A DNA stretch of 64,000 bases from Candidatus Latescibacterota bacterium (GTDB lineage Bacteria > Latescibacterota > UBA2968). The stretch covers positions 1,024,001 through 1,088,000 of the forward strand of contig OZ241986.1 in NCBI GenBank assembly GCA_965204375.1. Reading direction: 5' to 3'. The notes under the pieces were generated by a model. It was not told the origin of the DNA and did not search any database. It saw nothing but the letters and a program-made list of their open reading frames with translations. The position numbers and the translations under genes are program-made. Positions 1-64,000 of this stretch are shown here, piece after piece. Within the stretch, counting starts at the first letter, position 1, and each line of letters begins with the position of its first letter.

Positions 1-102
1 TTATCTCGCAGGGATTTTATGGTGTAGAAATGGTTGATAATGGCAGACTAAATTTGCTACGCGGCATACCTACAGGAGTCAATAGTGTAGAATATCAAAC
101 GA

Positions 103-276
103 TCAACCTAAATTTTCAATCACTGGTTTGGATCCTATCAATCGATCCTGATACTCTTTCTGGCGTTCCATGTAATAAGCGACCAGTTGTGCAGGATCAT
201 GGTCGAAATGTGCTGAGATACGGTGACGTATCTTCCGAATTTCGTCTATGACTGGGTCATTCTGATTCTTTTTCAT
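103..276 (-). CDS. Small putative antitoxin downstream of PIN toxin
   Basis: ATG at 276 with GGAG RBS; overlaps the PIN gene end; DPVIDEIRKIRHRISAHF-type helical motif seen in small genes coupled to PIN genes. Confidence 0.65.
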   Translation of the reverse strand: MKKNQNDPVIDEIRKIRHRISAHFDHDPAQLVAYYMERQKEYQDRLIGSKPVIENLG

Positions 277-751
277 TGTTATCTCCAAGTAGCTCTAAGG
301 GCGTGACCAAGGTTGGCACAAATAGCCCCAGCAAAGTATTCACGCGACGAATGTGGCCAAATTTGTTTGCATTGGCCAAATGACGACAATTCCAGGTGGC
401 CAAAAATTCGCATTTGTGAAAAGACGCCAGTGCCAAATGGATCGCATCACCTCCAGGGTCAGCGGGCATTACCTTGTGCTGAATGTACGTCTGTACGATT
501 TCCAAAATCGCTGGCTCGATGGCCAAAAGGGGTAGATCCCGAACAACAGCCAATCGTAGTTCCGTGCGCTCTGGAATATCGCCCATTAATTCGTCCAGAA
601 CTGCTGGACTTGTCACCAGGTCATATTGATTTGGCGCATTGTCCCACCACTCCCGAGTCCAGTCCCGTCGAGCTATAATATCAGGAGCAGTGCGTCTTTC
701 GACGTAAAAACTGGGAATCGATGTTTCAACATAGACACGTGGTTTGGTCAT
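257..751 (-). CDS. PIN-domain (VapC-like) toxin
   Basis: N-terminal VYVETS, central VTSPAVLDE, C-terminal DAIHLALA...LATWNCRH: PIN fold signature. Confidence 0.85.
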   Translation of the reverse strand: MTKPRVYVETSIPSFYVERRTAPDIIARRDWTREWWDNAPNQYDLVTSPAVLDELMGDIPERTELRLAVVRDLPLLAIEPAILEIVQTYIQHKVMPADPGGDAIHLALASFHKCEFLATWNCRHLANANKFGHIRRVNTLLGLFVPTLVTPLELLGDNNEKESE

Positions 752-932
752 ACTTAATAAAATACCGCAATTAGCTTGGAAAGGGTAGAGTAAAATGGGT
801 ATTGCCTTCAGGCTGCTTCTAAGGGCATCCAGGACGATCCACTTCGGCTAACGTACCCTAAGGCGCGAAGCCTTTCAAGGGGCGGAAATACAGTGCATGC
901 CATAAACTATGGTTTTCTGATTTCTTGTTTTG

Positions 933-1598
933 ATTCCTCTTTTTCAAACCACGCTTTGCGGCAAATTCGTCCGGCAGCAGTGCTTTGGTAGCCTTTCGGT
1001 CTCGTGAGACCTTCACAAGCTCGTGGTTTTCAGTCGCTCAATTATCTTCCTATCCGCCTCGAATGCCATATCTGTTGGCGGCTCATCGAGAGGGAATAGC
1101 TGGACTTCAGCGGCATCGTCCCCTGCGACCAGATTCCCGCCCTTTTCTTTAACGAAAAACCATACTCCTACCACACTCCGCTCAGGCGAGTGATGAGTCG
1201 AGAGCACATCTACAATATCACCGACTTCTACATCCAGGCCAGTCTCTTCCTTAATCTCGCGCCTCACGGCAGTTCGGACGTCCTCACCAACCTCAACATT
1301 CCCGCAAGGGATACACCACTTTCCTTTGTTTGTCCCGTATTTGCGGCGAATCATTACAATTTGGTTGCCTCTGAGGATCACCCCGGCAACGCCTGCTTTT
1401 ACGTAATGTGATGGCATCGTTAAACGGTCCGTCGTATTGTGAAAATCTCAAGAGAAAGTCTAATCATCTTCGCTTGTATCAGTCAACCCATTTCGTCTTT
1501 GAAGTAAAGTCTTTGATCTCTTCTTCCAGGTCCCTCAGAGATTCCTCAAGTTTCTTTATTTCCATTTTCGGTGCATTCTTAAGTCGCGAGTTCTCCAA
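933..1598. repeat. Direct repeat copy A1 (NUDIX gene plus 3' end of secreted-protein gene)
   Basis: Aligns to 5758..6423 at a constant offset of 4825 with scattered substitutions. Confidence 0.95.
1013..1417 (-). CDS. NUDIX hydrolase
   Basis: Nudix box GNVEVGEDVRTAVRREIKEETGL and downstream GDDAAEV. Confidence 0.9.
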   Translation of the reverse strand: MPSHYVKAGVAGVILRGNQIVMIRRKYGTNKGKWCIPCGNVEVGEDVRTAVRREIKEETGLDVEVGDIVDVLSTHHSPERSVVGVWFFVKEKGGNLVAGDDAAEVQLFPLDEPPTDMAFEADRKIIERLKTTSL

Positions 1599-1991
1599 TC
1601 GAAGTTGCAGGATTTCACGCTGCGTAACATAGCCGTAGCCTTTGAGTTGAGTTACAAGATTCGGGAACCCAATATACTGCATGCCCCAGTTCAGGATTGT
1701 GTATTGAGCCAGCTTCTGACCTTCCACTTTAAAGGTGACAAACTTCTCTTTTGGTACCTGAGAAACGAAAATAAAGCCCTGCTTCCGAAAGCGCTCATTG
1801 TCGCTATTCTCAGCGAGCAATCGAGTTAGTCCTTGAACTTTTCGCAAGTGTTCATCGACTGTGCTCACAGCCTTGCTAAATTTCTGGTGATTGAATTGGT
1901 CCAGCCTGACTTTCCACCAATCCTCTGCATGTGAAACCGTTGTTGAAAGGAGTACTGCAAGTAGGGTGAAAGCAAGAATACGATTGTCCAT
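1479..1991 (-). CDS. Secreted hypothetical protein with C-terminal coiled coil
   Basis: ATG at 1991 after GGAGGG; signal peptide MDNRILAFTLLAVLLSTTVSHA. Confidence 0.7.
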   Translation of the reverse strand: MDNRILAFTLLAVLLSTTVSHAEDWWKVRLDQFNHQKFSKAVSTVDEHLRKVQGLTRLLAENSDNERFRKQGFIFVSQVPKEKFVTFKVEGQKLAQYTILNWGMQYIGFPNLVTQLKGYGYVTQREILQLRLENSRLKNAPKMEIKKLEESLRDLEEEIKDFTSKTKWVD

Positions 1992-2019
1992 GTGGCCCTC
2001 CATTTCAAGGAAGAGGGGG

Positions 2020-2173
2020 TCGGTTGGCAGTGGGGACATCTCGCGAGACCGTTGTTCGCATCCCTTGCCTGGAAAATACTCTCGATTCTCACAAGCAGAC
2101 CAATCCCCACTTCGTCGATTAGCTCTTCATCCCAGATTCGTTGAGCGTCCTTAGCATAGAGCTCCGCCTCCAC
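2020..2173 (-). pseudogene. Truncated paralog of the 3652..4371 zinc-ribbon protein
   Basis: LYAKDAQRIWDEELIDEVGIGLLVRIESIFQARDANNGLARCPHC versus LYATDAQGIVDEELIEDVGIGLFVRIESIFKAREASAGRARCPLC; similarity ends after the first CxxC. Confidence 0.85.
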
Positions 2174-2266
2174 AACCTTGTGGTAATCGTATTAAAAGCC
2201 GTTCTTGATCATCTTTAAAAAGGACATGGACATCTGTATGCCAAACATCCATTTAGTGGTTTATCC

Positions 2267-3463
2267 TCATATACTTAGCTTCTTTTTCAGTGCCTCAACC
2301 ATGCGTCGTTGAAACTCTTCAGCTCTCCCATGCGCTTTTGCTGCCTTATCATTGGCCGCATCGGGATTCTTTGCTATTTCTAAAACTGTTGGTACATAGT
2401 TCTCAACATCTTCAGGCCGATCTATGTCAAAAAGCCAATCATGAAGCCCTATATCACGCCACATAAAACCTTTAATGCCCTGCTCGGCAAACCGACCAAC
2501 GATCGCCGGAATCCCATTACCAATACACATGATGGGGGAGTGCATCTCAAGCCCAAACAGTCCTGCAGACCGAATGTAGGTACTGAGCGCTTCGTCGGTG
2601 AGCCAATAGGTTTCCTTCCATACAACATCCTGGCAAACGTCCTCCGGAAGCTTATCAATAATCATTTCTTTACCAAGCGACATTTGGGAGATGTCTTCGG
2701 GACAGACTAGAACTTTCATGTCTGTCTCTTGAACAATTCTGATTATTGCCTCACGCAATATAGCATGATCGTGCTCTTTCATCTCCTCGTTGCGCTTCTG
2801 TTTCTCTACGTCAACGGGAGCATTTGGATCGAACGGAGATGAGACCTCCCAATAATTACCGCCTGGGGGAAGAGGAAATTTACGATACCTGGGAATACAG
2901 CATAGAAATTTGCCATGCTCAAGGCCATGAGCAGAGAGAAAGCGGTTGGCAGTCTGGTCGTTGCGCACATCCGTACTAAAGGTAGCATCCGGTCCAAACT
3001 CCATAATTGGACACTCAACTCCTTGGTTCTGTGCTCTTTGGAGGGAGACGGATTCCCGGAAAAAGAGGAACTCAGCATGGGTCAGAAGGTCTCTCTGATC
3101 CACTGCTATGGAATCTCCGAGACCAATGCCAAAGACGCCATAGGGTTTGCCCGTTTCTTCGCGCCACCGCTGAAGTTCATCTTGCCCTACAAGAACGGGT
3201 GCCGAACCATGCAAAAAAAAGTCGCACTCCTGAAATGCAGATTGTACTTCATGCTCTTTCTGGATGATTTGTAGATTGGGAAACCTCCTTAGGATCATCT
3301 CCTTTACACCATCTCTAACGTTTTTTGGCCATAAAACAATCTCTACTTCCGGCAGATAGGTATTGATCAAGTTGATAGTACCAATTGTATGCGCGATATC
3401 ACCAATGTTGATACTATGCCATGACCCTCGTAGAAGAATTCGAGGCCGTCTCTGTAGCTTCAT
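2267..3463 (-). CDS. Polysaccharide pyruvyl transferase family protein
   Basis: N-terminal NIGD, FFRESVS, FGPDATF and GLEMHSPI motifs of the family. Confidence 0.8.
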   Translation of the reverse strand: MKLQRRPRILLRGSWHSINIGDIAHTIGTINLINTYLPEVEIVLWPKNVRDGVKEMILRRFPNLQIIQKEHEVQSAFQECDFFLHGSAPVLVGQDELQRWREETGKPYGVFGIGLGDSIAVDQRDLLTHAEFLFFRESVSLQRAQNQGVECPIMEFGPDATFSTDVRNDQTANRFLSAHGLEHGKFLCCIPRYRKFPLPPGGNYWEVSSPFDPNAPVDVEKQKRNEEMKEHDHAILREAIIRIVQETDMKVLVCPEDISQMSLGKEMIIDKLPEDVCQDVVWKETYWLTDEALSTYIRSAGLFGLEMHSPIMCIGNGIPAIVGRFAEQGIKGFMWRDIGLHDWLFDIDRPEDVENYVPTVLEIAKNPDAANDKAAKAHGRAEEFQRRMVEALKKKLSI

Positions 3464-3547
3464 TTATAACCACCTTACTTATAGGGTGAAAGGATTAGCG
3501 TCACATCAAGTCCACTGCTTGATCTTGTAGATGCTGTAAGCTCAATT

Positions 3548-3623
3548 TGGTAACCATCACCCAAAGATTTCAGACAGGCAACATTCGCAAGGTGTTTCAT
3601 TAGGTTTGAAAGTGTTGTTTGTT
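3548..3623 (-). other. Possible degenerate attC-like site
   Basis: Minus strand ..AAAC AACACTTTCAAAC ... GTCTGAAA ... GTTACCA; shares 12 bp GAAAGTGTTGTT (3608-3619) with the site at 15540-15551; arm spacing non-canonical. Confidence 0.3.
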
Positions 3624-3651
3624 TTCGTGGGCGATATTGTTCGGTGGAAAA

Positions 3652-4371
3652 TCATGACTTACTCGATTTGTCCCTCTGCGCCAACATCTGTTGTCTAACT
3701 TTTCTCTTTAAGTTCTTCTTTCTCTCCCGCTCTTCCTTTTTTTTCTGCCGTTCCTCTCTTTTTGTTTTGCGATGCTGTTGGCTTTTTTTAACCTTCTGAA
3801 TCCATTCTGCTCTATTGGCTAAGATTTCAGGGTTACTCTTTTCGCCATATGAAAGCTTGTTTAGAAAATCTATAATTTCATGCTGTCTTCCTCCAATTAA
3901 ATCTGTGGCTCCAGGCCGAGTCAGTCCTCCCTCAAGTTCCCAATGATACCTATGAATCAAGGTGTCTATGAGGATCATCTTCTCTCTTGGAGATCTCGCA
4001 GTCTGGTATTTCTGGAGGAACTCTTGGAGAAAGACTGTGAGACCAGAGGCAGCAAGATGCTTACCTTGTTTGGCTTTATGATACTCGCCCCAGGTGAGTT
4101 CCCAGTTGCACGATTCGCATCTCAGAATCGTATCCTTCATACCGTCGTGGTCTATCTGGCGATCACATAATGGACATCTTGCTCGCCCAGCACTGGCTTC
4201 TCGTGCTTTGAAAATGCTTTCGATACGAACGAAGAGTCCAATCCCCACGTCTTCAATAAGCTCTTCGTCTACTATGCCCTGTGCATCAGTTGCATAAAGG
4301 CGGGCTATTTTTTCTCTTGGAACTCGACTTGCCCAAGTTGGCCTGTCGTGTCTTGGTTTCGGGTTGCTCAT
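3652..4371 (-). CDS. Hypothetical protein with CxxC..CxxC zinc ribbon and basic coiled-coil tail
   Basis: CPLC and CESC motifs; K/R/E-rich C-terminus; AAGGA RBS. Confidence 0.75.
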   Translation of the reverse strand: MSNPKPRHDRPTWASRVPREKIARLYATDAQGIVDEELIEDVGIGLFVRIESIFKAREASAGRARCPLCDRQIDHDGMKDTILRCESCNWELTWGEYHKAKQGKHLAASGLTVFLQEFLQKYQTARSPREKMILIDTLIHRYHWELEGGLTRPGATDLIGGRQHEIIDFLNKLSYGEKSNPEILANRAEWIQKVKKSQQHRKTKREERQKKKEERERKKNLKRKVRQQMLAQRDKSSKS

Positions 4372-4519
4372 GTATTCCTTAGAGATTTTTCAGGTTGGTC
4401 GATTTGGTGACAAACTCGAAGAACTGGATCTTTGCGATATCCCGATTTGTCACCCGGAAATAGCCATATTTGGGGTTGATATTGGCACTTGTAATCTTGC
4501 ACCGCCTTTTGAGCGAATG

Positions 4520-5187
4520 TCGAATCCTGTCCAAAGTTAATGCTCAAATAAGATGGCCCCAACAGCGTCGAGTCGATATTGGTCGCCATCGTATGCAATC
4601 GTCGTAACGGAGCATTCACGCACTACTTCACCACTGTATGGGGCATTGCAGAATTTCGGACTGATGTAACTCAGTTCTTCAGACGAAAAAACGTTGAGAA
4701 GGAAGTCTGCTAAGACACCGCCATGGGTCACCCCGATCACAGTATCTTTGGATGACTGAAGATAGCAATCGGAAACAAATGCCTCAATGCGTCTGCCAGC
4801 CTCAATGCTTGAATCGCCAACACTGGGTCGGTAATCTCGTTCTGTGTTACAACGTTCCCACTAAGCCATGAATGTATCGAAAGATTGTCCTTCGATGTCA
4901 CCCCAATTCATTCGTTCACGTAGCCGTGAATCTTCAGTAACTTCGAGATTCAAAATGGCGGCGATGATCTCTGCTGTCTCTCTTGTTCGCGCCAGTGGAC
5001 TGCTGAAGATTCGTGCGATGCCGTTTGATGCTAACTTCCTGGCGAGTCGTTCTGCTTCTTCTCGACCCTCTGATGTCAATGAAGGATCGCCGATCTTGCG
5101 ATTTCTCTTACCGTGGCGAATAAAGTGAAAACGCATTAACGCTGCCTGTCTTTCGAGTTTTTTTGTGCATAATTTGTCGGAGTGAGG
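4520..5187. repeat. Direct repeat copy B1 (histidine phosphatase module)
   Basis: Aligns to 11609..12276 at offset 7089. Confidence 0.95.
4537..5136 (-). pseudogene. Histidine phosphatase (phosphoglycerate mutase family), nonsense-interrupted
   Basis: RHG, SSPLARTRET and VTHGG motifs; TAG at 4863-4861 where the intact copy has CAG. Confidence 0.9.
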
Positions 5188-5207
5188 GGAATACTTGCGC
5201 CGCTTGC

Positions 5208-5232
5208 GTGTAACGTTCCGGTCGTGTTAGCC
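5208..5232 (-). other. Collapsed attC remnant (R'' and R' boxes only)
   Basis: Minus strand GGCTAAC ACGACCGGAAC GTTACAC; R'' contains the GNAT stop codon; both ends match the ends of the 14808..14912 site. Confidence 0.6.
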
Positions 5233-5751
5233 GAAGCTGCCAGTCTCTGCAACAAACCGGTTCCTGTTCGTCTCGATATTGTAATCAGAGAATCGCATTC
5301 CAGCCTTCTCAAGAACTCGGTTGGATGCTTTGTTTTCTGGCATGGCCGTGGCGACGACGCGTTTGATGGGTGTTTCGTCAAGTATGTAATCAATAGCAGT
5401 TCGGGCAAATTCAGTCGCAAAGCCCTCTCCCCAGAACGGCTTTCTTATCATATAGATAAGGTCACCCTCTTCGGAATCCGGATCGTGAAGCATGTACGTA
5501 AGGGTGCCCAACCCCACGACTTCTCCATCCGATTTCCGAACCAGCAGTCCGGGACCCCATCCGTGCAGGTCGCAGTGCCGAATGCAGGAATCAAGCCACG
5601 CTCGCGCTTCGGCTGCCGACAGCGGCTTGCATTCGCCGAAATGCCTCATCATCTCTCCATCTCCGAAGATCTCCTCGAAGATCGCAAGATCGTCAGGAGT
5701 ACATTGCCGGAGAATAAGTCTATTTGTCTCAAGTAGGCACTTGCATCCCAC
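5227..5751 (-). CDS. GNAT acetyltransferase (RimJ/RimL family)
   Basis: LETNRLILR N-terminus, FWGEGFATE, NKASNRVLEKAGM motifs. Confidence 0.9.
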   Translation of the reverse strand: MGCKCLLETNRLILRQCTPDDLAIFEEIFGDGEMMRHFGECKPLSAAEARAWLDSCIRHCDLHGWGPGLLVRKSDGEVVGLGTLTYMLHDPDSEEGDLIYMIRKPFWGEGFATEFARTAIDYILDETPIKRVVATAMPENKASNRVLEKAGMRFSDYNIETNRNRFVAETGSFG

Positions 5752-5837
5752 AAGTCTATTCCTTTTTTTAAAATCACGCTTTGCGGCAAATTCGTCCGGC
5801 AGCAGTGCTTTGGTAGCCTTTCGGTCTCATGAGACCT

Positions 5838-6242
5838 TCACAAGCTCGTAGTTTTCAGTCGCTCAATTATCTTCCTATCCGCCTCGAATGCCATATCTGT
5901 TGGTGGCTCCTCAAGAGAGAATAGCTGGACTTCAGCGGCATCGTCCCCTGCGACCAGATTCCCGCCCTTTTCTTTAACGAAAAACCATACTCCTACCACA
6001 CTCCGCTCAGGCGAGTGATGAGTCGAGAGCACATCTACAATATCACCGACTTCTACATCCAGGCCAGTCTCTTCCTTAATCTCACGCCTCACGGCAGTTC
6101 GGACGTCCTCACCAACCTCAACATTCCCGCAAGGGATACACCACTTCCCTTTGTTTGTCCCGTATTTGCGGCGAATCATTACAATTTGGTTGCCTCTGAG
6201 AATCACCCCGGCAACGCCTGCTTTTACGTAATGTGATGGCAT
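5838..6242 (-). CDS. NUDIX hydrolase (second copy)
   Basis: Differs from 1013..1417 at two residues (FPLDE vs FSLEE). Confidence 0.9.
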   Translation of the reverse strand: MPSHYVKAGVAGVILRGNQIVMIRRKYGTNKGKWCIPCGNVEVGEDVRTAVRREIKEETGLDVEVGDIVDVLSTHHSPERSVVGVWFFVKEKGGNLVAGDDAAEVQLFSLEEPPTDMAFEADRKIIERLKTTSL

Positions 6243-6303
6243 CTTTGAACGGTCCGTCGTATTGTGAAAACCTCAAGAGAAAGTCTAATCATCTTCGCTT
6301 ATA

Positions 6304-6423
6304 TCAGTCAACCCATTTCGTCTTTGAAGTAAAGTCTTTGATCTCTTCTTCCAGGTTTCTCAGAGATTCCTCCAGCTTCTTTATTTCCATTTCCGGTGCA
6401 TCCTTAAGTCACAAGTTCTCCAT
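6304..6423 (-). pseudogene. 3' fragment of the secreted protein gene (1479..1991)
   Basis: Homologous to 1479..1598; similarity stops at about 6423. Confidence 0.8.
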
Positions 6424-6506
6424 GTGAGCCTACTCACTGTGGAGAAATCCAAGAATGAAGTGACCTTTCGGCTTGTTTCAGGCGCTCTATTTAACAAATG
6501 TTGAAG

Positions 6507-6540
6507 AAAATCCCCGTCAGATAACCTACTGAACGGGGAT
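6507..6540 (-). terminator. Intrinsic terminator
   Basis: ATCCCCGT/ACGGGGAT stem with T tract on the minus strand after the 6571 gene. Confidence 0.55.
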
Positions 6541-6570
6541 CTATATCATGAAACAGGTTCTATGATAAAC

Positions 6571-6780
6571 TCAGGTAACCCGCTCTCTCCGTTCACTTGG
6601 ATGAAGCGAAAGATACTCTCTCACCTCGAGATTCATCCGATCTATTTCGGCCAGATAGCCACCTGCCGATAACCAATAGTTCTGTGGATTGGTTTCAACC
6701 TGTCGAAGCTTTTCTACTTGTTGCTGAAAATACTGGATGCGTTCCTTGGTCGCCTCAAGTTCCTGATCGTTCTGAATCAT
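6571..6780 (-). CDS. Small helical hypothetical protein (antitoxin-like)
   Basis: GAGGTG RBS; MIQNDQELEATKERIQYFQ pattern resembles small TA-associated proteins. Confidence 0.65.
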   Translation of the reverse strand: MIQNDQELEATKERIQYFQQQVEKLRQVETNPQNYWLSAGGYLAEIDRMNLEVREYLSLHPSERRERVT

Positions 6781-8131
6781 CGCTGATCACCTCTACTATT
6801 CCACGTCGTGTTTTGTCCCGCTTCGGTTTGGCTACTATTATACAATATAGCTTCCTATACAGGTCATTTCCAGCGAAATTTTTTTCTATTCTATGCTCAA
6901 GTCTTTAGCCTGAAAAATTCATAAAAAAGGTAGTTTCCTTATTCAAGTCATTGTATTATTATAGGTTAGAACCATAACCATTGTACAATAGACTTGGAGG
7001 AAACTACCATGGGGTCACAAGATAAACATCGCAAGGTTCCTTTGGCAAGCATTTTCGGCAAACGGCTTGACCTCGCCTTTGATGGGGGCATTCTCACCAG
7101 CGATAGCGGCGCGTTATTGCTTCGAGAAGTAGAGGCAAAATCTGGCATTTTAACACGCATGAGTGCTGCGATCACGGATCGTCGGCATAAGAGTTATGTG
7201 AGGCACTCCGTCGCAGAGTTGGTCAAGCAACGGGTGTTCCAGATAGCCTGTGGGTATGAAGATGGCAATGATTGTGATGCCTTACGCAGCGATCCGGGTA
7301 TCAAGGCCGCCTGTGGTGTCTTGCCGCTTTCAGGTAAAGACTTGGGCAGTCAACCCACGATGAGCCGGTTTGAGAACCAGATCAGGCGAAGCGACTTGTA
7401 TCGGATTGCCCGTGCCTTCCTCGATTGTTTTATCGCTTCGTATAAAAAGCCGCCCGAGGCGATCATCTTAGATATTGATGATACACAGGATACGGTTTAT
7501 GGGACCCAGCAGTTGTCCCTATTCAATGGCTATTACAATGCCTACACCTATCAGCCCTTGCATATTTATGAGGGACAAACCGGTAAGTTGATCACTACGA
7601 TATTGCGTCCCGGTATCCGTCCGACCGGCCAACAGATAGTCGCCATTATCAAGCGTTTGGTGGCCTATCTGCGTCAGGCTTGGCCTGATGTGGCGATCAT
7701 CTTGCGGGGTGATGCCCACTTTTCTTGTCCGCAAGTCCATCACCTTTGTGAGACTGATGACCTGTATTTTATCTTAGGACAGACCAGCAATGCCAAGCTT
7801 TGTGAGGCGGCACAACCCCTTATCGCGCAGGCCAAAAGGCTTTATGCACATACAAAGGAGGCCGTGCGTCTTTTTACCTCGTTTTCCTATCAGGCAAAGA
7901 GTTGGAACAAGGCACAACGCATCGTATGCAAGGTCGAAATCAGTGACCGAGGCCAAAACACACGCTTTGTCGTGACCAACCTGAAAAGTTCAATGGCGTC
8001 CTTTATCTATCAAAGCGTCTATTGTGCGCGCGGACAGATGGAAAACTTCATTAAAAATCACAAAACCTTTCTCCACTCTGACCGCACATCCTGTCACAGC
8101 TTTACTGCCAATCAGTTCCGCCTCTTTCTCC

Positions 8132-9517
8132 GAGATATTGTCAAATGTTGTGGATGGGTTTAGAACGCATCCTTTATGATTATGCAGCGATTTTGCGTTC
8201 ACCATCTACGAATTTCACCCCGTCAATGACGAGGGGTATGAGCTTGTAACCGCGTAATCTGACCCATGTTTTTTCAGCTTCAAGAGCCAGTTTATACACC
8301 ATCGCCATTGTGGCTTTGACCGATCCGCAGCCTTTTGTCTGCCTCGTGCGATGCCTGACGGTAGCAAAAGTCGATTCAATCGGGTTGGTGGTGCGTAAAT
8401 GGATCCAGTGTTTGGCAGGAAAATCATAAAAGGTGAAGAGCACCTCAAAATCTTTGGTGAGGCAGTCACAGGCTTTTTCATAGCGATCCTGATACAGACT
8501 CAAGAAGTGGTCATAGACCTTGTGCGCGGCCTCTTTTGTCGGCGACTGATACATATCTTGAAGGAGTCTCTTGGCATCCGGCTGCACAGATTTGGGTAGC
8601 TTATCCAACACATTAGCACTCTTATGCACCCAGCAGCGCTGATGTTTCGTGGCAGGGAATGTCTCTTCCAATGCGTGCCAGAAGCCCATTGCCCCATCGC
8701 CTATGGCAAGAGCAGGGGCAAGGCGCAACCCGCGTGCTTTGACATCCAGTAAGAGGGTTTTCCAAGATAAGGTGCTCTCACGCTGTCCCTGCTCTATGGC
8801 AAGGACTTCCTTTTTACCTTCTGCTGTGGCACCAATGAGCACGAGAACACAGGGGCGATCATCAGACAGGCGTACGTTAAAATAGATACCGTCTGCCCAG
8901 ATATAGACATAGGCTTTATCGTGCAAGTCGCGCTTTTGCCATTGTTTATACTCGTCTTCCCAAATACGCTTTAAGCGCGTGATATTGGCTGGTGAAAGCC
9001 CTGGTGCGCCTTTGCCTAAGATCGCTTCGAGTGCTTGTGGGAAGGCCGAGGTAGAGACCCCTTTCAGATACAGTGTGGGGATCAATGTATCAATGCTCGG
9101 ACTGCGACGGGCATATTTAGGCAGGATCGCACTGGTGAAGTGCTCCCCGTCTCGACGATCGTGAACGCGGGGTTGTTTGACGGGTATTTTACCAATACCA
9201 GTGGTGACTTCTCGGGCAGGATGATACCCATTTTTGACCACCTCACGATGACCCTTTTCATCCACCTGATCAGCAAATCGGGCTATGTATTCATTCACTT
9301 CATACCGCAAGGCGGCACATAACATCTTACGCGCACCATTTCTTATGACTTCCTCGAGGCTCTCGGCCAGTGTATCTTGCACTATGCTTTCCACTTCAAA
9401 TGGGGTATATTCTTTCACGAGCGTGTCCTTTCTCCCTCCTGGAGGGATTTTAGGTTTTTGTGATACTATAGGATACGCTCTTTTCTTTTACTCATCCACA
9501 ACTTTTGAATATACCTC
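8132..9517 (-). mobile_element. IS256-family element
   Basis: IRs GAGATATTGTCAAATGTTGTGGATG / GAGGTATATTCAAAAGTTGTGGATG; 9-bp target duplication TCTTTCTCC at 8123-8131 and 9518-9526. Confidence 0.95.
8180..9418 (-). CDS. IS256 transposase
   Basis: YIWADG, IGDGAMG, QRCWVHK and RTTNPIES motifs. Confidence 0.95.
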   Translation of the reverse strand: MKEYTPFEVESIVQDTLAESLEEVIRNGARKMLCAALRYEVNEYIARFADQVDEKGHREVVKNGYHPAREVTTGIGKIPVKQPRVHDRRDGEHFTSAILPKYARRSPSIDTLIPTLYLKGVSTSAFPQALEAILGKGAPGLSPANITRLKRIWEDEYKQWQKRDLHDKAYVYIWADGIYFNVRLSDDRPCVLVLIGATAEGKKEVLAIEQGQRESTLSWKTLLLDVKARGLRLAPALAIGDGAMGFWHALEETFPATKHQRCWVHKSANVLDKLPKSVQPDAKRLLQDMYQSPTKEAAHKVYDHFLSLYQDRYEKACDCLTKDFEVLFTFYDFPAKHWIHLRTTNPIESTFATVRHRTRQTKGCGSVKATMAMVYKLALEAEKTWVRLRGYKLIPLVIDGVKFVDGERKIAA

Positions 9518-10097
9518 TCTTTCTCCATTCTGCCGCCTATGTCTTGATACAGACATTGGCGCAAATAGGATTCAATGGCACAAGGTGGATAAACGCGCAG
9601 GTCAATACCATTCAAAATCGCTTCCTCAAAGTCGCAGGACGCGTCTGTGAGTTGAATACGAGGATCACCTTCCATCTGCCTGTGTCCTTTCCTTTGCAAC
9701 ACGTCTATGATAAAATCCTGCACAATCTGGCAAAGGCGTTTCCCTAACCCAAAACGCAGGAGGGCAGAGATGGCAAGCAGAAGGCAGACAACATCACTGG
9801 CGCAACAGACACAGACACCGCCTTGTGCTGGGCAAAGACTCGGCAGGCAAGGGCAAGGGGGAACCTGTGGCCTTTTTGACTACCACAGGCACGCACAACC
9901 AATGACATTGACCTGTCAGACCCGGTAAAAATACAATCGGGAGCGACAAAAACAGAAAATCACGGACAGAGGGCTTACAACATCGAAATGATGACATAAA
10001 TAGCCTATTCATAAACTTTCATGAATTAGTCGGGCTAGATGAAGAGCCGAATAGTTCAAAGCCGTGCACAGTCGTGTGATGCAGCGTGCTCACTTCG

Positions 10098-11483
10098 TTA
10101 CGGCGGGAGAAGTTCTGTGGAGAGGTCCCCCGAGAAACCTCTCTCTTTGATTTGCGCCACGAAGCCATCGATCTCCACTTGGCTCAAGTTATCATTTCCG
10201 CCTATAATAAGCCGGCCACCCAAGTGAGTCAGGTTCTTCAGCCCTCTCAGGCTTCTTAGTCGTGGATTGTTGCTGATTTCCAAATGGCCGCCGATGGACG
10301 CAAGATGCTCCAGGCCTTCCAGACTCTCCAACTGTTCGTTCTGGCGTATATAGAGGAAGCCTCCGATTTCCTTTAGTGCTTGCAGTCCATTGAGGACGGC
10401 AAGGTTGTTGTTGGCTGTAACATGTATGCCGTGGGAGACGTACCGTAAACTTCGCAGCCCCTGCAAGTCTCGCAGGGAGTGGTTAGATACGATCAGCAAG
10501 CGACCATCAATAGACTCGATCCTGTGAAGCCCCTCCAGCGACGCCAGCTTTGGATGGCCGTCCACGCGGAGATCCCTTGGTACAGTTTTGATTCTGTTTA
10601 GGGATGCGATGCTCTGTAGTGATTCGTTGCAGAGCATGTAAATGTCTTTGCCTACTCTCTCTACATTGAGCCCATCCAGGTTGAGCAAGTCGGGATTCCG
10701 AATAAGCTTCAGGTCCTGCGCTACATTGGTGATTGTCTCACATTGGGTAATGGTATGAAGACCATCGCATCGGAAGATGCATAGATCACCGTACGTGGCA
10801 GCCAGACGATTGTGCGATATGTCCTTCTCCTGAAGGCTTGGCGATAGGTAGGAAAGGATTGTCGTCAGGTATTCAGGCCATTGATGGTCGGTCATATCGA
10901 TTCTGCATACTCGGACGTCCAGCTTGTCAATCAGATCATCCGTCATTTCTCGAAATGCGGTATAGAGTTGGGTGTAGCCAACGAATCCTCGCCACCCGTT
11001 ACTCTTAGCCCGAGCCCGTGTGGTGACCTTCAGGTTGATCTGGGTGTCCTCCCAGCGATTTCCTCGGTCATCACAGGTACGTCGCATGAAACTCGGCACA
11101 TCAGACTGAGTCAGATAAACCACAGTCGGGTTGAGCTGCGAAACTGCATCAATGACTCCTCGAACGTAGTTCGCGATTGTGACCCGTTCAACGTCGTTGA
11201 AGAATAGCTCTGCCGTATTGCGATGAAATAGCTGGCCATCAAGGACGGTGACCGAATCGCTCTGCGCTCTTGAGGCGGCGAAGTCTCGCCATCTTTTCAG
11301 GCTTTCTTCTATCCGGCAGGCCTCACCTTGCCACTCCATCCGAGTTGGATGATTTGGATCCTTCTCGTGAATGTGTGCGGTTGGTATCCCGTTCCGTTCA
11401 AGCTGCGAGCAAAGGAACTCGGCAGTATTGGTTTTCCCGGATCCCGGGATTCCTTCCACAAAGATCAGCTTGGTGTCCAGCAA
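10098..11483 (-). CDS. P-loop kinase-like domain fused to receptor-L/LRR-like repeats
   Basis: TTG start 5 nt after GGAGG; LIFVEGIPGSGKT Walker A; C-terminal repeats such as LEGLEHLASIGGHLEISNNPRLRSLRGL. Confidence 0.8.
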   Translation of the reverse strand: MLDTKLIFVEGIPGSGKTNTAEFLCSQLERNGIPTAHIHEKDPNHPTRMEWQGEACRIEESLKRWRDFAASRAQSDSVTVLDGQLFHRNTAELFFNDVERVTIANYVRGVIDAVSQLNPTVVYLTQSDVPSFMRRTCDDRGNRWEDTQINLKVTTRARAKSNGWRGFVGYTQLYTAFREMTDDLIDKLDVRVCRIDMTDHQWPEYLTTILSYLSPSLQEKDISHNRLAATYGDLCIFRCDGLHTITQCETITNVAQDLKLIRNPDLLNLDGLNVERVGKDIYMLCNESLQSIASLNRIKTVPRDLRVDGHPKLASLEGLHRIESIDGRLLIVSNHSLRDLQGLRSLRYVSHGIHVTANNNLAVLNGLQALKEIGGFLYIRQNEQLESLEGLEHLASIGGHLEISNNPRLRSLRGLKNLTHLGGRLIIGGNDNLSQVEIDGFVAQIKERGFSGDLSTELLPP

Positions 11484-11512
11484 GGCAGCCTCCAGGATGG
11501 CTGTAGTACTCT

Positions 11513-11544
11513 GCCTAAAATGGCATCTCATGAGCTTGTTAGTT
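11513..11544 (-). other. Collapsed attC-like remnant
   Basis: Minus strand AACTAAC AAGCT CATGA GATG CCAT TTTAGGC; R' has T in place of G; lies just upstream of the next gene's RBS. Confidence 0.4.
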
Positions 11545-11608
11545 CGATTACATAAACACCAGAACGGATGCAGTTCTATGAGGCGTACATTGCCTTGTTT
11601 GCAATAAA

Positions 11609-12276
11609 TCGAATCCTGCTCAAAGTTAATGCTCAAATAAGATGGCCCCAACAGCGTCGAGTCGATATTGGTCGCCATCGTATGCAATGGTCGTAACGGA
11701 GCATTCACGCACTACTTCACCACTGTATGGGTCATTGCAAAATTTCGGACTAATGCGACTCAGTTCTTCAGGCGAAAAAATGTTGAGAAGGAAGTCCGCT
11801 AAGACACCGCCATGGGTCACCCCAATCACAGTACCTTTGGATGACTGAAGATAGCAATCGGAAACAAATGCCTCAATGCGTCTGCCAGCCTCAATGCTTG
11901 AATCGCCAACACTGGGTCGGTAATCTCGTTCTCTGTTACAACATTCCCACTGAGCTATGAATGCATCGAAAGATTGGCCTTCGATGTCACCCCAATTCAT
12001 TCGTTCACGTAGTCGTGAATCTTCAGTAACTTCAAGATTCAAAATGGTGGCGATGATCTCTGCTGTTTCTCTTGTTCGCGCCAGTGGACTGCTGAAGATT
12101 CGCGTGATGCTGTTTGATGCTAACTTCCTTGCGAGTAGTTCTGCTTCTTCTCGCCCCCCTAAGGTCAATGAAGGATCGCCGATCTTGCGGTCTCTCTTAC
12201 CGTGGCGAATAAAGTGAAAACGCATTAAGCCTACCTGTCCTCCTATTTTTCTTGTACACAATTTGTCAGAGTGGGG
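11609..12276. repeat. Direct repeat copy B2
   Basis: Matches 4520..5187. Confidence 0.95.
11626..12225 (-). CDS. Histidine phosphatase family protein (intact copy)
   Basis: MRFHFIRHG; SSPLARTRET; VTHGG; start inferred from copy B1. Confidence 0.9.
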   Translation of the reverse strand: MRFHFIRHGKRDRKIGDPSLTLGGREEAELLARKLASNSITRIFSSPLARTRETAEIIATILNLEVTEDSRLRERMNWGDIEGQSFDAFIAQWECCNRERDYRPSVGDSSIEAGRRIEAFVSDCYLQSSKGTVIGVTHGGVLADFLLNIFSPEELSRISPKFCNDPYSGEVVRECSVTTIAYDGDQYRLDAVGAILFEH

Positions 12277-12309
12277 TTGAGGTAGAAAAGAGGACTCACA
12301 GCTTATCGT

Positions 12310-12380
12310 GTTAGCCATCCGGCGTGCCCGATGCGTGCTTGCTAGGACGGTACGCGTGCGCTCACTGCACAAGGTTACGA
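12310..12380 (-). other. attC half-site remnants (two R''-like boxes)
   Basis: Minus strand TCGTAAC at 12380-12374 just after the gene stop, and GGCTAACACG at 12316-12307, the same motif as at 5232 and 14912; no R' found. Confidence 0.4.
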
Positions 12381-12876
12381 GTCAACAACATTCAATCCTT
12401 TATCAATCGGATATATTTCTTGAGTATTCCCCGATTTGTGCTTCATTCAAGCCCACCAAAAGCACGATTTTTAAACAACTCCAAGGTGATCCAGGAATCC
12501 AACGCCCATAGGTTATTTCATAGTTGCATCGACGCGGATCATCTATATTCAAACGGGAAAGCCAGATCATTTTTCCATCCGTAGACTTTTCTTCAACTGG
12601 GTACGCAATCTTCAGTGCTTCTAATTCGCTTTGGTCAATATCAGAGGGCACTTCTCTAAACGTCTTGTCCATTTTTTTGTCGTCGAAACCCATTACAACC
12701 TTGGGCCATCTGCCGTATTCCATTGCTTTTTCCAAATTACTGCAAAAGATCGGAGCACTTGTTGGATTAACATCTACTCCATTGTTTAATATATACTCGA
12801 ATCTGTCGATAGATACTGCTCTGTATTCTAGGGAAACCATTTCTTTCAAAGAAAAGAAGCCAGGAAATGTATCTAC

Positions 12877-14597
12877 CCCGACTAATTCATGAAAGTTTTT
12901 GAATAGTCTATTTATGTCATCATTTCGATGTTGTAAGCCCTCTGTCCGTGTTTTTCTGTTTTTGTTGCTCCCGATTGTGTTTTTACCGGGTTCTGACAGG
13001 TCAATGTCATTGGTAGAGCGTGCCTGTGGTAGTCAAAAAGGGCAGAGGTTCCCCCTTGCCCTTGCCTGCCGAGTCTTTGCCCAGCACAAGGCGGTGTGCG
13101 CCAGTGATGTTGTCTGCCTTCTGCTTGCCATCTCTGCCCTCCTGCGTTTTGGGTTAAGGTCCTGCCCTTTTCAGATTGTGTAGGATTTTATGATACAGAT
13201 GTTGCAAAGGATAGGACACAGGCAGATGGAAGGTGATCCTTGTTTTCAACTCACAGACGCGTCCTGCGACTTTGAGGAAGCGATTTTGAATGGTATTGAC
13301 CTGCGCGTTTATCCACCTTGTGCCATTGAATCCTATTTGCGCCAATGTCTGTATCAAGACATAGGCGGCAGAATGGAGAAAGAGGCGGAACTGATTGGCA
13401 GTAAAGCTGTGACAGGATGTGCGGTCAGAGTGGAGAAAGGTTTTGTGATTTTTAATGAAGTTTTCCATCTGTCCGCGCGCACAATAGACGCTTTGATAGA
13501 TAAAGGACGCCATTGAACTTTTCAGGTTGGTCACGACAAAGCGTGTGTTTTGGCCTCGGTCACTGATTTCGACCTTGCATACGATGCGTTGTGCCTTGTT
13601 CCAACTCTTTGCCTGATAGGAAAACGAGGTAAAAAGACGCACGGCCTCCTTTGTATGTGCATAAAGCCTTTTGGCCTGCGCGATAAGGGGTTGTGCCGCC
13701 TCACAAAGCTTGGCATTGCTGGTCTGTCCTAAGATAAAATACAGGTCATCAGTCTCACAAAGGTGATGGACTTGCGGACAAGAAAAGTGGGCATCACCCC
13801 GCAAGATGATCGCCACATCAGGCCAAGCCTGACGCAGATAGGCCACCAAACGCTTGATAATGGCGACTATCTGTTGGCCGGTCGGACGGATACCGGGACG
13901 CAATATCGTAGTGATCAACTTACCGGTTTGTCCCTCATAAATATGCAAGGGCTGATAGGTGTAGGCATTGTAATAGCCATTGAATAGGGACAACTGCTGG
14001 GTCCCATAAACCGTATCCTGTGTATCATCAATATCTAAGATGATCGCCTCGGGCGGCTTTTTATACGAAGCGATAAAACAATCGAGGAAGGCACGGGCAA
14101 TCCGATACAAGTCGCTTCGCCTGATCTGGTTCTCAAACCGGCTCATCGTGGGTTGACTGCCCAAGTCTTTACCTGAAAGCGGCAAGACACCACAGGCGGC
14201 CTTGATACCCGGATCGCTGCGTAAGGCATCACAATCATTGCCATCTTCATACCCACAGGCTATCTGGAACACCCGTTGCTTGACCAACTCTGCGACGGAG
14301 TGCCTCACATAACTCTTATGCCGACGATCCGTGATCGCAGCACTCATGCGTGTTAAAATGCCAGATTTTGCCTCTACTTCTCGAAGCAATAACGCGCCGC
14401 TATCGCTGGTGAGAATGCCCCCATCAAAGGCGAGGTCAAGCCGTTTGCCGAAAATGCTTGCCAAAGGAACCTTGCGATGTTTATCTTGTGACCCCATGGT
14501 AGTTTCCTCCAAGTCTATTGTTTAATGGTTATGGTGATAACCTATAATAATACAATGACTTGAATAAGGAAACTACCTTTTTTATGAATTTTTCAGG
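12877..14597 (-). mobile_element. IS1380-family element copy 2 (intact)
   Basis: Same IRs as copy 1; 4-bp target duplication CTAC at 12873-12876 and 14598-14601. Confidence 0.95.
13154..14512 (-). CDS. IS1380 transposase
   Basis: TSDSGALLL, GYEDGND, LDIDDT, LRGDAHF and Y..RGQMENFIK motifs. Confidence 0.95.
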   Translation of the reverse strand: MEETTMGSQDKHRKVPLASIFGKRLDLAFDGGILTSDSGALLLREVEAKSGILTRMSAAITDRRHKSYVRHSVAELVKQRVFQIACGYEDGNDCDALRSDPGIKAACGVLPLSGKDLGSQPTMSRFENQIRRSDLYRIARAFLDCFIASYKKPPEAIILDIDDTQDTVYGTQQLSLFNGYYNAYTYQPLHIYEGQTGKLITTILRPGIRPTGQQIVAIIKRLVAYLRQAWPDVAIILRGDAHFSCPQVHHLCETDDLYFILGQTSNAKLCEAAQPLIAQAKRLYAHTKEAVRLFTSFSYQAKSWNKAQRIVCKVEISDRGQNTRFVVTNLKSSMASFIYQSVYCARGQMENFIKNHKTFLHSDRTSCHSFTANQFRLFLHSAAYVLIQTLAQIGFNGTRWINAQVNTIQNRFLKVAGRVCELKTRITFHLPVSYPLQHLYHKILHNLKRAGP

Positions 14598-14807
14598 CTA
14601 CCAAGTCAAATTCACTGATTGTGACAAATTGGTGTTCCTCTCCATCTTTTTCAAGGTTCAGCACGTAAAAAGGTACACCTTGAACTTCTTTTATTTTATG
14701 ACATTTCATAGAAGGTCTGTTCCTATAAATGAGATGATCTTCGTTTTTCGTGCGCGGTTTTGATTTTTTGGATGAAGCGGTTGGACACTTGCATGTGCGC
14801 CAATTTC

Positions 14808-14912
14808 AGGTAACGTTCTGGCCACTTGCAAACCCGCCGAAGCACAGCGTAGGCGGGTTGCCGTCAGACCAAGGAGTGCAAGCGACGTAGTGAAAAAGTG
14901 GGCGTGTTAGCT
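14808..14912 (-). other. attC-like recombination site (full length, 105 bp)
   Basis: Minus strand AGCTAAC ACGC CCACTT ... AAGTGG CCAGAAC GTTACCT with internal AACCCGCC/GGCGGGTT hairpin; 22 bp downstream of the GNAT stop. Confidence 0.75.
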
Positions 14913-14934
14913 GGTCGTGCTCTTCCCCGCCTTC

Positions 14935-15420
14935 CTAGGATTCTTGCGTTTTGGACCTCAAGTCGATGATGAAGACTGGCAGCATCCTTCCTCGGATGCT
15001 GGTAGAGGGAGTTGCGCCCACACGTCTTGCCCCGACCGCAAGGTAGAAGGCCTCCGCATTTGGGTCTCCGACTATCTTTATGGTCTTGATTCCTTGGGTT
15101 CGTGCTGTTTGGAGAACATGCTCCACCATCATTCTTCCGTAACCCTTCCGAATCGTCGCAGGATCTACGAATAGGTAGTCTATCTCCGCCTCTCTTGGCC
15201 CGATCGGTACCATTCTGGCAAAGCCAACGACATTCCCGTCACAATCTTCAACAACATATGCAGCATGGTCAGAAATGTCCTCCGCGGAGACCGTTAGTTC
15301 ATTTTTGAAGCGTTTCATGGAGTCAGCGTCATATCCCCAATAGGCTTTGGACCGGAAAATCAGCCGACTGACCGCACCAGCTTCGTTTGGTTTTGCTCTT
15401 CGAATCACTAAATACTCCAA
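14935..15420 (-). CDS. GNAT acetyltransferase
   Basis: IRRAKPNE, RSKAYWGY, LFVDP..IRKGYGR, DPNAEAFYLAVGAR motifs. Confidence 0.9.
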   Translation of the reverse strand: MEYLVIRRAKPNEAGAVSRLIFRSKAYWGYDADSMKRFKNELTVSAEDISDHAAYVVEDCDGNVVGFARMVPIGPREAEIDYLFVDPATIRKGYGRMMVEHVLQTARTQGIKTIKIVGDPNAEAFYLAVGARRVGATPSTSIRGRMLPVFIIDLRSKTQES

Positions 15421-15487
15421 GAATTAAAGAGATTCTATCGCCCCATGAAGACCAATTGCAGGAGATCCGCATGCTGGCTAATTACGG

Positions 15488-15555
15488 GATTAACGAACAG
15501 TTACAGTAATACATACCAAATCTATGTATCTCCGAGTAGGAAAGTGTTGTTAGGG
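15488..15555 (-). other. attC-like site (68 bp)
   Basis: Minus strand CCCTAAC AACAC ... ATACATA/TATGTAT hairpin ... TGTTC GTTAATC; 28 bp after the DUF2442 stop. Confidence 0.5.
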
Positions 15556-15583
15556 ATAGTGAAGATTCCTGATGATAGCAGTA

Positions 15584-15880
15584 CTACATTTTATTGCGTG
15601 CTTCTAACCATCGCTTTAGCGAACTTTGGCTCTCTCCTGAAGGCCGGCCAGCCCATACATTTTCGACGCTAATATCCTCATCCAGATCAGGCCAATGGAT
15701 GCCTTCACCTCGACCGATGAGTCGCCAATTCTTGCGCTCTTGAGGAGTGCCATGCAGTAGGCGAGGATACCATTCTAAAGGGACGCTTATGCTTCGTCCA
15801 TCGACTAAGTCGATCACGAGTGACTCTTCGTCGATAGAGATACGCTCCACAAGCATAGGTTTGCATGTCATATATATCAT
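15584..15880 (-). CDS. DUF2442-domain protein (orphan antitoxin-like)
   Basis: DGRSISVPLEWYPRL...GIHWPDLDEDISV signature. Confidence 0.85.
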   Translation of the reverse strand: MIYMTCKPMLVERISIDEESLVIDLVDGRSISVPLEWYPRLLHGTPQERKNWRLIGRGEGIHWPDLDEDISVENVWAGRPSGESQSSLKRWLEARNKM

Positions 15881-15900
15881 TGTTTTTCAATGATGTAAAG

Positions 15901-15937
15901 ACTAAAAGCCCACATCCAGAGGACATAGGCTTTTAGT
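15901..15937. terminator. Hairpin/terminator at the island boundary
   Basis: ACTAAAAGCC ... GGCTTTTAGT inverted repeat downstream of the 15971 gene. Confidence 0.5.
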
Positions 15938-15970
15938 GTTAATCCTACCTTTCTCAACTGGTTTTATAGA

Positions 15971-16720
15971 TCAAATTTCGGTCTTTTCTTTTAGAGATAG
16001 AAGTTGATCGCGCAGTTCTGCGGCGCGTTCGAAGTCTTCGAGGCCCACGGCTTCGCGGATCTGGTCGCGCAGGTCTTGAGATAGGGATTTGGGGCGGTCG
16101 CGGCGAATCTCGTCTGCCCACTCCTGGAGGAAGGCGATCTCTTCGCTTTCTTCAATGAGGTCGTGCCGATCAAATTCCCTGAAGAAGGCTCGGAGTTCGT
16201 CAATGCCTTCGTCTATTTTTGACAGTGCCATATCGTAGGCTTCGCGTTCGAGGTACATCAGGACTTCAGCCCTTACGCGGTGTCCAATGACAAAGGGACG
16301 ATAGTGCTCAAACGCCATACGATCTTCCTCATCTTCTGCGTATTCTTTGACAAAGTCGAAAAGTTCGAGGTTGCGTTCGGCGTCTTTTTTGGCGTTGAGA
16401 TATTCGCCTATTTCGAGAAAGCTAATGCGGCGATGATAATATTGGAGGGCTTCCATCTGGAGTTCCATACAGTTTTCAGAATTGAGCGCAAAGTTTTCTG
16501 GACCGCGTTTTTGCGCCAGCGCTTTGTAATAGTGCAAGAGCGATTCATACCCTTCGGGCTGTTGACCGTCGGGGCGGCCGGTGACATCCATTTGTAAGAT
16601 GCCCATTTCGATGCGGAGTTGAACTTTGGCGCGACCATCATTTCCTCTGATTTTGCGAACACACAATTGCCCGGGTTCACAGGGCCAGTCATCCAGAAGT
16701 GGCTGAATATCTTTACTCAT
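15971..16720 (-). CDS. UvrB/UvrC-motif-containing protein
   Basis: C-terminal EAVGLEDFERAAELRDQL UVR motif; N-terminal GILQMDVTGRPDG. Confidence 0.8.
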   Translation of the reverse strand: MSKDIQPLLDDWPCEPGQLCVRKIRGNDGRAKVQLRIEMGILQMDVTGRPDGQQPEGYESLLHYYKALAQKRGPENFALNSENCMELQMEALQYYHRRISFLEIGEYLNAKKDAERNLELFDFVKEYAEDEEDRMAFEHYRPFVIGHRVRAEVLMYLEREAYDMALSKIDEGIDELRAFFREFDRHDLIEESEEIAFLQEWADEIRRDRPKSLSQDLRDQIREAVGLEDFERAAELRDQLLSLKEKTEI

Positions 16721-16839
16721 CGGTGCGTATCCTCCATTGATAGATTGGCTTAGGAAAATAAGCTCGCAAGCAGTTTACGATAATCACTATATGTTGTCAA
16801 GAAATTAGCGGTGAAAGGTGGGGGTATGATTTTCACACC

Positions 16840-17892
16840 TCATCGCACTTCGGGTATTGACACACTCAGTTCATTTGCTGTTTCGACTGTGTTATCCCAG
16901 GTTTCGTCTTCGATAAAGACACCTTCTGCTTCGCGTTTGGTGCGCGTATCGTGTTCGATTTCCCCTGGGAGATAAATTTTATCGACACCGGGCTGGGTGC
17001 GAGAGGACTTGATCCAGTCGCAGAGACGACCTATTTCGTTGAGATAGTCAGAGAGGTCGATAAAGCTGTCGATTTTAATGGCGATGGCGATATAGCCACT
17101 GCCGCCTCGCGTGGGTTGTTCTGAACTGCATCCCGCCCATGAGAGACCGCCCGCGATGGCGTCGATCATCATGCCCAGGCCATATCCTTTGTGGCCCTGA
17201 GGTCCGCCCAGAGGCAGCATTGCCACAGCGTCGCCATTACCTTTGAAGCGATTGGGGTCATTCACGGGATTGCCGTCTGAGTCTATGAGCCAGCCATCGG
17301 GTGTTTGTTGCCCGCGCGCGCGATATACGTCGACTTTGCCACCGGCAGACATGCTGGTGGTTATGTCGAGCATGAGGGGAGGTCCGTTGGGTGTGGGGGC
17401 ACTGAAGGCTATGGGGTTGGGAGGCAGACGTCGGCTCGTGCCACCAAAGGGAGCGGTGAAGCGTCCGCCGCCATTGAGCATGAGCAAGCCAATGCAGTTG
17501 CGTTCAGCCGCTTTGGGCGGATAATCGCCCAGGCGACCGATATGACTGGATCGGTGAACAGCTATGGCGCCGATGGTGTGTTCGAGGGCGCGGTCAGTAG
17601 CCATTTGCATGGCTTTGTGGGCGACGACAATGCCGATGGTGCGCTCGGCATCAATGACGGCTGAAACGGGGGTTTCTCGAATGATTTTGAGTTCGCGCAC
17701 GGGTTTGATGTTGCCACTTGTGATGGCGCGGATATAGCCCGGCGTGCGAATAACACCGTGCGAATCGTGTCCGTAGAGGTTGGCATCCACGAGGTGGTCG
17801 GCTACGATGTGCGCCTGATCTTCTGGAAATCCCGCAGCACTGTAGAGTTCGCGTTGCAGGGTTCGAAGATGGGTTGCGTCAATAATGGGCAT
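16840..17892 (-). CDS. Malate/L-lactate dehydrogenase (Ldh_2 family)
   Basis: GHDSHG, HIGRLG, HKGYGL and YLPGE motifs; AAGGA RBS before ATG 17892. Confidence 0.9.
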   Translation of the reverse strand: MPIIDATHLRTLQRELYSAAGFPEDQAHIVADHLVDANLYGHDSHGVIRTPGYIRAITSGNIKPVRELKIIRETPVSAVIDAERTIGIVVAHKAMQMATDRALEHTIGAIAVHRSSHIGRLGDYPPKAAERNCIGLLMLNGGGRFTAPFGGTSRRLPPNPIAFSAPTPNGPPLMLDITTSMSAGGKVDVYRARGQQTPDGWLIDSDGNPVNDPNRFKGNGDAVAMLPLGGPQGHKGYGLGMMIDAIAGGLSWAGCSSEQPTRGGSGYIAIAIKIDSFIDLSDYLNEIGRLCDWIKSSRTQPGVDKIYLPGEIEHDTRTKREAEGVFIEDETWDNTVETANELSVSIPEVR

Positions 17893-17939
17893 ATAGTTAT
17901 GTCCTTTCGAAAAGAATGCGCGTGTGTGCCGGAATCCGT

Positions 17940-19118
17940 CTATTGGATCGCCTGGCGAACCCAATTGAGCGCGGAGAGCGGCATGATACCGTAGTTGTAA
18001 AAGGCGAATTTGGTCACGCCTTGTTCTCGGGCCGCTTGTAGATTGGCACAGAGGGTTTCTGCATCGGGGGAGGCTGGGGGATAGGCTTGTAGTCCGACAA
18101 CGAGTTGGTCTGGACTCTGGAGGATGGGTAAAAGTTCAGAGACTCGCGTTCTGGTGCGTTGGGGATCAGCAGTATAAGAAAGAATTTCTACACTGTCAGC
18201 AATTTGTGCAATGGCTTTGGGATTCGATCTCGTGATTTTTGAATCGCCCATCAAGATATAGGAGAGCGGGACATCAACGGACGCTTTGAGTTCGCGCACG
18301 AGGGATGTGACAATTTCTTCGCGCATGGCGTCAAATGCTTCGAGGTCTGGTATTGTGCGTTTGAGTTCTGTGATCGTTTCCCGAACGGGTTGACCGGTTT
18401 CAAAGGCCGTGCGGATTTTTGCGGTGACAGCACTTTGTAGCCGGGCAATGTCGATATTGGCTTCCATCGCTTGTTTTTTGCAGCTATCGCAGAAACAGAG
18501 TGAAAAGAGGTAGCGTCCGCCAGGGCCCAGGTCAATACCGTGTTTGGCGTGGTAGTGCAGGTGACCCCAACCGGAGTAGGCGAGGGATTCGCATTCGAGG
18601 AGGGAGATGCCGTAGTTGAGAACGAGATCGCGAGAAAGAGCGATAGCAAAGGCGCGTACGTCTGGGTTTGCCGGGCAGAGGGCCGATGTGCTGATGTCAC
18701 CTGTGCAGCGGACTTCGGCACATTCGGGATGGGATTGCGCCAGGTAGGAGTTGTGAAAAAATACGGTCCATGAATTGAGATTTATACCAGCGGCTTTTGC
18801 GGCTTTTGCGGCTTCGCCCCACCAGTTTTCATTTTGCATCAAAGGGCTAACATGTGGTTTGATCGCGCCGTAGAGCGATTCCTGTGGCTCAAAATAAATC
18901 GCTGATTGTGAGACCTCGAGTGTGTTATTGGCGGGGAGATGGGGGCGCAACATGTCAAAGGTGTGGTAAGCCGACGCGAGGTTGATGGCGTCGAGTTTAA
19001 CTTCTTCGCGAAGTTTGTGGAGAACGGCGTCATAACCTTCGTCGCGTAAATCCCAGGGATAAGTCCACATGGTGGCGTTGAGTGCAGGCATTGGGATGCT
19101 CCTTTCTCTGTGAGACAT
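17940..19118 (-). CDS. Hypothetical TIM-barrel (glycoside hydrolase-like) protein
   Basis: YPWD, LASAYH, LCPANP, LCFCDSC and FYNYG motifs; start may be 19091. Confidence 0.6.
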   Translation of the reverse strand: MSHRERSIPMPALNATMWTYPWDLRDEGYDAVLHKLREEVKLDAINLASAYHTFDMLRPHLPANNTLEVSQSAIYFEPQESLYGAIKPHVSPLMQNENWWGEAAKAAKAAGINLNSWTVFFHNSYLAQSHPECAEVRCTGDISTSALCPANPDVRAFAIALSRDLVLNYGISLLECESLAYSGWGHLHYHAKHGIDLGPGGRYLFSLCFCDSCKKQAMEANIDIARLQSAVTAKIRTAFETGQPVRETITELKRTIPDLEAFDAMREEIVTSLVRELKASVDVPLSYILMGDSKITRSNPKAIAQIADSVEILSYTADPQRTRTRVSELLPILQSPDQLVVGLQAYPPASPDAETLCANLQAAREQGVTKFAFYNYGIMPLSALNWVRQAIQ

Positions 19119-19236
19119 GGTATTTTCATTTTGGATAATTTCAAAGTGATTTTTGAAACGGGTTGAAAGGGGATTGACTTTTTTCCCAAAATATGGTATA
19201 ACCTGTTTTTGTATTCAACATTGTTTGGAGGAATGG

Positions 19237-20250
19237 ATGACAAAACTCGGATTGGGTGTGATTGGATGCGGCAATATGGGCGCGAGTCTGGCCAATGGTG
19301 CGCGGGATTTGGACTGCGCTGAAGTGGTTTGTGTCAGCGATGTGGATAGTGAAAAAGGCCGGGCACTATCCGAGAAAATAGACTGCGATTACGAGGTGGA
19401 TTATCATACCATGCTGGCGCGGGAGGATGTGCAGGCGGTCATGATTGCCACGCCGCCGTTTTTGCACAGTGATCCCACGATTGCAGCAGCCCGAGCGGGC
19501 GTGCATGTGTTTTGCGAGAAGCCCATGTCGCCGACGCTGGCGGAGTGTGATGCGATGATCGCCGCGTGTGAGCAAGGCGGGGTTAAGTTGGGTATTGGGC
19601 TGGTGTGTCGCTTTCACCCGGTGCATCGCAAGGTGCGCGATTTGGCTCGCGGGGGCGATTTGGGAACGCCTTTGTGTTTGATGGTCCATCGCCTGGGCGG
19701 TGGCTGGGGCGGTGTGTGGTCTGCAACATGGCGGAAGTCAAGGGATAAAAGTGGCGGTACGCTGATGGAAGTGAATGCGCATGAAATCGATTTTATGCGT
19801 TTTGTGATGGGCGATGCGGAATCGGTTTCTGCGGTGGGTGGGCAGTTCGTACAGACGGAGACAGATTTTCCAGATGTGGCACTCGTTTCCGTGCGATTCA
19901 AAAACGGTGGGGTAGGGGTATTGCATTCCAGTCAGGCAAGTGCTATTGGCGGTTATGGTGGTCGGTTGGATTGCGCCGAAGGCTCAGTGGTCTTCCCCTC
20001 GTTTTGGGGCGGTGAAGGTGGTTTGCGCTACAAGCGATACGATGGTGGTGAAACGGCGATTGCCGCGTCGGAGTTATCGCAAGATGAAAGCCCGGTGAGC
20101 CAGGAGATTCGCGCATTTTGCGAAGCGGTGCTCAATGGGGAGGAGCCACCGGTGTCTGGCGCAGATGGTCGGGCAGCCGTGGAGATTGCGTTGGCTGCTT
20201 ATCAGTCCATTGAAACGGGCGAAGCAATTGTGCTTCCATTTGAGGAATGA
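19237..20250 (+). CDS. Gfo/Idh/MocA family oxidoreductase
   Basis: GVIGCGNMG, HVFCEKP, GGTLME..HEID motifs; GGAGG RBS. Confidence 0.9.
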   Translation: MTKLGLGVIGCGNMGASLANGARDLDCAEVVCVSDVDSEKGRALSEKIDCDYEVDYHTMLAREDVQAVMIATPPFLHSDPTIAAARAGVHVFCEKPMSPTLAECDAMIAACEQGGVKLGIGLVCRFHPVHRKVRDLARGGDLGTPLCLMVHRLGGGWGGVWSATWRKSRDKSGGTLMEVNAHEIDFMRFVMGDAESVSAVGGQFVQTETDFPDVALVSVRFKNGGVGVLHSSQASAIGGYGGRLDCAEGSVVFPSFWGGEGGLRYKRYDGGETAIAASELSQDESPVSQEIRAFCEAVLNGEEPPVSGADGRAAVEIALAAYQSIETGEAIVLPFEE

Positions 20251-20256
20251 GACATC

Positions 20257-21495
20257 ATGGCGCGAAAATTTGATATTCCAGAGTTTTACAAAAGTCCGAT
20301 TATTTCGCAGGTTAAAAGAGCGCGACAATTATTGGATCCCAAAAAGCGCGATTTGCAGCCATCGGTTCTGGATTTTGGGCCTGTGCGATTTTCTTTGGCG
20401 CGGCATTTTGGGTTTTGCTTTGGCGTGGAGAATGCCATTGAAATTGCGTATAAGACCCTGGAAGCCCATTCGGATCGGCGCGTGTTTTTCCTGAGTGAGA
20501 TGATTCACAATCCCAATGTGAATGCAGATTTGCAGGATCGCGGCGTGAAGTTTATGTTTACGCCGTCTGGCGAACAGCTCATTCCGTGGGACGAACTTGT
20601 ACCCGAAGATATCGTGGTGGTGCCTGCTTTTGGTACAACTGTGGGAACGCAAGAGGAATTGGCCCGGCGAGGGATTGATCCCTATCAATACAATACCACA
20701 TGTCCATTTGTCGAAAAGGTGTGGAAGCGCAGTGCCCAATTGGGTGATGGGGATTATACTGTTATCATTCACGGAAAGACCATACACGAAGAGACGCGGG
20801 CGACTTTTTCACACGCGGTTCAAAATGCAGAGGTCGTAGCTGTACTGAATTTGAAAGAAGCGCGTATTCTATCAGATATTATTCGGGGCAAACGCGATCT
20901 CGGCGCTTTTGAACGGTATTTTAGACACAAGTGCTCACAGGGATTTGACCCCAGCATCCATTTGTCGCGCATCGGTGTGGTGAATCAGACGACGATGTTG
21001 GCTACTGAAACGCATAAAATCGCCGGGATCATTCGGCAGGCACTCATAGATCGGTATGGAGCGGAGAATATCGAAGATCATTTTGCGGATACATCAGATA
21101 CGCTTTGTTATGCCACCAACGAAAATCAGAATGCGACATATACGCTTATCGAGCGTGGAGCAGACATCGCTCTGGTTGTAGGGGGCTACAATTCTTCGAA
21201 TACATCGCATATTGTGGAATTGTGCGAGGAAGCCATGCCGACGTTTTTTGTGAAGGATGCCGGGGAGTTGATTTCAGAACGCGAAATTCGGCACTATTGT
21301 CTCAGGTCGCACGGGGTGGAGATTGCCGAGAATTGGTTGCCCGATAAAAGACCTGTGGATGTCGCACTGACATGTGGTGCTTCGTGTCCCGATGCCGTGG
21401 TAGATAGTGTGCTGTTGCGCGTGTTGTCTTTTTTTCCCGATGCGCGGGATGTAAATGATGTGCTGGCGTTGTACAGGGCGATGGAGCCTGTGTAA
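20257..21495 (+). CDS. ispH: 4-hydroxy-3-methylbut-2-enyl diphosphate reductase
   Basis: GFCFGV, IHNP, TCPFV, DTLCYAT, SSNTSH and GASCP motifs. Confidence 0.95.
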   Translation: MARKFDIPEFYKSPIISQVKRARQLLDPKKRDLQPSVLDFGPVRFSLARHFGFCFGVENAIEIAYKTLEAHSDRRVFFLSEMIHNPNVNADLQDRGVKFMFTPSGEQLIPWDELVPEDIVVVPAFGTTVGTQEELARRGIDPYQYNTTCPFVEKVWKRSAQLGDGDYTVIIHGKTIHEETRATFSHAVQNAEVVAVLNLKEARILSDIIRGKRDLGAFERYFRHKCSQGFDPSIHLSRIGVVNQTTMLATETHKIAGIIRQALIDRYGAENIEDHFADTSDTLCYATNENQNATYTLIERGADIALVVGGYNSSNTSHIVELCEEAMPTFFVKDAGELISEREIRHYCLRSHGVEIAENWLPDKRPVDVALTCGASCPDAVVDSVLLRVLSFFPDARDVNDVLALYRAMEPV

Positions 21496-21512
21496 TATGG
21501 AATGAGAGACGT

Positions 21513-21929
21513 TTACTCCTCTCCTAAGACTTCGAGAAGCCTGCGAACTTTTTCCAGTGACTCCTTTGTTTGCAAGCGTAGTAGTGCAGAAAGCACAGCT
21601 TTTCCGTCTTCAGAAGACAGTAAAATGTTCAGTTCTCTGAGTTGTTCTGTTGTGAGTGTATTAATCCGGTCGCTTACAATACTGCTCAACTCGGGATCGC
21701 GTTCTCGCGGGTAAACGATAGTTGTTTCGGGATTTGCACCCAAAAGGACCTCCGGCGAAACGCCCAGGGCAGTAGCAATAGCGACCAGAGTATCGGTTCG
21801 AGGCACTTTTGTCTCTGCTTCAATGCGAGATACTGTCGCCTGATCAATATTGGCCGCATTGGCGAGGTCGAGTTGAGACCAGTTTTTTGCGTGCCGTAAT
21901 TCCCTTATTTTTCGTCCGGTTACGATCAT
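21513..21929 (-). CDS. XRE-family HTH transcriptional regulator
   Basis: GRKIRELRHAKNWSQLDLANAANIDQATVSRIE HTH; start 21929 preferred over 21977. Confidence 0.85.
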   Translation of the reverse strand: MIVTGRKIRELRHAKNWSQLDLANAANIDQATVSRIEAETKVPRTDTLVAIATALGVSPEVLLGANPETTIVYPRERDPELSSIVSDRINTLTTEQLRELNILLSSEDGKAVLSALLRLQTKESLEKVRRLLEVLGEE

Positions 21930-21962
21930 AAATGAAAAATAAGGTAATTTTATGGATTTATT

Positions 21963-22011
21963 TATGTTCATAGGCATATATTGCGATTAAAAATATGTAT
22001 TTATACATATT
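21963..22011. promoter_or_regulatory. Tandem operator-like palindromes TATGT-N6-RCATA
   Basis: Perfect AATATGTAT-TT-ATACATATT at 21992-22011 and TATGT-TCATAG-GCATA at 21963-21978, between divergent genes. Confidence 0.6.
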
Positions 22012-22041
22012 ACACGTTTGCATTTTTGGATTGGAGCCGCT

Positions 22042-22842
22042 ATGAGAAAAATGTATTGGACAGATCTGAGAACTTCTAAAATTCAGTGTGCAAACGCAGA
22101 CGGTTCAGATGTCAAAGATCTCGTTACGACTGGATTGCGTATTCCAAATAGCATCGCCCTGGATGGAGACGGGGGTAAGATGTACTGGACGGACGCTGGA
22201 ACGTCCAAAATTCAGCGTGCAAACCTGGATGGTTCAGATGTCGAAGATCTCGTTGTTACCGATGTATATCTTCCAGGCGGAATGACGGTGCATGGAAAGA
22301 AGAAAAAAATATATTGGACAGACGCGGCCTGGGGAGAGACCGTGGAGTGCAAAGTACAACGAGCGGACCTGGATGGCTCTCATGTCGAAACTCTCGTTTT
22401 CACCGAAATGAGTATTCCCAACGGTATCGTCCTGGATCTGGACATGGGTAAGATGTACTGGACGGACTTAACTAAAATTCAACGAGCGAACCTGGATGGC
22501 TCTCATGTTGAAATCCTCGTTTTCACCGAATTACTGCCATTGGGGATTGCCTTAGACGCAGGTGAAGGGAAGATGTACTGGACGAACTATAAGGGTGCTG
22601 GCGTGTCTAAAATTCAACGAGCGAACCTGGAGGGCTCCGATGTTGAAGATCTCGTGACTGAAGGATTGGATCGTCCGTCGGGGATTGCTCTGGATGTCGT
22701 CAGAGGGAAGATGTACTGGGGGGACTATGACAACTATGGCACGGCTAAAATTCAATGTGCGAATTTAGATGGTTCAGATGTTGAAGATCTTGTTGCTACG
22801 GGATTGGATCGCCCATCGGGGATTTCACTGTGCTGCTTCTAA
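22042..22842 (+). CDS. YWTD (LDL-receptor class B) six-bladed beta-propeller protein
   Basis: Six repeats of KMYWTD..KIQRANLDGSDVEDLV..P.GIALD; GGAG RBS before ATG 22042; no signal peptide. Confidence 0.9.
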   Translation: MRKMYWTDLRTSKIQCANADGSDVKDLVTTGLRIPNSIALDGDGGKMYWTDAGTSKIQRANLDGSDVEDLVVTDVYLPGGMTVHGKKKKIYWTDAAWGETVECKVQRADLDGSHVETLVFTEMSIPNGIVLDLDMGKMYWTDLTKIQRANLDGSHVEILVFTELLPLGIALDAGEGKMYWTNYKGAGVSKIQRANLEGSDVEDLVTEGLDRPSGIALDVVRGKMYWGDYDNYGTAKIQCANLDGSDVEDLVATGLDRPSGISLCCF

Positions 22843-22862
22843 TACCTCCACCTTTTCAAGGG

Positions 22863-22891
22863 TTGACTTTCGCTTTTGCATGGGCTATATT
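22863..22891 (+). promoter_or_regulatory. Sigma70-type promoter
   Basis: TTGACT-17 bp-TATATT. Confidence 0.7.
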
Positions 22892-22897
22892 GGAACC

Positions 22898-23146
22898 ACA
22901 CAAGAAAGGAGGTGGTCGAATGAGTGAAATGACCAGTGGAGGTGGCTGTCGTTAGGTGCGCCTCTGCCAGGAGCGGGAATAGCATCTCGAATGGTAGCGC
23001 ACCTGGCAATCCAAGACAGCCATCGAACGGCTTGTTATCTGCCACATTGGCGATTTTTTGACAATCGCGAGGCAGAAACTTCCGTCAGACGATGCGCCGC
23101 ACGGAGATGGGTCGGTTTTCCGACACCCGACGTGCGGCGCTTTTTT
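22898..23146 (+). ncRNA. Putative structured small RNA with an 11-codon mini-ORF
   Basis: Own promoter and terminator; nested stems GGTGGCTGTC/GACAGCCATC, TAGGTGCGC/GCGCACCTG, TCTGCC/GGCAGA, GCGATT/AATCGC; family not recognised. Confidence 0.6.
23094..23146 (+). terminator. Intrinsic terminator
   Basis: GCGCCGCACG...CGTGCGGCGC stem followed by TTTTTT. Confidence 0.8.
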
Positions 23147-23239
23147 GTGGGTTTCTAACTTGACAAAATTGGATTATACTGTACCTTCAAAGGCTTAAAA
23201 TACTTTGAGATTTCAAATATTTGGAGAGGAAGTGAAAAG

Positions 23240-23671
23240 ATGATGACACCGAGTGCCAAAAAAGGTGATGTTGAACACACCTGGTATGTCGCCGATGCAG
23301 AAGGCAAGATACTGGGGCGATTTGCCAGTGGCGTTGCCCGAATTTTGCGCGGCAAACACAAGCCTTTTTATACCCCCCATGTTGATACGGGGGATCACGT
23401 AGTTGTTATAAATGCCGAAAAAATTCAGGTGAAGGGCAATAACAAAGCCCAGCAGAAGGTTTATACGAGCTATAGTGGGTATCCCAGCGGGCTTAAGAAG
23501 CAAACGCTGGAAGACGCGCTGGAAAAGCGCCCCACATTTGTACTTGAGCACGCGATTCGGGGTATGTTGCCCCACAACAAATTGGGGCGACAGATGATCA
23601 AAAAGGTCCGTATTTACGCCGGGCCAGAGCACCCACACCAGGCTCAGTCTCCTGAGCCTATTGATTTATAG
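23240..23671 (+). CDS. rplM: 50S ribosomal protein L13
   Basis: [29 protein letters not shown] motifs. Confidence 0.97.
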
Positions 23672-23684
23672 AGGAGGTGATTAT

Positions 23685-24080
23685 TTGGCAGTTGAACCAC
23701 TGAGTTCTGCTACGGGGCGTCGAAAAACATCGACGGCGCATGTGAAACTTTTCCCTGGAACGGGATCGATTGTTATCAATGGGCTTTCCGCGCTCGATTA
23801 TCTCAAACGGGAGACATTGGTGATGATTATCGAACAGCCCTTAGATGTGACCGAGACCCGGGGGACTTATGATATTGTTGCCAAAGCAAAGGGGGGCGGT
23901 TTGACCGGCCAGGCCGGCGCCGTGCGATTGGGTATTGCGCGCAGTTTGCAAAGCGTGAATACGAGCAATCACAAACCCCTGCGTCAGGCGGGCTTGCTCA
24001 CGCGCGATCCGCGCAAAGTGGAACGAAAAAAACCCGGGCAACCCGGCGCGCGCAAAAAATTCCAATTCTCCAAGCGTTAA
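23685..24080 (+). CDS. rpsI: 30S ribosomal protein S9
   Basis: TGRRKTS ... RKKFQFSKR; TTG start after GAGGAGGTG. Confidence 0.97.
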   Translation: MAVEPLSSATGRRKTSTAHVKLFPGTGSIVINGLSALDYLKRETLVMIIEQPLDVTETRGTYDIVAKAKGGGLTGQAGAVRLGIARSLQSVNTSNHKPLRQAGLLTRDPRKVERKKPGQPGARKKFQFSKR

Positions 24081-24103
24081 ACCAGAGTATTTTATCTGGA
24101 TAT

Positions 24104-24175
24104 CACATGTATCCTGATTGCTTCACGGGTGCCAGATGGCAATGCGGCAATATGAGGGATGCAGAGGACAAACCC
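24104..24175 (+). ncRNA. rpsB leader (t44-like S2 autoregulatory RNA)
   Basis: CACATGTATCC...GGGTGCC...GGATGCAGAGG..AAACCC resembles the E. coli rpsB leader pattern; directly upstream of rpsB. Confidence 0.75.
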
Positions 24176-24192
24176 AAAGTGCAGGAGGTGAC

Positions 24193-24951
24193 ATGGCTGT
24201 TGTTTCAATGAGGCAACTGCTCGAATCTGGCGTTCACTTCGGGCATCAAACCCGGCGGTGGAATCCAAAGATGCAGAAGTACATTTTTACAGAACGCAAT
24301 GGTATTTACATTGTCGATTTGCAAAAGACGCAGATGCAAATCGAAGCGGCATATCAGGCTGTGCGCAAGGCTGCCGAAACAGGCCAGCCGATTCTTTTTG
24401 TGGGTACGAAGAAACAGGCCAAAGACATCATTTCAGATGCCGCTGAACGCTGCGACATGTTTTTTGTCAACAACCGCTGGTTGGGGGGTATGCTGACGAA
24501 TTTTCAAACTATTCGGCAGAGCATTCGCCGCCTGGATACGCTGGATAAAATGGCCAGCGATGGCACATATGAGCAGTTGACCAAAAAGGAAGTGTTGCGT
24601 TTGGAACGCGAGCGCGATAAGTTGCAAAAATCCCTGGGCGGGATCCGCAGCATGGGGCGTTTGCCGGCACTCGTATTTGTCGTGGATACCAAAAAGGAAA
24701 AAATCGCAGTCGCCGAAGCGCGCCGCCTGGAAATTCCGCTTGTAGCGATTGTCGATACCAACTGCGACCCGGATGAGGTTGACCATCCCATTCCGGGCAA
24801 TGATGATGCAATGCGGTCCATTGCGCTGGTTACAAATTTGATGGCCGAGGCCGTGATCGAAGGGACAACTGTTCGACAGGATGAAGAAGAAGATGCCCCT
24901 GTGCCAGATGCAGGCCCTGAGATTACAGAAATTGATCCCAGCAATAATTAA
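24193..24951 (+). CDS. rpsB: 30S ribosomal protein S2
   Basis: [19 protein letters not shown]; PGNDDA; AGGAGGTG RBS. Confidence 0.97.
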
Positions 24952-24974
24952 ATCAAAAGAGGACGGAGATTGAA

Positions 24975-25574
24975 ATGGCTATTTCTGCAAAAATGGTTCA
25001 GGAGTTGCGTGCCAGAACCAATGTGGGCATGATGGATTGTAAACGAGCGCTTGAAGAGGCCGATGGCGTCATGGATAAGGCTGTTGAGTTGTTGCGTAAA
25101 CGGGGCATTGCCAAAGCCGAGAGCAGGGCGGGACGTCAGGCCAAAGAGGGAGCGATTGCGTCTTATATCCATGCGGGAAGCCAATTGGGGGTTTTGCTCG
25201 AGATCAATAGCGAAACCGACTTTGTAGCGCGTACCGATGAGTTCCAGACGTTTTCAAAAGACGTGGCTATGCACATCGCCGCCGCCGCACCTCTTGTTGT
25301 GAATCGCGAGGAAGTAGATGCCGAAATGCTGGAAAGGGAAAAGAATATTTATCGCGACCAGGCACTCAGCGAAGGCAAACCCGAGCACATCGTGGATCGA
25401 ATTGTGGAAGGCCGCATGGAAAAATACTATGAGGAAGTGGTCTTAATGGAACAGGCTTTTGTCAAAGATCCGGACAAAACTATTCAGGATCTGCACTCAG
25501 AATTGGTGGCCAAGTGCGGTGAAAAAATTACCATTCGCCGATTCGCCCGTTTTGTCTTGGGTGAGGAGAGTTAG
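24975..25574 (+). CDS. tsf: Elongation factor Ts (short form)
   Basis: GMMDCKRAL and ETDFVA motifs. Confidence 0.97.
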   Translation: MAISAKMVQELRARTNVGMMDCKRALEEADGVMDKAVELLRKRGIAKAESRAGRQAKEGAIASYIHAGSQLGVLLEINSETDFVARTDEFQTFSKDVAMHIAAAAPLVVNREEVDAEMLEREKNIYRDQALSEGKPEHIVDRIVEGRMEKYYEEVVLMEQAFVKDPDKTIQDLHSELVAKCGEKITIRRFARFVLGEES

Positions 25575-25603
25575 GCGTTTATAATGCCCAGAGGAGGTAC
25601 GCC

Positions 25604-26161
25604 GTGATTGATGAGATTATGGCTGAAGCGCGAACGGCTATGCAAAAGTCTATTATAGCCCTGCAAAATGAGATGGGTACAGTGCGAACGGGGCGTGCCA
25701 ATGCGCATTTGCTGGATCAAATTCGGGTCGAGTATTACGGTACACAGGTGCCGATTAACCAGGTCGCTACAGTGGGCGTGCCAGAACCGCGTTTGATCGC
25801 GCTTCAACCCTGGGATAAGTCGGCGATTCCACTGATTGAAAAGGCAATTCTGGAATCGAATTTGGGATTGACACCGACCAACGACGGTACGATTATTCGG
25901 TTGCCCATTCCGCAGTTGACGGAAGACCGCAGGCGAGAACTGGTGCGGGTGGTGAGGCAATATGCCGAAGAAAGCCGCATTTCGGTTCGCAATACCCGTC
26001 GCGATGCCAATGAACTCATCCGCGATGCGCAAAAAGAAGGCGAGATTCCCGAAGACGATGCCAGGCGCACAACAGATCGCGTGCAGGATTTGACCGACGA
26101 GTTTGTCGCAAAAATTGATGAGGTATTAAAAGAAAAAGAAGAAGAAATTATGGAAGTTTGA
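25604..26161 (+). CDS. frr: Ribosome recycling factor
   Basis: RTGRAN, P.LTEDRRRELV and RNTRRDA motifs. Confidence 0.97.
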   Translation: MIDEIMAEARTAMQKSIIALQNEMGTVRTGRANAHLLDQIRVEYYGTQVPINQVATVGVPEPRLIALQPWDKSAIPLIEKAILESNLGLTPTNDGTIIRLPIPQLTEDRRRELVRVVRQYAEESRISVRNTRRDANELIRDAQKEGEIPEDDARRTTDRVQDLTDEFVAKIDEVLKEKEEEIMEV

Positions 26162-26185
26162 TGTGGAACGAGATCTGCTGAATTG

Positions 26186-26225
26186 AAGAGGCCATCTCCA
26201 TTGCGAGGTGGCCTCTTGATTTTTT
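26186..26225 (+). terminator. Intrinsic terminator after frr
   Basis: AAGAGGCCA...TGGCCTCTT stem then T tract. Confidence 0.7.
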
Positions 26226-26251
26226 GAGTCGGAGAAGTGCTCCTGATACCT

Positions 26252-26767
26252 TTAGTATTTGATAGCATAGACCTCGACAAATTCGCCGTAGTGCCAGACG
26301 TAATACGCCGTGCGATAGTGCGATTTGGATCTGCCTGTTCGCGCGGCGCGTTCGACGGCTTCGGGAGGGTTGACGATTAAGAGTTTGCTGTCGAGGCGAA
26401 AACGGAATCCCAGATGCGTGACAAAGGGCGCGAAGATCACACTGCCTGTTCGCGCGTCGATAACGGCGAATTGCTGGCATTCTTCGCCGCAAAACCACCG
26501 CACAATGGTTTGGTCGCCCGCAAAATTGGGACCGATTTTGGCACTGTGAATCAAGCGGTCTTTGAATCGAAGCGCACGCGGATGGCTCACGAGATTGACA
26601 GGACGCGGTTTGTCTTTGTAAATTTGGTATTCGGGAATCGCAAACTGCTCAAATTCGGGTTTTTCAGTCACGGGACCAGGGGCTTCGGGTAACCGCGGGT
26701 CGGGCATACAGGCGATAAAAAACAAAAACAGGATGGGGGAGATCGACTTGTATTTTGGCATGCTCAT
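26252..26767 (-). CDS. Putative lipoprotein
   Basis: Basic N-terminus, hydrophobic stretch and FIAC lipobox; GPNFAG..WFCGEEC. Confidence 0.65.
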   Translation of the reverse strand: MSMPKYKSISPILFLFFIACMPDPRLPEAPGPVTEKPEFEQFAIPEYQIYKDKPRPVNLVSHPRALRFKDRLIHSAKIGPNFAGDQTIVRWFCGEECQQFAVIDARTGSVIFAPFVTHLGFRFRLDSKLLIVNPPEAVERAARTGRSKSHYRTAYYVWHYGEFVEVYAIKY

Positions 26768-26966
26768 GCGTCATTTCTCGGCGATGGTAGATGTCGTTGA
26801 TGCCATTAACTACGCACCAAATGGCTTTTTCGTCAAGTTGCGTTATCATTTTGCGGCGGTTGTGTTTGCCTGAACAGCACCGCTGAGTATCGCGCGTTGC
26901 TTGACTCCCCACTATCCATTGGGTACATTTGCATACCATTCACGTCATGATATAGAGGAGCCTGTT

Positions 26967-28046
26967 ATGAGCAGCACATTTGGTCGCGCATTTCGCATCA
27001 CCACATGGGGGGAGTCACACGGTGGTGGCGTTGGTGTTGTTCTGGATGGATGCCCACCCGGTCTGGAGATCAGCGAAGAAGATATCCAGATTGAACTCGA
27101 CCGCCGCAAACCTGGCCAGAGCAAAATTACCACACAGCGCAAAGAAGAAGACCAGATAGAAATCCACTCGGGTCTTTTTGAGGGTAAAACTCTTGGCACG
27201 CCCATCTCGATGATGGTGTGGAATCAGGATGCGCGTTCCAAAGATTACGAAGAAATACGGACCAAATACCGCCCTTCGCACGCCGATTACACATATCAGC
27301 AAAAATACGGTATTCGCAACTGGAAAGGAGGGGGCAGAGCCAGTGCGCGCGAGACCATCGGCCGCGTTGCAGCAGGTGCGATTGCCCGAAAATTGCTCAA
27401 ACGCGATTGCAATATCGATATTATCGCTTATGTGCGTCAGGTTCACACCCTTGTTGCCAGTGTCGATCCCGTCGGGGTTACTCGCGAGCAAGTCGAGTCG
27501 AATATCGCCCGCGTGCCCGAACCCGAGATTGCCGAGCAAATCATTCGGCGCATCGACGCTGCTCGCAAAGATGGCGACTCTCTCGGTGGCGTGGTAGAGG
27601 CCGTTGCCCATCGCGTTCCTCCCGGCTGGGGCGAACCCGTCTTTGACAAACTCGAAGCTGATCTCGCCAAATCCATGCTTTCACTGCCCGCCTGCAAAGG
27701 CTTCGAATCCGGCTCTGGTTTTGGCGGTATTGCGATGACTGGCTCTGCACACAACGATCCTTTTTACAACGATGGTGGCGGCATTCACACGCGCACAAAT
27801 TATTCTGGCGGCATTCAGGGCGGTATCTCCAACGGCGAACCCGTCGTCATTCGCGCAGCTTTCAAGCCGACTGCCACGATTTTGGCCGAGCAAGAAACCG
27901 TTGATATCCACGGCAATCCCACCACTCTCAAAGGGCGCGGTAGGCACGACCCCTGCGTCTTACCTCGCGCAGTTCCCATTGTCGAAGCGATGATGGCACT
28001 CGTACTGGCAGACCACTATTTGCGCCAGCGCGGACAAAGAGGGTGA
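26967..28046 (+). CDS. aroC: Chorismate synthase
   Basis: [20 protein letters not shown] and RGRHDPCV motifs. Confidence 0.97.
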
Positions 28047-28049
28047 AAA

Positions 28050-29696
28050 ATGATTGATTCCCGAATTTTCACCTGTATTAAAAATGCCAACTCCCACACC
28101 TATCGCTTTCCGTGGCGGAACTTTACGCATCTCTTAAAAGATCGCGCAGAGCGTCAGCCAGATAAGCCCGCGTTGATCTTTTGCAATTGCGATACGGATG
28201 CTCGCACGGTTATTACCTATTCTGAATTTGAACGCCTCACCGCCTCACTTGCAGGTCTGATGCACCGCGAATACGGTATAAGATGCGGCGATTGCGTCGG
28301 TCTGGCCTTGCCCAATTGTGCAGAAATTCCCCTGCTTACCCTTGCCCTTTTTCGCCTCGGCGCAACTTCTGTTCCTCTCGATATTGCCAAAGATGTTCCC
28401 GAGCGCAAGCGCTACAAACTGCAGAATGCCGGAGCTAAGCTGCTCGTTGTTTTGCCCGAACATGCAGAAATTCAACGCCGCGCATTACCCGATATCCAGA
28501 TTGCGACAACAGAGCAGTTGCTCGCCGCCGATGGATATGACGCGGTGGATATCGAGCCTGAGTGGTCTGGCGATCCAGAAGGCGAACAAAACACCAGCAT
28601 TGTGCTGTACACATCGGGTACAACAGGCCAGCCCAAAGGCGCGTGTATTACCCGACAAAGCCTCACTTCCAATGCCGATGGCATCATTCGCTGGCTCGGA
28701 TTTGATGCACGCGAACGCCTCAACCTCGTTTTACCACTCCATCATATCAATTCCACTACGTTCTCGATCACCAGTTTCATGGTGGGGGGGAGCCTTGTGC
28801 TCAACTCGCGCTACAGCGTTTCGGCGTTCTGGCGTATCATATCGCGGGAGCGGGCGACATCTGCGAGTATTGTACCGACGATTATGGCCGACTTGCTCGC
28901 CCGCGCCGATGACTTTGAGCGCGAGGGCTATGACATATCACCACTAAAAAAAATTATGATCGGTTCGGCACCTGTCCCGCCCAATATTGCCTGCCAGTTT
29001 GTCGATCGCTTTGGCGTTCGTCTCGTTCAAGGGTATGGCTCAACCGAAGTCAGTTTGCGCGTTACCGGCGTACCGCCCGGTTTGCCCGATGAACAGTACC
29101 GCGATGTGCTGGAACAAAATGCCATTGGTGTTGAGCTTGCCAATAATAATATAAGAATTGATGGTGGGAGAAACGAAGGCGATGTCGGTGAAATTCTCGT
29201 GCGCGGTCCCGTGGTTGCCAATGGCTACCTCAACCAGTCCAAAGACACTTCCGAAGTTTTTTGCAATGGCTGGTTCCGCAGTGGCGACATGGGGTATTTC
29301 CGAGACATGTATAACCATCGTTTCTACTTTATGCACGGTCGAAAAAAAGAAATCATCATCAAAGGCGGTGTCAATATATCACCCATCGCGGTTGAAAATG
29401 CCCTGCTCGACGCCTGTCCAGAACTCGACGCTGTTTATGTGATCGGCCTTCGTCATGACCGATGGGGGGAAGACGTTTGTGCAGTCGCTATTTTTAGATC
29501 TGAGATTGACCAGCCCAAAGCTGCCCAGGATATTCTCAGACGCGGACAAAACGGCCAAATCCCGGGCCTGAGTACCTATGAAGCTCCTTCGCGCATTATC
29601 CCAATTACATCTGAAGATCGTCCGTTGACCTCTACGGGTAAAGTGCAGCGCAGCACCCTGCAAGAGATTATCCAAAACCAGATTGACGATACTTAA
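28050..29696 (+). CDS. AMP-dependent acyl-CoA synthetase
   Basis: YTSGTTGQPKG, GYGSTE, FRSGD and TSTGKVQR motifs. Confidence 0.9.
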   Translation: MIDSRIFTCIKNANSHTYRFPWRNFTHLLKDRAERQPDKPALIFCNCDTDARTVITYSEFERLTASLAGLMHREYGIRCGDCVGLALPNCAEIPLLTLALFRLGATSVPLDIAKDVPERKRYKLQNAGAKLLVVLPEHAEIQRRALPDIQIATTEQLLAADGYDAVDIEPEWSGDPEGEQNTSIVLYTSGTTGQPKGACITRQSLTSNADGIIRWLGFDARERLNLVLPLHHINSTTFSITSFMVGGSLVLNSRYSVSAFWRIISRERATSASIVPTIMADLLARADDFEREGYDISPLKKIMIGSAPVPPNIACQFVDRFGVRLVQGYGSTEVSLRVTGVPPGLPDEQYRDVLEQNAIGVELANNNIRIDGGRNEGDVGEILVRGPVVANGYLNQSKDTSEVFCNGWFRSGDMGYFRDMYNHRFYFMHGRKKEIIIKGGVNISPIAVENALLDACPELDAVYVIGLRHDRWGEDVCAVAIFRSEIDQPKAAQDILRRGQNGQIPGLSTYEAPSRIIPITSEDRPLTSTGKVQRSTLQEIIQNQIDDT

Positions 29697-29782
29697 ACCC
29701 CCTGTCTGCGATTGACACAATTTGTCTGGTGTATTATATACCTGCGTGGGGACTGGCTACTGACCACTTTCTGGTGATTGTC

Positions 29783-30103
29783 ATGATGCGTATTTTTCTC
29801 CTTCTTTTTCGTCTCTTGCGCGTACGCGGTGTATTGTCAATCATCTCTCGACTCCCAAAATACTTGCGCCTTACCTGGCGACTCTTATGGGATTCCCGCA
29901 TACCTTTATTGCCCAAAATGTTTGTCGTTTTAACTGTTTTATACGGGCTTTCTCCCTTTGATATTATCCCAGAAGCGATTCTTCCCCATATCGGATTGGG
30001 AGATGACATCGTGTTTGTTATCCTGTCTATTCGCAATTTGATCGCGGCCAGTCCGCAGAATATCGTTCAGGAACACGCCCGCAAGATTGCAGAGAAATCG
30101 TGA
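29783..30103 (+). CDS. YkvA/DUF1232 family membrane protein
   Basis: YGLSPFDIIPE..P.IGLGDD signature. Confidence 0.85.
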   Translation: MMRIFLLLFRLLRVRGVLSIISRLPKYLRLTWRLLWDSRIPLLPKMFVVLTVLYGLSPFDIIPEAILPHIGLGDDIVFVILSIRNLIAASPQNIVQEHARKIAEKS

Positions 30104-30106
30104 TTT

Positions 30107-31231
30107 ATGTCCCGCCTGGATTTCAAAACACAGATCGCCGCCGATCTTCTGACCTGGTATCGCGAACACAAACGCGATTTGCCATGGCGGCAGACAGACG
30201 ATCCCTATCGCATCCTGCTGTCTGAGTTTATGCTCCAGCAAACACAGGTCAATACTGTTATTCCCTATTACCATCGTTTTCTCGACCGTTTTCCCACGGT
30301 TTACGACCTCGCCAGGGCATCACAGGATGATATCCTCAAAGCCTGGGAAGGATTGGGCTATTACGCTCGCGCCCGCAATTTGCACAAAGCCGCGCATTCT
30401 ATTGCTATGGACTTTGGCGGCACCGTGCCCGATACTTACGATGAACTCAAATCCCTGCCAGGATTTGGGCCTTATACCACAGCCGCAGTTTTGAGCATTG
30501 CTTATGATCGCGACCATGCCGTGCTCGATGGCAATGTTATTCGCGTTATCACGCGCCTCTTTGATATCGGCGACGATGTCACGCAAACCCGCGTCAAAAA
30601 TCAGCTATGGGATCTCGCCCAGGCTCTGTTGCCAAAAGGTGAAGCTGGCACCTACAATCAGGCGATTATGGAACTCGGCGCAATGGTCTGCACCGCCAAA
30701 AATCCGGTGTGCGATCAGTGTCCCGTGCAAAAATACTGTGCAGCGTACCGAGTGGGCAATCCGCAGCGTCTGCCCGTCAAAGGAAAAAGGAAGCCGCGTC
30801 CTCATCACACGCTGTGTGCGGGCATTGTGTGGCACAATGACAAAGTGCTCATTACCCAGCGTCCGCAAAATGGCTTGCTCGGCGGGCTTTGGGAATTTCC
30901 CGCAGGAACGCAACAGGAGGGGGAATCTCTGCAAGATACCTGTATGCGAGGGATAAGAGAAACTACGGGTATTGATGTCGAAATCAGCGATCGCTACCGC
31001 ACCGTCAAACACGCTTTTACACACTTCAGTATCACCCTGCACACTTTCCAGTGTCACTATGTCAAAGGCAGAGCGCGTCCACTCCTGTGTGACAATCTCG
31101 CCTGGGTTGTGCGTGCCGAGTTCAATGCTTATGCTTTTTCTCGCACCAGTCGCAAACTCATTGAGTATCTACAACAAGATGTCCAACCCGACCTTTTTGC
31201 ATTTGAAAACAATATCAGGGAGGTTCCATGA
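30107..31231 (+). CDS. mutY: A/G-specific adenine glycosylase
   Basis: RDLPWR, SEFMLQQTQV, WEGLGYY, HhH-GPD and Fe-S cluster CTAKNPVCDQCP. Confidence 0.97.
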   Translation: MSRLDFKTQIAADLLTWYREHKRDLPWRQTDDPYRILLSEFMLQQTQVNTVIPYYHRFLDRFPTVYDLARASQDDILKAWEGLGYYARARNLHKAAHSIAMDFGGTVPDTYDELKSLPGFGPYTTAAVLSIAYDRDHAVLDGNVIRVITRLFDIGDDVTQTRVKNQLWDLAQALLPKGEAGTYNQAIMELGAMVCTAKNPVCDQCPVQKYCAAYRVGNPQRLPVKGKRKPRPHHTLCAGIVWHNDKVLITQRPQNGLLGGLWEFPAGTQQEGESLQDTCMRGIRETTGIDVEISDRYRTVKHAFTHFSITLHTFQCHYVKGRARPLLCDNLAWVVRAEFNAYAFSRTSRKLIEYLQQDVQPDLFAFENNIREVP

Positions 31232-32046
31232 AACTCGAAAACAAAATCGCGCTTATAACAGGCGCGGGATCGGGCATTGGCAAAGCCATTGCGCTCGAAA
31301 TGGGTAGCGCAGGCGCGCATATTGCCGTTAACGATCTCACTGCCGAAACTGCCGAAACCACCGCACACCAGATCAAAGCTCTCGGGCGCGGGGCTCTTGT
31401 CATTCCCGCAGATGTGGCCGACTCGGGGCAGGTCGAGAATATGGTTCAGCAGACGCTCAATCGCTTTGGGCGCATCGATATTCTGGTCAATAATGCCGGT
31501 GTGTACATTCCCCAGGACGGTGGCGTTACAGCTATTACAGATGAGGCGTGGCAGCGCATTCTCGATGTCAATCTCAACGGGCCTTTTTATTGCAGCCGCG
31601 CTGTTGTCAAAGACATGATAGCACGCAAGCAGGGCGGCAAAATTATTAATATTTCGTCTGTGCAGGCCGAAGTTGCGCATTTCGACGCTTCTGCCTATCA
31701 GCCTTCTAAAGCCGCTGTGGTTATGCTCACGCGAACCCTTGCCGTGGAACTTGCTCCTTACAAAATCAATGTCAATGCCATTGGTCCGGGGGCTATTGCA
31801 TCCGAAGGTATGGGCGCGTCACTTGGTCTTGAAGTTATCGATGCCTACCGCAAACGCATTCCCTGGGGTGCTCGCGGATATACCCGCGATATTGGAACTG
31901 TCGCCACCTTTCTGGCTTCGGAAGATGCGCGCTATATCACGGGCCAAAACATCTATGTCGATGGCGGTTATTTGTCCGATAGCACACCGACAGAGTTAAA
32001 ATCGCAAGATCATCCCGTTCCACCAGACGACCCGGATCCGAAATAA
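31228..32046 (+). CDS. SDR family oxidoreductase
   Basis: TGAGSGIG, NNAG and YQPSK motifs. Confidence 0.9.
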   Translation: MKLENKIALITGAGSGIGKAIALEMGSAGAHIAVNDLTAETAETTAHQIKALGRGALVIPADVADSGQVENMVQQTLNRFGRIDILVNNAGVYIPQDGGVTAITDEAWQRILDVNLNGPFYCSRAVVKDMIARKQGGKIINISSVQAEVAHFDASAYQPSKAAVVMLTRTLAVELAPYKINVNAIGPGAIASEGMGASLGLEVIDAYRKRIPWGARGYTRDIGTVATFLASEDARYITGQNIYVDGGYLSDSTPTELKSQDHPVPPDDPDPK

Positions 32047-32047
32047 T

Positions 32048-32794
32048 ATGATTCCAAAAAATCTCACCAATAGAACGGCCATTATCACCGGTGCCGCACA
32101 GGGTATTGGAAAAGCGATTGCCATACGCCTTGCTAAGGCCGGTGCAACTGTGGCGATTGCCGATCTCAATCTGGACAGCGCGCGCGAAACGGCTCGAGAA
32201 ATCGGGGCAGATGCATTGGCTCTGTCGCTCGATGTTGCAAATGCCGAGCGTGTGCAGAATACCGTTGATGAATGTCTCAATACCTGGGGGCGTATTGACA
32301 TCCTTGTCAACAACGCGGGTATTGTGGGGCGCGATGTGCCCGTCAAAGATCTCACGGAAGGGGATTGGGATCAGGTGTTCGATATCAATCTCAAGGGGAC
32401 TTTTCTGTGTTCGCGCGCCGTAATCGCGCCTATGCTCAACCAAAAAAAAGGTGCTATAGTCTCGGTCGCCTCCATAGCAGGCAAAGAAGGCAATCCCAGC
32501 ATGGCACCTTATTCGGTCTCTAAAGCGGGTATTATATGTTTTACCAAGGTCCTGGCAAAAGAGCATCTCGAGGACAATATTCGCGTCAATTGCGTCTCGC
32601 CAGCTCTGATCGAAACCCCACTTTTGGCAGATGTGGAGCCAGAGCAACTCGATTACATGACGTCCAAAATTCCCCTCGGTCGCCTCGGTCAGCCGGAAGA
32701 AGTCGCGGCTGTTGTCCACTTTCTCGCATCTGACGATGCTTCTTTTGTGACCGGGCAGTGTTATGATGTCAGCGGTGGCAGGGCGACGTATTAA
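32048..32794 (+). CDS. SDR family oxidoreductase
   Basis: TGAAQGIG, NNAG and YSVSK motifs. Confidence 0.9.
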   Translation: MIPKNLTNRTAIITGAAQGIGKAIAIRLAKAGATVAIADLNLDSARETAREIGADALALSLDVANAERVQNTVDECLNTWGRIDILVNNAGIVGRDVPVKDLTEGDWDQVFDINLKGTFLCSRAVIAPMLNQKKGAIVSVASIAGKEGNPSMAPYSVSKAGIICFTKVLAKEHLEDNIRVNCVSPALIETPLLADVEPEQLDYMTSKIPLGRLGQPEEVAAVVHFLASDDASFVTGQCYDVSGGRATY

Positions 32795-32800
32795 TAGGAT

Positions 32801-32965
32801 TTACCCAAGCGGTCGCGCACTGAACACTTCTCTCAAATAGAGAACGACCCACCCGATAGCCGTCACCGCTATCGCCACACCCACAGCAATCAGACACAGC
32901 AGCCATCCCGGAGTTCGAGCATCTGGATCGTGATAGGGGTTTCGTCGGGGGTCGTCCCAGCGCAT
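32801..32965 (-). CDS. Small single-TM membrane protein (54 aa, below ORF-track cutoff)
   Basis: MRWDDPRRNPYHDPDARTPGWLLCLIAVGVAIAVTAIGWVVLYLREVFSARPLG; AGGA RBS; fills the intergenic gap. Confidence 0.6.
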   Translation of the reverse strand: MRWDDPRRNPYHDPDARTPGWLLCLIAVGVAIAVTAIGWVVLYLREVFSARPLG

Positions 32966-33000
32966 GGTCGTGTCCTGAGTGGTATCAGCAATTCATCATC

Positions 33001-33435
33001 TTATAGATCTTCTGAAAATTCGGTGCCTTCTGGTACATCTGTATCGCTTTCAAAACAGATGCGAAATCCATCCGGGTCGTTCAATGAAACAACCCACATT
33101 CCGTTTCCCACAAAGGGATTCGATACCTCGATACCACGATTCTTGATTCTGCGATAGATCGCCAGGGCATCTTCGCACATGAATACAATCGAGACACCTT
33201 CGCCTACTTTTCCTTCGGGCACCCACGAATTGCGTCCTTCCTTTCGAAATTCCTGTAACATCAGCGCGGCGTCCCCACATTGGAGCCAGCACCAGCGAAG
33301 TCTCCCATCCGGTTCCCATTTATGGACCATTTCAAATCCGAGATCCTCGACATAGAAGCGAACAGACGCTTTGATGTTTGATACAGAAAAAAATGGGACT
33401 GCCTGTTTGACATTTGGTTTTGCTTCAGCGTTCAT
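33001..33435 (-). CDS. VOC/glyoxalase/bleomycin-resistance family protein
   Basis: VSNIKASVRFYVEDLGF ... DPDGFRICF; AAGGAG RBS. Confidence 0.9.
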   Translation of the reverse strand: MNAEAKPNVKQAVPFFSVSNIKASVRFYVEDLGFEMVHKWEPDGRLRWCWLQCGDAALMLQEFRKEGRNSWVPEGKVGEGVSIVFMCEDALAIYRRIKNRGIEVSNPFVGNGMWVVSLNDPDGFRICFESDTDVPEGTEFSEDL

Positions 33436-33468
33436 TGTTCGCTCCTTATGTTTTTAGGGGCTTGCTCT

Positions 33469-33627
33469 TTATTGGAAGATGTAAAATTCTGCAATGACGG
33501 GATCAATGCCGCGCAAATAGAGCAACGAGATTATTGCGAGGATAATAAAGATAGCGACACAGAGGAGCACAAATCCATGTTTTTGATACCACCATTTGGG
33601 GCGGGGGGGGATGTTGGGATCATTCAT
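33469..33627 (-). CDS. Small single-TM membrane protein (52 aa, below ORF-track cutoff)
   Basis: MNDPNIPPRPKWWYQKHGFVLLCVAIFIILAIISLLYLRGIDPVIAEFYIFQ; ATGA overlap with the rdgB stop. Confidence 0.65.
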   Translation of the reverse strand: MNDPNIPPRPKWWYQKHGFVLLCVAIFIILAIISLLYLRGIDPVIAEFYIFQ

Positions 33628-34229
33628 GGTATGGACGCGCTGAAAAGGTCGAGAATGCAGGGCAAGATGGCACGCAGAGCCTGGCCCCGGTGACTGATAC
33701 GATTTTTTTCGTCAGAAGATAGCTCGGCGGAAGTGGCGTTGCAGGTGGGAACGTAAAAGAGTGGGTCGTAACCAAAGCCATTCTCTCCTCGGGGTGTTGT
33801 GAGGATGCGCCCCTTCCATATAGCTTCGGTGGTCTGTACGCGACCATCGGGTGTGGCAAGGGCCATCGCGCAGCAAAAGTGCGCTGTGCGTTGTTTCGCG
33901 GGAATGGCGTGCAGATTTTCGACGAGTTTGGCATTGTTCGTCTCATCTGTGGCGTTCTCTCCGGCGTAACGCGCAGAATATATGCCGGGTGCGCCGTTTA
34001 AGGCGTCAACCACAAGTCCGGAGTCATCGGCTAAAGCAGGCAAGCCCGTGTATTTTGCAATTTCACGGGCTTTTTTTTCGGCATTGGCTTCAAAGGTTTC
34101 GCCGTCTTCGATTACTTCGGGTGCGTTGGGAAACGCATCGAGCGATAGGACCTGAATATCAGAGCCGAGCATGTCCTGGATTTCCCTGAGCTTGCCCTGA
34201 TTGCGCGTGGCGAGTATGAGGATAGGCAT
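33624..34229 (-). CDS. rdgB: Non-canonical purine NTP pyrophosphatase (RdgB/HAM1)
   Basis: ATRNQGK, ADDSGL, GFGYDP and KNRISHR motifs. Confidence 0.95.
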   Translation of the reverse strand: MPILILATRNQGKLREIQDMLGSDIQVLSLDAFPNAPEVIEDGETFEANAEKKAREIAKYTGLPALADDSGLVVDALNGAPGIYSARYAGENATDETNNAKLVENLHAIPAKQRTAHFCCAMALATPDGRVQTTEAIWKGRILTTPRGENGFGYDPLFYVPTCNATSAELSSDEKNRISHRGQALRAILPCILDLFSASIP

Positions 34230-34234
34230 GGGTT

Positions 34235-34260
34235 TGAAGTGTGAAGTGTGAAGTGTGAAG
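34235..34260. repeat. Heptamer tandem repeat (TGAAGTG)x3.7
   Basis: Read directly in the rph-rdgB intergenic region. Confidence 0.85.
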
Positions 34261-34284
34261 GAAGAAATGTAGGGTAACTGGCTA

Positions 34285-35001
34285 TTATTGTGCCAGAACA
34301 TCACGCTGGAGTTGGGTGATGTCGGAGATGCCCTTTTGGCCTAGGGCGATGAGGTGTTGCATCTGGTCGAATGTGAAGGGATTTCCTTCGGCTGTGCCCT
34401 GCACCTCGACAAAGTTGCCCTGACCGGTCATGACGATATTCATATCCACTTCGGCTGTTGCATCTTCGGCATAACACAAATCGAGCATGGGCGTGTTGCC
34501 AATGATGCCCACGCTGACGGCTGCGACGGAATCGCCAAGAGGATTCTTTGTAATACGGTCCTCATTTTTGAGCTTGTCAATCGCATCGACGACTGCAACA
34601 TAAGCTCCCGAAATTGAGGCTGTGCGGGTGCCGCCATCGGCTTGTAACACATCGCAGTCGATCCAGAGGGTACGCGAACCGAGTTTTTTGAGGTCGATCA
34701 CAGCGCGCAGTGCGCGTCCAATTAAGCGTTGAATTTCCTGGGTTCGGCCTTTAGTACCGCGCGTTTCGCGCTCGCTGCGCGTATGGGTCGAACGGGGCAA
34801 CATGGCGTATTCCGCCGTGATCCAGCCCGTGTTTTTGCCCACGAGAAAATGGGGTACGCGGTTCTCAACACTGGCTGTGCATATAACGTGTGTGTCACCC
34901 ATTTTGATCAGTGCCGATCCCTCGGCGTGTTTCATAAATCCGCGTTCAATACTCACGGGACGCAATTGATCTGGGAGGCGTCCATCTATGCGCTGGCTCA
35001 T
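34285..35001 (-). CDS. rph: Ribonuclease PH
   Basis: [33 protein letters not shown] and EVQGTAE motifs. Confidence 0.97.
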
Positions 35002-35016
35002 AAATGCTCCTTGTTC

Positions 35017-35880
35017 TTACCGTGGATCGATCCATTTCTCTTCGGGATTGCCCAATTCGCGGAAGTCTTGCCCGGTGACGTGGATGATATGACACATTTC
35101 GAGAAAGCGAGAATAGATGCGCCCCTGTGCGAGATCTTTCAATTCATCAACTTTCTGATTTGTGGTCACAAAGGTGAGGCGTTGATTGGCATAGCGGGCG
35201 TCAATGAGGTTGTAGAGAATTTCCATTTCCCATTCGGTATTGCGCTGCACGCCAAAGTCGTCAATGACGAGATAGGGAACATTGCTCAGTACATCAATCA
35301 TGGGCATTGCCTGCCCATGTGTATCACTGCTTTCGTCAAATGTGTGTCTGAGTTCGTGAAAGCTCTTTGAGAGGGAGATAAATTTGCCGGGTTTGACAAA
35401 TCGAAAAATGAGCTCGTTGAGCAAAATATAAGCAAAGTAAGTTTTTCCTCGGCCTGGCTCACCCCACAAATAGAAGCCTTTGATCGATGCTTTATTGCCG
35501 TAAATATTATCGACTAAGGTGCTAAAATAGGACTTGAGGAGTGCCGCTCCCTGGATGGTCTGCCCATTGTCATGCTGCACCTTAAAGTCCTTTAAAAACT
35601 TAAAGCGAAAAGGTGCAGGTATGCCCGATTTTCGGATGTATTTGTCAATGTGGATTATTTTTTTTCGAAAGGGATAACACGGGCACCAGGTGGGTTCGCC
35701 GCTCTTTGGATCCAGGGTCATAAAAGGCGGCTTGCCGCCGCATTGACAGTATCGACAGTGTTCGAGGACTTTTGGAGAGAGTGTGATTTTTCCGTGAAGC
35801 CCCGCTTCGACATGGGGGTCGTAGTCGTAGCCGAGGTCATTGGGGGGAAGGTCAATGCCTGTTGTTTGTGGAGATGTGAT
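35017..35880 (-). CDS. DnaC/IstB-like AAA+ ATPase with N-terminal Cys cluster (probable non-AUG start)
   Basis: GEPGRGKT, LVIDDFG, TTN and RIYSRF motifs; frame is open 54 codons upstream of the track ATG (35721) and encodes CRYCQCGG; ATC at 35880 follows GGAGG. Confidence 0.8.
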   Translation of the reverse strand: MTSPQTTGIDLPPNDLGYDYDPHVEAGLHGKITLSPKVLEHCRYCQCGGKPPFMTLDPKSGEPTWCPCYPFRKKIIHIDKYIRKSGIPAPFRFKFLKDFKVQHDNGQTIQGAALLKSYFSTLVDNIYGNKASIKGFYLWGEPGRGKTYFAYILLNELIFRFVKPGKFISLSKSFHELRHTFDESSDTHGQAMPMIDVLSNVPYLVIDDFGVQRNTEWEMEILYNLIDARYANQRLTFVTTNQKVDELKDLAQGRIYSRFLEMCHIIHVTGQDFRELGNPEEKWIDPR

Positions 35881-35883
35881 GAT

Positions 35884-36360
35884 TTACCTCCCGTTGTGAG
35901 TGCGTGTCTTTAACGCCTGTTCGACTTCGCGCTGGGCATCTCGGCGAGCAATATCGCGCCTCTTGTCAAATTGTTTTTTGCCGCGTGCCACGCCGAGTTC
36001 GACTTTGGCTTTGCCGCGTTTGAAATAGAGTTTGAGGGGAATTAATGTATGGCCTCTTTCGTTGATATATCCTCTCAGGCGATTGATTTCATGGCGGTGG
36101 AGCAGCAATTTGCGTTTGCGCTCGGTGTCGTGGTTAAACTGGTTGCCCTGTGCATATTCGCTGATATGCGTGTTGTGCAAATAAGCTTCCCCGTCCTCAA
36201 TGCGCGCGTAGCCATCTTTCAAATTGGCCCGGCCCTCGCGCAGGGCTTTGACTTCTGTGCCCCGCAATTGCAGGCCAGCTTCATAAGTGCTGAGGATGTG
36301 GTAGTCGCGCCGTGCTTTTCGGTTTTGCGCGATAATTTTGATACTTTCTGGCATTGGCAC
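35884..36360 (-). CDS. smpB: SsrA-binding protein
   Basis: [26 protein letters not shown] and GKKQFDKR motifs. Confidence 0.97.
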
Positions 36361-36366
36361 CTCCGC

Positions 36367-37197
36367 TCATATATCGGGTTGCAGGATGTGCATGAGATGT
36401 TCGAGTTTTTCTGCGCGGTTTGGGTCATCCAAATTTAGATATGTATATCTGAGGTTATTCATCATGCGAAAGAGTGTGAAGGAGTTGCTGGCTTTAGAAA
36501 AAAGATCGTCCGAGATTTTTTCACCAATGAGATCGGCACATTCATTTGCCGTGAGAATCTGACCGCGGTTGTGTGGATCAATATAAATATGTTGATCGTT
36601 GTGGATGTATTTGACGATGTAGTGCTTGGGTAAAGCGACGCCTGAGATAGATAATTCAAGGCGTTGTGCGAGAATGAGATAGATGGCTGAGAGCGTGATC
36701 GGCCAGCCGCGCTTGCGATCGATTACACGATTGAAATACGTATCGTCGGGATCATAGTGTGTAGATGCGTGAAACCCTTGCTCGTCAAAGAGATAATGAT
36801 TGAGCGTGCGAATGATGCGAATGGGATGATCGTCGGGGGCAATCCTGGGTGCGAGCTCAAAGGCCATGTATCCCAGACGCGTTTTGTAAGCACTTTCATC
36901 GAGGTCGGGATATCCAAATCGCGCCAGCGCAAAGACGCCTTCTTCAAGGGCAATATCGCCGTGTTGGTCGCGTGTGAGATTGCGAAACCGCCTGTCCAGA
37001 GACGGTTCTCTAAATTGTCTGAGCACGCGGCTGACTTCTCGGTGTGCGCGCGAGTCTTCAGCGCAGGCACTGTGGATTTCGCGTGTGGCTTTTTCACCCA
37101 GATCATACAGCTTTTGGCGCAGGCGATCCGCGATGTCGGGAGAGCAGTCCGATAGAAGCGATACAATGGCGCGGATTTGTTCGGGGTGGAGTTTCAT
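36367..37197 (-). CDS. SirB1/transglutaminase-like protein
   Basis: LFDEQGF, VIDRKRG.PITLSAIY, LP.HYI and YIDP motifs. Confidence 0.8.
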   Translation of the reverse strand: MKLHPEQIRAIVSLLSDCSPDIADRLRQKLYDLGEKATREIHSACAEDSRAHREVSRVLRQFREPSLDRRFRNLTRDQHGDIALEEGVFALARFGYPDLDESAYKTRLGYMAFELAPRIAPDDHPIRIIRTLNHYLFDEQGFHASTHYDPDDTYFNRVIDRKRGWPITLSAIYLILAQRLELSISGVALPKHYIVKYIHNDQHIYIDPHNRGQILTANECADLIGEKISDDLFSKASNSFTLFRMMNNLRYTYLNLDDPNRAEKLEHLMHILQPDI

Positions 37198-39071
37198 ACG
37201 GGAATACCGCGTTTTTTCAGCATGATCATAAGTAGAGAAATATCAGCAGGCGAAATGCCTGGAATACGAGAGGCCTGTCCCAGTGATCGGGGTCTGATGC
37301 GGGTGAATTTTTCAATAGCTTCATTTCGCAAAGCCGCAATATTGGCATAGTCAAAGTTTTCGGGGATATATTTTTTTTCCAAATTGTAAAAGCGCTGCAC
37401 CTGCTCTTCTTGCCGGTCGAGATATCCCTCGTATTTGAGTTCGATTTCGACCGATTCACATACATCCTCGGGCAGGGTTTCAGAAGCAGGTGACAATTGT
37501 GTGACGATGTCGTAAGACAATTCTGGTCGTCGCAAAAGTTCGGCGAGTGTCACCGCGCGTTTCAACGGAGAAGAATGCGATGCTTTGAGCGCTGTTTGAA
37601 CATTGTCGGTTGGGGTGAGGCGCGTTGATCGCAACCGTCCGACTTCTTCGTCAATTTGTCGTTTGCGTTTGCAAAAGCGGTTGTACGCCTCGCCGGAAAG
37701 CAGTCCAATTTTGCGTCCGAGTTCACACAGGCGCAAATCCGCGTTGTCCTGTCGCAAGAGCAGGCGATATTCGGCCAGCGAGGTAAACATGCGATAGGGT
37801 TCTTCGGTGCCTTTGGTAACGAGGTCGTCAATTAGAACGCCGATATAAGCCTGCGAGCGATCCAGGATTATGGGATCGTCGCCCCGGGCTGTTAAGGCGG
37901 CGTTTATGCCCGCCATAATCCCCTGTCCAGCGGCTTCCTCGTATCCGGTGGTGCCGTTGATTTGCCCCGCAAAAAATAAACCGGCGATGGGTTTGGTTTC
38001 CAGGGTAGGATGGATTTGTGTCGGGGGGACATAGTCGTATTCGACAGCATAGGCCGGGCGCATGATCTCGGCCCGTTCGAGACCGGGAATGCTGCGTACA
38101 ACTTCGACCTGCACATCTTCGGGCAGGCTCATCGACAGTCCATTGAGATAGACTTCAAGGGTGTGATACCCTTCGGGCTCGAGAAAAATTTGATGCCCTT
38201 CCTTGTCGGGAAAGCGCACAATTTTGTCTTCTACCGAGGGGCAATACCGCGGCCCCACACCCTGGATGCGTCCGCTGTACATGGCCGAGCGATCCAGATT
38301 GCTGCGAATAATATCGTGCGTTTTTGGCACAGTCATTGTGAGATGACAGCAGAGTTGCTCTTGCTCGATGGCGTCGGTGTGGTAGGAAAAGGGCCGGGGG
38401 TCTGCATCACCGGGTTGCTCTTCACACGCGCCAAAGTCGATGCTGCGCGCATTGACGCGCGGTGGGGTGCCGGTTTTGAGCCGCCCGAGTTCAAAACCGA
38501 GTTGCGAGAGACCATCGGATGCTTTGTCGGCGGCTTGCTCACCTGCGCGCCCCGCGCTGTAGGAGAAATCGCCCACATGGATGAGGCCCTTGAGGAAGGT
38601 GCCTGTGGTCAGGATCACAGTTTTAGCAGCAAAAACCATTTTGGCTTTGGTGACCACGCCTTCAATGCATCTGTTTTTGACCACGAGGTCTTCGAGCAAG
38701 CCCTGTTTGACATCGAGGTATGGCTGGTTTTCGACTACTTCTTTCATGCGAAACTGGTATGCTTTTTTGTCCGCCTGTGCCCGGGGGGCCTGTACAGCGG
38801 GTCCTCTGCGCCGATTGAGCAGGCGAAATTGCAGGCCCGTGTCGTCAATATTGCGCGCCATTTCACCGCCCAGAGCGTCAATTTCACGCACCATGTGGCC
38901 TTTTGCTATGCCGCCAATGGCCGGGTTGCAAGACATCTGCGCGATGGTGTCGAGGTTCATAGTCAGCAGCAGTGTTTCACATCCCATGCGTGCAGAGGCC
39001 AGTGCAGCTTCTGCACCTGCATGCCCCCCGCCAACAACAATAACATCATACTTTTTTTCGTAGATCGACAT
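37194..39071 (-). CDS. mnmG: tRNA uridine 5-carboxymethylaminomethyl modification enzyme
   Basis: GGGHAG, MSCNPAIGG, GPRYCPS and AGQINGTTGYEEAA motifs. Confidence 0.97.
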   Translation of the reverse strand: MSIYEKKYDVIVVGGGHAGAEAALASARMGCETLLLTMNLDTIAQMSCNPAIGGIAKGHMVREIDALGGEMARNIDDTGLQFRLLNRRRGPAVQAPRAQADKKAYQFRMKEVVENQPYLDVKQGLLEDLVVKNRCIEGVVTKAKMVFAAKTVILTTGTFLKGLIHVGDFSYSAGRAGEQAADKASDGLSQLGFELGRLKTGTPPRVNARSIDFGACEEQPGDADPRPFSYHTDAIEQEQLCCHLTMTVPKTHDIIRSNLDRSAMYSGRIQGVGPRYCPSVEDKIVRFPDKEGHQIFLEPEGYHTLEVYLNGLSMSLPEDVQVEVVRSIPGLERAEIMRPAYAVEYDYVPPTQIHPTLETKPIAGLFFAGQINGTTGYEEAAGQGIMAGINAALTARGDDPIILDRSQAYIGVLIDDLVTKGTEEPYRMFTSLAEYRLLLRQDNADLRLCELGRKIGLLSGEAYNRFCKRKRQIDEEVGRLRSTRLTPTDNVQTALKASHSSPLKRAVTLAELLRRPELSYDIVTQLSPASETLPEDVCESVEIELKYEGYLDRQEEQVQRFYNLEKKYIPENFDYANIAALRNEAIEKFTRIRPRSLGQASRIPGISPADISLLMIMLKKRGIPV

Positions 39072-39079
39072 ATTCGTTT

Positions 39080-40108
39080 TTACTGCTGGGCGTGTACTGG
39101 TGTGCCAATTGCCAGAAGCTGATCGCTTTTCGATTCGCTTTGAATCGTTTCAACTTCAAATCCCAGATCGGCAATCATCTGGTGCGTATTTTCCACATCC
39201 AGACCACCGGTGGTCAAATATCCTTCCATGAAGAGCGAGTTGGCCGGATAAAGTGATAGGGGTTGGAGAGAGCGGAGGTTTTTTTCTCGCCCACCTGCCA
39301 CGCGAATTTCGGTTGATGGATTGACAAATCGGAACAGACACAATGCGCGCAAGCAATCGTGAGGGGCTAAGGAATTTTGATTTGACAGGGGCGTGCCTGC
39401 GATGGGGTGCAGGAAATTGACGGGGATGGAGTCGATGCTGAGGTCGCGCAACGACACGGCCATATCAATTATATCATCGTGGGTTTCTCCCATGCCGATA
39501 ATGCCGCCGCTGCACGTGTCCAGGCCCGCTTTTTGGATGTTGTACAGGGTTTTTAGGCGGTCTTCGTAGGTATGCGTAGATACAATATGCGGCGTGTGCG
39601 CTTTGCTGGTGTTGAGGTTGTGGTTTACGCGATCGACGCCAGCGTTTTTTAAGCGCTGTGCTTTTTCGCCAGTTAGCAAGCCCAAACAACAACAGATGTC
39701 GATATCTACTTCCCGTTTGATCTGACGCACGACATCTGTAATGGCATCAACTTCATTGTCGGTGGGTGCGCGTCCGCTCGTGACAATGCAGTATCGATAC
39801 GCACCGTTTTCTTTGGCTTCGCGGGCTGCATCTATCATTTCGCGGGCTGGTCGCAGGGGATATTTATCAATAGGTGCGTTTGAGACAGCCGATTGTGAAC
39901 AATAGGCACAATCTTCGGGACACAAGCCACTTTTGGCATTCATCAGCACATGGATGTGTACTTTGGATCCAAAATAATGATGGCGCACCTGGTATGCCGC
40001 GTGTAAAAGTGGTAAAATATCGCGGTCAGGCGTTTGAAGGACAGCGTGCATTTCAGCGGTTGACAAGCCGTTACTGAAGAGAGCTTTTTGGGCATAAAAG
40101 GTGTACAT
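39080..40108 (-). CDS. bioB: Biotin synthase
   Basis: CPEDCAYCSQS radical-SAM motif, NHNLNT, CSGGIIGMGE and RVAGGRE. Confidence 0.95.
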   Translation of the reverse strand: MYTFYAQKALFSNGLSTAEMHAVLQTPDRDILPLLHAAYQVRHHYFGSKVHIHVLMNAKSGLCPEDCAYCSQSAVSNAPIDKYPLRPAREMIDAAREAKENGAYRYCIVTSGRAPTDNEVDAITDVVRQIKREVDIDICCCLGLLTGEKAQRLKNAGVDRVNHNLNTSKAHTPHIVSTHTYEDRLKTLYNIQKAGLDTCSGGIIGMGETHDDIIDMAVSLRDLSIDSIPVNFLHPIAGTPLSNQNSLAPHDCLRALCLFRFVNPSTEIRVAGGREKNLRSLQPLSLYPANSLFMEGYLTTGGLDVENTHQMIADLGFEVETIQSESKSDQLLAIGTPVHAQQ

Positions 40109-40450
40109 AGTATGTCCTGAATATCTGTACTTTATGAATGTAACAGATTGTTAAACATCAGTGTTATGAATAAAATTGCTTCTTGCGACGAATTGGAAAT
40201 ATATCCATTTCACGCTTATGAGACAAGGTAAATCACATCGGGAATCGTCGAAATTATTGGCTGATTTTGCAGTGGATTTTTTGGTGAGATTTTTTACATT
40301 TGAGAACGATTTTGTCGCGCGTTGATCTATTCTTGTGTAATTGCGGGGGAAGACGGTGCAATAGAAATGGGATAAGATCTCTGTTTATCGTTGACAACTT
40401 CGGACCTTTTTTCTATTATGCCCGATCTTTTTCAGGGGTAAATTACTTCT

Positions 40451-41203
40451 ATGTTGGAAATAAAAAAACTTCAAAAAATCTGTGATCAAAATCCGACATC
40501 CATTTTATTTGCACGTCTGGCAGATGGGTTGTTGCAGCGTGGAGAGGTCACACGCGCAATTGAGGTGTGTCTCCGCGGATTGCGCTATCGCCCGTCTTAT
40601 ACGGCGGGCTATGTGGTGATGGGCAAGTGCTATCAGGCTGCCGGGCATTATGAAGAAGCGCGTCTGGCGTTTCAAAAAGTATTGCAATTAGATGCTGGTC
40701 ATCTTGCCGCACATTGGTATATGGGCAAAATCGCTTTGCAATTGGGCCGCGATGACCTCGCGCTCAAATATTTTGAACAGGCTCATGCACGCGATCCATT
40801 TAGTCCCGAACTTATAGAGCAGATTCGCAAACTCAAGGGCGAGGAGCTTGAAGAGGAGCAAGATAACGGTCCTGAGCCTGCAGACGCGAATACCGATTCT
40901 GGAGATCAGGAAGTCGTATCTGAGAGCGAGGCATTTGATCAGGCCCTCTTAGAGGAAGAAGTCGAGGATGATTTAGATACGCTGGTTACGTCGCTTAAAC
41001 GCGAGCCAAAATCCGGGAGGGAGGCCCCTGTTATTGCAACGAAAACGCTGGCTGAGCTGTACGCGAGTCAGGGCCTTATTCAGGAGGCCATCGCAGTTTT
41101 GGAACAGGTGATTGCACGCGAACCCGATAATGAGCATATTATTGCCCGCCTATATGAGTTGCGGAATTTATCAGAGGAATCGGGGCATGAATCAGGAGTA
41201 TGA
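40451..41203 (+). CDS. Tetratricopeptide repeat protein
   Basis: N-terminal TPRs, acidic linker and C-terminal TKTLAELYASQG. Confidence 0.85.
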   Translation: MLEIKKLQKICDQNPTSILFARLADGLLQRGEVTRAIEVCLRGLRYRPSYTAGYVVMGKCYQAAGHYEEARLAFQKVLQLDAGHLAAHWYMGKIALQLGRDDLALKYFEQAHARDPFSPELIEQIRKLKGEELEEEQDNGPEPADANTDSGDQEVVSESEAFDQALLEEEVEDDLDTLVTSLKREPKSGREAPVIATKTLAELYASQGLIQEAIAVLEQVIAREPDNEHIIARLYELRNLSEESGHESGV

Positions 41204-41924
41204 TGGAATTGCGGAAGCCTATAGGGATTCCAAGCAACTTTCATTTCGAAAATATATTGAAGAATATACTTTTTTTGAGATATTGGGAGATATCCGAGGA
41301 GCAACGGTCTTAGACCTGGCTTGCGGTGAGGGGTTTTACACGCGCAAGATCAAGCGTGCCGGGGCGGCAGAAGTCACAGGCGTCGATCTTTCCGCAGAAA
41401 TGATTAAATTGGCAGAGGAAGAAGAACGCATCCGGCCTTTGGGATGCAAGTACCTGAATCGAGATGTGGCACGGCTCGATATGGCTGAATCTGTCGATGT
41501 CGTGGTGGCGATGTATCTTTTAAATTATGCCAGGACAAAAGAGGAACTTCTCAATTTTGTCCAAGTGGCTTATAATAGACTGCGACTGGGGGGGCGATTT
41601 ATCGGATTTAATGATAATGTCCAGCATGTTCCCAGAGGAACTATTTCCTTCGCCCAATACGGATTTGACAAAGTGTGTACCCCTGCTCCTGAAGAGGGCG
41701 ATGTCATTTTGTATCAAATGATCAATGAAGATGGCACGCAGTTTGAGTTTAAGAATTATTTTCTCAAACCAGAAACGTATCAATGGGCTTTTCAGAAAGC
41801 TGGTTTTTCCGATTTTCAATGGGTCGGTCCCTTTATACACCCGTCCCAGCAGCACAATCCATTTTGGGATGCTTTTATGTCTCGTCCCCCACTTATTGGC
41901 TTTAGCGCGTCAAAGCAAGGATAA
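41187..41924 (+). CDS. Class I SAM-dependent methyltransferase
   Basis: VLDLACGEG, GVDLSAEM and YLLNYA motifs. Confidence 0.9.
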   Translation: MNQEYDGIAEAYRDSKQLSFRKYIEEYTFFEILGDIRGATVLDLACGEGFYTRKIKRAGAAEVTGVDLSAEMIKLAEEEERIRPLGCKYLNRDVARLDMAESVDVVVAMYLLNYARTKEELLNFVQVAYNRLRLGGRFIGFNDNVQHVPRGTISFAQYGFDKVCTPAPEEGDVILYQMINEDGTQFEFKNYFLKPETYQWAFQKAGFSDFQWVGPFIHPSQQHNPFWDAFMSRPPLIGFSASKQG

Positions 41925-41928
41925 TTTT

Positions 41929-42486
41929 ATGGTTTCTACTTCTGACTTTCGCAATGGTATGGTTATTCGCCTGGATGGGCAACTTTTTTTTATGACTGAG
42001 TTTGAGCATTTTAAACCCGGCAAAGGTGCTGCGGTCGTGCGCACCAAGCTCAAGAGTGTGAAGTCGGGTGCTGTGATTGACCGCACATTCCGGTCGGGCG
42101 ACAAAGTAGATGATGTTCGTCTGGAAAAACGCAAGAGCCAATACTTATATAAACAAGACACATTTTACATTTTTATGGATACCCGCACCTACGACCAATA
42201 CGAAGTATCTACGGAGATTGTGGGCGATGCACAAAAGCTGTTGCAGGAAAATGAGATTGTCGATGTACTGATTGCCGAGGGAAATGCCATGGGTGTGGAA
42301 CTGCCCATTTTTGTAGAATTAAAAGTCGATCAAACCGATCCCGGTTTGCGCGGCGATACAGCCACTGGCGGGACAAAGCCCGCGCGTGTGGAAACCGGGG
42401 CGACAGTACAGGTTCCGCTATTTGTCGAGATTGGCGATGTGTTGAAGATTGATACGCGCACCCAATCTTATGTCGAACGGGTTTAG
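41929..42486 (+). CDS. efp: Elongation factor P
   Basis: KPGKG, PGLRGDT and VQVPLFV motifs. Confidence 0.97.
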   Translation: MVSTSDFRNGMVIRLDGQLFFMTEFEHFKPGKGAAVVRTKLKSVKSGAVIDRTFRSGDKVDDVRLEKRKSQYLYKQDTFYIFMDTRTYDQYEVSTEIVGDAQKLLQENEIVDVLIAEGNAMGVELPIFVELKVDQTDPGLRGDTATGGTKPARVETGATVQVPLFVEIGDVLKIDTRTQSYVERV

Positions 42487-42495
42487 GAGATCATT

Positions 42496-42981
42496 GTGAA
42501 AATTTCCAAGCAGGTAATAGCGAGTGCAAAAGAACTCATCGATCTGATTGGCGCCGATGATGTGCAGGAAGTTGAGGTTGAACGCAAGCTCTTTGGACGC
42601 GGGCGCATTCGCATTGTGCGCGCCAGCCAGCAAGCCCCCATTGTGCAAACACTATCTGCGCCACCGGCGTCAGGATCTGCACCTGTCGATGCACCTGAGA
42701 CCCAGGTTGAAGATGCTGTAAGTGAAGACGATGGCCGCTATCACACTTTGCGCTCGCCTATGGTGGGTATGTTTTACCAATCGCCAAACCCCGAAGCACC
42801 GCCTTATGCAACAGAAGGCGATGAGGTGGCGAGAGGACAGACCCTGTGTATTATTGAAGCCATGAAAATTATGAATGAAATCGAGTGTGATGTGAATGGT
42901 CGGGTGGTGCGCGTACTGGTTGAAAATGCCGCGCCCGTCGAATACAATACCCCCTTGTTTTTAATTGATCCACAAAAGTAG
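42496..42981 (+). CDS. accB: Acetyl-CoA carboxylase biotin carboxyl carrier protein
   Basis: SPMVG and EAMKIMNEI biotinylation motif. Confidence 0.95.
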   Translation: MKISKQVIASAKELIDLIGADDVQEVEVERKLFGRGRIRIVRASQQAPIVQTLSAPPASGSAPVDAPETQVEDAVSEDDGRYHTLRSPMVGMFYQSPNPEAPPYATEGDEVARGQTLCIIEAMKIMNEIECDVNGRVVRVLVENAAPVEYNTPLFLIDPQK

Positions 42982-43074
42982 CCCCTCGGGGATGTCCATT
43001 CGCTTGTTGTCGTTTGCCCTCCCCCTTGCGAATGAGCAGGCCCTATTGACCTTTCCTTTTTTGAGATCATACCC

Positions 43075-44418
43075 TTGTTTGAGAAAGTTCTCATTGCCGA
43101 CCGCGGCGAGATTGCGCTGCGTATTATCCGAGCCTGTAAAGAGTTGGGGCTGCAAACTGTAGCCGTTTACTCTGAAGCGGACAGCAATTCACTGCACGTT
43201 GGTATGGCCGATGAAGATGTTTGTATTGGCCCACCCTCTGGCGAGCAAAGTTATCGAAATATTCCGCGCATTTTAAGTGCTGCCGAAGTGACCAATGCCG
43301 ATGCGATTCATCCGGGATATGGTCCGCTGGCCGAGAATGCCGAGTTTGCCGAAATTTGCGGCACTTGTGGCATTGTTTTTATTGGTCCATCTGCCGAAGC
43401 GATACGCAAAATGGGCGATAAGGCCATCGCACGAGAGACCATGCAAGGGGCCGGTGTGCCCGTTGCGCCGGGTACGGGGGTTTTGGAGAGCTATGAGGCG
43501 GCCCAACAAGCTGCGCGTAGCATTGGATACCCCGTGCGCCTCAAGGCGGTAGCAGGCGGGGGTGGACGGGGAATGCGCACTGTGTTTTCAGAGCGCGAGT
43601 TGGAACGCGCGTGGCAAATGGCACAGGCCGAGGCACGGGCGGCGTTTACGTCTGGTGCGCTTTATTTGGAGAAAGAGATTGTGCAGCCCCGGCATGTGGA
43701 GATTCAAGTGTTGGGAGATTTGACAGGGCGTATTGTGCATTTGGGGGAACGAGAGTGTTCGGTCCAGCGTCGGCATCAAAAGCTCATTGAAGAGTCGCCT
43801 TCACCCGTAGTTGATGACGCCATGCGCCAGCGCATGGGAGAGGCAGCTATTAAAGGTGCGCTCGCTGTTGGATATGCCAGTGCTGGTACAGTTGAGTTTT
43901 TGCTCGACGCTTCCGGTGACTTTTATTTTTTAGAAATGAACACGCGCATTCAGGTTGAGCACCCGGTTACAGAGATGGTGGCAAGACTCGATCTGGTCAA
44001 ATGGCAGATTCTCATCGCAGCCGGTACATCCCTTCCACAATCTCAAGATCTATTTGATTTCCAGGGGCATGCTATTGAGTGTCGGATCAATGCCGAAGAT
44101 CCCGAGCACAATTTCAGGCCCTCGCCCGGCACAATTACGTCCCTTCACATGCCGGGTGGTCCGGGCATTCGCATTGATTCACACGTATATACGGGATATA
44201 CGGTTCCCCCGCAGTACGATTCCCTTTTGGCCAAGCTCATCGGATATGGCGACACGCGCGACGAGGCAATTGCACGGGCAGTGCGCGCGCTTGAAGAGTT
44301 TGTAATCGAAGGTGTGCCAACGACCATTCCCTTTCACCTCCATGCCTTGCAGCACGAGGATTTTAGAACGGGACGAGCAACAACAGAATTTGTGAGCAAG
44401 TTGGGCTATGGGGGGTGA
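43075..44418 (+). CDS. accC: Biotin carboxylase
   Basis: [24 protein letters not shown] and [10 protein letters not shown] motifs. Confidence 0.95.
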
Positions 44419-44461
44419 ATCCCATTTCTCACTCATAAATAAGGGTGCAAAGGAGTAGAAG

Positions 44462-44845
44462 ATGTCAGATATTCCAGAAGATTTACTTTTTAACAGCGAT
44501 CACGACTGGGTTCGGATTGAGGGTGATACCGGTACATGTGGGATTACGGATTACGCGCAGGGGGAACTGGGCGATATTGTGTTTTTAGAATTGCCAGAGA
44601 TTGGCGATTTTGTTACTCAAGGGGAATCCTATGGCATAATTGAGGCGGTCAAGACAGTGTCCGATCTCATTGCACCGGTTTCGGGTGAGGTGGTTGATGT
44701 CAATACTCAGTTGACAGATGATGCTGCTCTGGTTAATGACGAGCCCTATGAAGAGGGATGGATGATTCAAGTGCGCCTTTCAGATCCTTCAGAAACAGAG
44801 GCCTTGATGGATGCGCACGCCTATGCGGGTCTGGTTGATGAATAG
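44462..44845 (+). CDS. gcvH: Glycine cleavage system H protein
   Basis: GITDYAQGELGDIVF, EAVKTV (lipoyl Lys) and PYEEGW. Confidence 0.95.
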   Translation: MSDIPEDLLFNSDHDWVRIEGDTGTCGITDYAQGELGDIVFLELPEIGDFVTQGESYGIIEAVKTVSDLIAPVSGEVVDVNTQLTDDAALVNDEPYEEGWMIQVRLSDPSETEALMDAHAYAGLVDE

Positions 44846-44964
44846 ATAGAGCGAAATGAGAGTGAATAAGTCTTGACACCTTGTAGTCAATGCGATATAT
44901 CATGAGGATTTATGGTAGAGAGTGGATGGGAGGAGGCTAATCGCTATTTTTGAGGTGCTTTATC

Positions 44965-45492
44965 ATGCCCGTGACGATGCCCACGGTACTCAATCAGTCT
45001 GTGCTGGTGCTCAATCAGAGTTACGAACCTCTGCATGTGTGTTCTGTACGCAGGGCTATTGTGCTGGTTTTTCGAGGCCGCGCCGAAGTTGTTGAGGCGT
45101 GCGATTCTCGTATTCATACGGTGAGCGATTCATTCCCCGTGCCGAGCGTGGTACGTCTGGCCGTATATGTGCGCGTACCTCCCAAACCGCTCGCTTTGAC
45201 CAAGCGCAATATCTTAAAACGCGATGGATTCCAGTGTCAGTATTGTGGCATTCGCCGCGGTCCATTTACCATTGATCACGTGGTGCCGCGATCTCACAAC
45301 GGGCGCAATTCATGGGACAATCTGGTGTGCGCCTGCCATCGGTGCAACAACCGCAAGGGCGACAATACGCCTGCTGAAGTCGGTTTATCATTATTGCGCA
45401 AGCCTCAGTCACCGAATCGGGTGACCTTTATTCGACATCATATTGGGGTGCCAGACCGTCGCTGGCGTCCCTATCTTTTTATGGATGATTAA
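44965..45492 (+). CDS. HNH endonuclease (McrA-like)
   Basis: VLVLNQSYEP, RDGFQCQYCG, TIDHVVP and CHRCNNRKG; exact start uncertain. Confidence 0.9.
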   Translation: MPVTMPTVLNQSVLVLNQSYEPLHVCSVRRAIVLVFRGRAEVVEACDSRIHTVSDSFPVPSVVRLAVYVRVPPKPLALTKRNILKRDGFQCQYCGIRRGPFTIDHVVPRSHNGRNSWDNLVCACHRCNNRKGDNTPAEVGLSLLRKPQSPNRVTFIRHHIGVPDRRWRPYLFMDD

Positions 45493-45504
45493 AAGCTGGG
45501 ACTG

Positions 45505-46572
45505 ATGGAAAAAAAGCGAATTTTGACAGGTGATCGGCCCACGGGGCGTTTGCATCTCGGGCACTATGTCGGGTCTTTGAAAAACCGCGTGGCCCTGCAA
45601 GATGATTACGAGAGCTATTTTTTAGTGGCCGACCTGCACATGTTGACCACGCAGCCCCAAAAAGAATACATCGATGCACTGCGTGAAAATATCTATGAGA
45701 TGGTATTGGATTATTTGGCCGTGGGTATAGATCCCCAAAAATCGACCATCTATTTGCAATCGGCCATCCACGCTGTGTACGAGATGAATCTGTTTTTTGA
45801 GATGCTCGTGACATTGCCTCGCGTGGCGCGGTTGCCCAGTGTGAAAGATATGGCACGCGCGGCGAATATGACAGATGAAGCTATTCCATTTGGTCTGATT
45901 GGGTATCCCGTGCTTCAAAGTGCCGATATTTTGATGCCGCGCGCACATGTTGTGCCGGTGGGGAAAGACAATGAGGCGCACGTTGAAGTGACGCGGGAAA
46001 TTGCGCGTCGGTTCAACGCTTATTACGGCGATGTATTTCCCATTCCCGAACTCCTCATGGGCGATGTGCCTACCCTGGTGGGGACCGATGGACAGGCCAA
46101 GATGAGCAAAAGTCTCGACAATGCGATTTTTTTATCTGATGATGAAAAGACAGTAGAAAAAAAAGTGCGCGGTATGTACACAGACCCCAATCGCATTCGC
46201 GCAGATATCCCGGGAACTGTAGAAGGCAATCCCGTATTTATGTATCACGATGCATTTAATCCCAATGTCGCTGAGGTTGATGATCTCAAAACCCGCTATC
46301 GCCAGGGCCGCGTGGGCGATGTCGAAGTGAAAGATAAATTGGCACGCGCGCTCAATGTGTTTCTCGCACCTATCCGCCAGCGCCGAGCACATTTTGCGGC
46401 GCAGTCGGGTTATGTCGAGCAAGTGATTTACGAAGGCACGCTCAAAACCCAAGCACTTGCAAACGAAACGCTTTTGGCTATGAAAAAGGCGATGGGTTTT
46501 ACTGGCGTATGGAATCGGATTTCTCGCAAAGCGCGAGATAGAATGAAAAAACAAGAGAAGGAGGCGCGATGA
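45505..46572 (+). CDS. trpS: Tryptophanyl-tRNA synthetase
   Basis: [13 protein letters not shown] (HIGH) and KMSKS. Confidence 0.95.
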
Positions 46573-47372
46573 TTGCATCCAATTTGACAGCTCAGTTTGA
46601 TCCGGATGCTGCGCCTTATGGTGTGAAGCTCGATTTGTTTGAAGGCCCGCTGGATCTGTTGCTCTTTCTCATTCAAAAAAACGAGATCGATATCTACGAT
46701 ATTCCCATCGCTGCTATTACGCGGCAATTTTTAGAATACGTCGAGATCATCCAGCGATTAAACTTAGAGGTTGCTGGCGATTTTGTCGTGATGGCCGCCA
46801 CATTGATGCGTATCAAATCGCGTATGTTGTTGCCCTCTGACCCAGAAGCCGAGGAGGAAGAAGGAGATCCTCGCGAAGAATTGGTGCGCCGCTTGCTGGA
46901 ATACCAGCAGTTCAGAGAAGTAGCCGCGTGGATGGACGATCAGCAAACGGAATACCGCGATGTTTTTTATCGGGGTACTTCGATGGATCTGGAAGATATT
47001 CGGAAGCAACACGCGGCCGAAGCCGGGGAATTTCGTCCCGTGAGCCTGTTCGAATTGCTCCGCGCCTTTAAGCAAGCGATGGATGCGGCGCCAAAAGCCG
47101 ATTTTCACGAGGTGACGCGAGTCGATGTGACCACAGAGGAGCGCGCCGAATACGTGCTCGATGTACTCGAACGACGGCATCAAGTTCCATTTAGCGACCT
47201 GATTGCCAGTGCATATCGCATTGTCGTTGTTGTGACGTTTATCGCGTTGCTGGAATTGATGAAAGAAGGAAAAGTCCGCGTCCAACAGGCCGATACCGAT
47301 GGAGAACTCTGGGTTTATCGCCGCGATGCTTTAGAAACGGCGTCTTTCGAGGAGGACATAAACGATGTCTGA
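46569..47372 (+). CDS. scpA: Segregation and condensation protein A
   Basis: [16 protein letters not shown] and FIALLEL motifs. Confidence 0.95.
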
Positions 47373-48111
47373 GAGAGATGACGCACGCGTCGCCAATCTG
47401 GCTACCGATGAAGATGCACGCAACAAAGGCGTGGTTGAAGCGTTGTTGATTGCAGCCGATGATCCTCTGGGAGCATCGCGTCTGTCATCGGTTTTGGGAC
47501 GGGATACTGGCGCAAAAGAAATTCGCGCTTATGTCAATGATCTCAATGAAGAATACGCACAGACGGGTCGCAGTTTCAGGGTTGTCGAAGTCGCGGGGGG
47601 CTTTCAGTTGGCTGTACACAGCGAATTTGCGCCATGGATTCGGCAACTGATGCGCGAGAGAGTCGCGCCCCGGCTTTCTCAAGCTTCTCTGGAAACGCTC
47701 GCTATCCTGGCTTTTAAACAGCCGGTTACCAAAGCCGAAGTCGAGCATATTCGCGGTGTGTCTGTCGATGGCGTTTTGCGGCAATTGATGGAAAAGGGCC
47801 TGATCCGCATTTCCGGGCGGTCAGACGCGCCCGGGCGGCCTCTGTTATACGGAACGACACGCGATTTTTTGAAGCATTTTGGCCTTAAGACCCTGTCTGA
47901 TCTGCCCCGGATTCGCGAGTTGGAAGAGTTGCTCCGAGAAGAAGAACAACGGGTGGCCGAAGGCAAAGACAGCCCGTTATCGGGTGTAATCAATACCGAT
48001 GGGGAAAGCGAACAGGATACCCATGACAGAGCGCCTGAACCGGTTTCTGGCCCGCGCGGGGGTAGCTTCGCGGCGGGCGAGCGATCGGTTGATCCAAACG
48101 GGCAGCGTTAA
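47365..48111 (+). CDS. scpB: Segregation and condensation protein B
   Basis: LETLAILAFKQPVT, IRGV and PGRPLLYGTT motifs. Confidence 0.95.
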   Translation: MSERDDARVANLATDEDARNKGVVEALLIAADDPLGASRLSSVLGRDTGAKEIRAYVNDLNEEYAQTGRSFRVVEVAGGFQLAVHSEFAPWIRQLMRERVAPRLSQASLETLAILAFKQPVTKAEVEHIRGVSVDGVLRQLMEKGLIRISGRSDAPGRPLLYGTTRDFLKHFGLKTLSDLPRIRELEELLREEEQRVAEGKDSPLSGVINTDGESEQDTHDRAPEPVSGPRGGSFAAGERSVDPNGQR

Positions 48112-48757
48112 AATAAATGGCGCTGTTGTGACACATCCGGGCACGCGATTAAATCCGCATAGCGATCGCGTATGTGTCAATGGGCGGGTGATCCTATCGG
48201 TTGATCGACAAACTTATATTTTATTGCACAAACCCCCGGGATATCTGGTATCGGCGCGCGATCCGCATCATGCCCAAACAATTTACAAATTGTTGCGCGG
48301 CATTGATGCTCGGGTTTTTCCCGCCGGACGGCTCGATCTGGATACGCGAGGGGTTTTGTTGTTGATGGATGACGGCGATCTGGCATTTCGATTGACTCAT
48401 CCGCGATATGGCGTCAAAAAAGTCTATCGCGCATGGGTGCGCGGGCATCCCAGCGAGGCGGTATTGACAGCACTGCGAGAGGGCATAAAGCTCAGCGATG
48501 GTATTTCCGCTCCTGCACATATTCGCGTGATGCGCGCAAGAGGTGGGGATACAGAATTGGAATTGATACTTCACGAGGGACGAAAAAGGCAAGTGAAGCG
48601 GATGTGCGAGGCGGCAGGACATCGGGTGCTGTCTTTGACGCGCACGCATTTTGCCGGTCTCACAACGCGACACCTCGAGCCAGGCCAATGGCGGCATCTG
48701 ACACAAGCAGAAGTAAAAAGGCTTCGAGAACTGGTCGGGCTGAACGATGAACAATGA
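48023..48757 (+). CDS. rluB: rRNA pseudouridine synthase (RsuA/RluB family)
   Basis: S4 domain RLNRFLARAGVASRR; GRLD; EGRKRQVKRM; synteny with scpAB-cmk. Confidence 0.85.
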   Translation: MTERLNRFLARAGVASRRASDRLIQTGSVKINGAVVTHPGTRLNPHSDRVCVNGRVILSVDRQTYILLHKPPGYLVSARDPHHAQTIYKLLRGIDARVFPAGRLDLDTRGVLLLMDDGDLAFRLTHPRYGVKKVYRAWVRGHPSEAVLTALREGIKLSDGISAPAHIRVMRARGGDTELELILHEGRKRQVKRMCEAAGHRVLSLTRTHFAGLTTRHLEPGQWRHLTQAEVKRLRELVGLNDEQ

Positions 48758-49448
48758 GCAATTTATGCGCAAAAATGGCATTGTTATTGCGATTGATGGC
48801 CCGGCAGGTGCTGGGAAGAGTACAACTGCACGGCGCGTTGCAGATCAGATGGGGTACCTGTATCTGGATACCGGGGCGATGTATCGCGCCGTGGGGCTGG
48901 CGGTCCTGCAACAGGGTGTTGATCCCGATGATGCCGATGGCGTAACCGCAGTGTGTCGTGCGCTCGATATCGCATTTGAAACGAGAGATGGGCAGTTGCA
49001 AACCTTGCTCAATGGAAGAAATATATCCGATGCAATTCGCTCATCTGAAATTTCGCAGGCTGCGTCTCGCGTAGCTGTCCATCCAGGGGTGCGCGATGTG
49101 CTCGTTGCATTACAGCGGGCCATGGGGAGAGATGGAGGTATTGTTTTAGAAGGTAGAGATACTGGGACTGCTATTTTTCCGGATGCGGAATTGAAAATTT
49201 TTCTCGTCGCCGATCCCGTCGAACGCGCGCGGCGACGACTCAGAGACTTGAAAAAAAGGGGCGAATCTGCTGTGTTTGAGTCGCTGTTGGACGAGATTCG
49301 CATTCGGGATATCCGCGACCGGCAAACGCAGTTGCAACGCGGCGCGTGGCCCGCGCCTGATGCCGTGTGTATAGATACCACAGAATTGTCAATCGCAGAA
49401 CAAGTGGATCGGATTGTTGCTCTTGCCCACAGGCAAAATAGGGCGTGA
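48747..49448 (+). CDS. cmk: Cytidylate kinase
   Basis: IAIDGPAGAGKST, LDTGAMYR and EGRD motifs. Confidence 0.95.
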   Translation: MNNEQFMRKNGIVIAIDGPAGAGKSTTARRVADQMGYLYLDTGAMYRAVGLAVLQQGVDPDDADGVTAVCRALDIAFETRDGQLQTLLNGRNISDAIRSSEISQAASRVAVHPGVRDVLVALQRAMGRDGGIVLEGRDTGTAIFPDAELKIFLVADPVERARRRLRDLKKRGESAVFESLLDEIRIRDIRDRQTQLQRGAWPAPDAVCIDTTELSIAEQVDRIVALAHRQNRA

Positions 49449-50113
49449 ACGATAAATGGATGATATCGATGACTTTTTATCGCTTTTGCTGGTGGCTGGC
49501 CTACGGGCTGGTCGTTGTTCTCTTTCGGTTACGGGTCGAAGGGCGGCGTCACATACCCCAGTCGGGTGCGTTAATTTTGGCTTCTAACCATTGTTCTAAC
49601 GTCGATCCCGTTATTATTGGAGTTGCGGCAGGCCGCGAACTTTGGTATCTTGCTAAGGCTGAACTCTTTCCTATTCCATTGCTGGGAAAGTTGATTCACA
49701 GGTTGCACGCGATGCCCGTTGACAGAAGCCGTGGAGACCGCAGCGCATTTTTGGCCTGGACAAAAATTTTGCAGGACGGTAATCCCGTGCTCATTTTTCC
49801 AGAAGGTACGCGCAATAAGCGTCCCGAATTTCTGCGACCTCGACCAGGGGTTGGCATGCTGGTTTATCGCACTCAGGCACCTGTGATACCCGTATATATT
49901 TCGGGCACAGTCAATATCTGGAAAACGATGGTTGGGCTGGATCGGTTGCAGGTGCGATTTGGCAAGCCTATTTTGGGTTGTCCAGAACAATTGCCCGACA
50001 GGCGTCGCGACGCCTACAATTTTGTCACTCAGGAAGTGATGCGTCATCTCGCTGTTCTGAAGCGGATGCGGCGGAAAGCCGGCACGGTCGCACCCGCTTC
50101 CCACAATGGTTAA
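49445..50113 (+). CDS. plsC: 1-acyl-sn-glycerol-3-phosphate acyltransferase
   Basis: NHCSNVD and FPEGTR motifs. Confidence 0.9.
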   Translation: MNDKWMISMTFYRFCWWLAYGLVVVLFRLRVEGRRHIPQSGALILASNHCSNVDPVIIGVAAGRELWYLAKAELFPIPLLGKLIHRLHAMPVDRSRGDRSAFLAWTKILQDGNPVLIFPEGTRNKRPEFLRPRPGVGMLVYRTQAPVIPVYISGTVNIWKTMVGLDRLQVRFGKPILGCPEQLPDRRRDAYNFVTQEVMRHLAVLKRMRRKAGTVAPASHNG

Positions 50114-50205
50114 CCATAAGGTGTCGGCACGGTTTGATCGACGTTGTTCGTCGTTCTTTTTTTATTGTTTTGCGCGATTTTTTAGCGCGAAAGGAAATAT
50201 TTGGT

Positions 50206-52068
50206 ATGTCTGTTAATACCCTTTCCAAACCCACCCCTGAAGAAGCCCTGGCTGCACTGGATGAAAGCGAATATAGCGAGGCAGAATTTAATGAAATGAT
50301 GGAACTCTACGAAGAGACGTTAGAGACCATTAAGCAGGGCGAGATTGTTGTGGGTACTGTAAGGTCCATCCACGACGGAATCGTGGTGGTAGATATCGGT
50401 TTCAAGTCTGAAGGCGCGATTCCTCTCTCTGAGTTTGGCGACCCGCCAGCTATAGAGGAAGGCGATGAAATCGAGGTTTTTTTGGAGAGCATTGAAGATC
50501 AAGAAGGCCAGGTGGTACTGTCCAAGACTAAGGCTGACTTTATGCGGGTGTGGGATCGCATTAAAGATGCGTATGATAGCGATCAGATTGTAGAGGGTCG
50601 TTTGATGCGGCGAATCAAGGGGGGCATTGTGGTGGATCTTTTTGGCGTCGATGCTTTCTTGCCCGGCTCCCAAATTGACATCAAACAGGTCAAAAATTTT
50701 GATCAATTTCTCGGCAATGTGTACCCGTTCCGGATTATAAAGCTCAACAAAAACCGCCGAAATATTGTCATTTCTCGTCGCGTTGTTCTCGAAGAAGAAC
50801 GTTCCAGGCTGCGCAAACAGATTCTCGCCACATTGGAAGTGGGACAAGTGCGTCAGGGATCGGTCAAAAATATCACTGATTTTGGTGCGTTTATCGATCT
50901 GGGCGGTTTAGACGGGTTGTTGCACATTACGGATATTGCCTGGGGCAGGGTTGGGCATCCATCAGAGGTCTTGTCCATTGGCGAAGAAGTAGAAGTCAAG
51001 GTGCTCAATTACGATGAGAAGCGCGAGCGCATTTCTCTGGGTATGAAGCAATTACAAGACCATCCCTGGAAAGATGTCGAGGAAAAATATCCGGTTGATA
51101 ACAAGGTGATAGGCAAGGTTGTCAGCATTACGGATTACGGAGCTTTTGTCGAGTTGGAACAGGGTGTCGAAGGTTTGGTACACATTTCAGAAATGTCGTG
51201 GACACAGCATATTCGCCATCCTTCCAAGCTGGTCTCCATCGGCGATGAAGTTGAGGTTATGGTCCTGCGCGTTGACCAGGAAGGGCAAAAAATTTCGCTG
51301 GGCCTCAAGCAAGTGCAGCCCGATCCCTGGGAAGATCTCGACCAAAAATACCCCTCAGGTACACCTCTTCGAGGCATTGTACGCAATTTGACTAATTTTG
51401 GAGCTTTTGTCGAAATCGAAGAGGGGATCGACGGGTTGGTGCATATTTCCGATATGTCCTGGACCAAGCGCATTCGCCATCCGAGCGAGGTGATTAAAAA
51501 AGGCCAGGAACTGGATGTTATTGTGCTCAATATCGACAAAGAGCGCCGGCGCATTTCGCTGGGTCACAAACAGACCATTGAAAATCCCTGGGCGAAATTG
51601 GCTGTTACCTATGCGGTGGGCAATGCCGTAGAGGGTAATATTTCTCGCATTCTCGAACGCGGGGTGGTCGTTGACCTCGAAGGCCATGTTGAGGGATTTG
51701 TGCCGATCTCCCAACTGGGTATTGACGACCTTCAACGTCCCGATGAATATTTTGAGGAAGGCGATGAGATGCCGCTGAAAGTCGTGGAGTTTGACGAAGA
51801 CCAAAAGAAAATTGTGTTGAGCGTGCGAGAGCGTTTGCGCGATGCCGATCAAGATGAAATCGACGCTTTTCTGGCGGCACATCCTCGACGTGAAGGCGCA
51901 GAAGTAGCAGTGGAAGCTGAAGTAGCCGAAGAAGAAGTCGAGGTAGAAGAAGTGGAAGGTGCAGTGGAAGTTGAAACTGAAGCAGAAACCGAAACAGCCG
52001 AGGCAGAAGCAGAAGTAGAAGCTGAGGCAAAATCTGAGGATGAGTCACAGAGCAGTAAAGAGGCGTAA
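50206..52068 (+). CDS. rpsA: 30S ribosomal protein S1 with acidic tail
   Basis: Six S1 repeats (DIGFKSEG, FGAFIDL, GLVHIS); AAAGGA RBS before ATG 50206. Confidence 0.97.
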   Translation: MSVNTLSKPTPEEALAALDESEYSEAEFNEMMELYEETLETIKQGEIVVGTVRSIHDGIVVVDIGFKSEGAIPLSEFGDPPAIEEGDEIEVFLESIEDQEGQVVLSKTKADFMRVWDRIKDAYDSDQIVEGRLMRRIKGGIVVDLFGVDAFLPGSQIDIKQVKNFDQFLGNVYPFRIIKLNKNRRNIVISRRVVLEEERSRLRKQILATLEVGQVRQGSVKNITDFGAFIDLGGLDGLLHITDIAWGRVGHPSEVLSIGEEVEVKVLNYDEKRERISLGMKQLQDHPWKDVEEKYPVDNKVIGKVVSITDYGAFVELEQGVEGLVHISEMSWTQHIRHPSKLVSIGDEVEVMVLRVDQEGQKISLGLKQVQPDPWEDLDQKYPSGTPLRGIVRNLTNFGAFVEIEEGIDGLVHISDMSWTKRIRHPSEVIKKGQELDVIVLNIDKERRRISLGHKQTIENPWAKLAVTYAVGNAVEGNISRILERGVVVDLEGHVEGFVPISQLGIDDLQRPDEYFEEGDEMPLKVVEFDEDQKKIVLSVRERLRDADQDEIDAFLAAHPRREGAEVAVEAEVAEEEVEVEEVEGAVEVETEAETETAEAEAEVEAEAKSEDESQSSKEA

Positions 52069-52149
52069 GATTGCTCAGATCTTTATGGCGGTTGCAAAGC
52101 GTTGGGGCATATCGCCTCAACGCTTTGTTTTTTCAAATGGCTGATTTTT

Positions 52150-53505
52150 ATGCGAGATCAAAAGACAGTTGCGTTTTATACGCTGGGTTGTAAGCTCAAT
52201 ACCTATGACACGCAGTGGTATGCCGAGCAGTTTGTGGCGCAGGATTATCGCGAGGTGCCATTTGGCGAGTTGGCAGATGTTACTGTGGTTAATACCTGCA
52301 CTGTGACCGGTCAAGGGGATGCGCAGTCGCGCAAGGCATTGCGCAGAGCACATCGGATTTCGCCCACAGGTACCGTGGTTGCGGTGGGGTGTTATGCACA
52401 AACCGATCCAGATGCCCTATCTGCAATGCCCGAAGTCGATCTGGTGGTCGGAACAGCTGAGCGGGCGCAACTTCTGGATTTGGTAAATAATACCTGTTCT
52501 TTGGGGCGCACATTCGTGACGCGCAGTCGCGCGGCTGATTTCCAGGATATGGATATTTACAATTTTGGAGGACGCGCCCGGGCTTTTGTCAAAATTCAGG
52601 AAGGATGCAATGAATTTTGTTCGTTTTGCATTATTCCGTTTGCGCGTGGGCGCAGTCGCAGTCGCACGATTGAGAGTACCGTATCGCAGGTCGAGAAATT
52701 GGTATCAGCGGGCTATCGAGAGGTGGTTCTGACGGGGGTGCATATTGGCGATTACGGCGTGGATTTAGAGGCACGCGATTTGTTGCAGGTGCTGGAGGCT
52801 ATTGAGGGGATCAAAGGATTGGAGCGTTTTCGCGTGAGTTCTATTGAAGCCACTTTTGTGACCGATGCCATGATCGCATTTTTTGCGTCGAGCCAGAAAT
52901 TTTGCAGACATTTGCACATTCCATTGCAAAGCGGTGATAATGGCGTGTTGAAGGCAATGCGCCGCCCCTATACGCGGGAGCAGTATATCGCGCTGATTGA
53001 AAAACTCGCGGATCGGATTCCCGATGTGGGCATTGGCGGGGATGTGATGGTGGGTTTTCCCGGTGAGTCGGATGAGGCATTTCAAAATACGCGCGATTTG
53101 ATTGCCAATCATCCCATGACGTATTTGCATGTATTTCCGTATTCGCCTCGGGGGAAAACGCCTGCAGCGCGCATGACAAATCAGGTTGATTCTCAGGTGA
53201 AAAAGCAACGCGGCGCAATACTTCGCGAATTGGGGCAGCAAAAGGTGGCGGCATTTCAAGCGGGGTTTATTGGGCGCATATTGCCCGTACTTTTTGAAAA
53301 TCGCCGCAATGGGCAGCTTTTACAGGGGTTGACCGATAATTATATCCGCGTGGTTGCGCCCGCTCCAGATGCCGCGTGCGAAGAGATTGTAGATGTGCGT
53401 TTGCAGCGGGTTGAAGACGATGTGGTCGTCGGAGAATTGGCGGGTTTCGAGCGCGAAATAGTACAGCATCACGCGCGGGAGTTGTTGCAGGTGCAAAGTG
53501 CATAA
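52150..53505 (+). CDS. mtaB: tRNA methylthiotransferase MtaB
   Basis: TLGCKLN, NTCTVT, CNEFCSFC and HVFPYS.R motifs. Confidence 0.9.
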   Translation: MRDQKTVAFYTLGCKLNTYDTQWYAEQFVAQDYREVPFGELADVTVVNTCTVTGQGDAQSRKALRRAHRISPTGTVVAVGCYAQTDPDALSAMPEVDLVVGTAERAQLLDLVNNTCSLGRTFVTRSRAADFQDMDIYNFGGRARAFVKIQEGCNEFCSFCIIPFARGRSRSRTIESTVSQVEKLVSAGYREVVLTGVHIGDYGVDLEARDLLQVLEAIEGIKGLERFRVSSIEATFVTDAMIAFFASSQKFCRHLHIPLQSGDNGVLKAMRRPYTREQYIALIEKLADRIPDVGIGGDVMVGFPGESDEAFQNTRDLIANHPMTYLHVFPYSPRGKTPAARMTNQVDSQVKKQRGAILRELGQQKVAAFQAGFIGRILPVLFENRRNGQLLQGLTDNYIRVVAPAPDAACEEIVDVRLQRVEDDVVVGELAGFEREIVQHHARELLQVQSA

Positions 53506-53523
53506 ACAGCGAGATCTGGATAG

Positions 53524-53561
53524 AAAAGGCCGATTCCGAAGGGAATTGGTCTTTTTTTTTT
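53524..53561 (+). terminator. Intrinsic terminator
   Basis: AAAAGGCCGATTCC-GAAG-GGAATTGGTC followed by a long T tract. Confidence 0.8.
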
Positions 53562-53664
53562 CGAAATTCTGAGTATATTCGAAGAGAAAGAATTTTTGCA
53601 TTTTTTAAAGGCGGTCAAGGTTGGTATGTGTTGGCGCAACGTAGCAAAATAAAGGAGTGAGATT

Positions 53665-54231
53665 ATGTCTTTTGACACAGGTGATTATGGCGGTGTTTTT
53701 GCGGAATTGATTTCCGAAAAGCGATTGAATCCACTGGATGGCGGCGAAGAGAATACCGCGGCGAAAAGCGCGCTCGACGCACTGGCTGTGCAGTCTGCTT
53801 TTGCTGGCAAAACAGTGGTAGATGAAGATATGGCACAGGCCTGTATTTCCGGTATGTGGCTGTATCACAACTTTTTAGATGCGTCTCACACCATCAGTCA
53901 GGGCATTCATACGGCGACAGGAAGTTATTGGCACGGTATCATGCACCGCCGCGAACCCGATTTTTCCAATTCAAAATACTGGTTTGGCAAAGTGGGCAAC
54001 CACGCCATTTTTGACGATTTGTGCAAGGCTGCGGCTCGCATTGCGGGTGGTGTTTCCGGTGCGCCAGAGTTTTTGACGACGCAAGCACATTGGGATGCAG
54101 GTGCCTATGTTGATCTGTGTGCAGATGCTCTGGAAGGGCGTTCTGCACACGACGCGCTTTGCCGCGAGATCCAACTGTGCGAATGGGAATTGTTATTTGA
54201 TTATTCGTATCGAAAAGCGGTTGGGGAATGA
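53665..54231 (+). CDS. Conserved hypothetical protein
   Basis: AAGGAG RBS; SH.ISQ and YWHGIMHRREPDFSNSKYW motif. Confidence 0.8.
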   Translation: MSFDTGDYGGVFAELISEKRLNPLDGGEENTAAKSALDALAVQSAFAGKTVVDEDMAQACISGMWLYHNFLDASHTISQGIHTATGSYWHGIMHRREPDFSNSKYWFGKVGNHAIFDDLCKAAARIAGGVSGAPEFLTTQAHWDAGAYVDLCADALEGRSAHDALCREIQLCEWELLFDYSYRKAVGE

Positions 54232-54252
54232 GTAGTCTTTAGAGGATTTGGG

Positions 54253-56877
54253 ATGGCGACGCAATTGACACCGGCAATGGAACAGTACGCGCATTTTAAG
54301 GAGCAACATCCAGATGCGATTTTGCTGTTTCGGATGGGCGATTTTTACGAGACATTTTACGATGATGCCGTTGTTGCATCTCAGCTTTTGGGATTGACGT
54401 TGACGTCGCGCAACAATGGACGTGCAGATCGCATCCCGCTGGCAGGTGTACCGTATCACGCGCTGGACACCTATCTCGCAAGGCTTATCAGAGCCGGAAA
54501 AAAGGTGGCGATTTGCGAGCAGATGGAGCCGCCTCAAAAGGGCAAAAAAGTGGTGCGCCGCGAGGTGGTGCAGGTCGTATCGCCGGGAACGGTAATGTCC
54601 GATGATTTGCTCGATCAAAAGCGCAATAATTATCTCGTGGGCATTTTTGTTTCCGGCGATCAATTGGGCCTGGCAACAGCGGATTTATCAACGGGGATGT
54701 TCAGGGCATCGGAGCGCGCGGCAGATGATTTGTGGGAGATATTGGAACGCGTGGCTCCCGCAGAGGTGCTGGCACCCGAGGCGTGGGTCAAAGACAACGA
54801 AGCCGAGTTTGAAGCGCGGATGCCGGGTGCTTTGCTCACGCATATAGAAGATTGGCACTTCGGCCAGCACTATGCGTACGATGCATTGAAGGAACATTTT
54901 AAGGTGGCGTCTCTCAAGGGCTTTGGGTGCGATGATCTCACCGTTGGGATATGCGCTGCAGGTGGGGTGCTGTGTTATTTGCGCGAAAATCAGAAGGGAG
55001 CCGTATCCCACATCACGCGATTGGCGCGGGAGCACACCGAGTCGGTGATGGAGCTGGATCTGGTGACACAGCGCAATCTGGAACTGGTGACAACGATTCA
55101 AGAGGGACGGCGCGAGGGCACGTTGTTTGGGGTTTTAGATCAGACGTGTACGCCACAGGGCGCGCGAACACTGCGTACATGGCTATCACAGCCGCTTGTA
55201 GATGTTGGTCGCATTGACGCGCGTTTAGACGCCGTGCAAGCATTTTTCGAATCTGCGGCGTGTCGGGACGAAGCTCGAGAGGCCCTGCGCCACATTGGAG
55301 ACCTGGAGCGGTTGATGTCCCGAATTTGTTGCAATCGGGCCAATCCGCGAGAGCTTGTGGCTCTCCAGCGGTCTCTGGAAGCGGTTGTTCCACTGCGAGA
55401 AACCCTGCGTGAGTTTCGCGAGGATTTGCTGGTGCGGGCGCGCGATCAGGGCATGCCGGACCTGACAGAGTTGATTGATTTGATCGCTCGCACGCTTGAA
55501 GACGATCCACCAGCACAGATTAGCGATGGCGGATATATCAGAACGGGCTATCACAAAGAACTGGACGAATTGCGGGAAATTGCATCGGGCGGGCGCGATT
55601 GGGTTGCCAACTTGCAGGCAGAGGAACGCGAGAAAACGGGTATCGCGTCGTTGAAGGTGGGGTATAATAAGGCATTTGGATATTATATCGAGGTCACCAA
55701 AGCCAATCAGGACAAGGTGCCCGCGTATTTTGTGCGCAAGCAAACGCTGGTCAATGCCGAGCGGTATATCACGCCGGAGTTGAAGGATTGGGAAGCGAAA
55801 ATTTTGGGCGCAGATGAGCGGGCCAGGGATCTCGAGCGCGATTTGTTTGCCGCGTTGCGCGAAGAGGTGGCTGGCTGGGTGGAACCCGTGCAGCGCACGG
55901 CGCTATCCGTGGCCACCGTAGATGTGTTGAGCACTCTGGCCGAGGTGGCGTCGTCCAATGATTATGTGCGTCCCCAGGTGGATGATAGCGTGCGTATTGA
56001 TGTGGAAGAAGGGCGACATCCCGCGGTTGAGCAGTTGCTTCCGGGCGGGCAGTTTGTGCCCAATGATCTGATGATTGATGGCGAGAAAGATCAAATTTTG
56101 CTGATTACTGGCCCAAATATGTCGGGAAAATCGACGATTTTGCGTCAGACCGGGTTGATTGCGCTTTTGGCGCAGGTCGGCAGTTTTGTGCCTGCGCGCG
56201 AAGCGCGTATCGGGGTGGTGGATCGCATTTTTACACGGGTGGGTGCATCCGATAATCTGGCGCGGGGCGAGAGTACATTTTTGGTGGAGATGAATGAGGC
56301 GGCGAATATTTTGAACAATGCGACGCCGAAGAGTCTGGTGCTTTTGGACGAGATTGGACGCGGGACGAGTACGTTTGATGGGTTGAGCATTGCCTGGGCC
56401 ATGACGGAGTATTTACACAATGCCGAACAGATTCAGCCGCGGACGTTGTTTGCGACGCATTATCACGAGTTGACAGAATTGGAGGATTTGCTGCCGAGGG
56501 TGGTGAATTACAGCGTTGCCGTGCGCGAGGCGGGCGATACTATCGCGTTTTTACACAAGTTGGTGCCGGGCGGGTGCGACCACAGTTACGGCATTGAGGT
56601 GGCGCGTCTGGCAGGGATGCCGGCAGAGATGATTGCGCGTGCAAAGGAGATTTTGAACCGGCTGGAGCAAAACGATCTGTCGGTGGGATCAAAGCCCCAA
56701 CCTGACCGCGTGAAGGAGAATGGGCAGATGCCTCTGTTTGCGCCGGTAGCAGAAGTGAAGGTTGAGCAGAAGGACCACCCGATGTTGTCTGAGTTGCGCG
56801 ATTTAGACATTGCCCGTCTCACACCAGTTGAGGCGCTGGTAAAATTAGATGCGTGGAAGCGGACGTTGGAAGATTGA
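54253..56877 (+). CDS. mutS: DNA mismatch repair protein MutS
   Basis: GDFYE, TGPNMSGKS, STFLVEM, DEIGRGTST and FATHYHEL motifs. Confidence 0.98.
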   Translation: MATQLTPAMEQYAHFKEQHPDAILLFRMGDFYETFYDDAVVASQLLGLTLTSRNNGRADRIPLAGVPYHALDTYLARLIRAGKKVAICEQMEPPQKGKKVVRREVVQVVSPGTVMSDDLLDQKRNNYLVGIFVSGDQLGLATADLSTGMFRASERAADDLWEILERVAPAEVLAPEAWVKDNEAEFEARMPGALLTHIEDWHFGQHYAYDALKEHFKVASLKGFGCDDLTVGICAAGGVLCYLRENQKGAVSHITRLAREHTESVMELDLVTQRNLELVTTIQEGRREGTLFGVLDQTCTPQGARTLRTWLSQPLVDVGRIDARLDAVQAFFESAACRDEAREALRHIGDLERLMSRICCNRANPRELVALQRSLEAVVPLRETLREFREDLLVRARDQGMPDLTELIDLIARTLEDDPPAQISDGGYIRTGYHKELDELREIASGGRDWVANLQAEEREKTGIASLKVGYNKAFGYYIEVTKANQDKVPAYFVRKQTLVNAERYITPELKDWEAKILGADERARDLERDLFAALREEVAGWVEPVQRTALSVATVDVLSTLAEVASSNDYVRPQVDDSVRIDVEEGRHPAVEQLLPGGQFVPNDLMIDGEKDQILLITGPNMSGKSTILRQTGLIALLAQVGSFVPAREARIGVVDRIFTRVGASDNLARGESTFLVEMNEAANILNNATPKSLVLLDEIGRGTSTFDGLSIAWAMTEYLHNAEQIQPRTLFATHYHELTELEDLLPRVVNYSVAVREAGDTIAFLHKLVPGGCDHSYGIEVARLAGMPAEMIARAKEILNRLEQNDLSVGSKPQPDRVKENGQMPLFAPVAEVKVEQKDHPMLSELRDLDIARLTPVEALVKLDAWKRTLED

Positions 56878-56896
56878 TTTGGAGATTGATGAAATG

Positions 56897-56927
56897 AAAA
56901 AAGGCCGATATATATCGGCCTTTTTTT
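56897..56927. terminator. Bidirectional terminator
   Basis: AAAAAAGGCCGATATATATCGGCCTTTTTTT between convergent genes. Confidence 0.85.
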
Positions 56928-56936
56928 ATTAACGGA

Positions 56937-57782
56937 CTATTCACCGCTAATCCCGTGTTCTTCGAACCAGGCTTTGAGGGGCGCGTCTTCGGGAGTGGGG
57001 GAGGTGTAGCCGCGACCACCGGAGTAGCTGACGCCGAGGAGTTGTTTTTGGATGGGCGTGCAGCGGTCGAGGTAGTGTTCGACTCGCATGTCGTCGCGGG
57101 GGCGAAGCCAGCGGTAAGAGTAGCCGTAGAAGAGTACGCGGCGGGGTTCCTTCCAGTAGTTGGTACTGGCGGAGTGCCATAAGCGGCGGTCGAAAAATAC
57201 GGCGGATCCGGGTGGGACGAGTACCGGGATAGCATCTTTGTGCGGGGCGTTGCGGTCTTCTCCGGGAAATGTGTTTTGCGTTTGGCTTTTGGGAAGGACG
57301 TAGAAATTGCCGCGACCCGGTTCCGTTGTGTCGGTGAGAAAAAAGCCGATTTTGAGGGAGATCATGGGACGCGGGTTCATGTCAAAATCCTGATTGATGC
57401 GACCGCTGTCTTGATGGAAACCGAGGCCAGGTCCGTCTTTTTCGAGTGTTTTGTTCGGTTCTGCAGGGGGTGTCACGGTCATGTGGGTGTGGTAGAGCTG
57501 GATGTGCCAGCCCAGGATGCCCCATACTTTGGGAAATGTTTTGTACCAGTCGAGCAGGGGCAAGAAGCGGTCATCCTTGCCTATGAAGTCGTAGTGGTTG
57601 ATGCGCGCTGTGGCACTTTTGCCCATCCGAGCGCGTTCTTCTTTATCCACGCGATCTACTGCGACGACGAGATCGCTGACCATGTCGGGTGGCAGGGCGT
57701 CAGGAACGATGAAATAGCCATCCCGTTTGAATTTGCGTGCTTCTTCTTCTGTCAGGCAATAATCGAGACATTTGGGGTCCAT
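56937..57782 (-). CDS. Phytanoyl-CoA dioxygenase family (2OG-Fe(II)) protein
   Basis: FKRDGYFIV, HQD and FDRRLWH motifs. Confidence 0.88.
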   Translation of the reverse strand: MDPKCLDYCLTEEEARKFKRDGYFIVPDALPPDMVSDLVVAVDRVDKEERARMGKSATARINHYDFIGKDDRFLPLLDWYKTFPKVWGILGWHIQLYHTHMTVTPPAEPNKTLEKDGPGLGFHQDSGRINQDFDMNPRPMISLKIGFFLTDTTEPGRGNFYVLPKSQTQNTFPGEDRNAPHKDAIPVLVPPGSAVFFDRRLWHSASTNYWKEPRRVLFYGYSYRWLRPRDDMRVEHYLDRCTPIQKQLLGVSYSGGRGYTSPTPEDAPLKAWFEEHGISGE

Positions 57783-57821
57783 TGTCTGGCTCCTTTTGAG
57801 ATTGGGAGGAAGAGCGTAATC

Positions 57822-58283
57822 TCACTTTTTTGTTTTACTGCGGCGCGTCAGTACATACCGATCTTCTGCGGCGCGATAATAACCTTTCACAAAGTTTCTC
57901 TCGCTAAATCCCCATTTTTCATACAGGGAAATAGCACTTTCATTTTCGGGATCTACGGTCAAAAAACAATCCACACCGATTTGATCGCAGGCGGCCAAAA
58001 TCGCGTCGAACAAAGCGGAACCAATGCCTTTGCCGCGAAAGGGATGATCCACAAATACTTTGTGCAAACAATACAGTCTGTCTGTCCCCGTGGGAAATGC
58101 CAGCACAGCACCGATCAGTTTTTCGCGCTCCCACGCACAAAATACCAGTGCGTGCTCTGTCCACAGTCGCCAGACGTGTTCTCCATCGGGAATGTACTCA
58201 GAATTCCGATTTTGTGCCCATGCTTCGCGATCCAATTTTGCGATTTCTAAAAAATCGCGCGTCTCGGCACGCTGAATATGCAT
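57822..58283 (-). CDS. GNAT acetyltransferase
   Basis: VDHPFRGKGIG and NESAISLYEKWGF motifs. Confidence 0.9.
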   Translation of the reverse strand: MHIQRAETRDFLEIAKLDREAWAQNRNSEYIPDGEHVWRLWTEHALVFCAWEREKLIGAVLAFPTGTDRLYCLHKVFVDHPFRGKGIGSALFDAILAACDQIGVDCFLTVDPENESAISLYEKWGFSERNFVKGYYRAAEDRYVLTRRSKTKK

Positions 58284-58388
58284 TTCAAATATCCTTGTGA
58301 ATAGCGGTTTGTACCTGTGTAGATATGGCGAAATGTTTGATGTGCGTCAAGTCATTTTCTCTGTCTTGGGGAAGATGCTTCAAAAGCA

Positions 58389-58416
58389 TTGACATTCTCA
58401 GTGCAAGTCCTATCTT
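58389..58416 (+). promoter_or_regulatory. Sigma70-type promoter
   Basis: TTGACA-16 bp-TATCTT upstream of the 58515 gene. Confidence 0.5.
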
Positions 58417-58514
58417 CAGAAGTGGTCGGCAATTATGAGTTCATCCACTTTCAGCTTTTGGCCCTTTGTTTTGCCGACCGATAGCGGCTAAGAGCTACTA
58501 ATCGGGAGATAAAA

Positions 58515-59276
58515 ATGAAGTTGGGTATTGTCACGTATCAAATCGCTGCGGATTGGGATGTTTCCACTATTATTGAAACCTGTGCCGAACTCGGTTATAG
58601 CGGTGTCGAATTGCGTACTACGCATGCTCACGGCGTTGAATCAGACCTTTCGGCGGGCCAACGGCAGGATATCCGCAAACAATTTGAAGATGGCGGTGTC
58701 GAAATCGCGGGTTTGGGTTCGGCGTTTGAATACCATTCGGATGATCCCGGTGTTGTGCGCGAAAATATCGATGGCACTATTGAATACGCCAAACTCGCCG
58801 CCGATCTGGGTTGCCCGGGCGTTAAGGTGCGCCCCAATGGCCTGCAAACCGAGAAGGGCATTTCGGTGGATCAAACACTCGAACAAATTGGGAAATCTGT
58901 GCGCGAATGCGCGATTGCCGCTGATGATCTGGGGGTACAAATCCGGGTGGAAGTACACGGGCGAGAAACGCAAAAGCCGGCGTATATGCGCACCATTATG
59001 GATTGGGCAGATCACGACAATGCAAAGATATGCTGGAACTCGAATTTAGGCGAAGTTGAAGATGGGTCTATCAAAGCCAATTTTGACCTGCTCAAACACA
59101 AAATCGGTCTGGTACACATCACCGAATTGTGCAATCCGGACTATCCCTGGCGCGAACTCTTTTCTCTTCTCAATGCCGAAGGCTATGCGGGATATACGCT
59201 GGCTGAAATCCCCGGTAGCTCAGATGCCGAGCGTCTGCTGCGATATTACAAGGCACTGTGGGAAGCGTATCAGTAG
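58515..59276 (+). CDS. Sugar phosphate isomerase/epimerase (xylose isomerase-like TIM barrel)
   Basis: GYSGVELR, VEVHG, CWN and VHI motifs. Confidence 0.85.
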   Translation: MKLGIVTYQIAADWDVSTIIETCAELGYSGVELRTTHAHGVESDLSAGQRQDIRKQFEDGGVEIAGLGSAFEYHSDDPGVVRENIDGTIEYAKLAADLGCPGVKVRPNGLQTEKGISVDQTLEQIGKSVRECAIAADDLGVQIRVEVHGRETQKPAYMRTIMDWADHDNAKICWNSNLGEVEDGSIKANFDLLKHKIGLVHITELCNPDYPWRELFSLLNAEGYAGYTLAEIPGSSDAERLLRYYKALWEAYQ

Positions 59277-59368
59277 AAGTGTGAAGGATGAAGTGTGAAG
59301 GGTGAAGAAGCACTCGTCTTGGGGGGTGTTGGATGGACTTCTTACTTCTCACTTTTTACTTTTCACTT
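59275..59368. repeat. Inverted pair of degenerate heptamer arrays
   Basis: (TGAAGTG-like)x5 at 59275-59309 facing (ACTTYTY)x4.5 at 59337-59368. Confidence 0.75.
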
Positions 59369-59397
59369 ATCGGGGATTTGGGGCTGGCGGGGTCTGT

Positions 59398-60105
59398 ATG
59401 AGCGTACAAAAAGAAATTTACGCCCTCAAACGCGAACTCGCCGCGCGTTATCAACTCGGCGAAGAACACCACAATATTTGCGGGCGCAAAATAGGTGTGA
59501 CTTGTGTTGAAGATGCCGAAGCACTCTTTGACAAACTGGGGATGGCCGATCCCGATAGTTTTGAAGTACGGGACGAACGCCTGCCGTATTGGGCAACGCT
59601 TTGGGATTCTGCGCTTATTTTGTCCGATGTTCTGCTCGCGGATGATCTAATTATGCCGGGCGAATCCGTGCTTGAACTCGGCTGTGGATTGGGCCTTGTC
59701 TCATCTATTGCCTGTCTCAAACGCGCGCGTGTCACTGCCACGGATTACCAGCCCGATGCACTCAAGTTTGCACAACTCAACGGGTTGCAAATTGCCGGCG
59801 TCGCTCCAGGGACAATGCTCATCGACTGGCGCGCCCCGCCGCAAGATCAACACTATGCCACCTTGTTGGGCGCAGACCTCGTGTACGAACCGCGCTTTTT
59901 CAATCCTCTCATCGCCACATTCGACGCCCTTCTCGCACCGGGAGGGCGCGTTTTATTTTCTGAACCCAATCGCATTTTAGGCAGACCTTTTTTTGATCGT
60001 CTGCTCAATGCGGGCTGGGCGTTTTCCATTATAACCGAGCGGGAGGAGGGGACAGTATATGAGATTAAGAGGCGTGAGAAGCAACCACAGAAAAAACGCG
60101 AGTGA
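59398..60105 (+). CDS. Class I SAM methyltransferase (family 16-like)
   Basis: PYWATLWDSA, VLELGCGLG, TDY and GADLVYE motifs. Confidence 0.88.
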   Translation: MSVQKEIYALKRELAARYQLGEEHHNICGRKIGVTCVEDAEALFDKLGMADPDSFEVRDERLPYWATLWDSALILSDVLLADDLIMPGESVLELGCGLGLVSSIACLKRARVTATDYQPDALKFAQLNGLQIAGVAPGTMLIDWRAPPQDQHYATLLGADLVYEPRFFNPLIATFDALLAPGGRVLFSEPNRILGRPFFDRLLNAGWAFSIITEREEGTVYEIKRREKQPQKKRE

Positions 60106-60298
60106 GCGGTGTACAACCATATCTGTTTCCGTTCACAGGTGTAGCAAGATTACCACAGCTGTGGTTCTTATACTACACTATATAAGTTAATCAATGGTAA
60201 GGCGATAAATTCTGAATTGAAAAATGGTGGCTATAACTCATTGATAATTATAAATATATAATTTCTAAATTTCATACTCATACAGCACTGTAATTAAG

Positions 60299-60314
60299 TG
60301 GCACGATTTTTGAT
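60299..60314 (+). promoter_or_regulatory. Possible sigma54 promoter
   Basis: TGGCACG-ATTT-TTGAT versus consensus TGGCACG-N4-TTGCW; the -12 C is replaced by A. Confidence 0.4.
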
Positions 60315-60403
60315 GTTGTCAAAAGTCAGGAGGGAATTAAAGAGGCTGAAAGACCTGTTGACCAGCATTGGAAGTATTCCAAAAAAAATAATAGATTTGG
60401 GGG

Positions 60404-61516
60404 ATGTTCATGAACAAGGTTAAATTTTATGTTATCTCCTTATGCTTTCACATCTTCCTTTTTCTTCTGATCGGAGCTTTCACACTCCGCGATCGCGAGA
60501 TTCACCAGGTGCCTGTAATTTGGGAACTTGCTGATCATGAAAAAGCAAAACCGATTCCTTCATTGGACATAGCTGCTGGTCCAGTACCAAAAGTGGAGGC
60601 CATATCTTCGGAACCCCAAAGCGCATCCTCGCCCCAAAAAACCAATTCTACTGACGGGCTTCGTAAATTGAACGTGACTTCTGATCCAGTAGTAAGAGCC
60701 GAAGCAATATCCTCGAAAGAAAAAAACACATTTGTCAAAAAAGCCGATTCTGCTGAGGTAGATACTGTTCATACTTTGCAGCAAGAGTTTCCCAAATCTA
60801 TTATGTTTGCAAAACGGCCAAATATGAAAAAAATCCTGGGGCTGGATAGACGATTAAAAAATTATTTTTTACAGGATGCAACGCCTCCCAAAATGAGCAC
60901 GGAAAGCGTGATAGCACAGCGGTTGTCTGCAATAAAAATAAAATACCAACTCCACCTGGACAATCCCCACCCGGACAATCGCAGTTGGAGATACCGCATT
61001 TTAGGTGCAAGTACGGAAGTAGCGGCATTTTATGCGGCTAAGGCCGCAGATAAACCCGTAGCGATGGTCGCTGTTGCGACATACTCATTGACTGTGGGAT
61101 CTATTGGAGAAAGTATGCGGGCAATGGGCAAAGCACTGTGGCGACGTGCTAAAACACCTCGCGGTCTGTACTTAGATGATCGAGAAATCGACATTATGGA
61201 ACAGGTTTGGATGCATGAAAAGGTCTCGGTACGCGACCTTTATCTGGCGCTTTCATCCGAGCGGACGGTTAAAACGCTTCAGAAGAAACTCAAGGATCTC
61301 GTTGATCGCGGTCTTCTGGTGTATAGAGGCAAAGGACACAAGGCAATGTACAGCGCACAAGTTGATCCTGATCAGGTAATGAATACCATGATTGCCAAAC
61401 TCAGCTTCGAAGATGTGAAAGCAAAAGCCAGAATTTTTCGATTGGCCGAAATTCGGGCTGATGGTCTTCAACAGATAGACAAATTGAGTTTCCCAGATTT
61501 TCATCTGAAAAATTAG
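60404..61516 (+). CDS. Membrane-anchored protein with C-terminal BlaI/MecI/CopY-like winged helix
   Basis: N-terminal TM ISLCFHIFLFLLIG; Pro/Ser-rich linker; LDDREIDIMEQVW..EKVSVRDLY..KTLQKKLKDLVDRGLL..Y. Confidence 0.75.
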   Translation: MFMNKVKFYVISLCFHIFLFLLIGAFTLRDREIHQVPVIWELADHEKAKPIPSLDIAAGPVPKVEAISSEPQSASSPQKTNSTDGLRKLNVTSDPVVRAEAISSKEKNTFVKKADSAEVDTVHTLQQEFPKSIMFAKRPNMKKILGLDRRLKNYFLQDATPPKMSTESVIAQRLSAIKIKYQLHLDNPHPDNRSWRYRILGASTEVAAFYAAKAADKPVAMVAVATYSLTVGSIGESMRAMGKALWRRAKTPRGLYLDDREIDIMEQVWMHEKVSVRDLYLALSSERTVKTLQKKLKDLVDRGLLVYRGKGHKAMYSAQVDPDQVMNTMIAKLSFEDVKAKARIFRLAEIRADGLQQIDKLSFPDFHLKN

Positions 61517-61529
61517 GTGATGATGGAGT

Positions 61530-62163
61530 ATGCAATACCGTCTTATGATAATCTTGATTTTGTCCTTTTGGCCCTCCAGAAATGATTGTCAGGAAATCTA
61601 TACTGGATTTGGGTTTGGGTTTGGTCCTTCATTTCCAGTGATAAACCAAAGATCCTTGCGGTCCTTTAGATATATTAGACAACTGTCATACCTCTTTAAA
61701 TCTCGTCAAAAATCAGAAGGGACCTGTGGTAAACAGTGAGTTTTTTGTTGGATACGAACCATTTGAGTTGACTTTGCACAGCTCTTTTTTTCGCTTGTCT
61801 CAAAGAGAGGTACAGAATACTCAAGAATATCGCATTTTTGATTCTGGCGGTTGGTTAAATTCATATCTCATTGAATTAAGGTACAAAGTTTTAGCAAGGC
61901 TGTTCAGACCATATCTAAACATCGGTATAGGGGCCTTTCATTTTCGTCCTGAAGATGATCAGGATGCGTTCCCAAAGCTGCATTTTGGTGGGGTATTTGG
62001 GTTGGGCAGTGAATTTGCCTATAAAAAAACAGAAGTCTATTTTTTTAGTGAAATTCGTTTTCAATATTTACGTTTTAGAGGGATACGAGAAGATGTTTCC
62101 GAAAAGATAACAGGCACATTGGACTTTATTGCGGGATGTAGATTTTGGATAGCCTCTCAGTAA
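61530..62163 (+). pseudogene. Outer-membrane beta-barrel protein with a frameshift near 61640-61650
   Basis: Signal peptide plus GFGFGFG in the first frame; second frame open from 61645 with RPYLNIGIG, FGLGSEF, FFSEIRFQY and terminal AGCRFW strands. Confidence 0.65.
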
Positions 62164-62231
62164 CTTACAATCCCTTCGTGTATCTTCGTGTACCTTAGTG
62201 GATTTTACATCTCACTTCACTTCGTACCTTT

Positions 62232-63122
62232 TCAAAAAATATCCAACGCCGCTGCTTCGATTTCTTTCCGCAATGCTTTCTCTTCTTCTTTGTCGAGCGG
62301 ACGTGTAGGCTTGACGGGGTCGCCACACTCGATTCCCTGCCAGCGCAATACGGCGCGTACGCTGCCGTGTCCACTGTATTTTTGACAAATCCGAATCAGT
62401 TCATTCACGTCTGCTTGCAATGTGCGTGCCGTGTCCAAATCGCGCTTGTTCACCGCTTCGTAAATGCCCACAAAATGCGCTGTCATCACGTTGTAAAATG
62501 TGCCGATTCCCCCCTGGGCCCCTACCGCAATGCCCGATAGGGCCACTTCGTCATGTCCGTTAAAAATATGCGGTTTATGCGGTCCATTGAGTATGCGTTC
62601 CATTAAGAACAGGTTGAAATTTGTGAATTTAATGCCCACCACGCCATCGAGTGCGAGCATCTGGTTGATTTGTTCAAACGAATACTCCTGATGCGTGACC
62701 ACGGGGATGTAATACACAAAGACCGGCAAGTTTGTCGCTGAACTCAGCGCGCTGTAATACGCCAATATGTCGTCAAAACGATATCCCTGGACATAAGGCG
62801 GCAAACTCGAAATGCCATCGGCTCCTGCATCTGCGGCGTGTTTGGCGAGTTCAACCGCATCGCGCTCAGATGGGGCACCTACATGTACTACTACTCGTCC
62901 ACGTCCTTTTGATGCTTTGACGGCAATCTCTGTGGCCAATTTGCGTTCGGCCATTGTCATCAAATAGCCTTCGCCCGTATTGCCTGCCACATACACGCCA
63001 TGTGATCCCTGTTCGTAAATACGCGCTATGAGTTTTTCAAAGGCCGAGGTGCTGAATGCACCTGTCCCGTCCCTGGGGCTGACCAGTGCGGGATACATGC
63101 CATTAAAACCGTCGAGCATCAC
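62232..63122 (-). CDS. Dihydrodipicolinate synthase / N-acetylneuraminate lyase family protein
   Basis: GNTGEG, YYIP and GIKFT (Schiff-base Lys) motifs. Confidence 0.9.
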   Translation of the reverse strand: MMLDGFNGMYPALVSPRDGTGAFSTSAFEKLIARIYEQGSHGVYVAGNTGEGYLMTMAERKLATEIAVKASKGRGRVVVHVGAPSERDAVELAKHAADAGADGISSLPPYVQGYRFDDILAYYSALSSATNLPVFVYYIPVVTHQEYSFEQINQMLALDGVVGIKFTNFNLFLMERILNGPHKPHIFNGHDEVALSGIAVGAQGGIGTFYNVMTAHFVGIYEAVNKRDLDTARTLQADVNELIRICQKYSGHGSVRAVLRWQGIECGDPVKPTRPLDKEEEKALRKEIEAAALDIF

Positions 63123-64000
63123 AGGGCGCCTCCTGTCTTTTCGTAAAGGGCGCGAGATAGTGATTCGATTTGTGTGCGTTCAACCAGTGTCTCTACGAGA
63201 TGTTGCGGCAAACCCGATGTTCCGTGATACAAACCGCTCAGGGTACCGGCAATGGCTGCAAATGTATCTACATCTCCACCCGTGAGCAGGGCGCGTTCAA
63301 CTGTGGGGATAAATTCTCCTTCTGAGCGCAAAAATGCCTCCAAAGCCACGACAATTGTGGCCTGGGCTTCGCTTGGAATGGCATTTTCTCGTACTGCTTC
63401 GGGCATTTTTACCATGGCTGACCACGCATCTTCCTCGTTCATTGTCAGCAATGTCCCCACCTGTGCGATCAACTCGCCTGTGGATTCGCAAATCGGTCTG
63501 GCCGACCACTCGGCTACGTCCAGCACCTCATTTCCGTCTAGCGGGCGATGTGTTACCAGATGCCCTACCACATGGGCCATTGCGACTGCAGGCGCAACTG
63601 CGCGTGGGTCCTGGTGCGTTACATGGCTCGCTGCAATTGCATCGTCCAGGATATTTTCACCGGTTGCCCAGTGCCACAAGCCCACTGGCGCGATTTTCAT
63701 GACCGCCCCATTGGAGGGGTGGTCTTTCGATGCGGCTTCGGACCACGCCAGACCCTGATCGAGGCGTTCCAGGGTTTCCCGAAAGGCCCTGCCATACATT
63801 TGCAGAAGTCCCTCGCGCCACATCGCCAAAAACCGATTGCTCAGGTCTTCGGGATCGACCTTTTCACACGCTATAATTGACTCAACCAGGACGAGGGTTT
63901 GCTGGGTATCGTCTGTATATTCTCCAGCCGGCCTAGTCAACACGCCTTCCCGATTGACTCGCCCTCGATAGTGGTCTGTCAATCCCTCTACCGCTTTGAT
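63119..64000 (-). CDS. ADP-ribosylglycohydrolase family protein (5' end outside window)
   Basis: YTDDTQ, SNGAVMK, THQD and GGDVDT motifs. Confidence 0.9.
   Translation of the reverse strand: MKAVEGLTDHYRGRVNREGVLTRPAGEYTDDTQQTLVLVESIIACEKVDPEDLSNRFLAMWREGLLQMYGRAFRETLERLDQGLAWSEAASKDHPSNGAVMKIAPVGLWHWATGENILDDAIAASHVTHQDPRAVAPAVAMAHVVGHLVTHRPLDGNEVLDVAEWSARPICESTGELIAQVGTLLTMNEEDAWSAMVKMPEAVRENAIPSEAQATIVVALEAFLRSEGEFIPTVERALLTGGDVDTFAAIAGTLSGLYHGTSGLPQHLVETLVERTQIESLSRALYEKTGGAL

Follow-up and report, generated by a model that had tools for sequence, protein, structure and literature searches.

The DNA analysed here, called the window, is a stretch of 64,000 nucleotides, and positions 22898-23146 of its forward strand hold an RNA gene of about 249 nt. 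The gene is followed by rplM, rpsI, rpsB and tsf, and the features of the region are listed in Table 1. The original prediction had described a stand-alone structured RNA with a canonical promoter, a complement of about 15 nt to the 16S rRNA 3' end (SD1), a mini-ORF coding for MSEMTSGGGCR, a second Shine-Dalgarno-like (SD) block GGAGGTG inside this ORF (SD2) and a strong terminator, and all of these features were recovered in place.

Table 1. Features of the RNA gene and its surroundings (window coordinates)
Feature	Position	Strand	Details
Promoter	22863-22891	+	-35 TTGACT 22863-22868, 17-nt spacer, -10 TATATT 22886-22891; 10/12 matches
RNA	22898-23146	+	Inferred start to end of terminator T-run; ends placed from promoter and terminator
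P1 5' strand CAC	22899-22901	+	Pairs with GUG 22936-22938; 3 bp in own lineage, 4-6 bp elsewhere; placement read from the window letters
SD1 AGAAAGGAGGTGGTC	22903-22917	+	15-nt complement of own 16S 3' tail; core forms the P1-P2 bulge, last 4 nt make up the P2 5' strand
P2 hairpin	22914-22934	+	GGUC 22914-22917 with GACC 22931-22934; ATG in 13-nt loop; present in MFE fold
Mini-ORF MSEMTSGGGCR	22920-22955	+	ATG, 10 further sense codons and TAG; ATG 7 nt past GGAGG
SD2 GGAGGTG	22938-22944	+	Inside the ORF, 8 nt ahead of the stop codon, mostly buried in P3
P3 5' strand GGUGGCUGUC	22941-22950	+	Pairs with 23015-23024, 10 bp (10/10 pairs for L002)
P4 5' strand UUAGGUGCGC	22952-22961	+	Holds stop UAG 22953-22955; pairs with 22997-23006
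UGCCAGG	22965-22971	+	May pair alternatively with CCUGGCA 23002-23008, at the expense of part of P4
P4 3' strand GCGCACCUGG	22997-23006	+	Partner of 22952-22961
Single-stranded bulge CAAUCCAA	23007-23014	+	Between P4 and P3; family consensus GCGAAUCC from alignments A1 and A2
P3 3' strand GACAGCCAUC	23015-23024	+	Partner of 22941-22950
Order-specific hairpin domain	23025-23093	+	Extra ~70 nt; in other phyla P3 leads nearly straight to the terminator
Intrinsic terminator	23094-23146	+	Stem 23094-23140 GCGCCGCACG...CGUGCGGCGC, then T6 at 23141-23146
Promoter-like site for rplM	23160-23187	+	TTGACA, 16 nt, TACCTT; outside the RNA
rplM, rpsI, rpsB, tsf	23240-25574	+	Pfam Ribosomal_L13, S9, S2, EF_TS, E <=4e-42; context only

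Predicted transcription unit and complementarity to 16S rRNA

The promoter was the sole promoter-like site found by a scan of 22000-24500 (2.8 expected in shuffles), and both of its hexamers are kept in order-level relatives. The terminator is kept across the order with base changes that preserve its pairing; a simple terminator scan missed it because its inner loop is long. The RNA folds at -116.8 kcal/mol (z = -6.1), and none of 200 shuffled sequences folded equally well. Since the opposite strand also folds well (z = -5.2), the strand call rests on the promoter, the terminator and homology; the match to Rfam family RF02471 described below begins at 22898. A pairing of the A-rich SD flank with the terminator U-tract, seen in the full-length MFE fold, was rejected as a family feature, being absent in phyla without U-tracts. 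Together, the data support an RNA that stands alone as a gene with a predicted promoter and terminator of its own.

RNA support in the own lineage is one assembled contig of one study. This whole 197-nt metatranscriptome contig spans exactly 22898-23094 at a depth of 76.4, where contigs show neither ends nor levels and depth does not rank genes. The RNA contigs of run X8 leave 22822-22895 and 23118-23228 bare, and missing cover at these positions is uninformative.

The genome's own 16S gene terminates in ...GGATCACCTCCTTTCT, and SD1 forms 15 contiguous pairs with this tail (14 Watson-Crick and 1 G-U). The 12-mer AAGGAGGTGRTC occurs at only two places in the 6.34-Mb genome, SD1 and the strand complementary to the 16S end itself. 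The SD1 block is invariant in alignment A1; SD-block conservation in A1, A2, R1 and R2 is partly by construction, because their sequences were gathered by an exact pattern derived from the window, and only the Rfam model and the acidobacterial matches found by covariance model (CM) are free of it. These results support a 16S complementarity that is real, maximal for the genome and conserved across phyla.

In the thermodynamic ensemble of the window RNA, GGAGG of SD1 was 94% unpaired and the P2 loop with the start codon 92% unpaired, while UGGUC of SD1 was 2% and SD2 18% unpaired. Over 85 sequences the mean unpaired fraction was 0.55 for SD1 and 0.25 for SD2. When a ribosome mask was simulated, SD1 accessibility dropped modestly from 0.55 to 0.40, and a conserved SD1-occluding switch was not demonstrated by this simulation.

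Four covarying helices and a mini-ORF in three frames

Judged from comparative alignment, the shared core of the RNA is a set of four covarying helices, P1-P4. When 85 sequences were aligned by MAFFT without regard to structure, 88.3% of the cells were paired versus 31-49% with slid partners, double-change cells numbered 103 versus 12-44, and the covariation score was 0.233 versus at most 0.079. In a CM alignment of 100 sequences, double changes were found in 16 of 24 pairs and none of 500 shuffles reached any of the measures. In other phyla covariation is seen at P1 (AU/GC/CG, CG/GC/AU and GC/AU/CG), and the CM alignment places P1 differently by one base. P2 columns were 93% paired across the 85 sequences. 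The last two pairs of P3 covary (CG/UG/GC/UA/AU and CG/UA/GC) and its fifth pair alternates between G-C, G-U and A-U, while P4 showed double-sided changes in all 6 modelled pairs (alignment A3). The bulge between P4 and P3 is also aligned by Rfam's own RF02471 model. Collecting homologues by pattern and testing for covariation had been proposed with the original prediction; the stems covary and both SD-like blocks are kept, the latter partly by construction.

An alternative pairing of TGCCAGG with CCTGGCA had been suggested as well. Both strands are present, one base off the implied position, and the pairing could form; in the sister family UGCCGGG and CCUGGCG still pair, with one-sided changes only, and it is order-specific.

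The mini-ORF has 11 codons here, 11-14 in most relatives and up to about 19. It runs through the 5' strands of P1, P3 and P4 and ends at a UAG that is base-paired in P4, and its end, which had been predicted to be sequestered by structure, lies in P3 and P4. Of 98 sequences scored for the spacing between SD2 and the stop codon, 85 have 9 nt and 5 have 8 nt. With a start required 3-14 nt after AAGGAGGTG and a stop at most 12 nt from the second motif, the ORF was open in 116 of 117 distinct family sequences, compared with 21.9 ± 3.9 (maximum 35/117) after loop shuffling (300 shuffles); such shuffle statistics overstate significance, because related sequences are not independent. The ORF was present in 100/100 CM-aligned sequences, including acidobacterial ones chosen without the pattern, and the stop codon fell in the same P4 alignment columns in 85 of these.

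Relative to the invariant motif, the frame takes three values, found in 110, 7 and 4 of 124 sequences, and the peptide ends accordingly in ..GGGCR here, ..EVAxx in most and ..RWLxx in some Planctomycetota-labelled loci. In the order, 1 nt has been deleted between P3 and P4, and the start codon has shifted to match. No residue pattern shared outside helix P3 was found among the mini-ORF peptides of the family. Since three frames are used in different lineages, it is translation that is conserved and not a peptide. The stop codon and much of the ORF double as structural elements, so RNA constraint by itself could explain part of the ORF conservation; the start codons and the tracking of the frame would argue against reading all of it as a mere structural by-product. 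The conserved core looks like a translation module inside an RNA structure, and seems designed for ribosome capture and a tiny, sequence-indifferent frame.

A divergent relative of Ms_IGR-5

The RNA had been proposed as an undescribed system matching no Rfam family, which proved wrong. The Rfam covariance search suggested at the time did find a family: RF02471 (Ms_IGR-5, "Actinobacteria sRNA") matched at 39.1 bits and E 2.1e-7 in a 601-nt search, which falls short of the gathering score of 45. In a whole-genome search with RF02471, the window RNA was the sole match (E 5.1e-7). Model positions 1-184 of 184 were aligned, with the blocks ACACAAG-AAGGAGGUGGUC, GAGGUGGCUG, the UGCGCC/GCGC helix and AAUCC..CAGCCAUC matching in order. 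No Rfam family reached its gathering score in the 64-kb window. Matches to RF02471 below the cut-off were also seen in the Caulobacter and Thermus control genomes.

In an 18-locus pattern scan, 9 loci exceed the RF02471 cut-off, including the Blastocatellia-labelled L082 (52.3 bits) and L060 (49.6 bits), and all share P1-P4 with the window RNA. Model R2, built from 80 sequences of which none came from the window's order and which were collected by the pattern taken from the window, had one match in 6.34 Mb, the window element, at 59.9 bits and E 2.8e-13 over model positions 1-138. By BLAST, the element was present, with its promoter, in 40 of 41 relatives. Using our own covariance model, it was found in 52/151 sampled genomes of the own phylum, 74/151 of Actinomycetota, 18/151 of Acidobacteriota and 4/151 of a Desulfobacterota-type phylum, nearly always as a single copy per genome, and the pattern also matched records labelled Planctomycetota, Zixibacteria and Sumerlaeota. 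Ms_IGR-5 is not confined to Actinobacteria. Firmicutes membership through L044 (titled Heliobacteriaceae) was not counted, as this genome drew the same phylum sample as a Blastocatellia locus. Four Planctomycetota-labelled short variants (L067, L077, L117 and L128) share SD1, the ORF and P3 and are without P4 and the bulge; their homology is unsure because they score only 24-28 bits with R1, and they were left out of A1 and A2. L200 (81 nt), which appears to be a false match, L053 (contig end) and L109 (wrong P3 pick) were dropped.

Like the window RNA, Ms_IGR-5, first found in Mycobacterium smegmatis, has a 5' ACACA..GGAGGUGGUC, GAGGUGGCUG, a UAG-containing helix and AAUCC..CAGYCAYC, and both are single-copy genes with their own transcription unit (predicted here). 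The window RNA differs from it by its sub-threshold score and by its host, a member of Latescibacterota and not of Actinobacteria; it also has a shorter P1 and P2 loop and, ahead of a terminator with a U-tract, an extra domain of ~70 nt. Its P3-P4 junction is 1 nt shorter, and its reading frame therefore differs from that of Ms_IGR-5. In the RF02471 consensus structure the SD block and the second block are paired to each other and a long-range P3 is missing, unlike in the structure supported here. What is new is thus a member of the known Ms_IGR-5 family outside its known range, the family itself being already catalogued and functionally uncharacterised.

Passages of the published work describe ribosome footprints on Ms_IGR-5 homologues in M. 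abscessus and M. smegmatis (PMC4974804), a Streptomyces avermitilis homologue that is its own transcription unit with mapped start and end (PMC8780764), a Streptomyces lividans homologue validated by RNA-seq (PMC8079986) and M. smegmatis IGR-5 among previously annotated sRNAs (PMC10454040). The portions of the literature searched contained no Ms_IGR-5 function, mini-ORF or range beyond Actinobacteria; supplementary tables may list the sORF or its expression, and these may be in print elsewhere. A term look-up in the text portions of PMC7856553, PMC4633059 and PMC9094748 did not find the locus.

Proposed ribosome engagement and alternative explanations

A ribosome-related role, as originally predicted, is the most economical reading of the element. 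We put a probability of about 0.6 on positions 22898-23146 being an independently transcribed RNA of ~250 nt that is a divergent member of Ms_IGR-5 (RF02471), engages ribosomes and is remodelled by translation. As read from the sequence, such remodelling is the most likely mechanism, and it may proceed as follows. A 30S subunit would dock on the exposed SD1 core, and the SD1:16S duplex growing toward the full 15 bp would open P2 and present the start codon. The ribosome translating the mini-ORF would then unzip P1, P3 and P4, and at the stop codon its anti-SD could re-pair with SD2 in an initiation-like geometry. After ribosome release the RNA would refold. The RNA would in this way alternate between a closed and a ribosome-opened state and track the supply of active ribosomes, the peptide being irrelevant; candidate targets are the ribosome pool itself or a protein or RNA that binds at the GCGAAUCC bulge and the P3 3' strand. 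The original suggestion of a ribosome-binding or sequestering sRNA stands as far as the ribosome-related role and the 16S complement go, while the data speak neither for nor against sequestering as opposed to mere use of ribosomes.

Several known systems share parts of this design. Leader-peptide attenuators of the trp, his and erm type combine a strong SD with a very short ORF in alternative helices and a downstream intrinsic terminator. The window RNA also has a strong SD, a very short ORF in helices and a downstream terminator, but no conserved regulatory codons or peptide, and its terminator is not adjacent to the ORF; across the phyla no conserved cis-linked downstream gene and no regulatory codons or arrest peptide were found. 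Internal SD-like sites near stop codons are known from termination-reinitiation coupling and from the frameshift site of the RF2 gene prfB. Here, too, an SD-like sequence lies a few nucleotides before the stop, where the anti-SD of a translating ribosome can re-pair, although a slippery site was not seen, nor was a conserved ORF lying downstream or overlapping. Dual-function sRNAs and tmRNA are stable RNAs with a short translated frame, and dual-function sRNAs encode conserved peptides. The window RNA resembles both as a structured, stable RNA with a mini-frame; it differs from dual-function sRNAs in that its peptide is not conserved, and from tmRNA, as generally described, in having a canonical SD and start codon; neither the tmRNA family nor any other Rfam family matched it at gathering score. 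6S RNA and Ms1 occupy RNA polymerase by substrate mimicry. By analogy only, they and the window RNA are stable stand-alone RNAs that look like an ideal substrate and offer a short template that, once used, would release the machine, but the machine would here be the ribosome, and there is no sequence or structural relation. Two presumed loose likenesses were dropped, one between the GCGAAUCC bulge and a tRNA T-arm and one between the P4 and P3 3' strands and the 16S end.

The analogy with 6S RNA leads to the reading of the RNA as a pseudo-mRNA that parks ribosomes, in which the 15-bp SD duplex, helped by SD2, would hold 30S or 70S particles and translation would be the release step. On this reading Ms_IGR-5 might be the ribosome counterpart of 6S RNA in several phyla: it would capture ribosomes through the longest SD duplex, store or meter them and be cleared by mini-ORF translation, with SD2 holding the terminating ribosome, and it would be a global RNA-based governor of translation capacity. 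An SD of the maximum possible length that is unique in the genome, two sites able to bind the anti-SD, a peptide that is not conserved, a stand-alone single-copy gene and the ribosome footprints on homologues described in passages of PMC4974804 are in its favour. A pure sponge, however, would need an open frame with a fixed stop only if translation were the means of release. SD2 is buried for the most part and expression cannot be ranked from contig depth; we consider parking unlikely. It is rather improbable that the element is a trans-acting regulatory RNA gated by its own translation, in which ribosome passage exposes or hides a binding site for a protein or target mRNAs, either the GCGAAUCC bulge or the anti-SD-like P3 3' strand. 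Single-stranded blocks outside the ORF are strongly conserved, the P3 3' strand is similar to the 16S tail and may form pairs with GGUGGU of SD1 as well, and the listing of M. smegmatis IGR-5 as an sRNA in part of PMC10454040 fits, but the bulge may be conserved for purely structural reasons. A conventional gene whose product is a functional micropeptide and whose 3' UTR is structured would account for the strong SD, the good start context, the frame that is always open and the majority-frame C-terminus ..E-V-A-x-x. It is nevertheless highly unlikely, as the same invariant nucleotides are read in three frames to give unrelated peptides, the conserved residues coincide with helix P3 and the N-terminal part is not conserved.

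Two further readings take up suggestions of the original prediction, a 16S 3'-maturation partner and an attenuator of the downstream ribosomal operon, and these suggestions were not supported. As a partner of the 16S 3' end in rRNA maturation or subunit quality control, perhaps a "test mRNA", the RNA would make use of a complementarity that spans the entire single-stranded 16S tail, and by eye, in a few sequences, the ..UGAUCC part stays complementary in some acidobacterial variants without evident P2. Such a partner leaves the universally kept start, open frame and stop unexplained, no linkage to rRNA operons or maturation genes was seen and nothing here separates immature from mature 30S, and we regard it as very improbable. 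The second reading makes the RNA a leader or attenuator of rplM-rpsI-rpsB-tsf in its own lineage, where mini-ORF translation would set read-through of the terminator. Within the order, and only there, rplM was found downstream of the element, at 58 of 60 loci, where genomes fetched twice are among the 60 and the 2 misses end at a contig edge; RNA-library contigs from three studies bridge the element and rplM, and ribosomal-protein genes adjoin the element in two other lineages (rpmE-like at L127 and rpsT-like at L184, from N-terminal sequence only). Against this, the next real gene downstream is convergent in Actinomycetota and the neighbours are unrelated in other phyla, the stop codon lies ~140 nt from the terminator with no evident antiterminator, and the bridging contigs may be DNA carry-over. 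The TTGACA of a promoter-like site for rplM is kept at the same place past the terminator in both families of the order, a site we call weak because the promoter scan did not call it. No L13-leader family matched, and no r-protein leader was among the Rfam matches with E<=10 in 22700-23300. Clustering of 2798 flanking ORFs gave only lineage-level synteny inside Actinomycetota and no neighbour common to different phyla. Because the neighbours differ between phyla, the element is taken as a stand-alone gene and not as an rplM leader, which we hold to be a doubtful explanation with little chance of being right.

If the element proved to be no more than a well-expressed, structured RNA whose frame is vestigial, it would add a routine extension of the family. 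Ms_IGR-5 extends well beyond Actinobacteria, to a sponge- and coral-associated lineage labelled Latescibacterota, to Acidobacteriota and to other phyla. Its core is a four-helix fold unlike the Rfam consensus structure, and a translatable mini-frame is always present in it behind a ribosome-binding site of the greatest possible strength, the peptide being free to change. An orphan sRNA is thereby turned into a concrete, testable hypothesis on the interplay of an RNA with the ribosome, with M. smegmatis and Streptomyces as cultivable carriers.

The element and the 16S rRNA tail

All of the features named in the original prediction (promoter, 16S complement, mini-ORF, second GGAGGTG, TGCCAGG/CCTGGCA pair and terminator) were present in 22500-23700, and the position upstream of a ribosomal operon was confirmed by Pfam, which identified rplM, rpsI, rpsB and tsf downstream. 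The features and the core helices P1-P4 are listed in the table. The promoter hexamers were conserved across the window's order.

Features of the predicted RNA (22898-23146) in window numbering
Feature	Position	Strand	Basis or remark
Promoter, TTGACT-17 nt-TATATT	22863-22891	+	sequence; sole promoter-like site within 22000-24500
P1	22899-22901 / 22936-22938	+	3 bp only in the window
SD1, AGAAAGGAGGTGGTC	22903-22917	+	sequence
P2	22914-22917 / 22931-22934	+	in unconstrained MFE fold
Mini-ORF, ATG to TAG, 11 sense codons	22920-22955	+	sequence
SD2, second GGAGGTG	22938-22944	+	sequence
P3	22941-22950 / 23015-23024	+	in unconstrained MFE fold
P4	22952-22961 / 22997-23006	+	in unconstrained MFE fold
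TGCCAGG / CCTGGCA pair	22965-22971 / 23002-23008	+	sequence
Terminator, long G+C-rich hairpin, then T6	23094-23146	+	sequence

SD1 is a full-length complement of the 16S tail and is unique in the genome. The single 16S gene ends in GGATCACCTCCTTTCT, with which SD1 forms 15 contiguous pairs (14 Watson-Crick and one G-U), bearing out the pairing of up to about 15 nt that had been considered possible. The 6.34-Mb genome has exactly two copies of AAGGAGGTGRTC, one in the element and the other being the 16S end read on its complementary strand. Long SD sequences are clearly in use in this genome. The mechanical ORF start of rpsI was TTG 23661 (+), while, by sequence, GAGGAGGTGAT at ~23673-23683 (+) and the TTG after it at ~23687 appear to be the true ribosome-binding site and initiation codon of rpsI.

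The + strand folded at -116.8 kcal/mol (z = -6.1 against dinucleotide shuffles) and the - strand also folded well (z = -5.2); because of this, the strand was assigned by promoter, terminator and homology. Parts of 22600-23700 were found in 14 RNA-library runs from coral and sponge metagenomes. When four runs from four studies were compared with this stretch, one contained a complete 197-nt contig of exactly 22898-23094 and the remaining three contained contigs spanning the whole stretch, which as assembled contigs indicate presence only, not ends, strand or level. Published reports describe an own transcription start and end for the Streptomyces avermitilis homologue (PMC8780764), RNA-seq validation in S. 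lividans (PMC8079986), overlap with ncMSMEG15794c in Mycobacterium smegmatis (PMC10454040), and ribosome footprints on the homologues of M. abscessus and M. smegmatis (PMC4974804).

Membership in Ms_IGR-5, distribution and neighbours

The element is a member of the catalogued Rfam family Ms_IGR-5 (RF02471, 'Actinobacteria sRNA'). At gathering score no family was reached in the whole 64-kb window, and with E-value reporting RF02471 aligned full length at 22898-23047 with 39.1 bits (E 2.1e-7), below its cut-off of 45 bits; the original prediction that no Rfam family could be matched was thus overturned. It was the sole match of this model in the whole genome (E 5.1e-7). Eighteen loci from the pattern scan were run through Rfam, of which nine passed the cut-off (two Blastocatellia-labelled) and nine fell below it (L044, L053, L058, L067, L077, L093, L096, L101 and L106). 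The covariance model R2, built from 80 pattern-scan sequences with none from the window's order, also gave the element as its single match in the genome (59.9 bits, E 2.8e-13); its training set was gathered by a window-derived pattern, so that agreement in the two SD-like blocks is built in, and Rfam's own model is free of this bias. Sub-threshold RF02471 matches were seen in the control genomes of Caulobacter vibrioides and Thermus thermophilus, and none in that of Corynebacterium glutamicum.

Scanning one genome per prokaryotic species with the exact two-block pattern matched at least 119 stretches. Among the matches listed, the majority were Actinomycetota (Mycobacterium, Micromonospora, Nocardioides, Rhodococcus, Cellulomonas, Acidimicrobiia and others), and other titles were Blastocatellia, Bryobacteraceae, Planctomycetota/Gemmataceae, Zixibacteria, Sumerlaeota, Syntrophobacter/'Deltaproteobacteria' and Candidatus Latescibacterota (L148). 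BLAST detected the element in 40 of 41 relatives at genus, family and order level, the one miss being a genome 92% complete. The covariance model R1 matched 52/151 genomes of the own phylum, 74/151 of Actinomycetota (six of these flagged unpublished: G174, G157, G204, G276, G244 and G238), 18/151 of Acidobacteriota and 4/151 of the phylum of the 'Deltaproteobacteria' locus, all of which are lower bounds because the filters were strict and the model is biased to actinobacterial sequences. Own-phylum matches lay mainly within the window's order (counts per family 29/29, 18/19, 1/64, 2/5 and 1/2, with 0 in nine others), the listed Actinomycetota genomes lacking a match were mostly small, and nearly all carriers had one copy. 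One locus (L044, genome G156) is titled 'uncultured Heliobacteriaceae' and shares its phylum sample with a Blastocatellia genome, so that title and placement disagree and the locus was ruled out as evidence for occurrence in Firmicutes.

In the window's order, rplM lay downstream in 58 of 60 loci (a set including genomes fetched twice), and both misses end at a contig end. Immediately 3' of the terminator is TTGACA-16 nt-TACCTT at 23160-23187 (+), probably the promoter of rplM itself; both families of the order conserve the TTGACA at this position. The actinomycetotal neighbours are presumably a convergent nitrobindin-like gene and Fur-like and YgfZ-like genes; in other phyla L31-like, S20-like, ThiG-like, NrdR-like and DAHP-synthase-like genes were recognized by N-terminal sequence only. 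Since the neighbours differ outside the window's order, the element was considered a stand-alone gene. Ribosomal-protein neighbours may be in slight excess (three lineages); by N-terminal sequence only, an L31-like ORF lies ~170-500 nt downstream in a Bryobacteraceae-labelled locus (L127) and an S20-like ORF ends ~200 nt upstream in L184.

The ORF upstream of the element (22018-22842, +, 274 aa) encodes LDL-receptor class B (YWTD) repeats (PF00058, E 6e-49, 5 stretches), which are typical of animal proteins. This was observed alongside the presence of relatives of the window's genome in coral and sponge RNA libraries.

Core fold and mini-ORF

The core helices were derived by reading 119 loci and a MAFFT alignment of 85 representatives (A1). 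P1 pairs the 5' end with the stretch directly before SD2, P2 is a hairpin (GGUCC/GGAC in the majority of sequences), P3 pairs GGUGGCUGnn with a distant nnCAGYCAYC, and P4 lies just inside P3 and holds the stop codon. P1 and P2 are separated by an 11-nt bulge, GAAAGGAGGUG, and the 3' strand of P4 is separated from that of P3 by the bulge GCGAAUCC. This differs from the Rfam consensus structure, which pairs SD1 with SD2 and has no P3.

Covariation, which had been proposed as a check of the stems, exceeded the slid controls in A1: standard pairs filled 88.3% of cells (31-49% with 3' partners slid), both-side changes numbered 103 (slid 12-44) and the covariation score was 0.233 (slid at most 0.079). 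The CM-fitted alignment A3 (100 sequences), which leans toward this fold since it was fitted to it, gave 87.8% (slid 31-54%), 186 (slid 17-23) and 0.275 (slid at most 0.058), with double changes in 16 of 24 pairs and 0 of 500 shuffles reaching any measure. The window's order has an additional domain of ~70 nt (23025-23093) between P3 and the terminator; most other phyla have almost no sequence between the two.

In the predicted ensemble of the window RNA, the SD1 core was 94% and the ATG loop 92% unpaired, SD2 was 18% unpaired, and the SD1 3' extension UGGUC was 2% unpaired because it is inside P2. Averaged across 85 sequences, the unpaired value was 0.55 in the SD1 core and 0.25 in SD2. When the ORF end was masked to mimic a terminating ribosome, SD1 accessibility in these sequences fell only to 0.40; a conserved SD1-occluding switch was therefore not demonstrated.

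Four Planctomycetota/Gemmataceae-labelled loci (L067, L077, L117 and L128) have a short variant with SD1, a third-frame 11-codon ORF and a perfect 11-12-bp P3 followed by the terminator, without P4 or the bulge; in three of the four it is located 5' of a DAHP-synthase-like gene, and its homology is unsure because R1 gave only 24-28 bits. In a relative's genome (L206, G017:C1:4613500-4614300, locus ~437-471, minus strand), a 35-nt copy that runs from SD1 into the first ORF codons (94% identity) and has the same direct repeat of 35 nt on either side resembles a truncated insertion or duplication.

A frame was counted when ATG, GTG, TTG or CTG lay 3-14 nt past AAGGAGGTG and the open frame stopped within 12 nt past the second block, which was found in 123/124 loci. 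After removal of identical sequences, 116/117 qualified versus 21.9 ± 3.9 (maximum 35/117) in 300 trials with the inter-block loop shuffled, and 108/117 versus 17.8 ± 3.8 using ATG, GTG and TTG only; kin sequences are non-independent, so these comparisons overstate significance. Of the nine failing without CTG, eight begin with CTG in the usual position, the majority being titled Acidimicrobiales or Acidimicrobiia, and L138 has an in-frame ATG at greater distance from SD1. All 100 CM-aligned sequences carried a qualifying frame, and acidobacterial matches that came from the model and not from the pattern had frames of 11-19 codons as read by eye. The invariant GAGGUGGCUG is read as GAG GUG GCU in 110/124 loci, GGA GGU GGC in 7 (window's order) and AGG UGG CUG in 4 (Planctomycetota-labelled), being ambiguous in 2 and without frame in 1. 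The window's order has lost 1 nt between P3 and P4 and has a start codon in the matching frame, and the stop falls in identical columns within P4 in 85/100 CM-aligned sequences.

Among the 116 qualifying distinct sequences, starts were ATG 56, TTG 37, GTG 15 and CTG 8, and stops TAG 98, TAA 10 and TGA 8. GGAGG-to-start spacing was mostly 7-12 nt (7 nt in the window). SD2 is a buried, SD-like block whose distance to the stop is fixed; of 98 sequences scored, 85 have a spacing of 9 nt and 5 have one of 8 nt. Judged from these sequence comparisons, the mini-ORF appears conserved as an act of translation and not as a peptide; frame tracking across indels and phyla is hard to explain without selection for start-to-stop translation.

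Eleven loci of the Acidobacteriota sample (L182, L183, L185, L189-L192, L195 and L197-L199) have a long ORF of 15-19 codons with a recurring CUGACAGU (or ..GGACAGU) within the frame. Some of the long-ORF loci have a 1-nt insertion in SD1 (GGAGG-A/U-UGAUCC), with 16S-tail complementarity kept on both sides.

Readings of the element

The architecture comprises a four-helix fold, an exposed SD1 core, a start in a loop and a frame ending in P4. We consider the element an Ms_IGR-5-family RNA with a conserved translation module that is remodelled by the ribosome translating the mini-ORF (probability about 0.6), with high confidence in identity and architecture and moderate confidence in translation-driven remodelling. 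SD1 would be the docking site of the 30S subunit, extension of the duplex would open P2, and the translating ribosome would unzip P1, P3 and P4. At the stop, the anti-SD could pair with SD2 in an initiation-like geometry, and the RNA would refold after ribosome release; by such opening and refolding the RNA would toggle with ribosome supply. The effector may be a molecule that interacts with the GCGAAUCC bulge, the 3' strand of P3 once freed, or the ribosome pool itself.

Heading the unlikely alternatives is a pseudo-mRNA that parks ribosomes, for which the long 16S complement and the mycobacterial footprints are to be set against the mostly buried SD2. Slightly less probable, and equal to each other, are a trans-acting sRNA gated by translation and an rplM attenuator specific to the lineage, where the constant rplM of the window's order stands beside the different neighbours elsewhere and the probable promoter of rplM. 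A micropeptide gene, with a frame kept throughout and its shared block read in different registers, and a 16S-maturation partner, which would build on SD1 pairing and leave the mini-ORF aside, both appear very improbable.

The family is already in Rfam and the element is an added member. The multi-phylum spread, the fold with helices P1-P4 and a mini-ORF of flexible frame preceded by a maximal SD were not found in the literature searched, which was covered in part, and no priority is therefore claimed. Ms_IGR-5 is an orphan, widely kept RNA whose ribosome-directed design is unusually explicit, and it is testable in standard actinomycetes.
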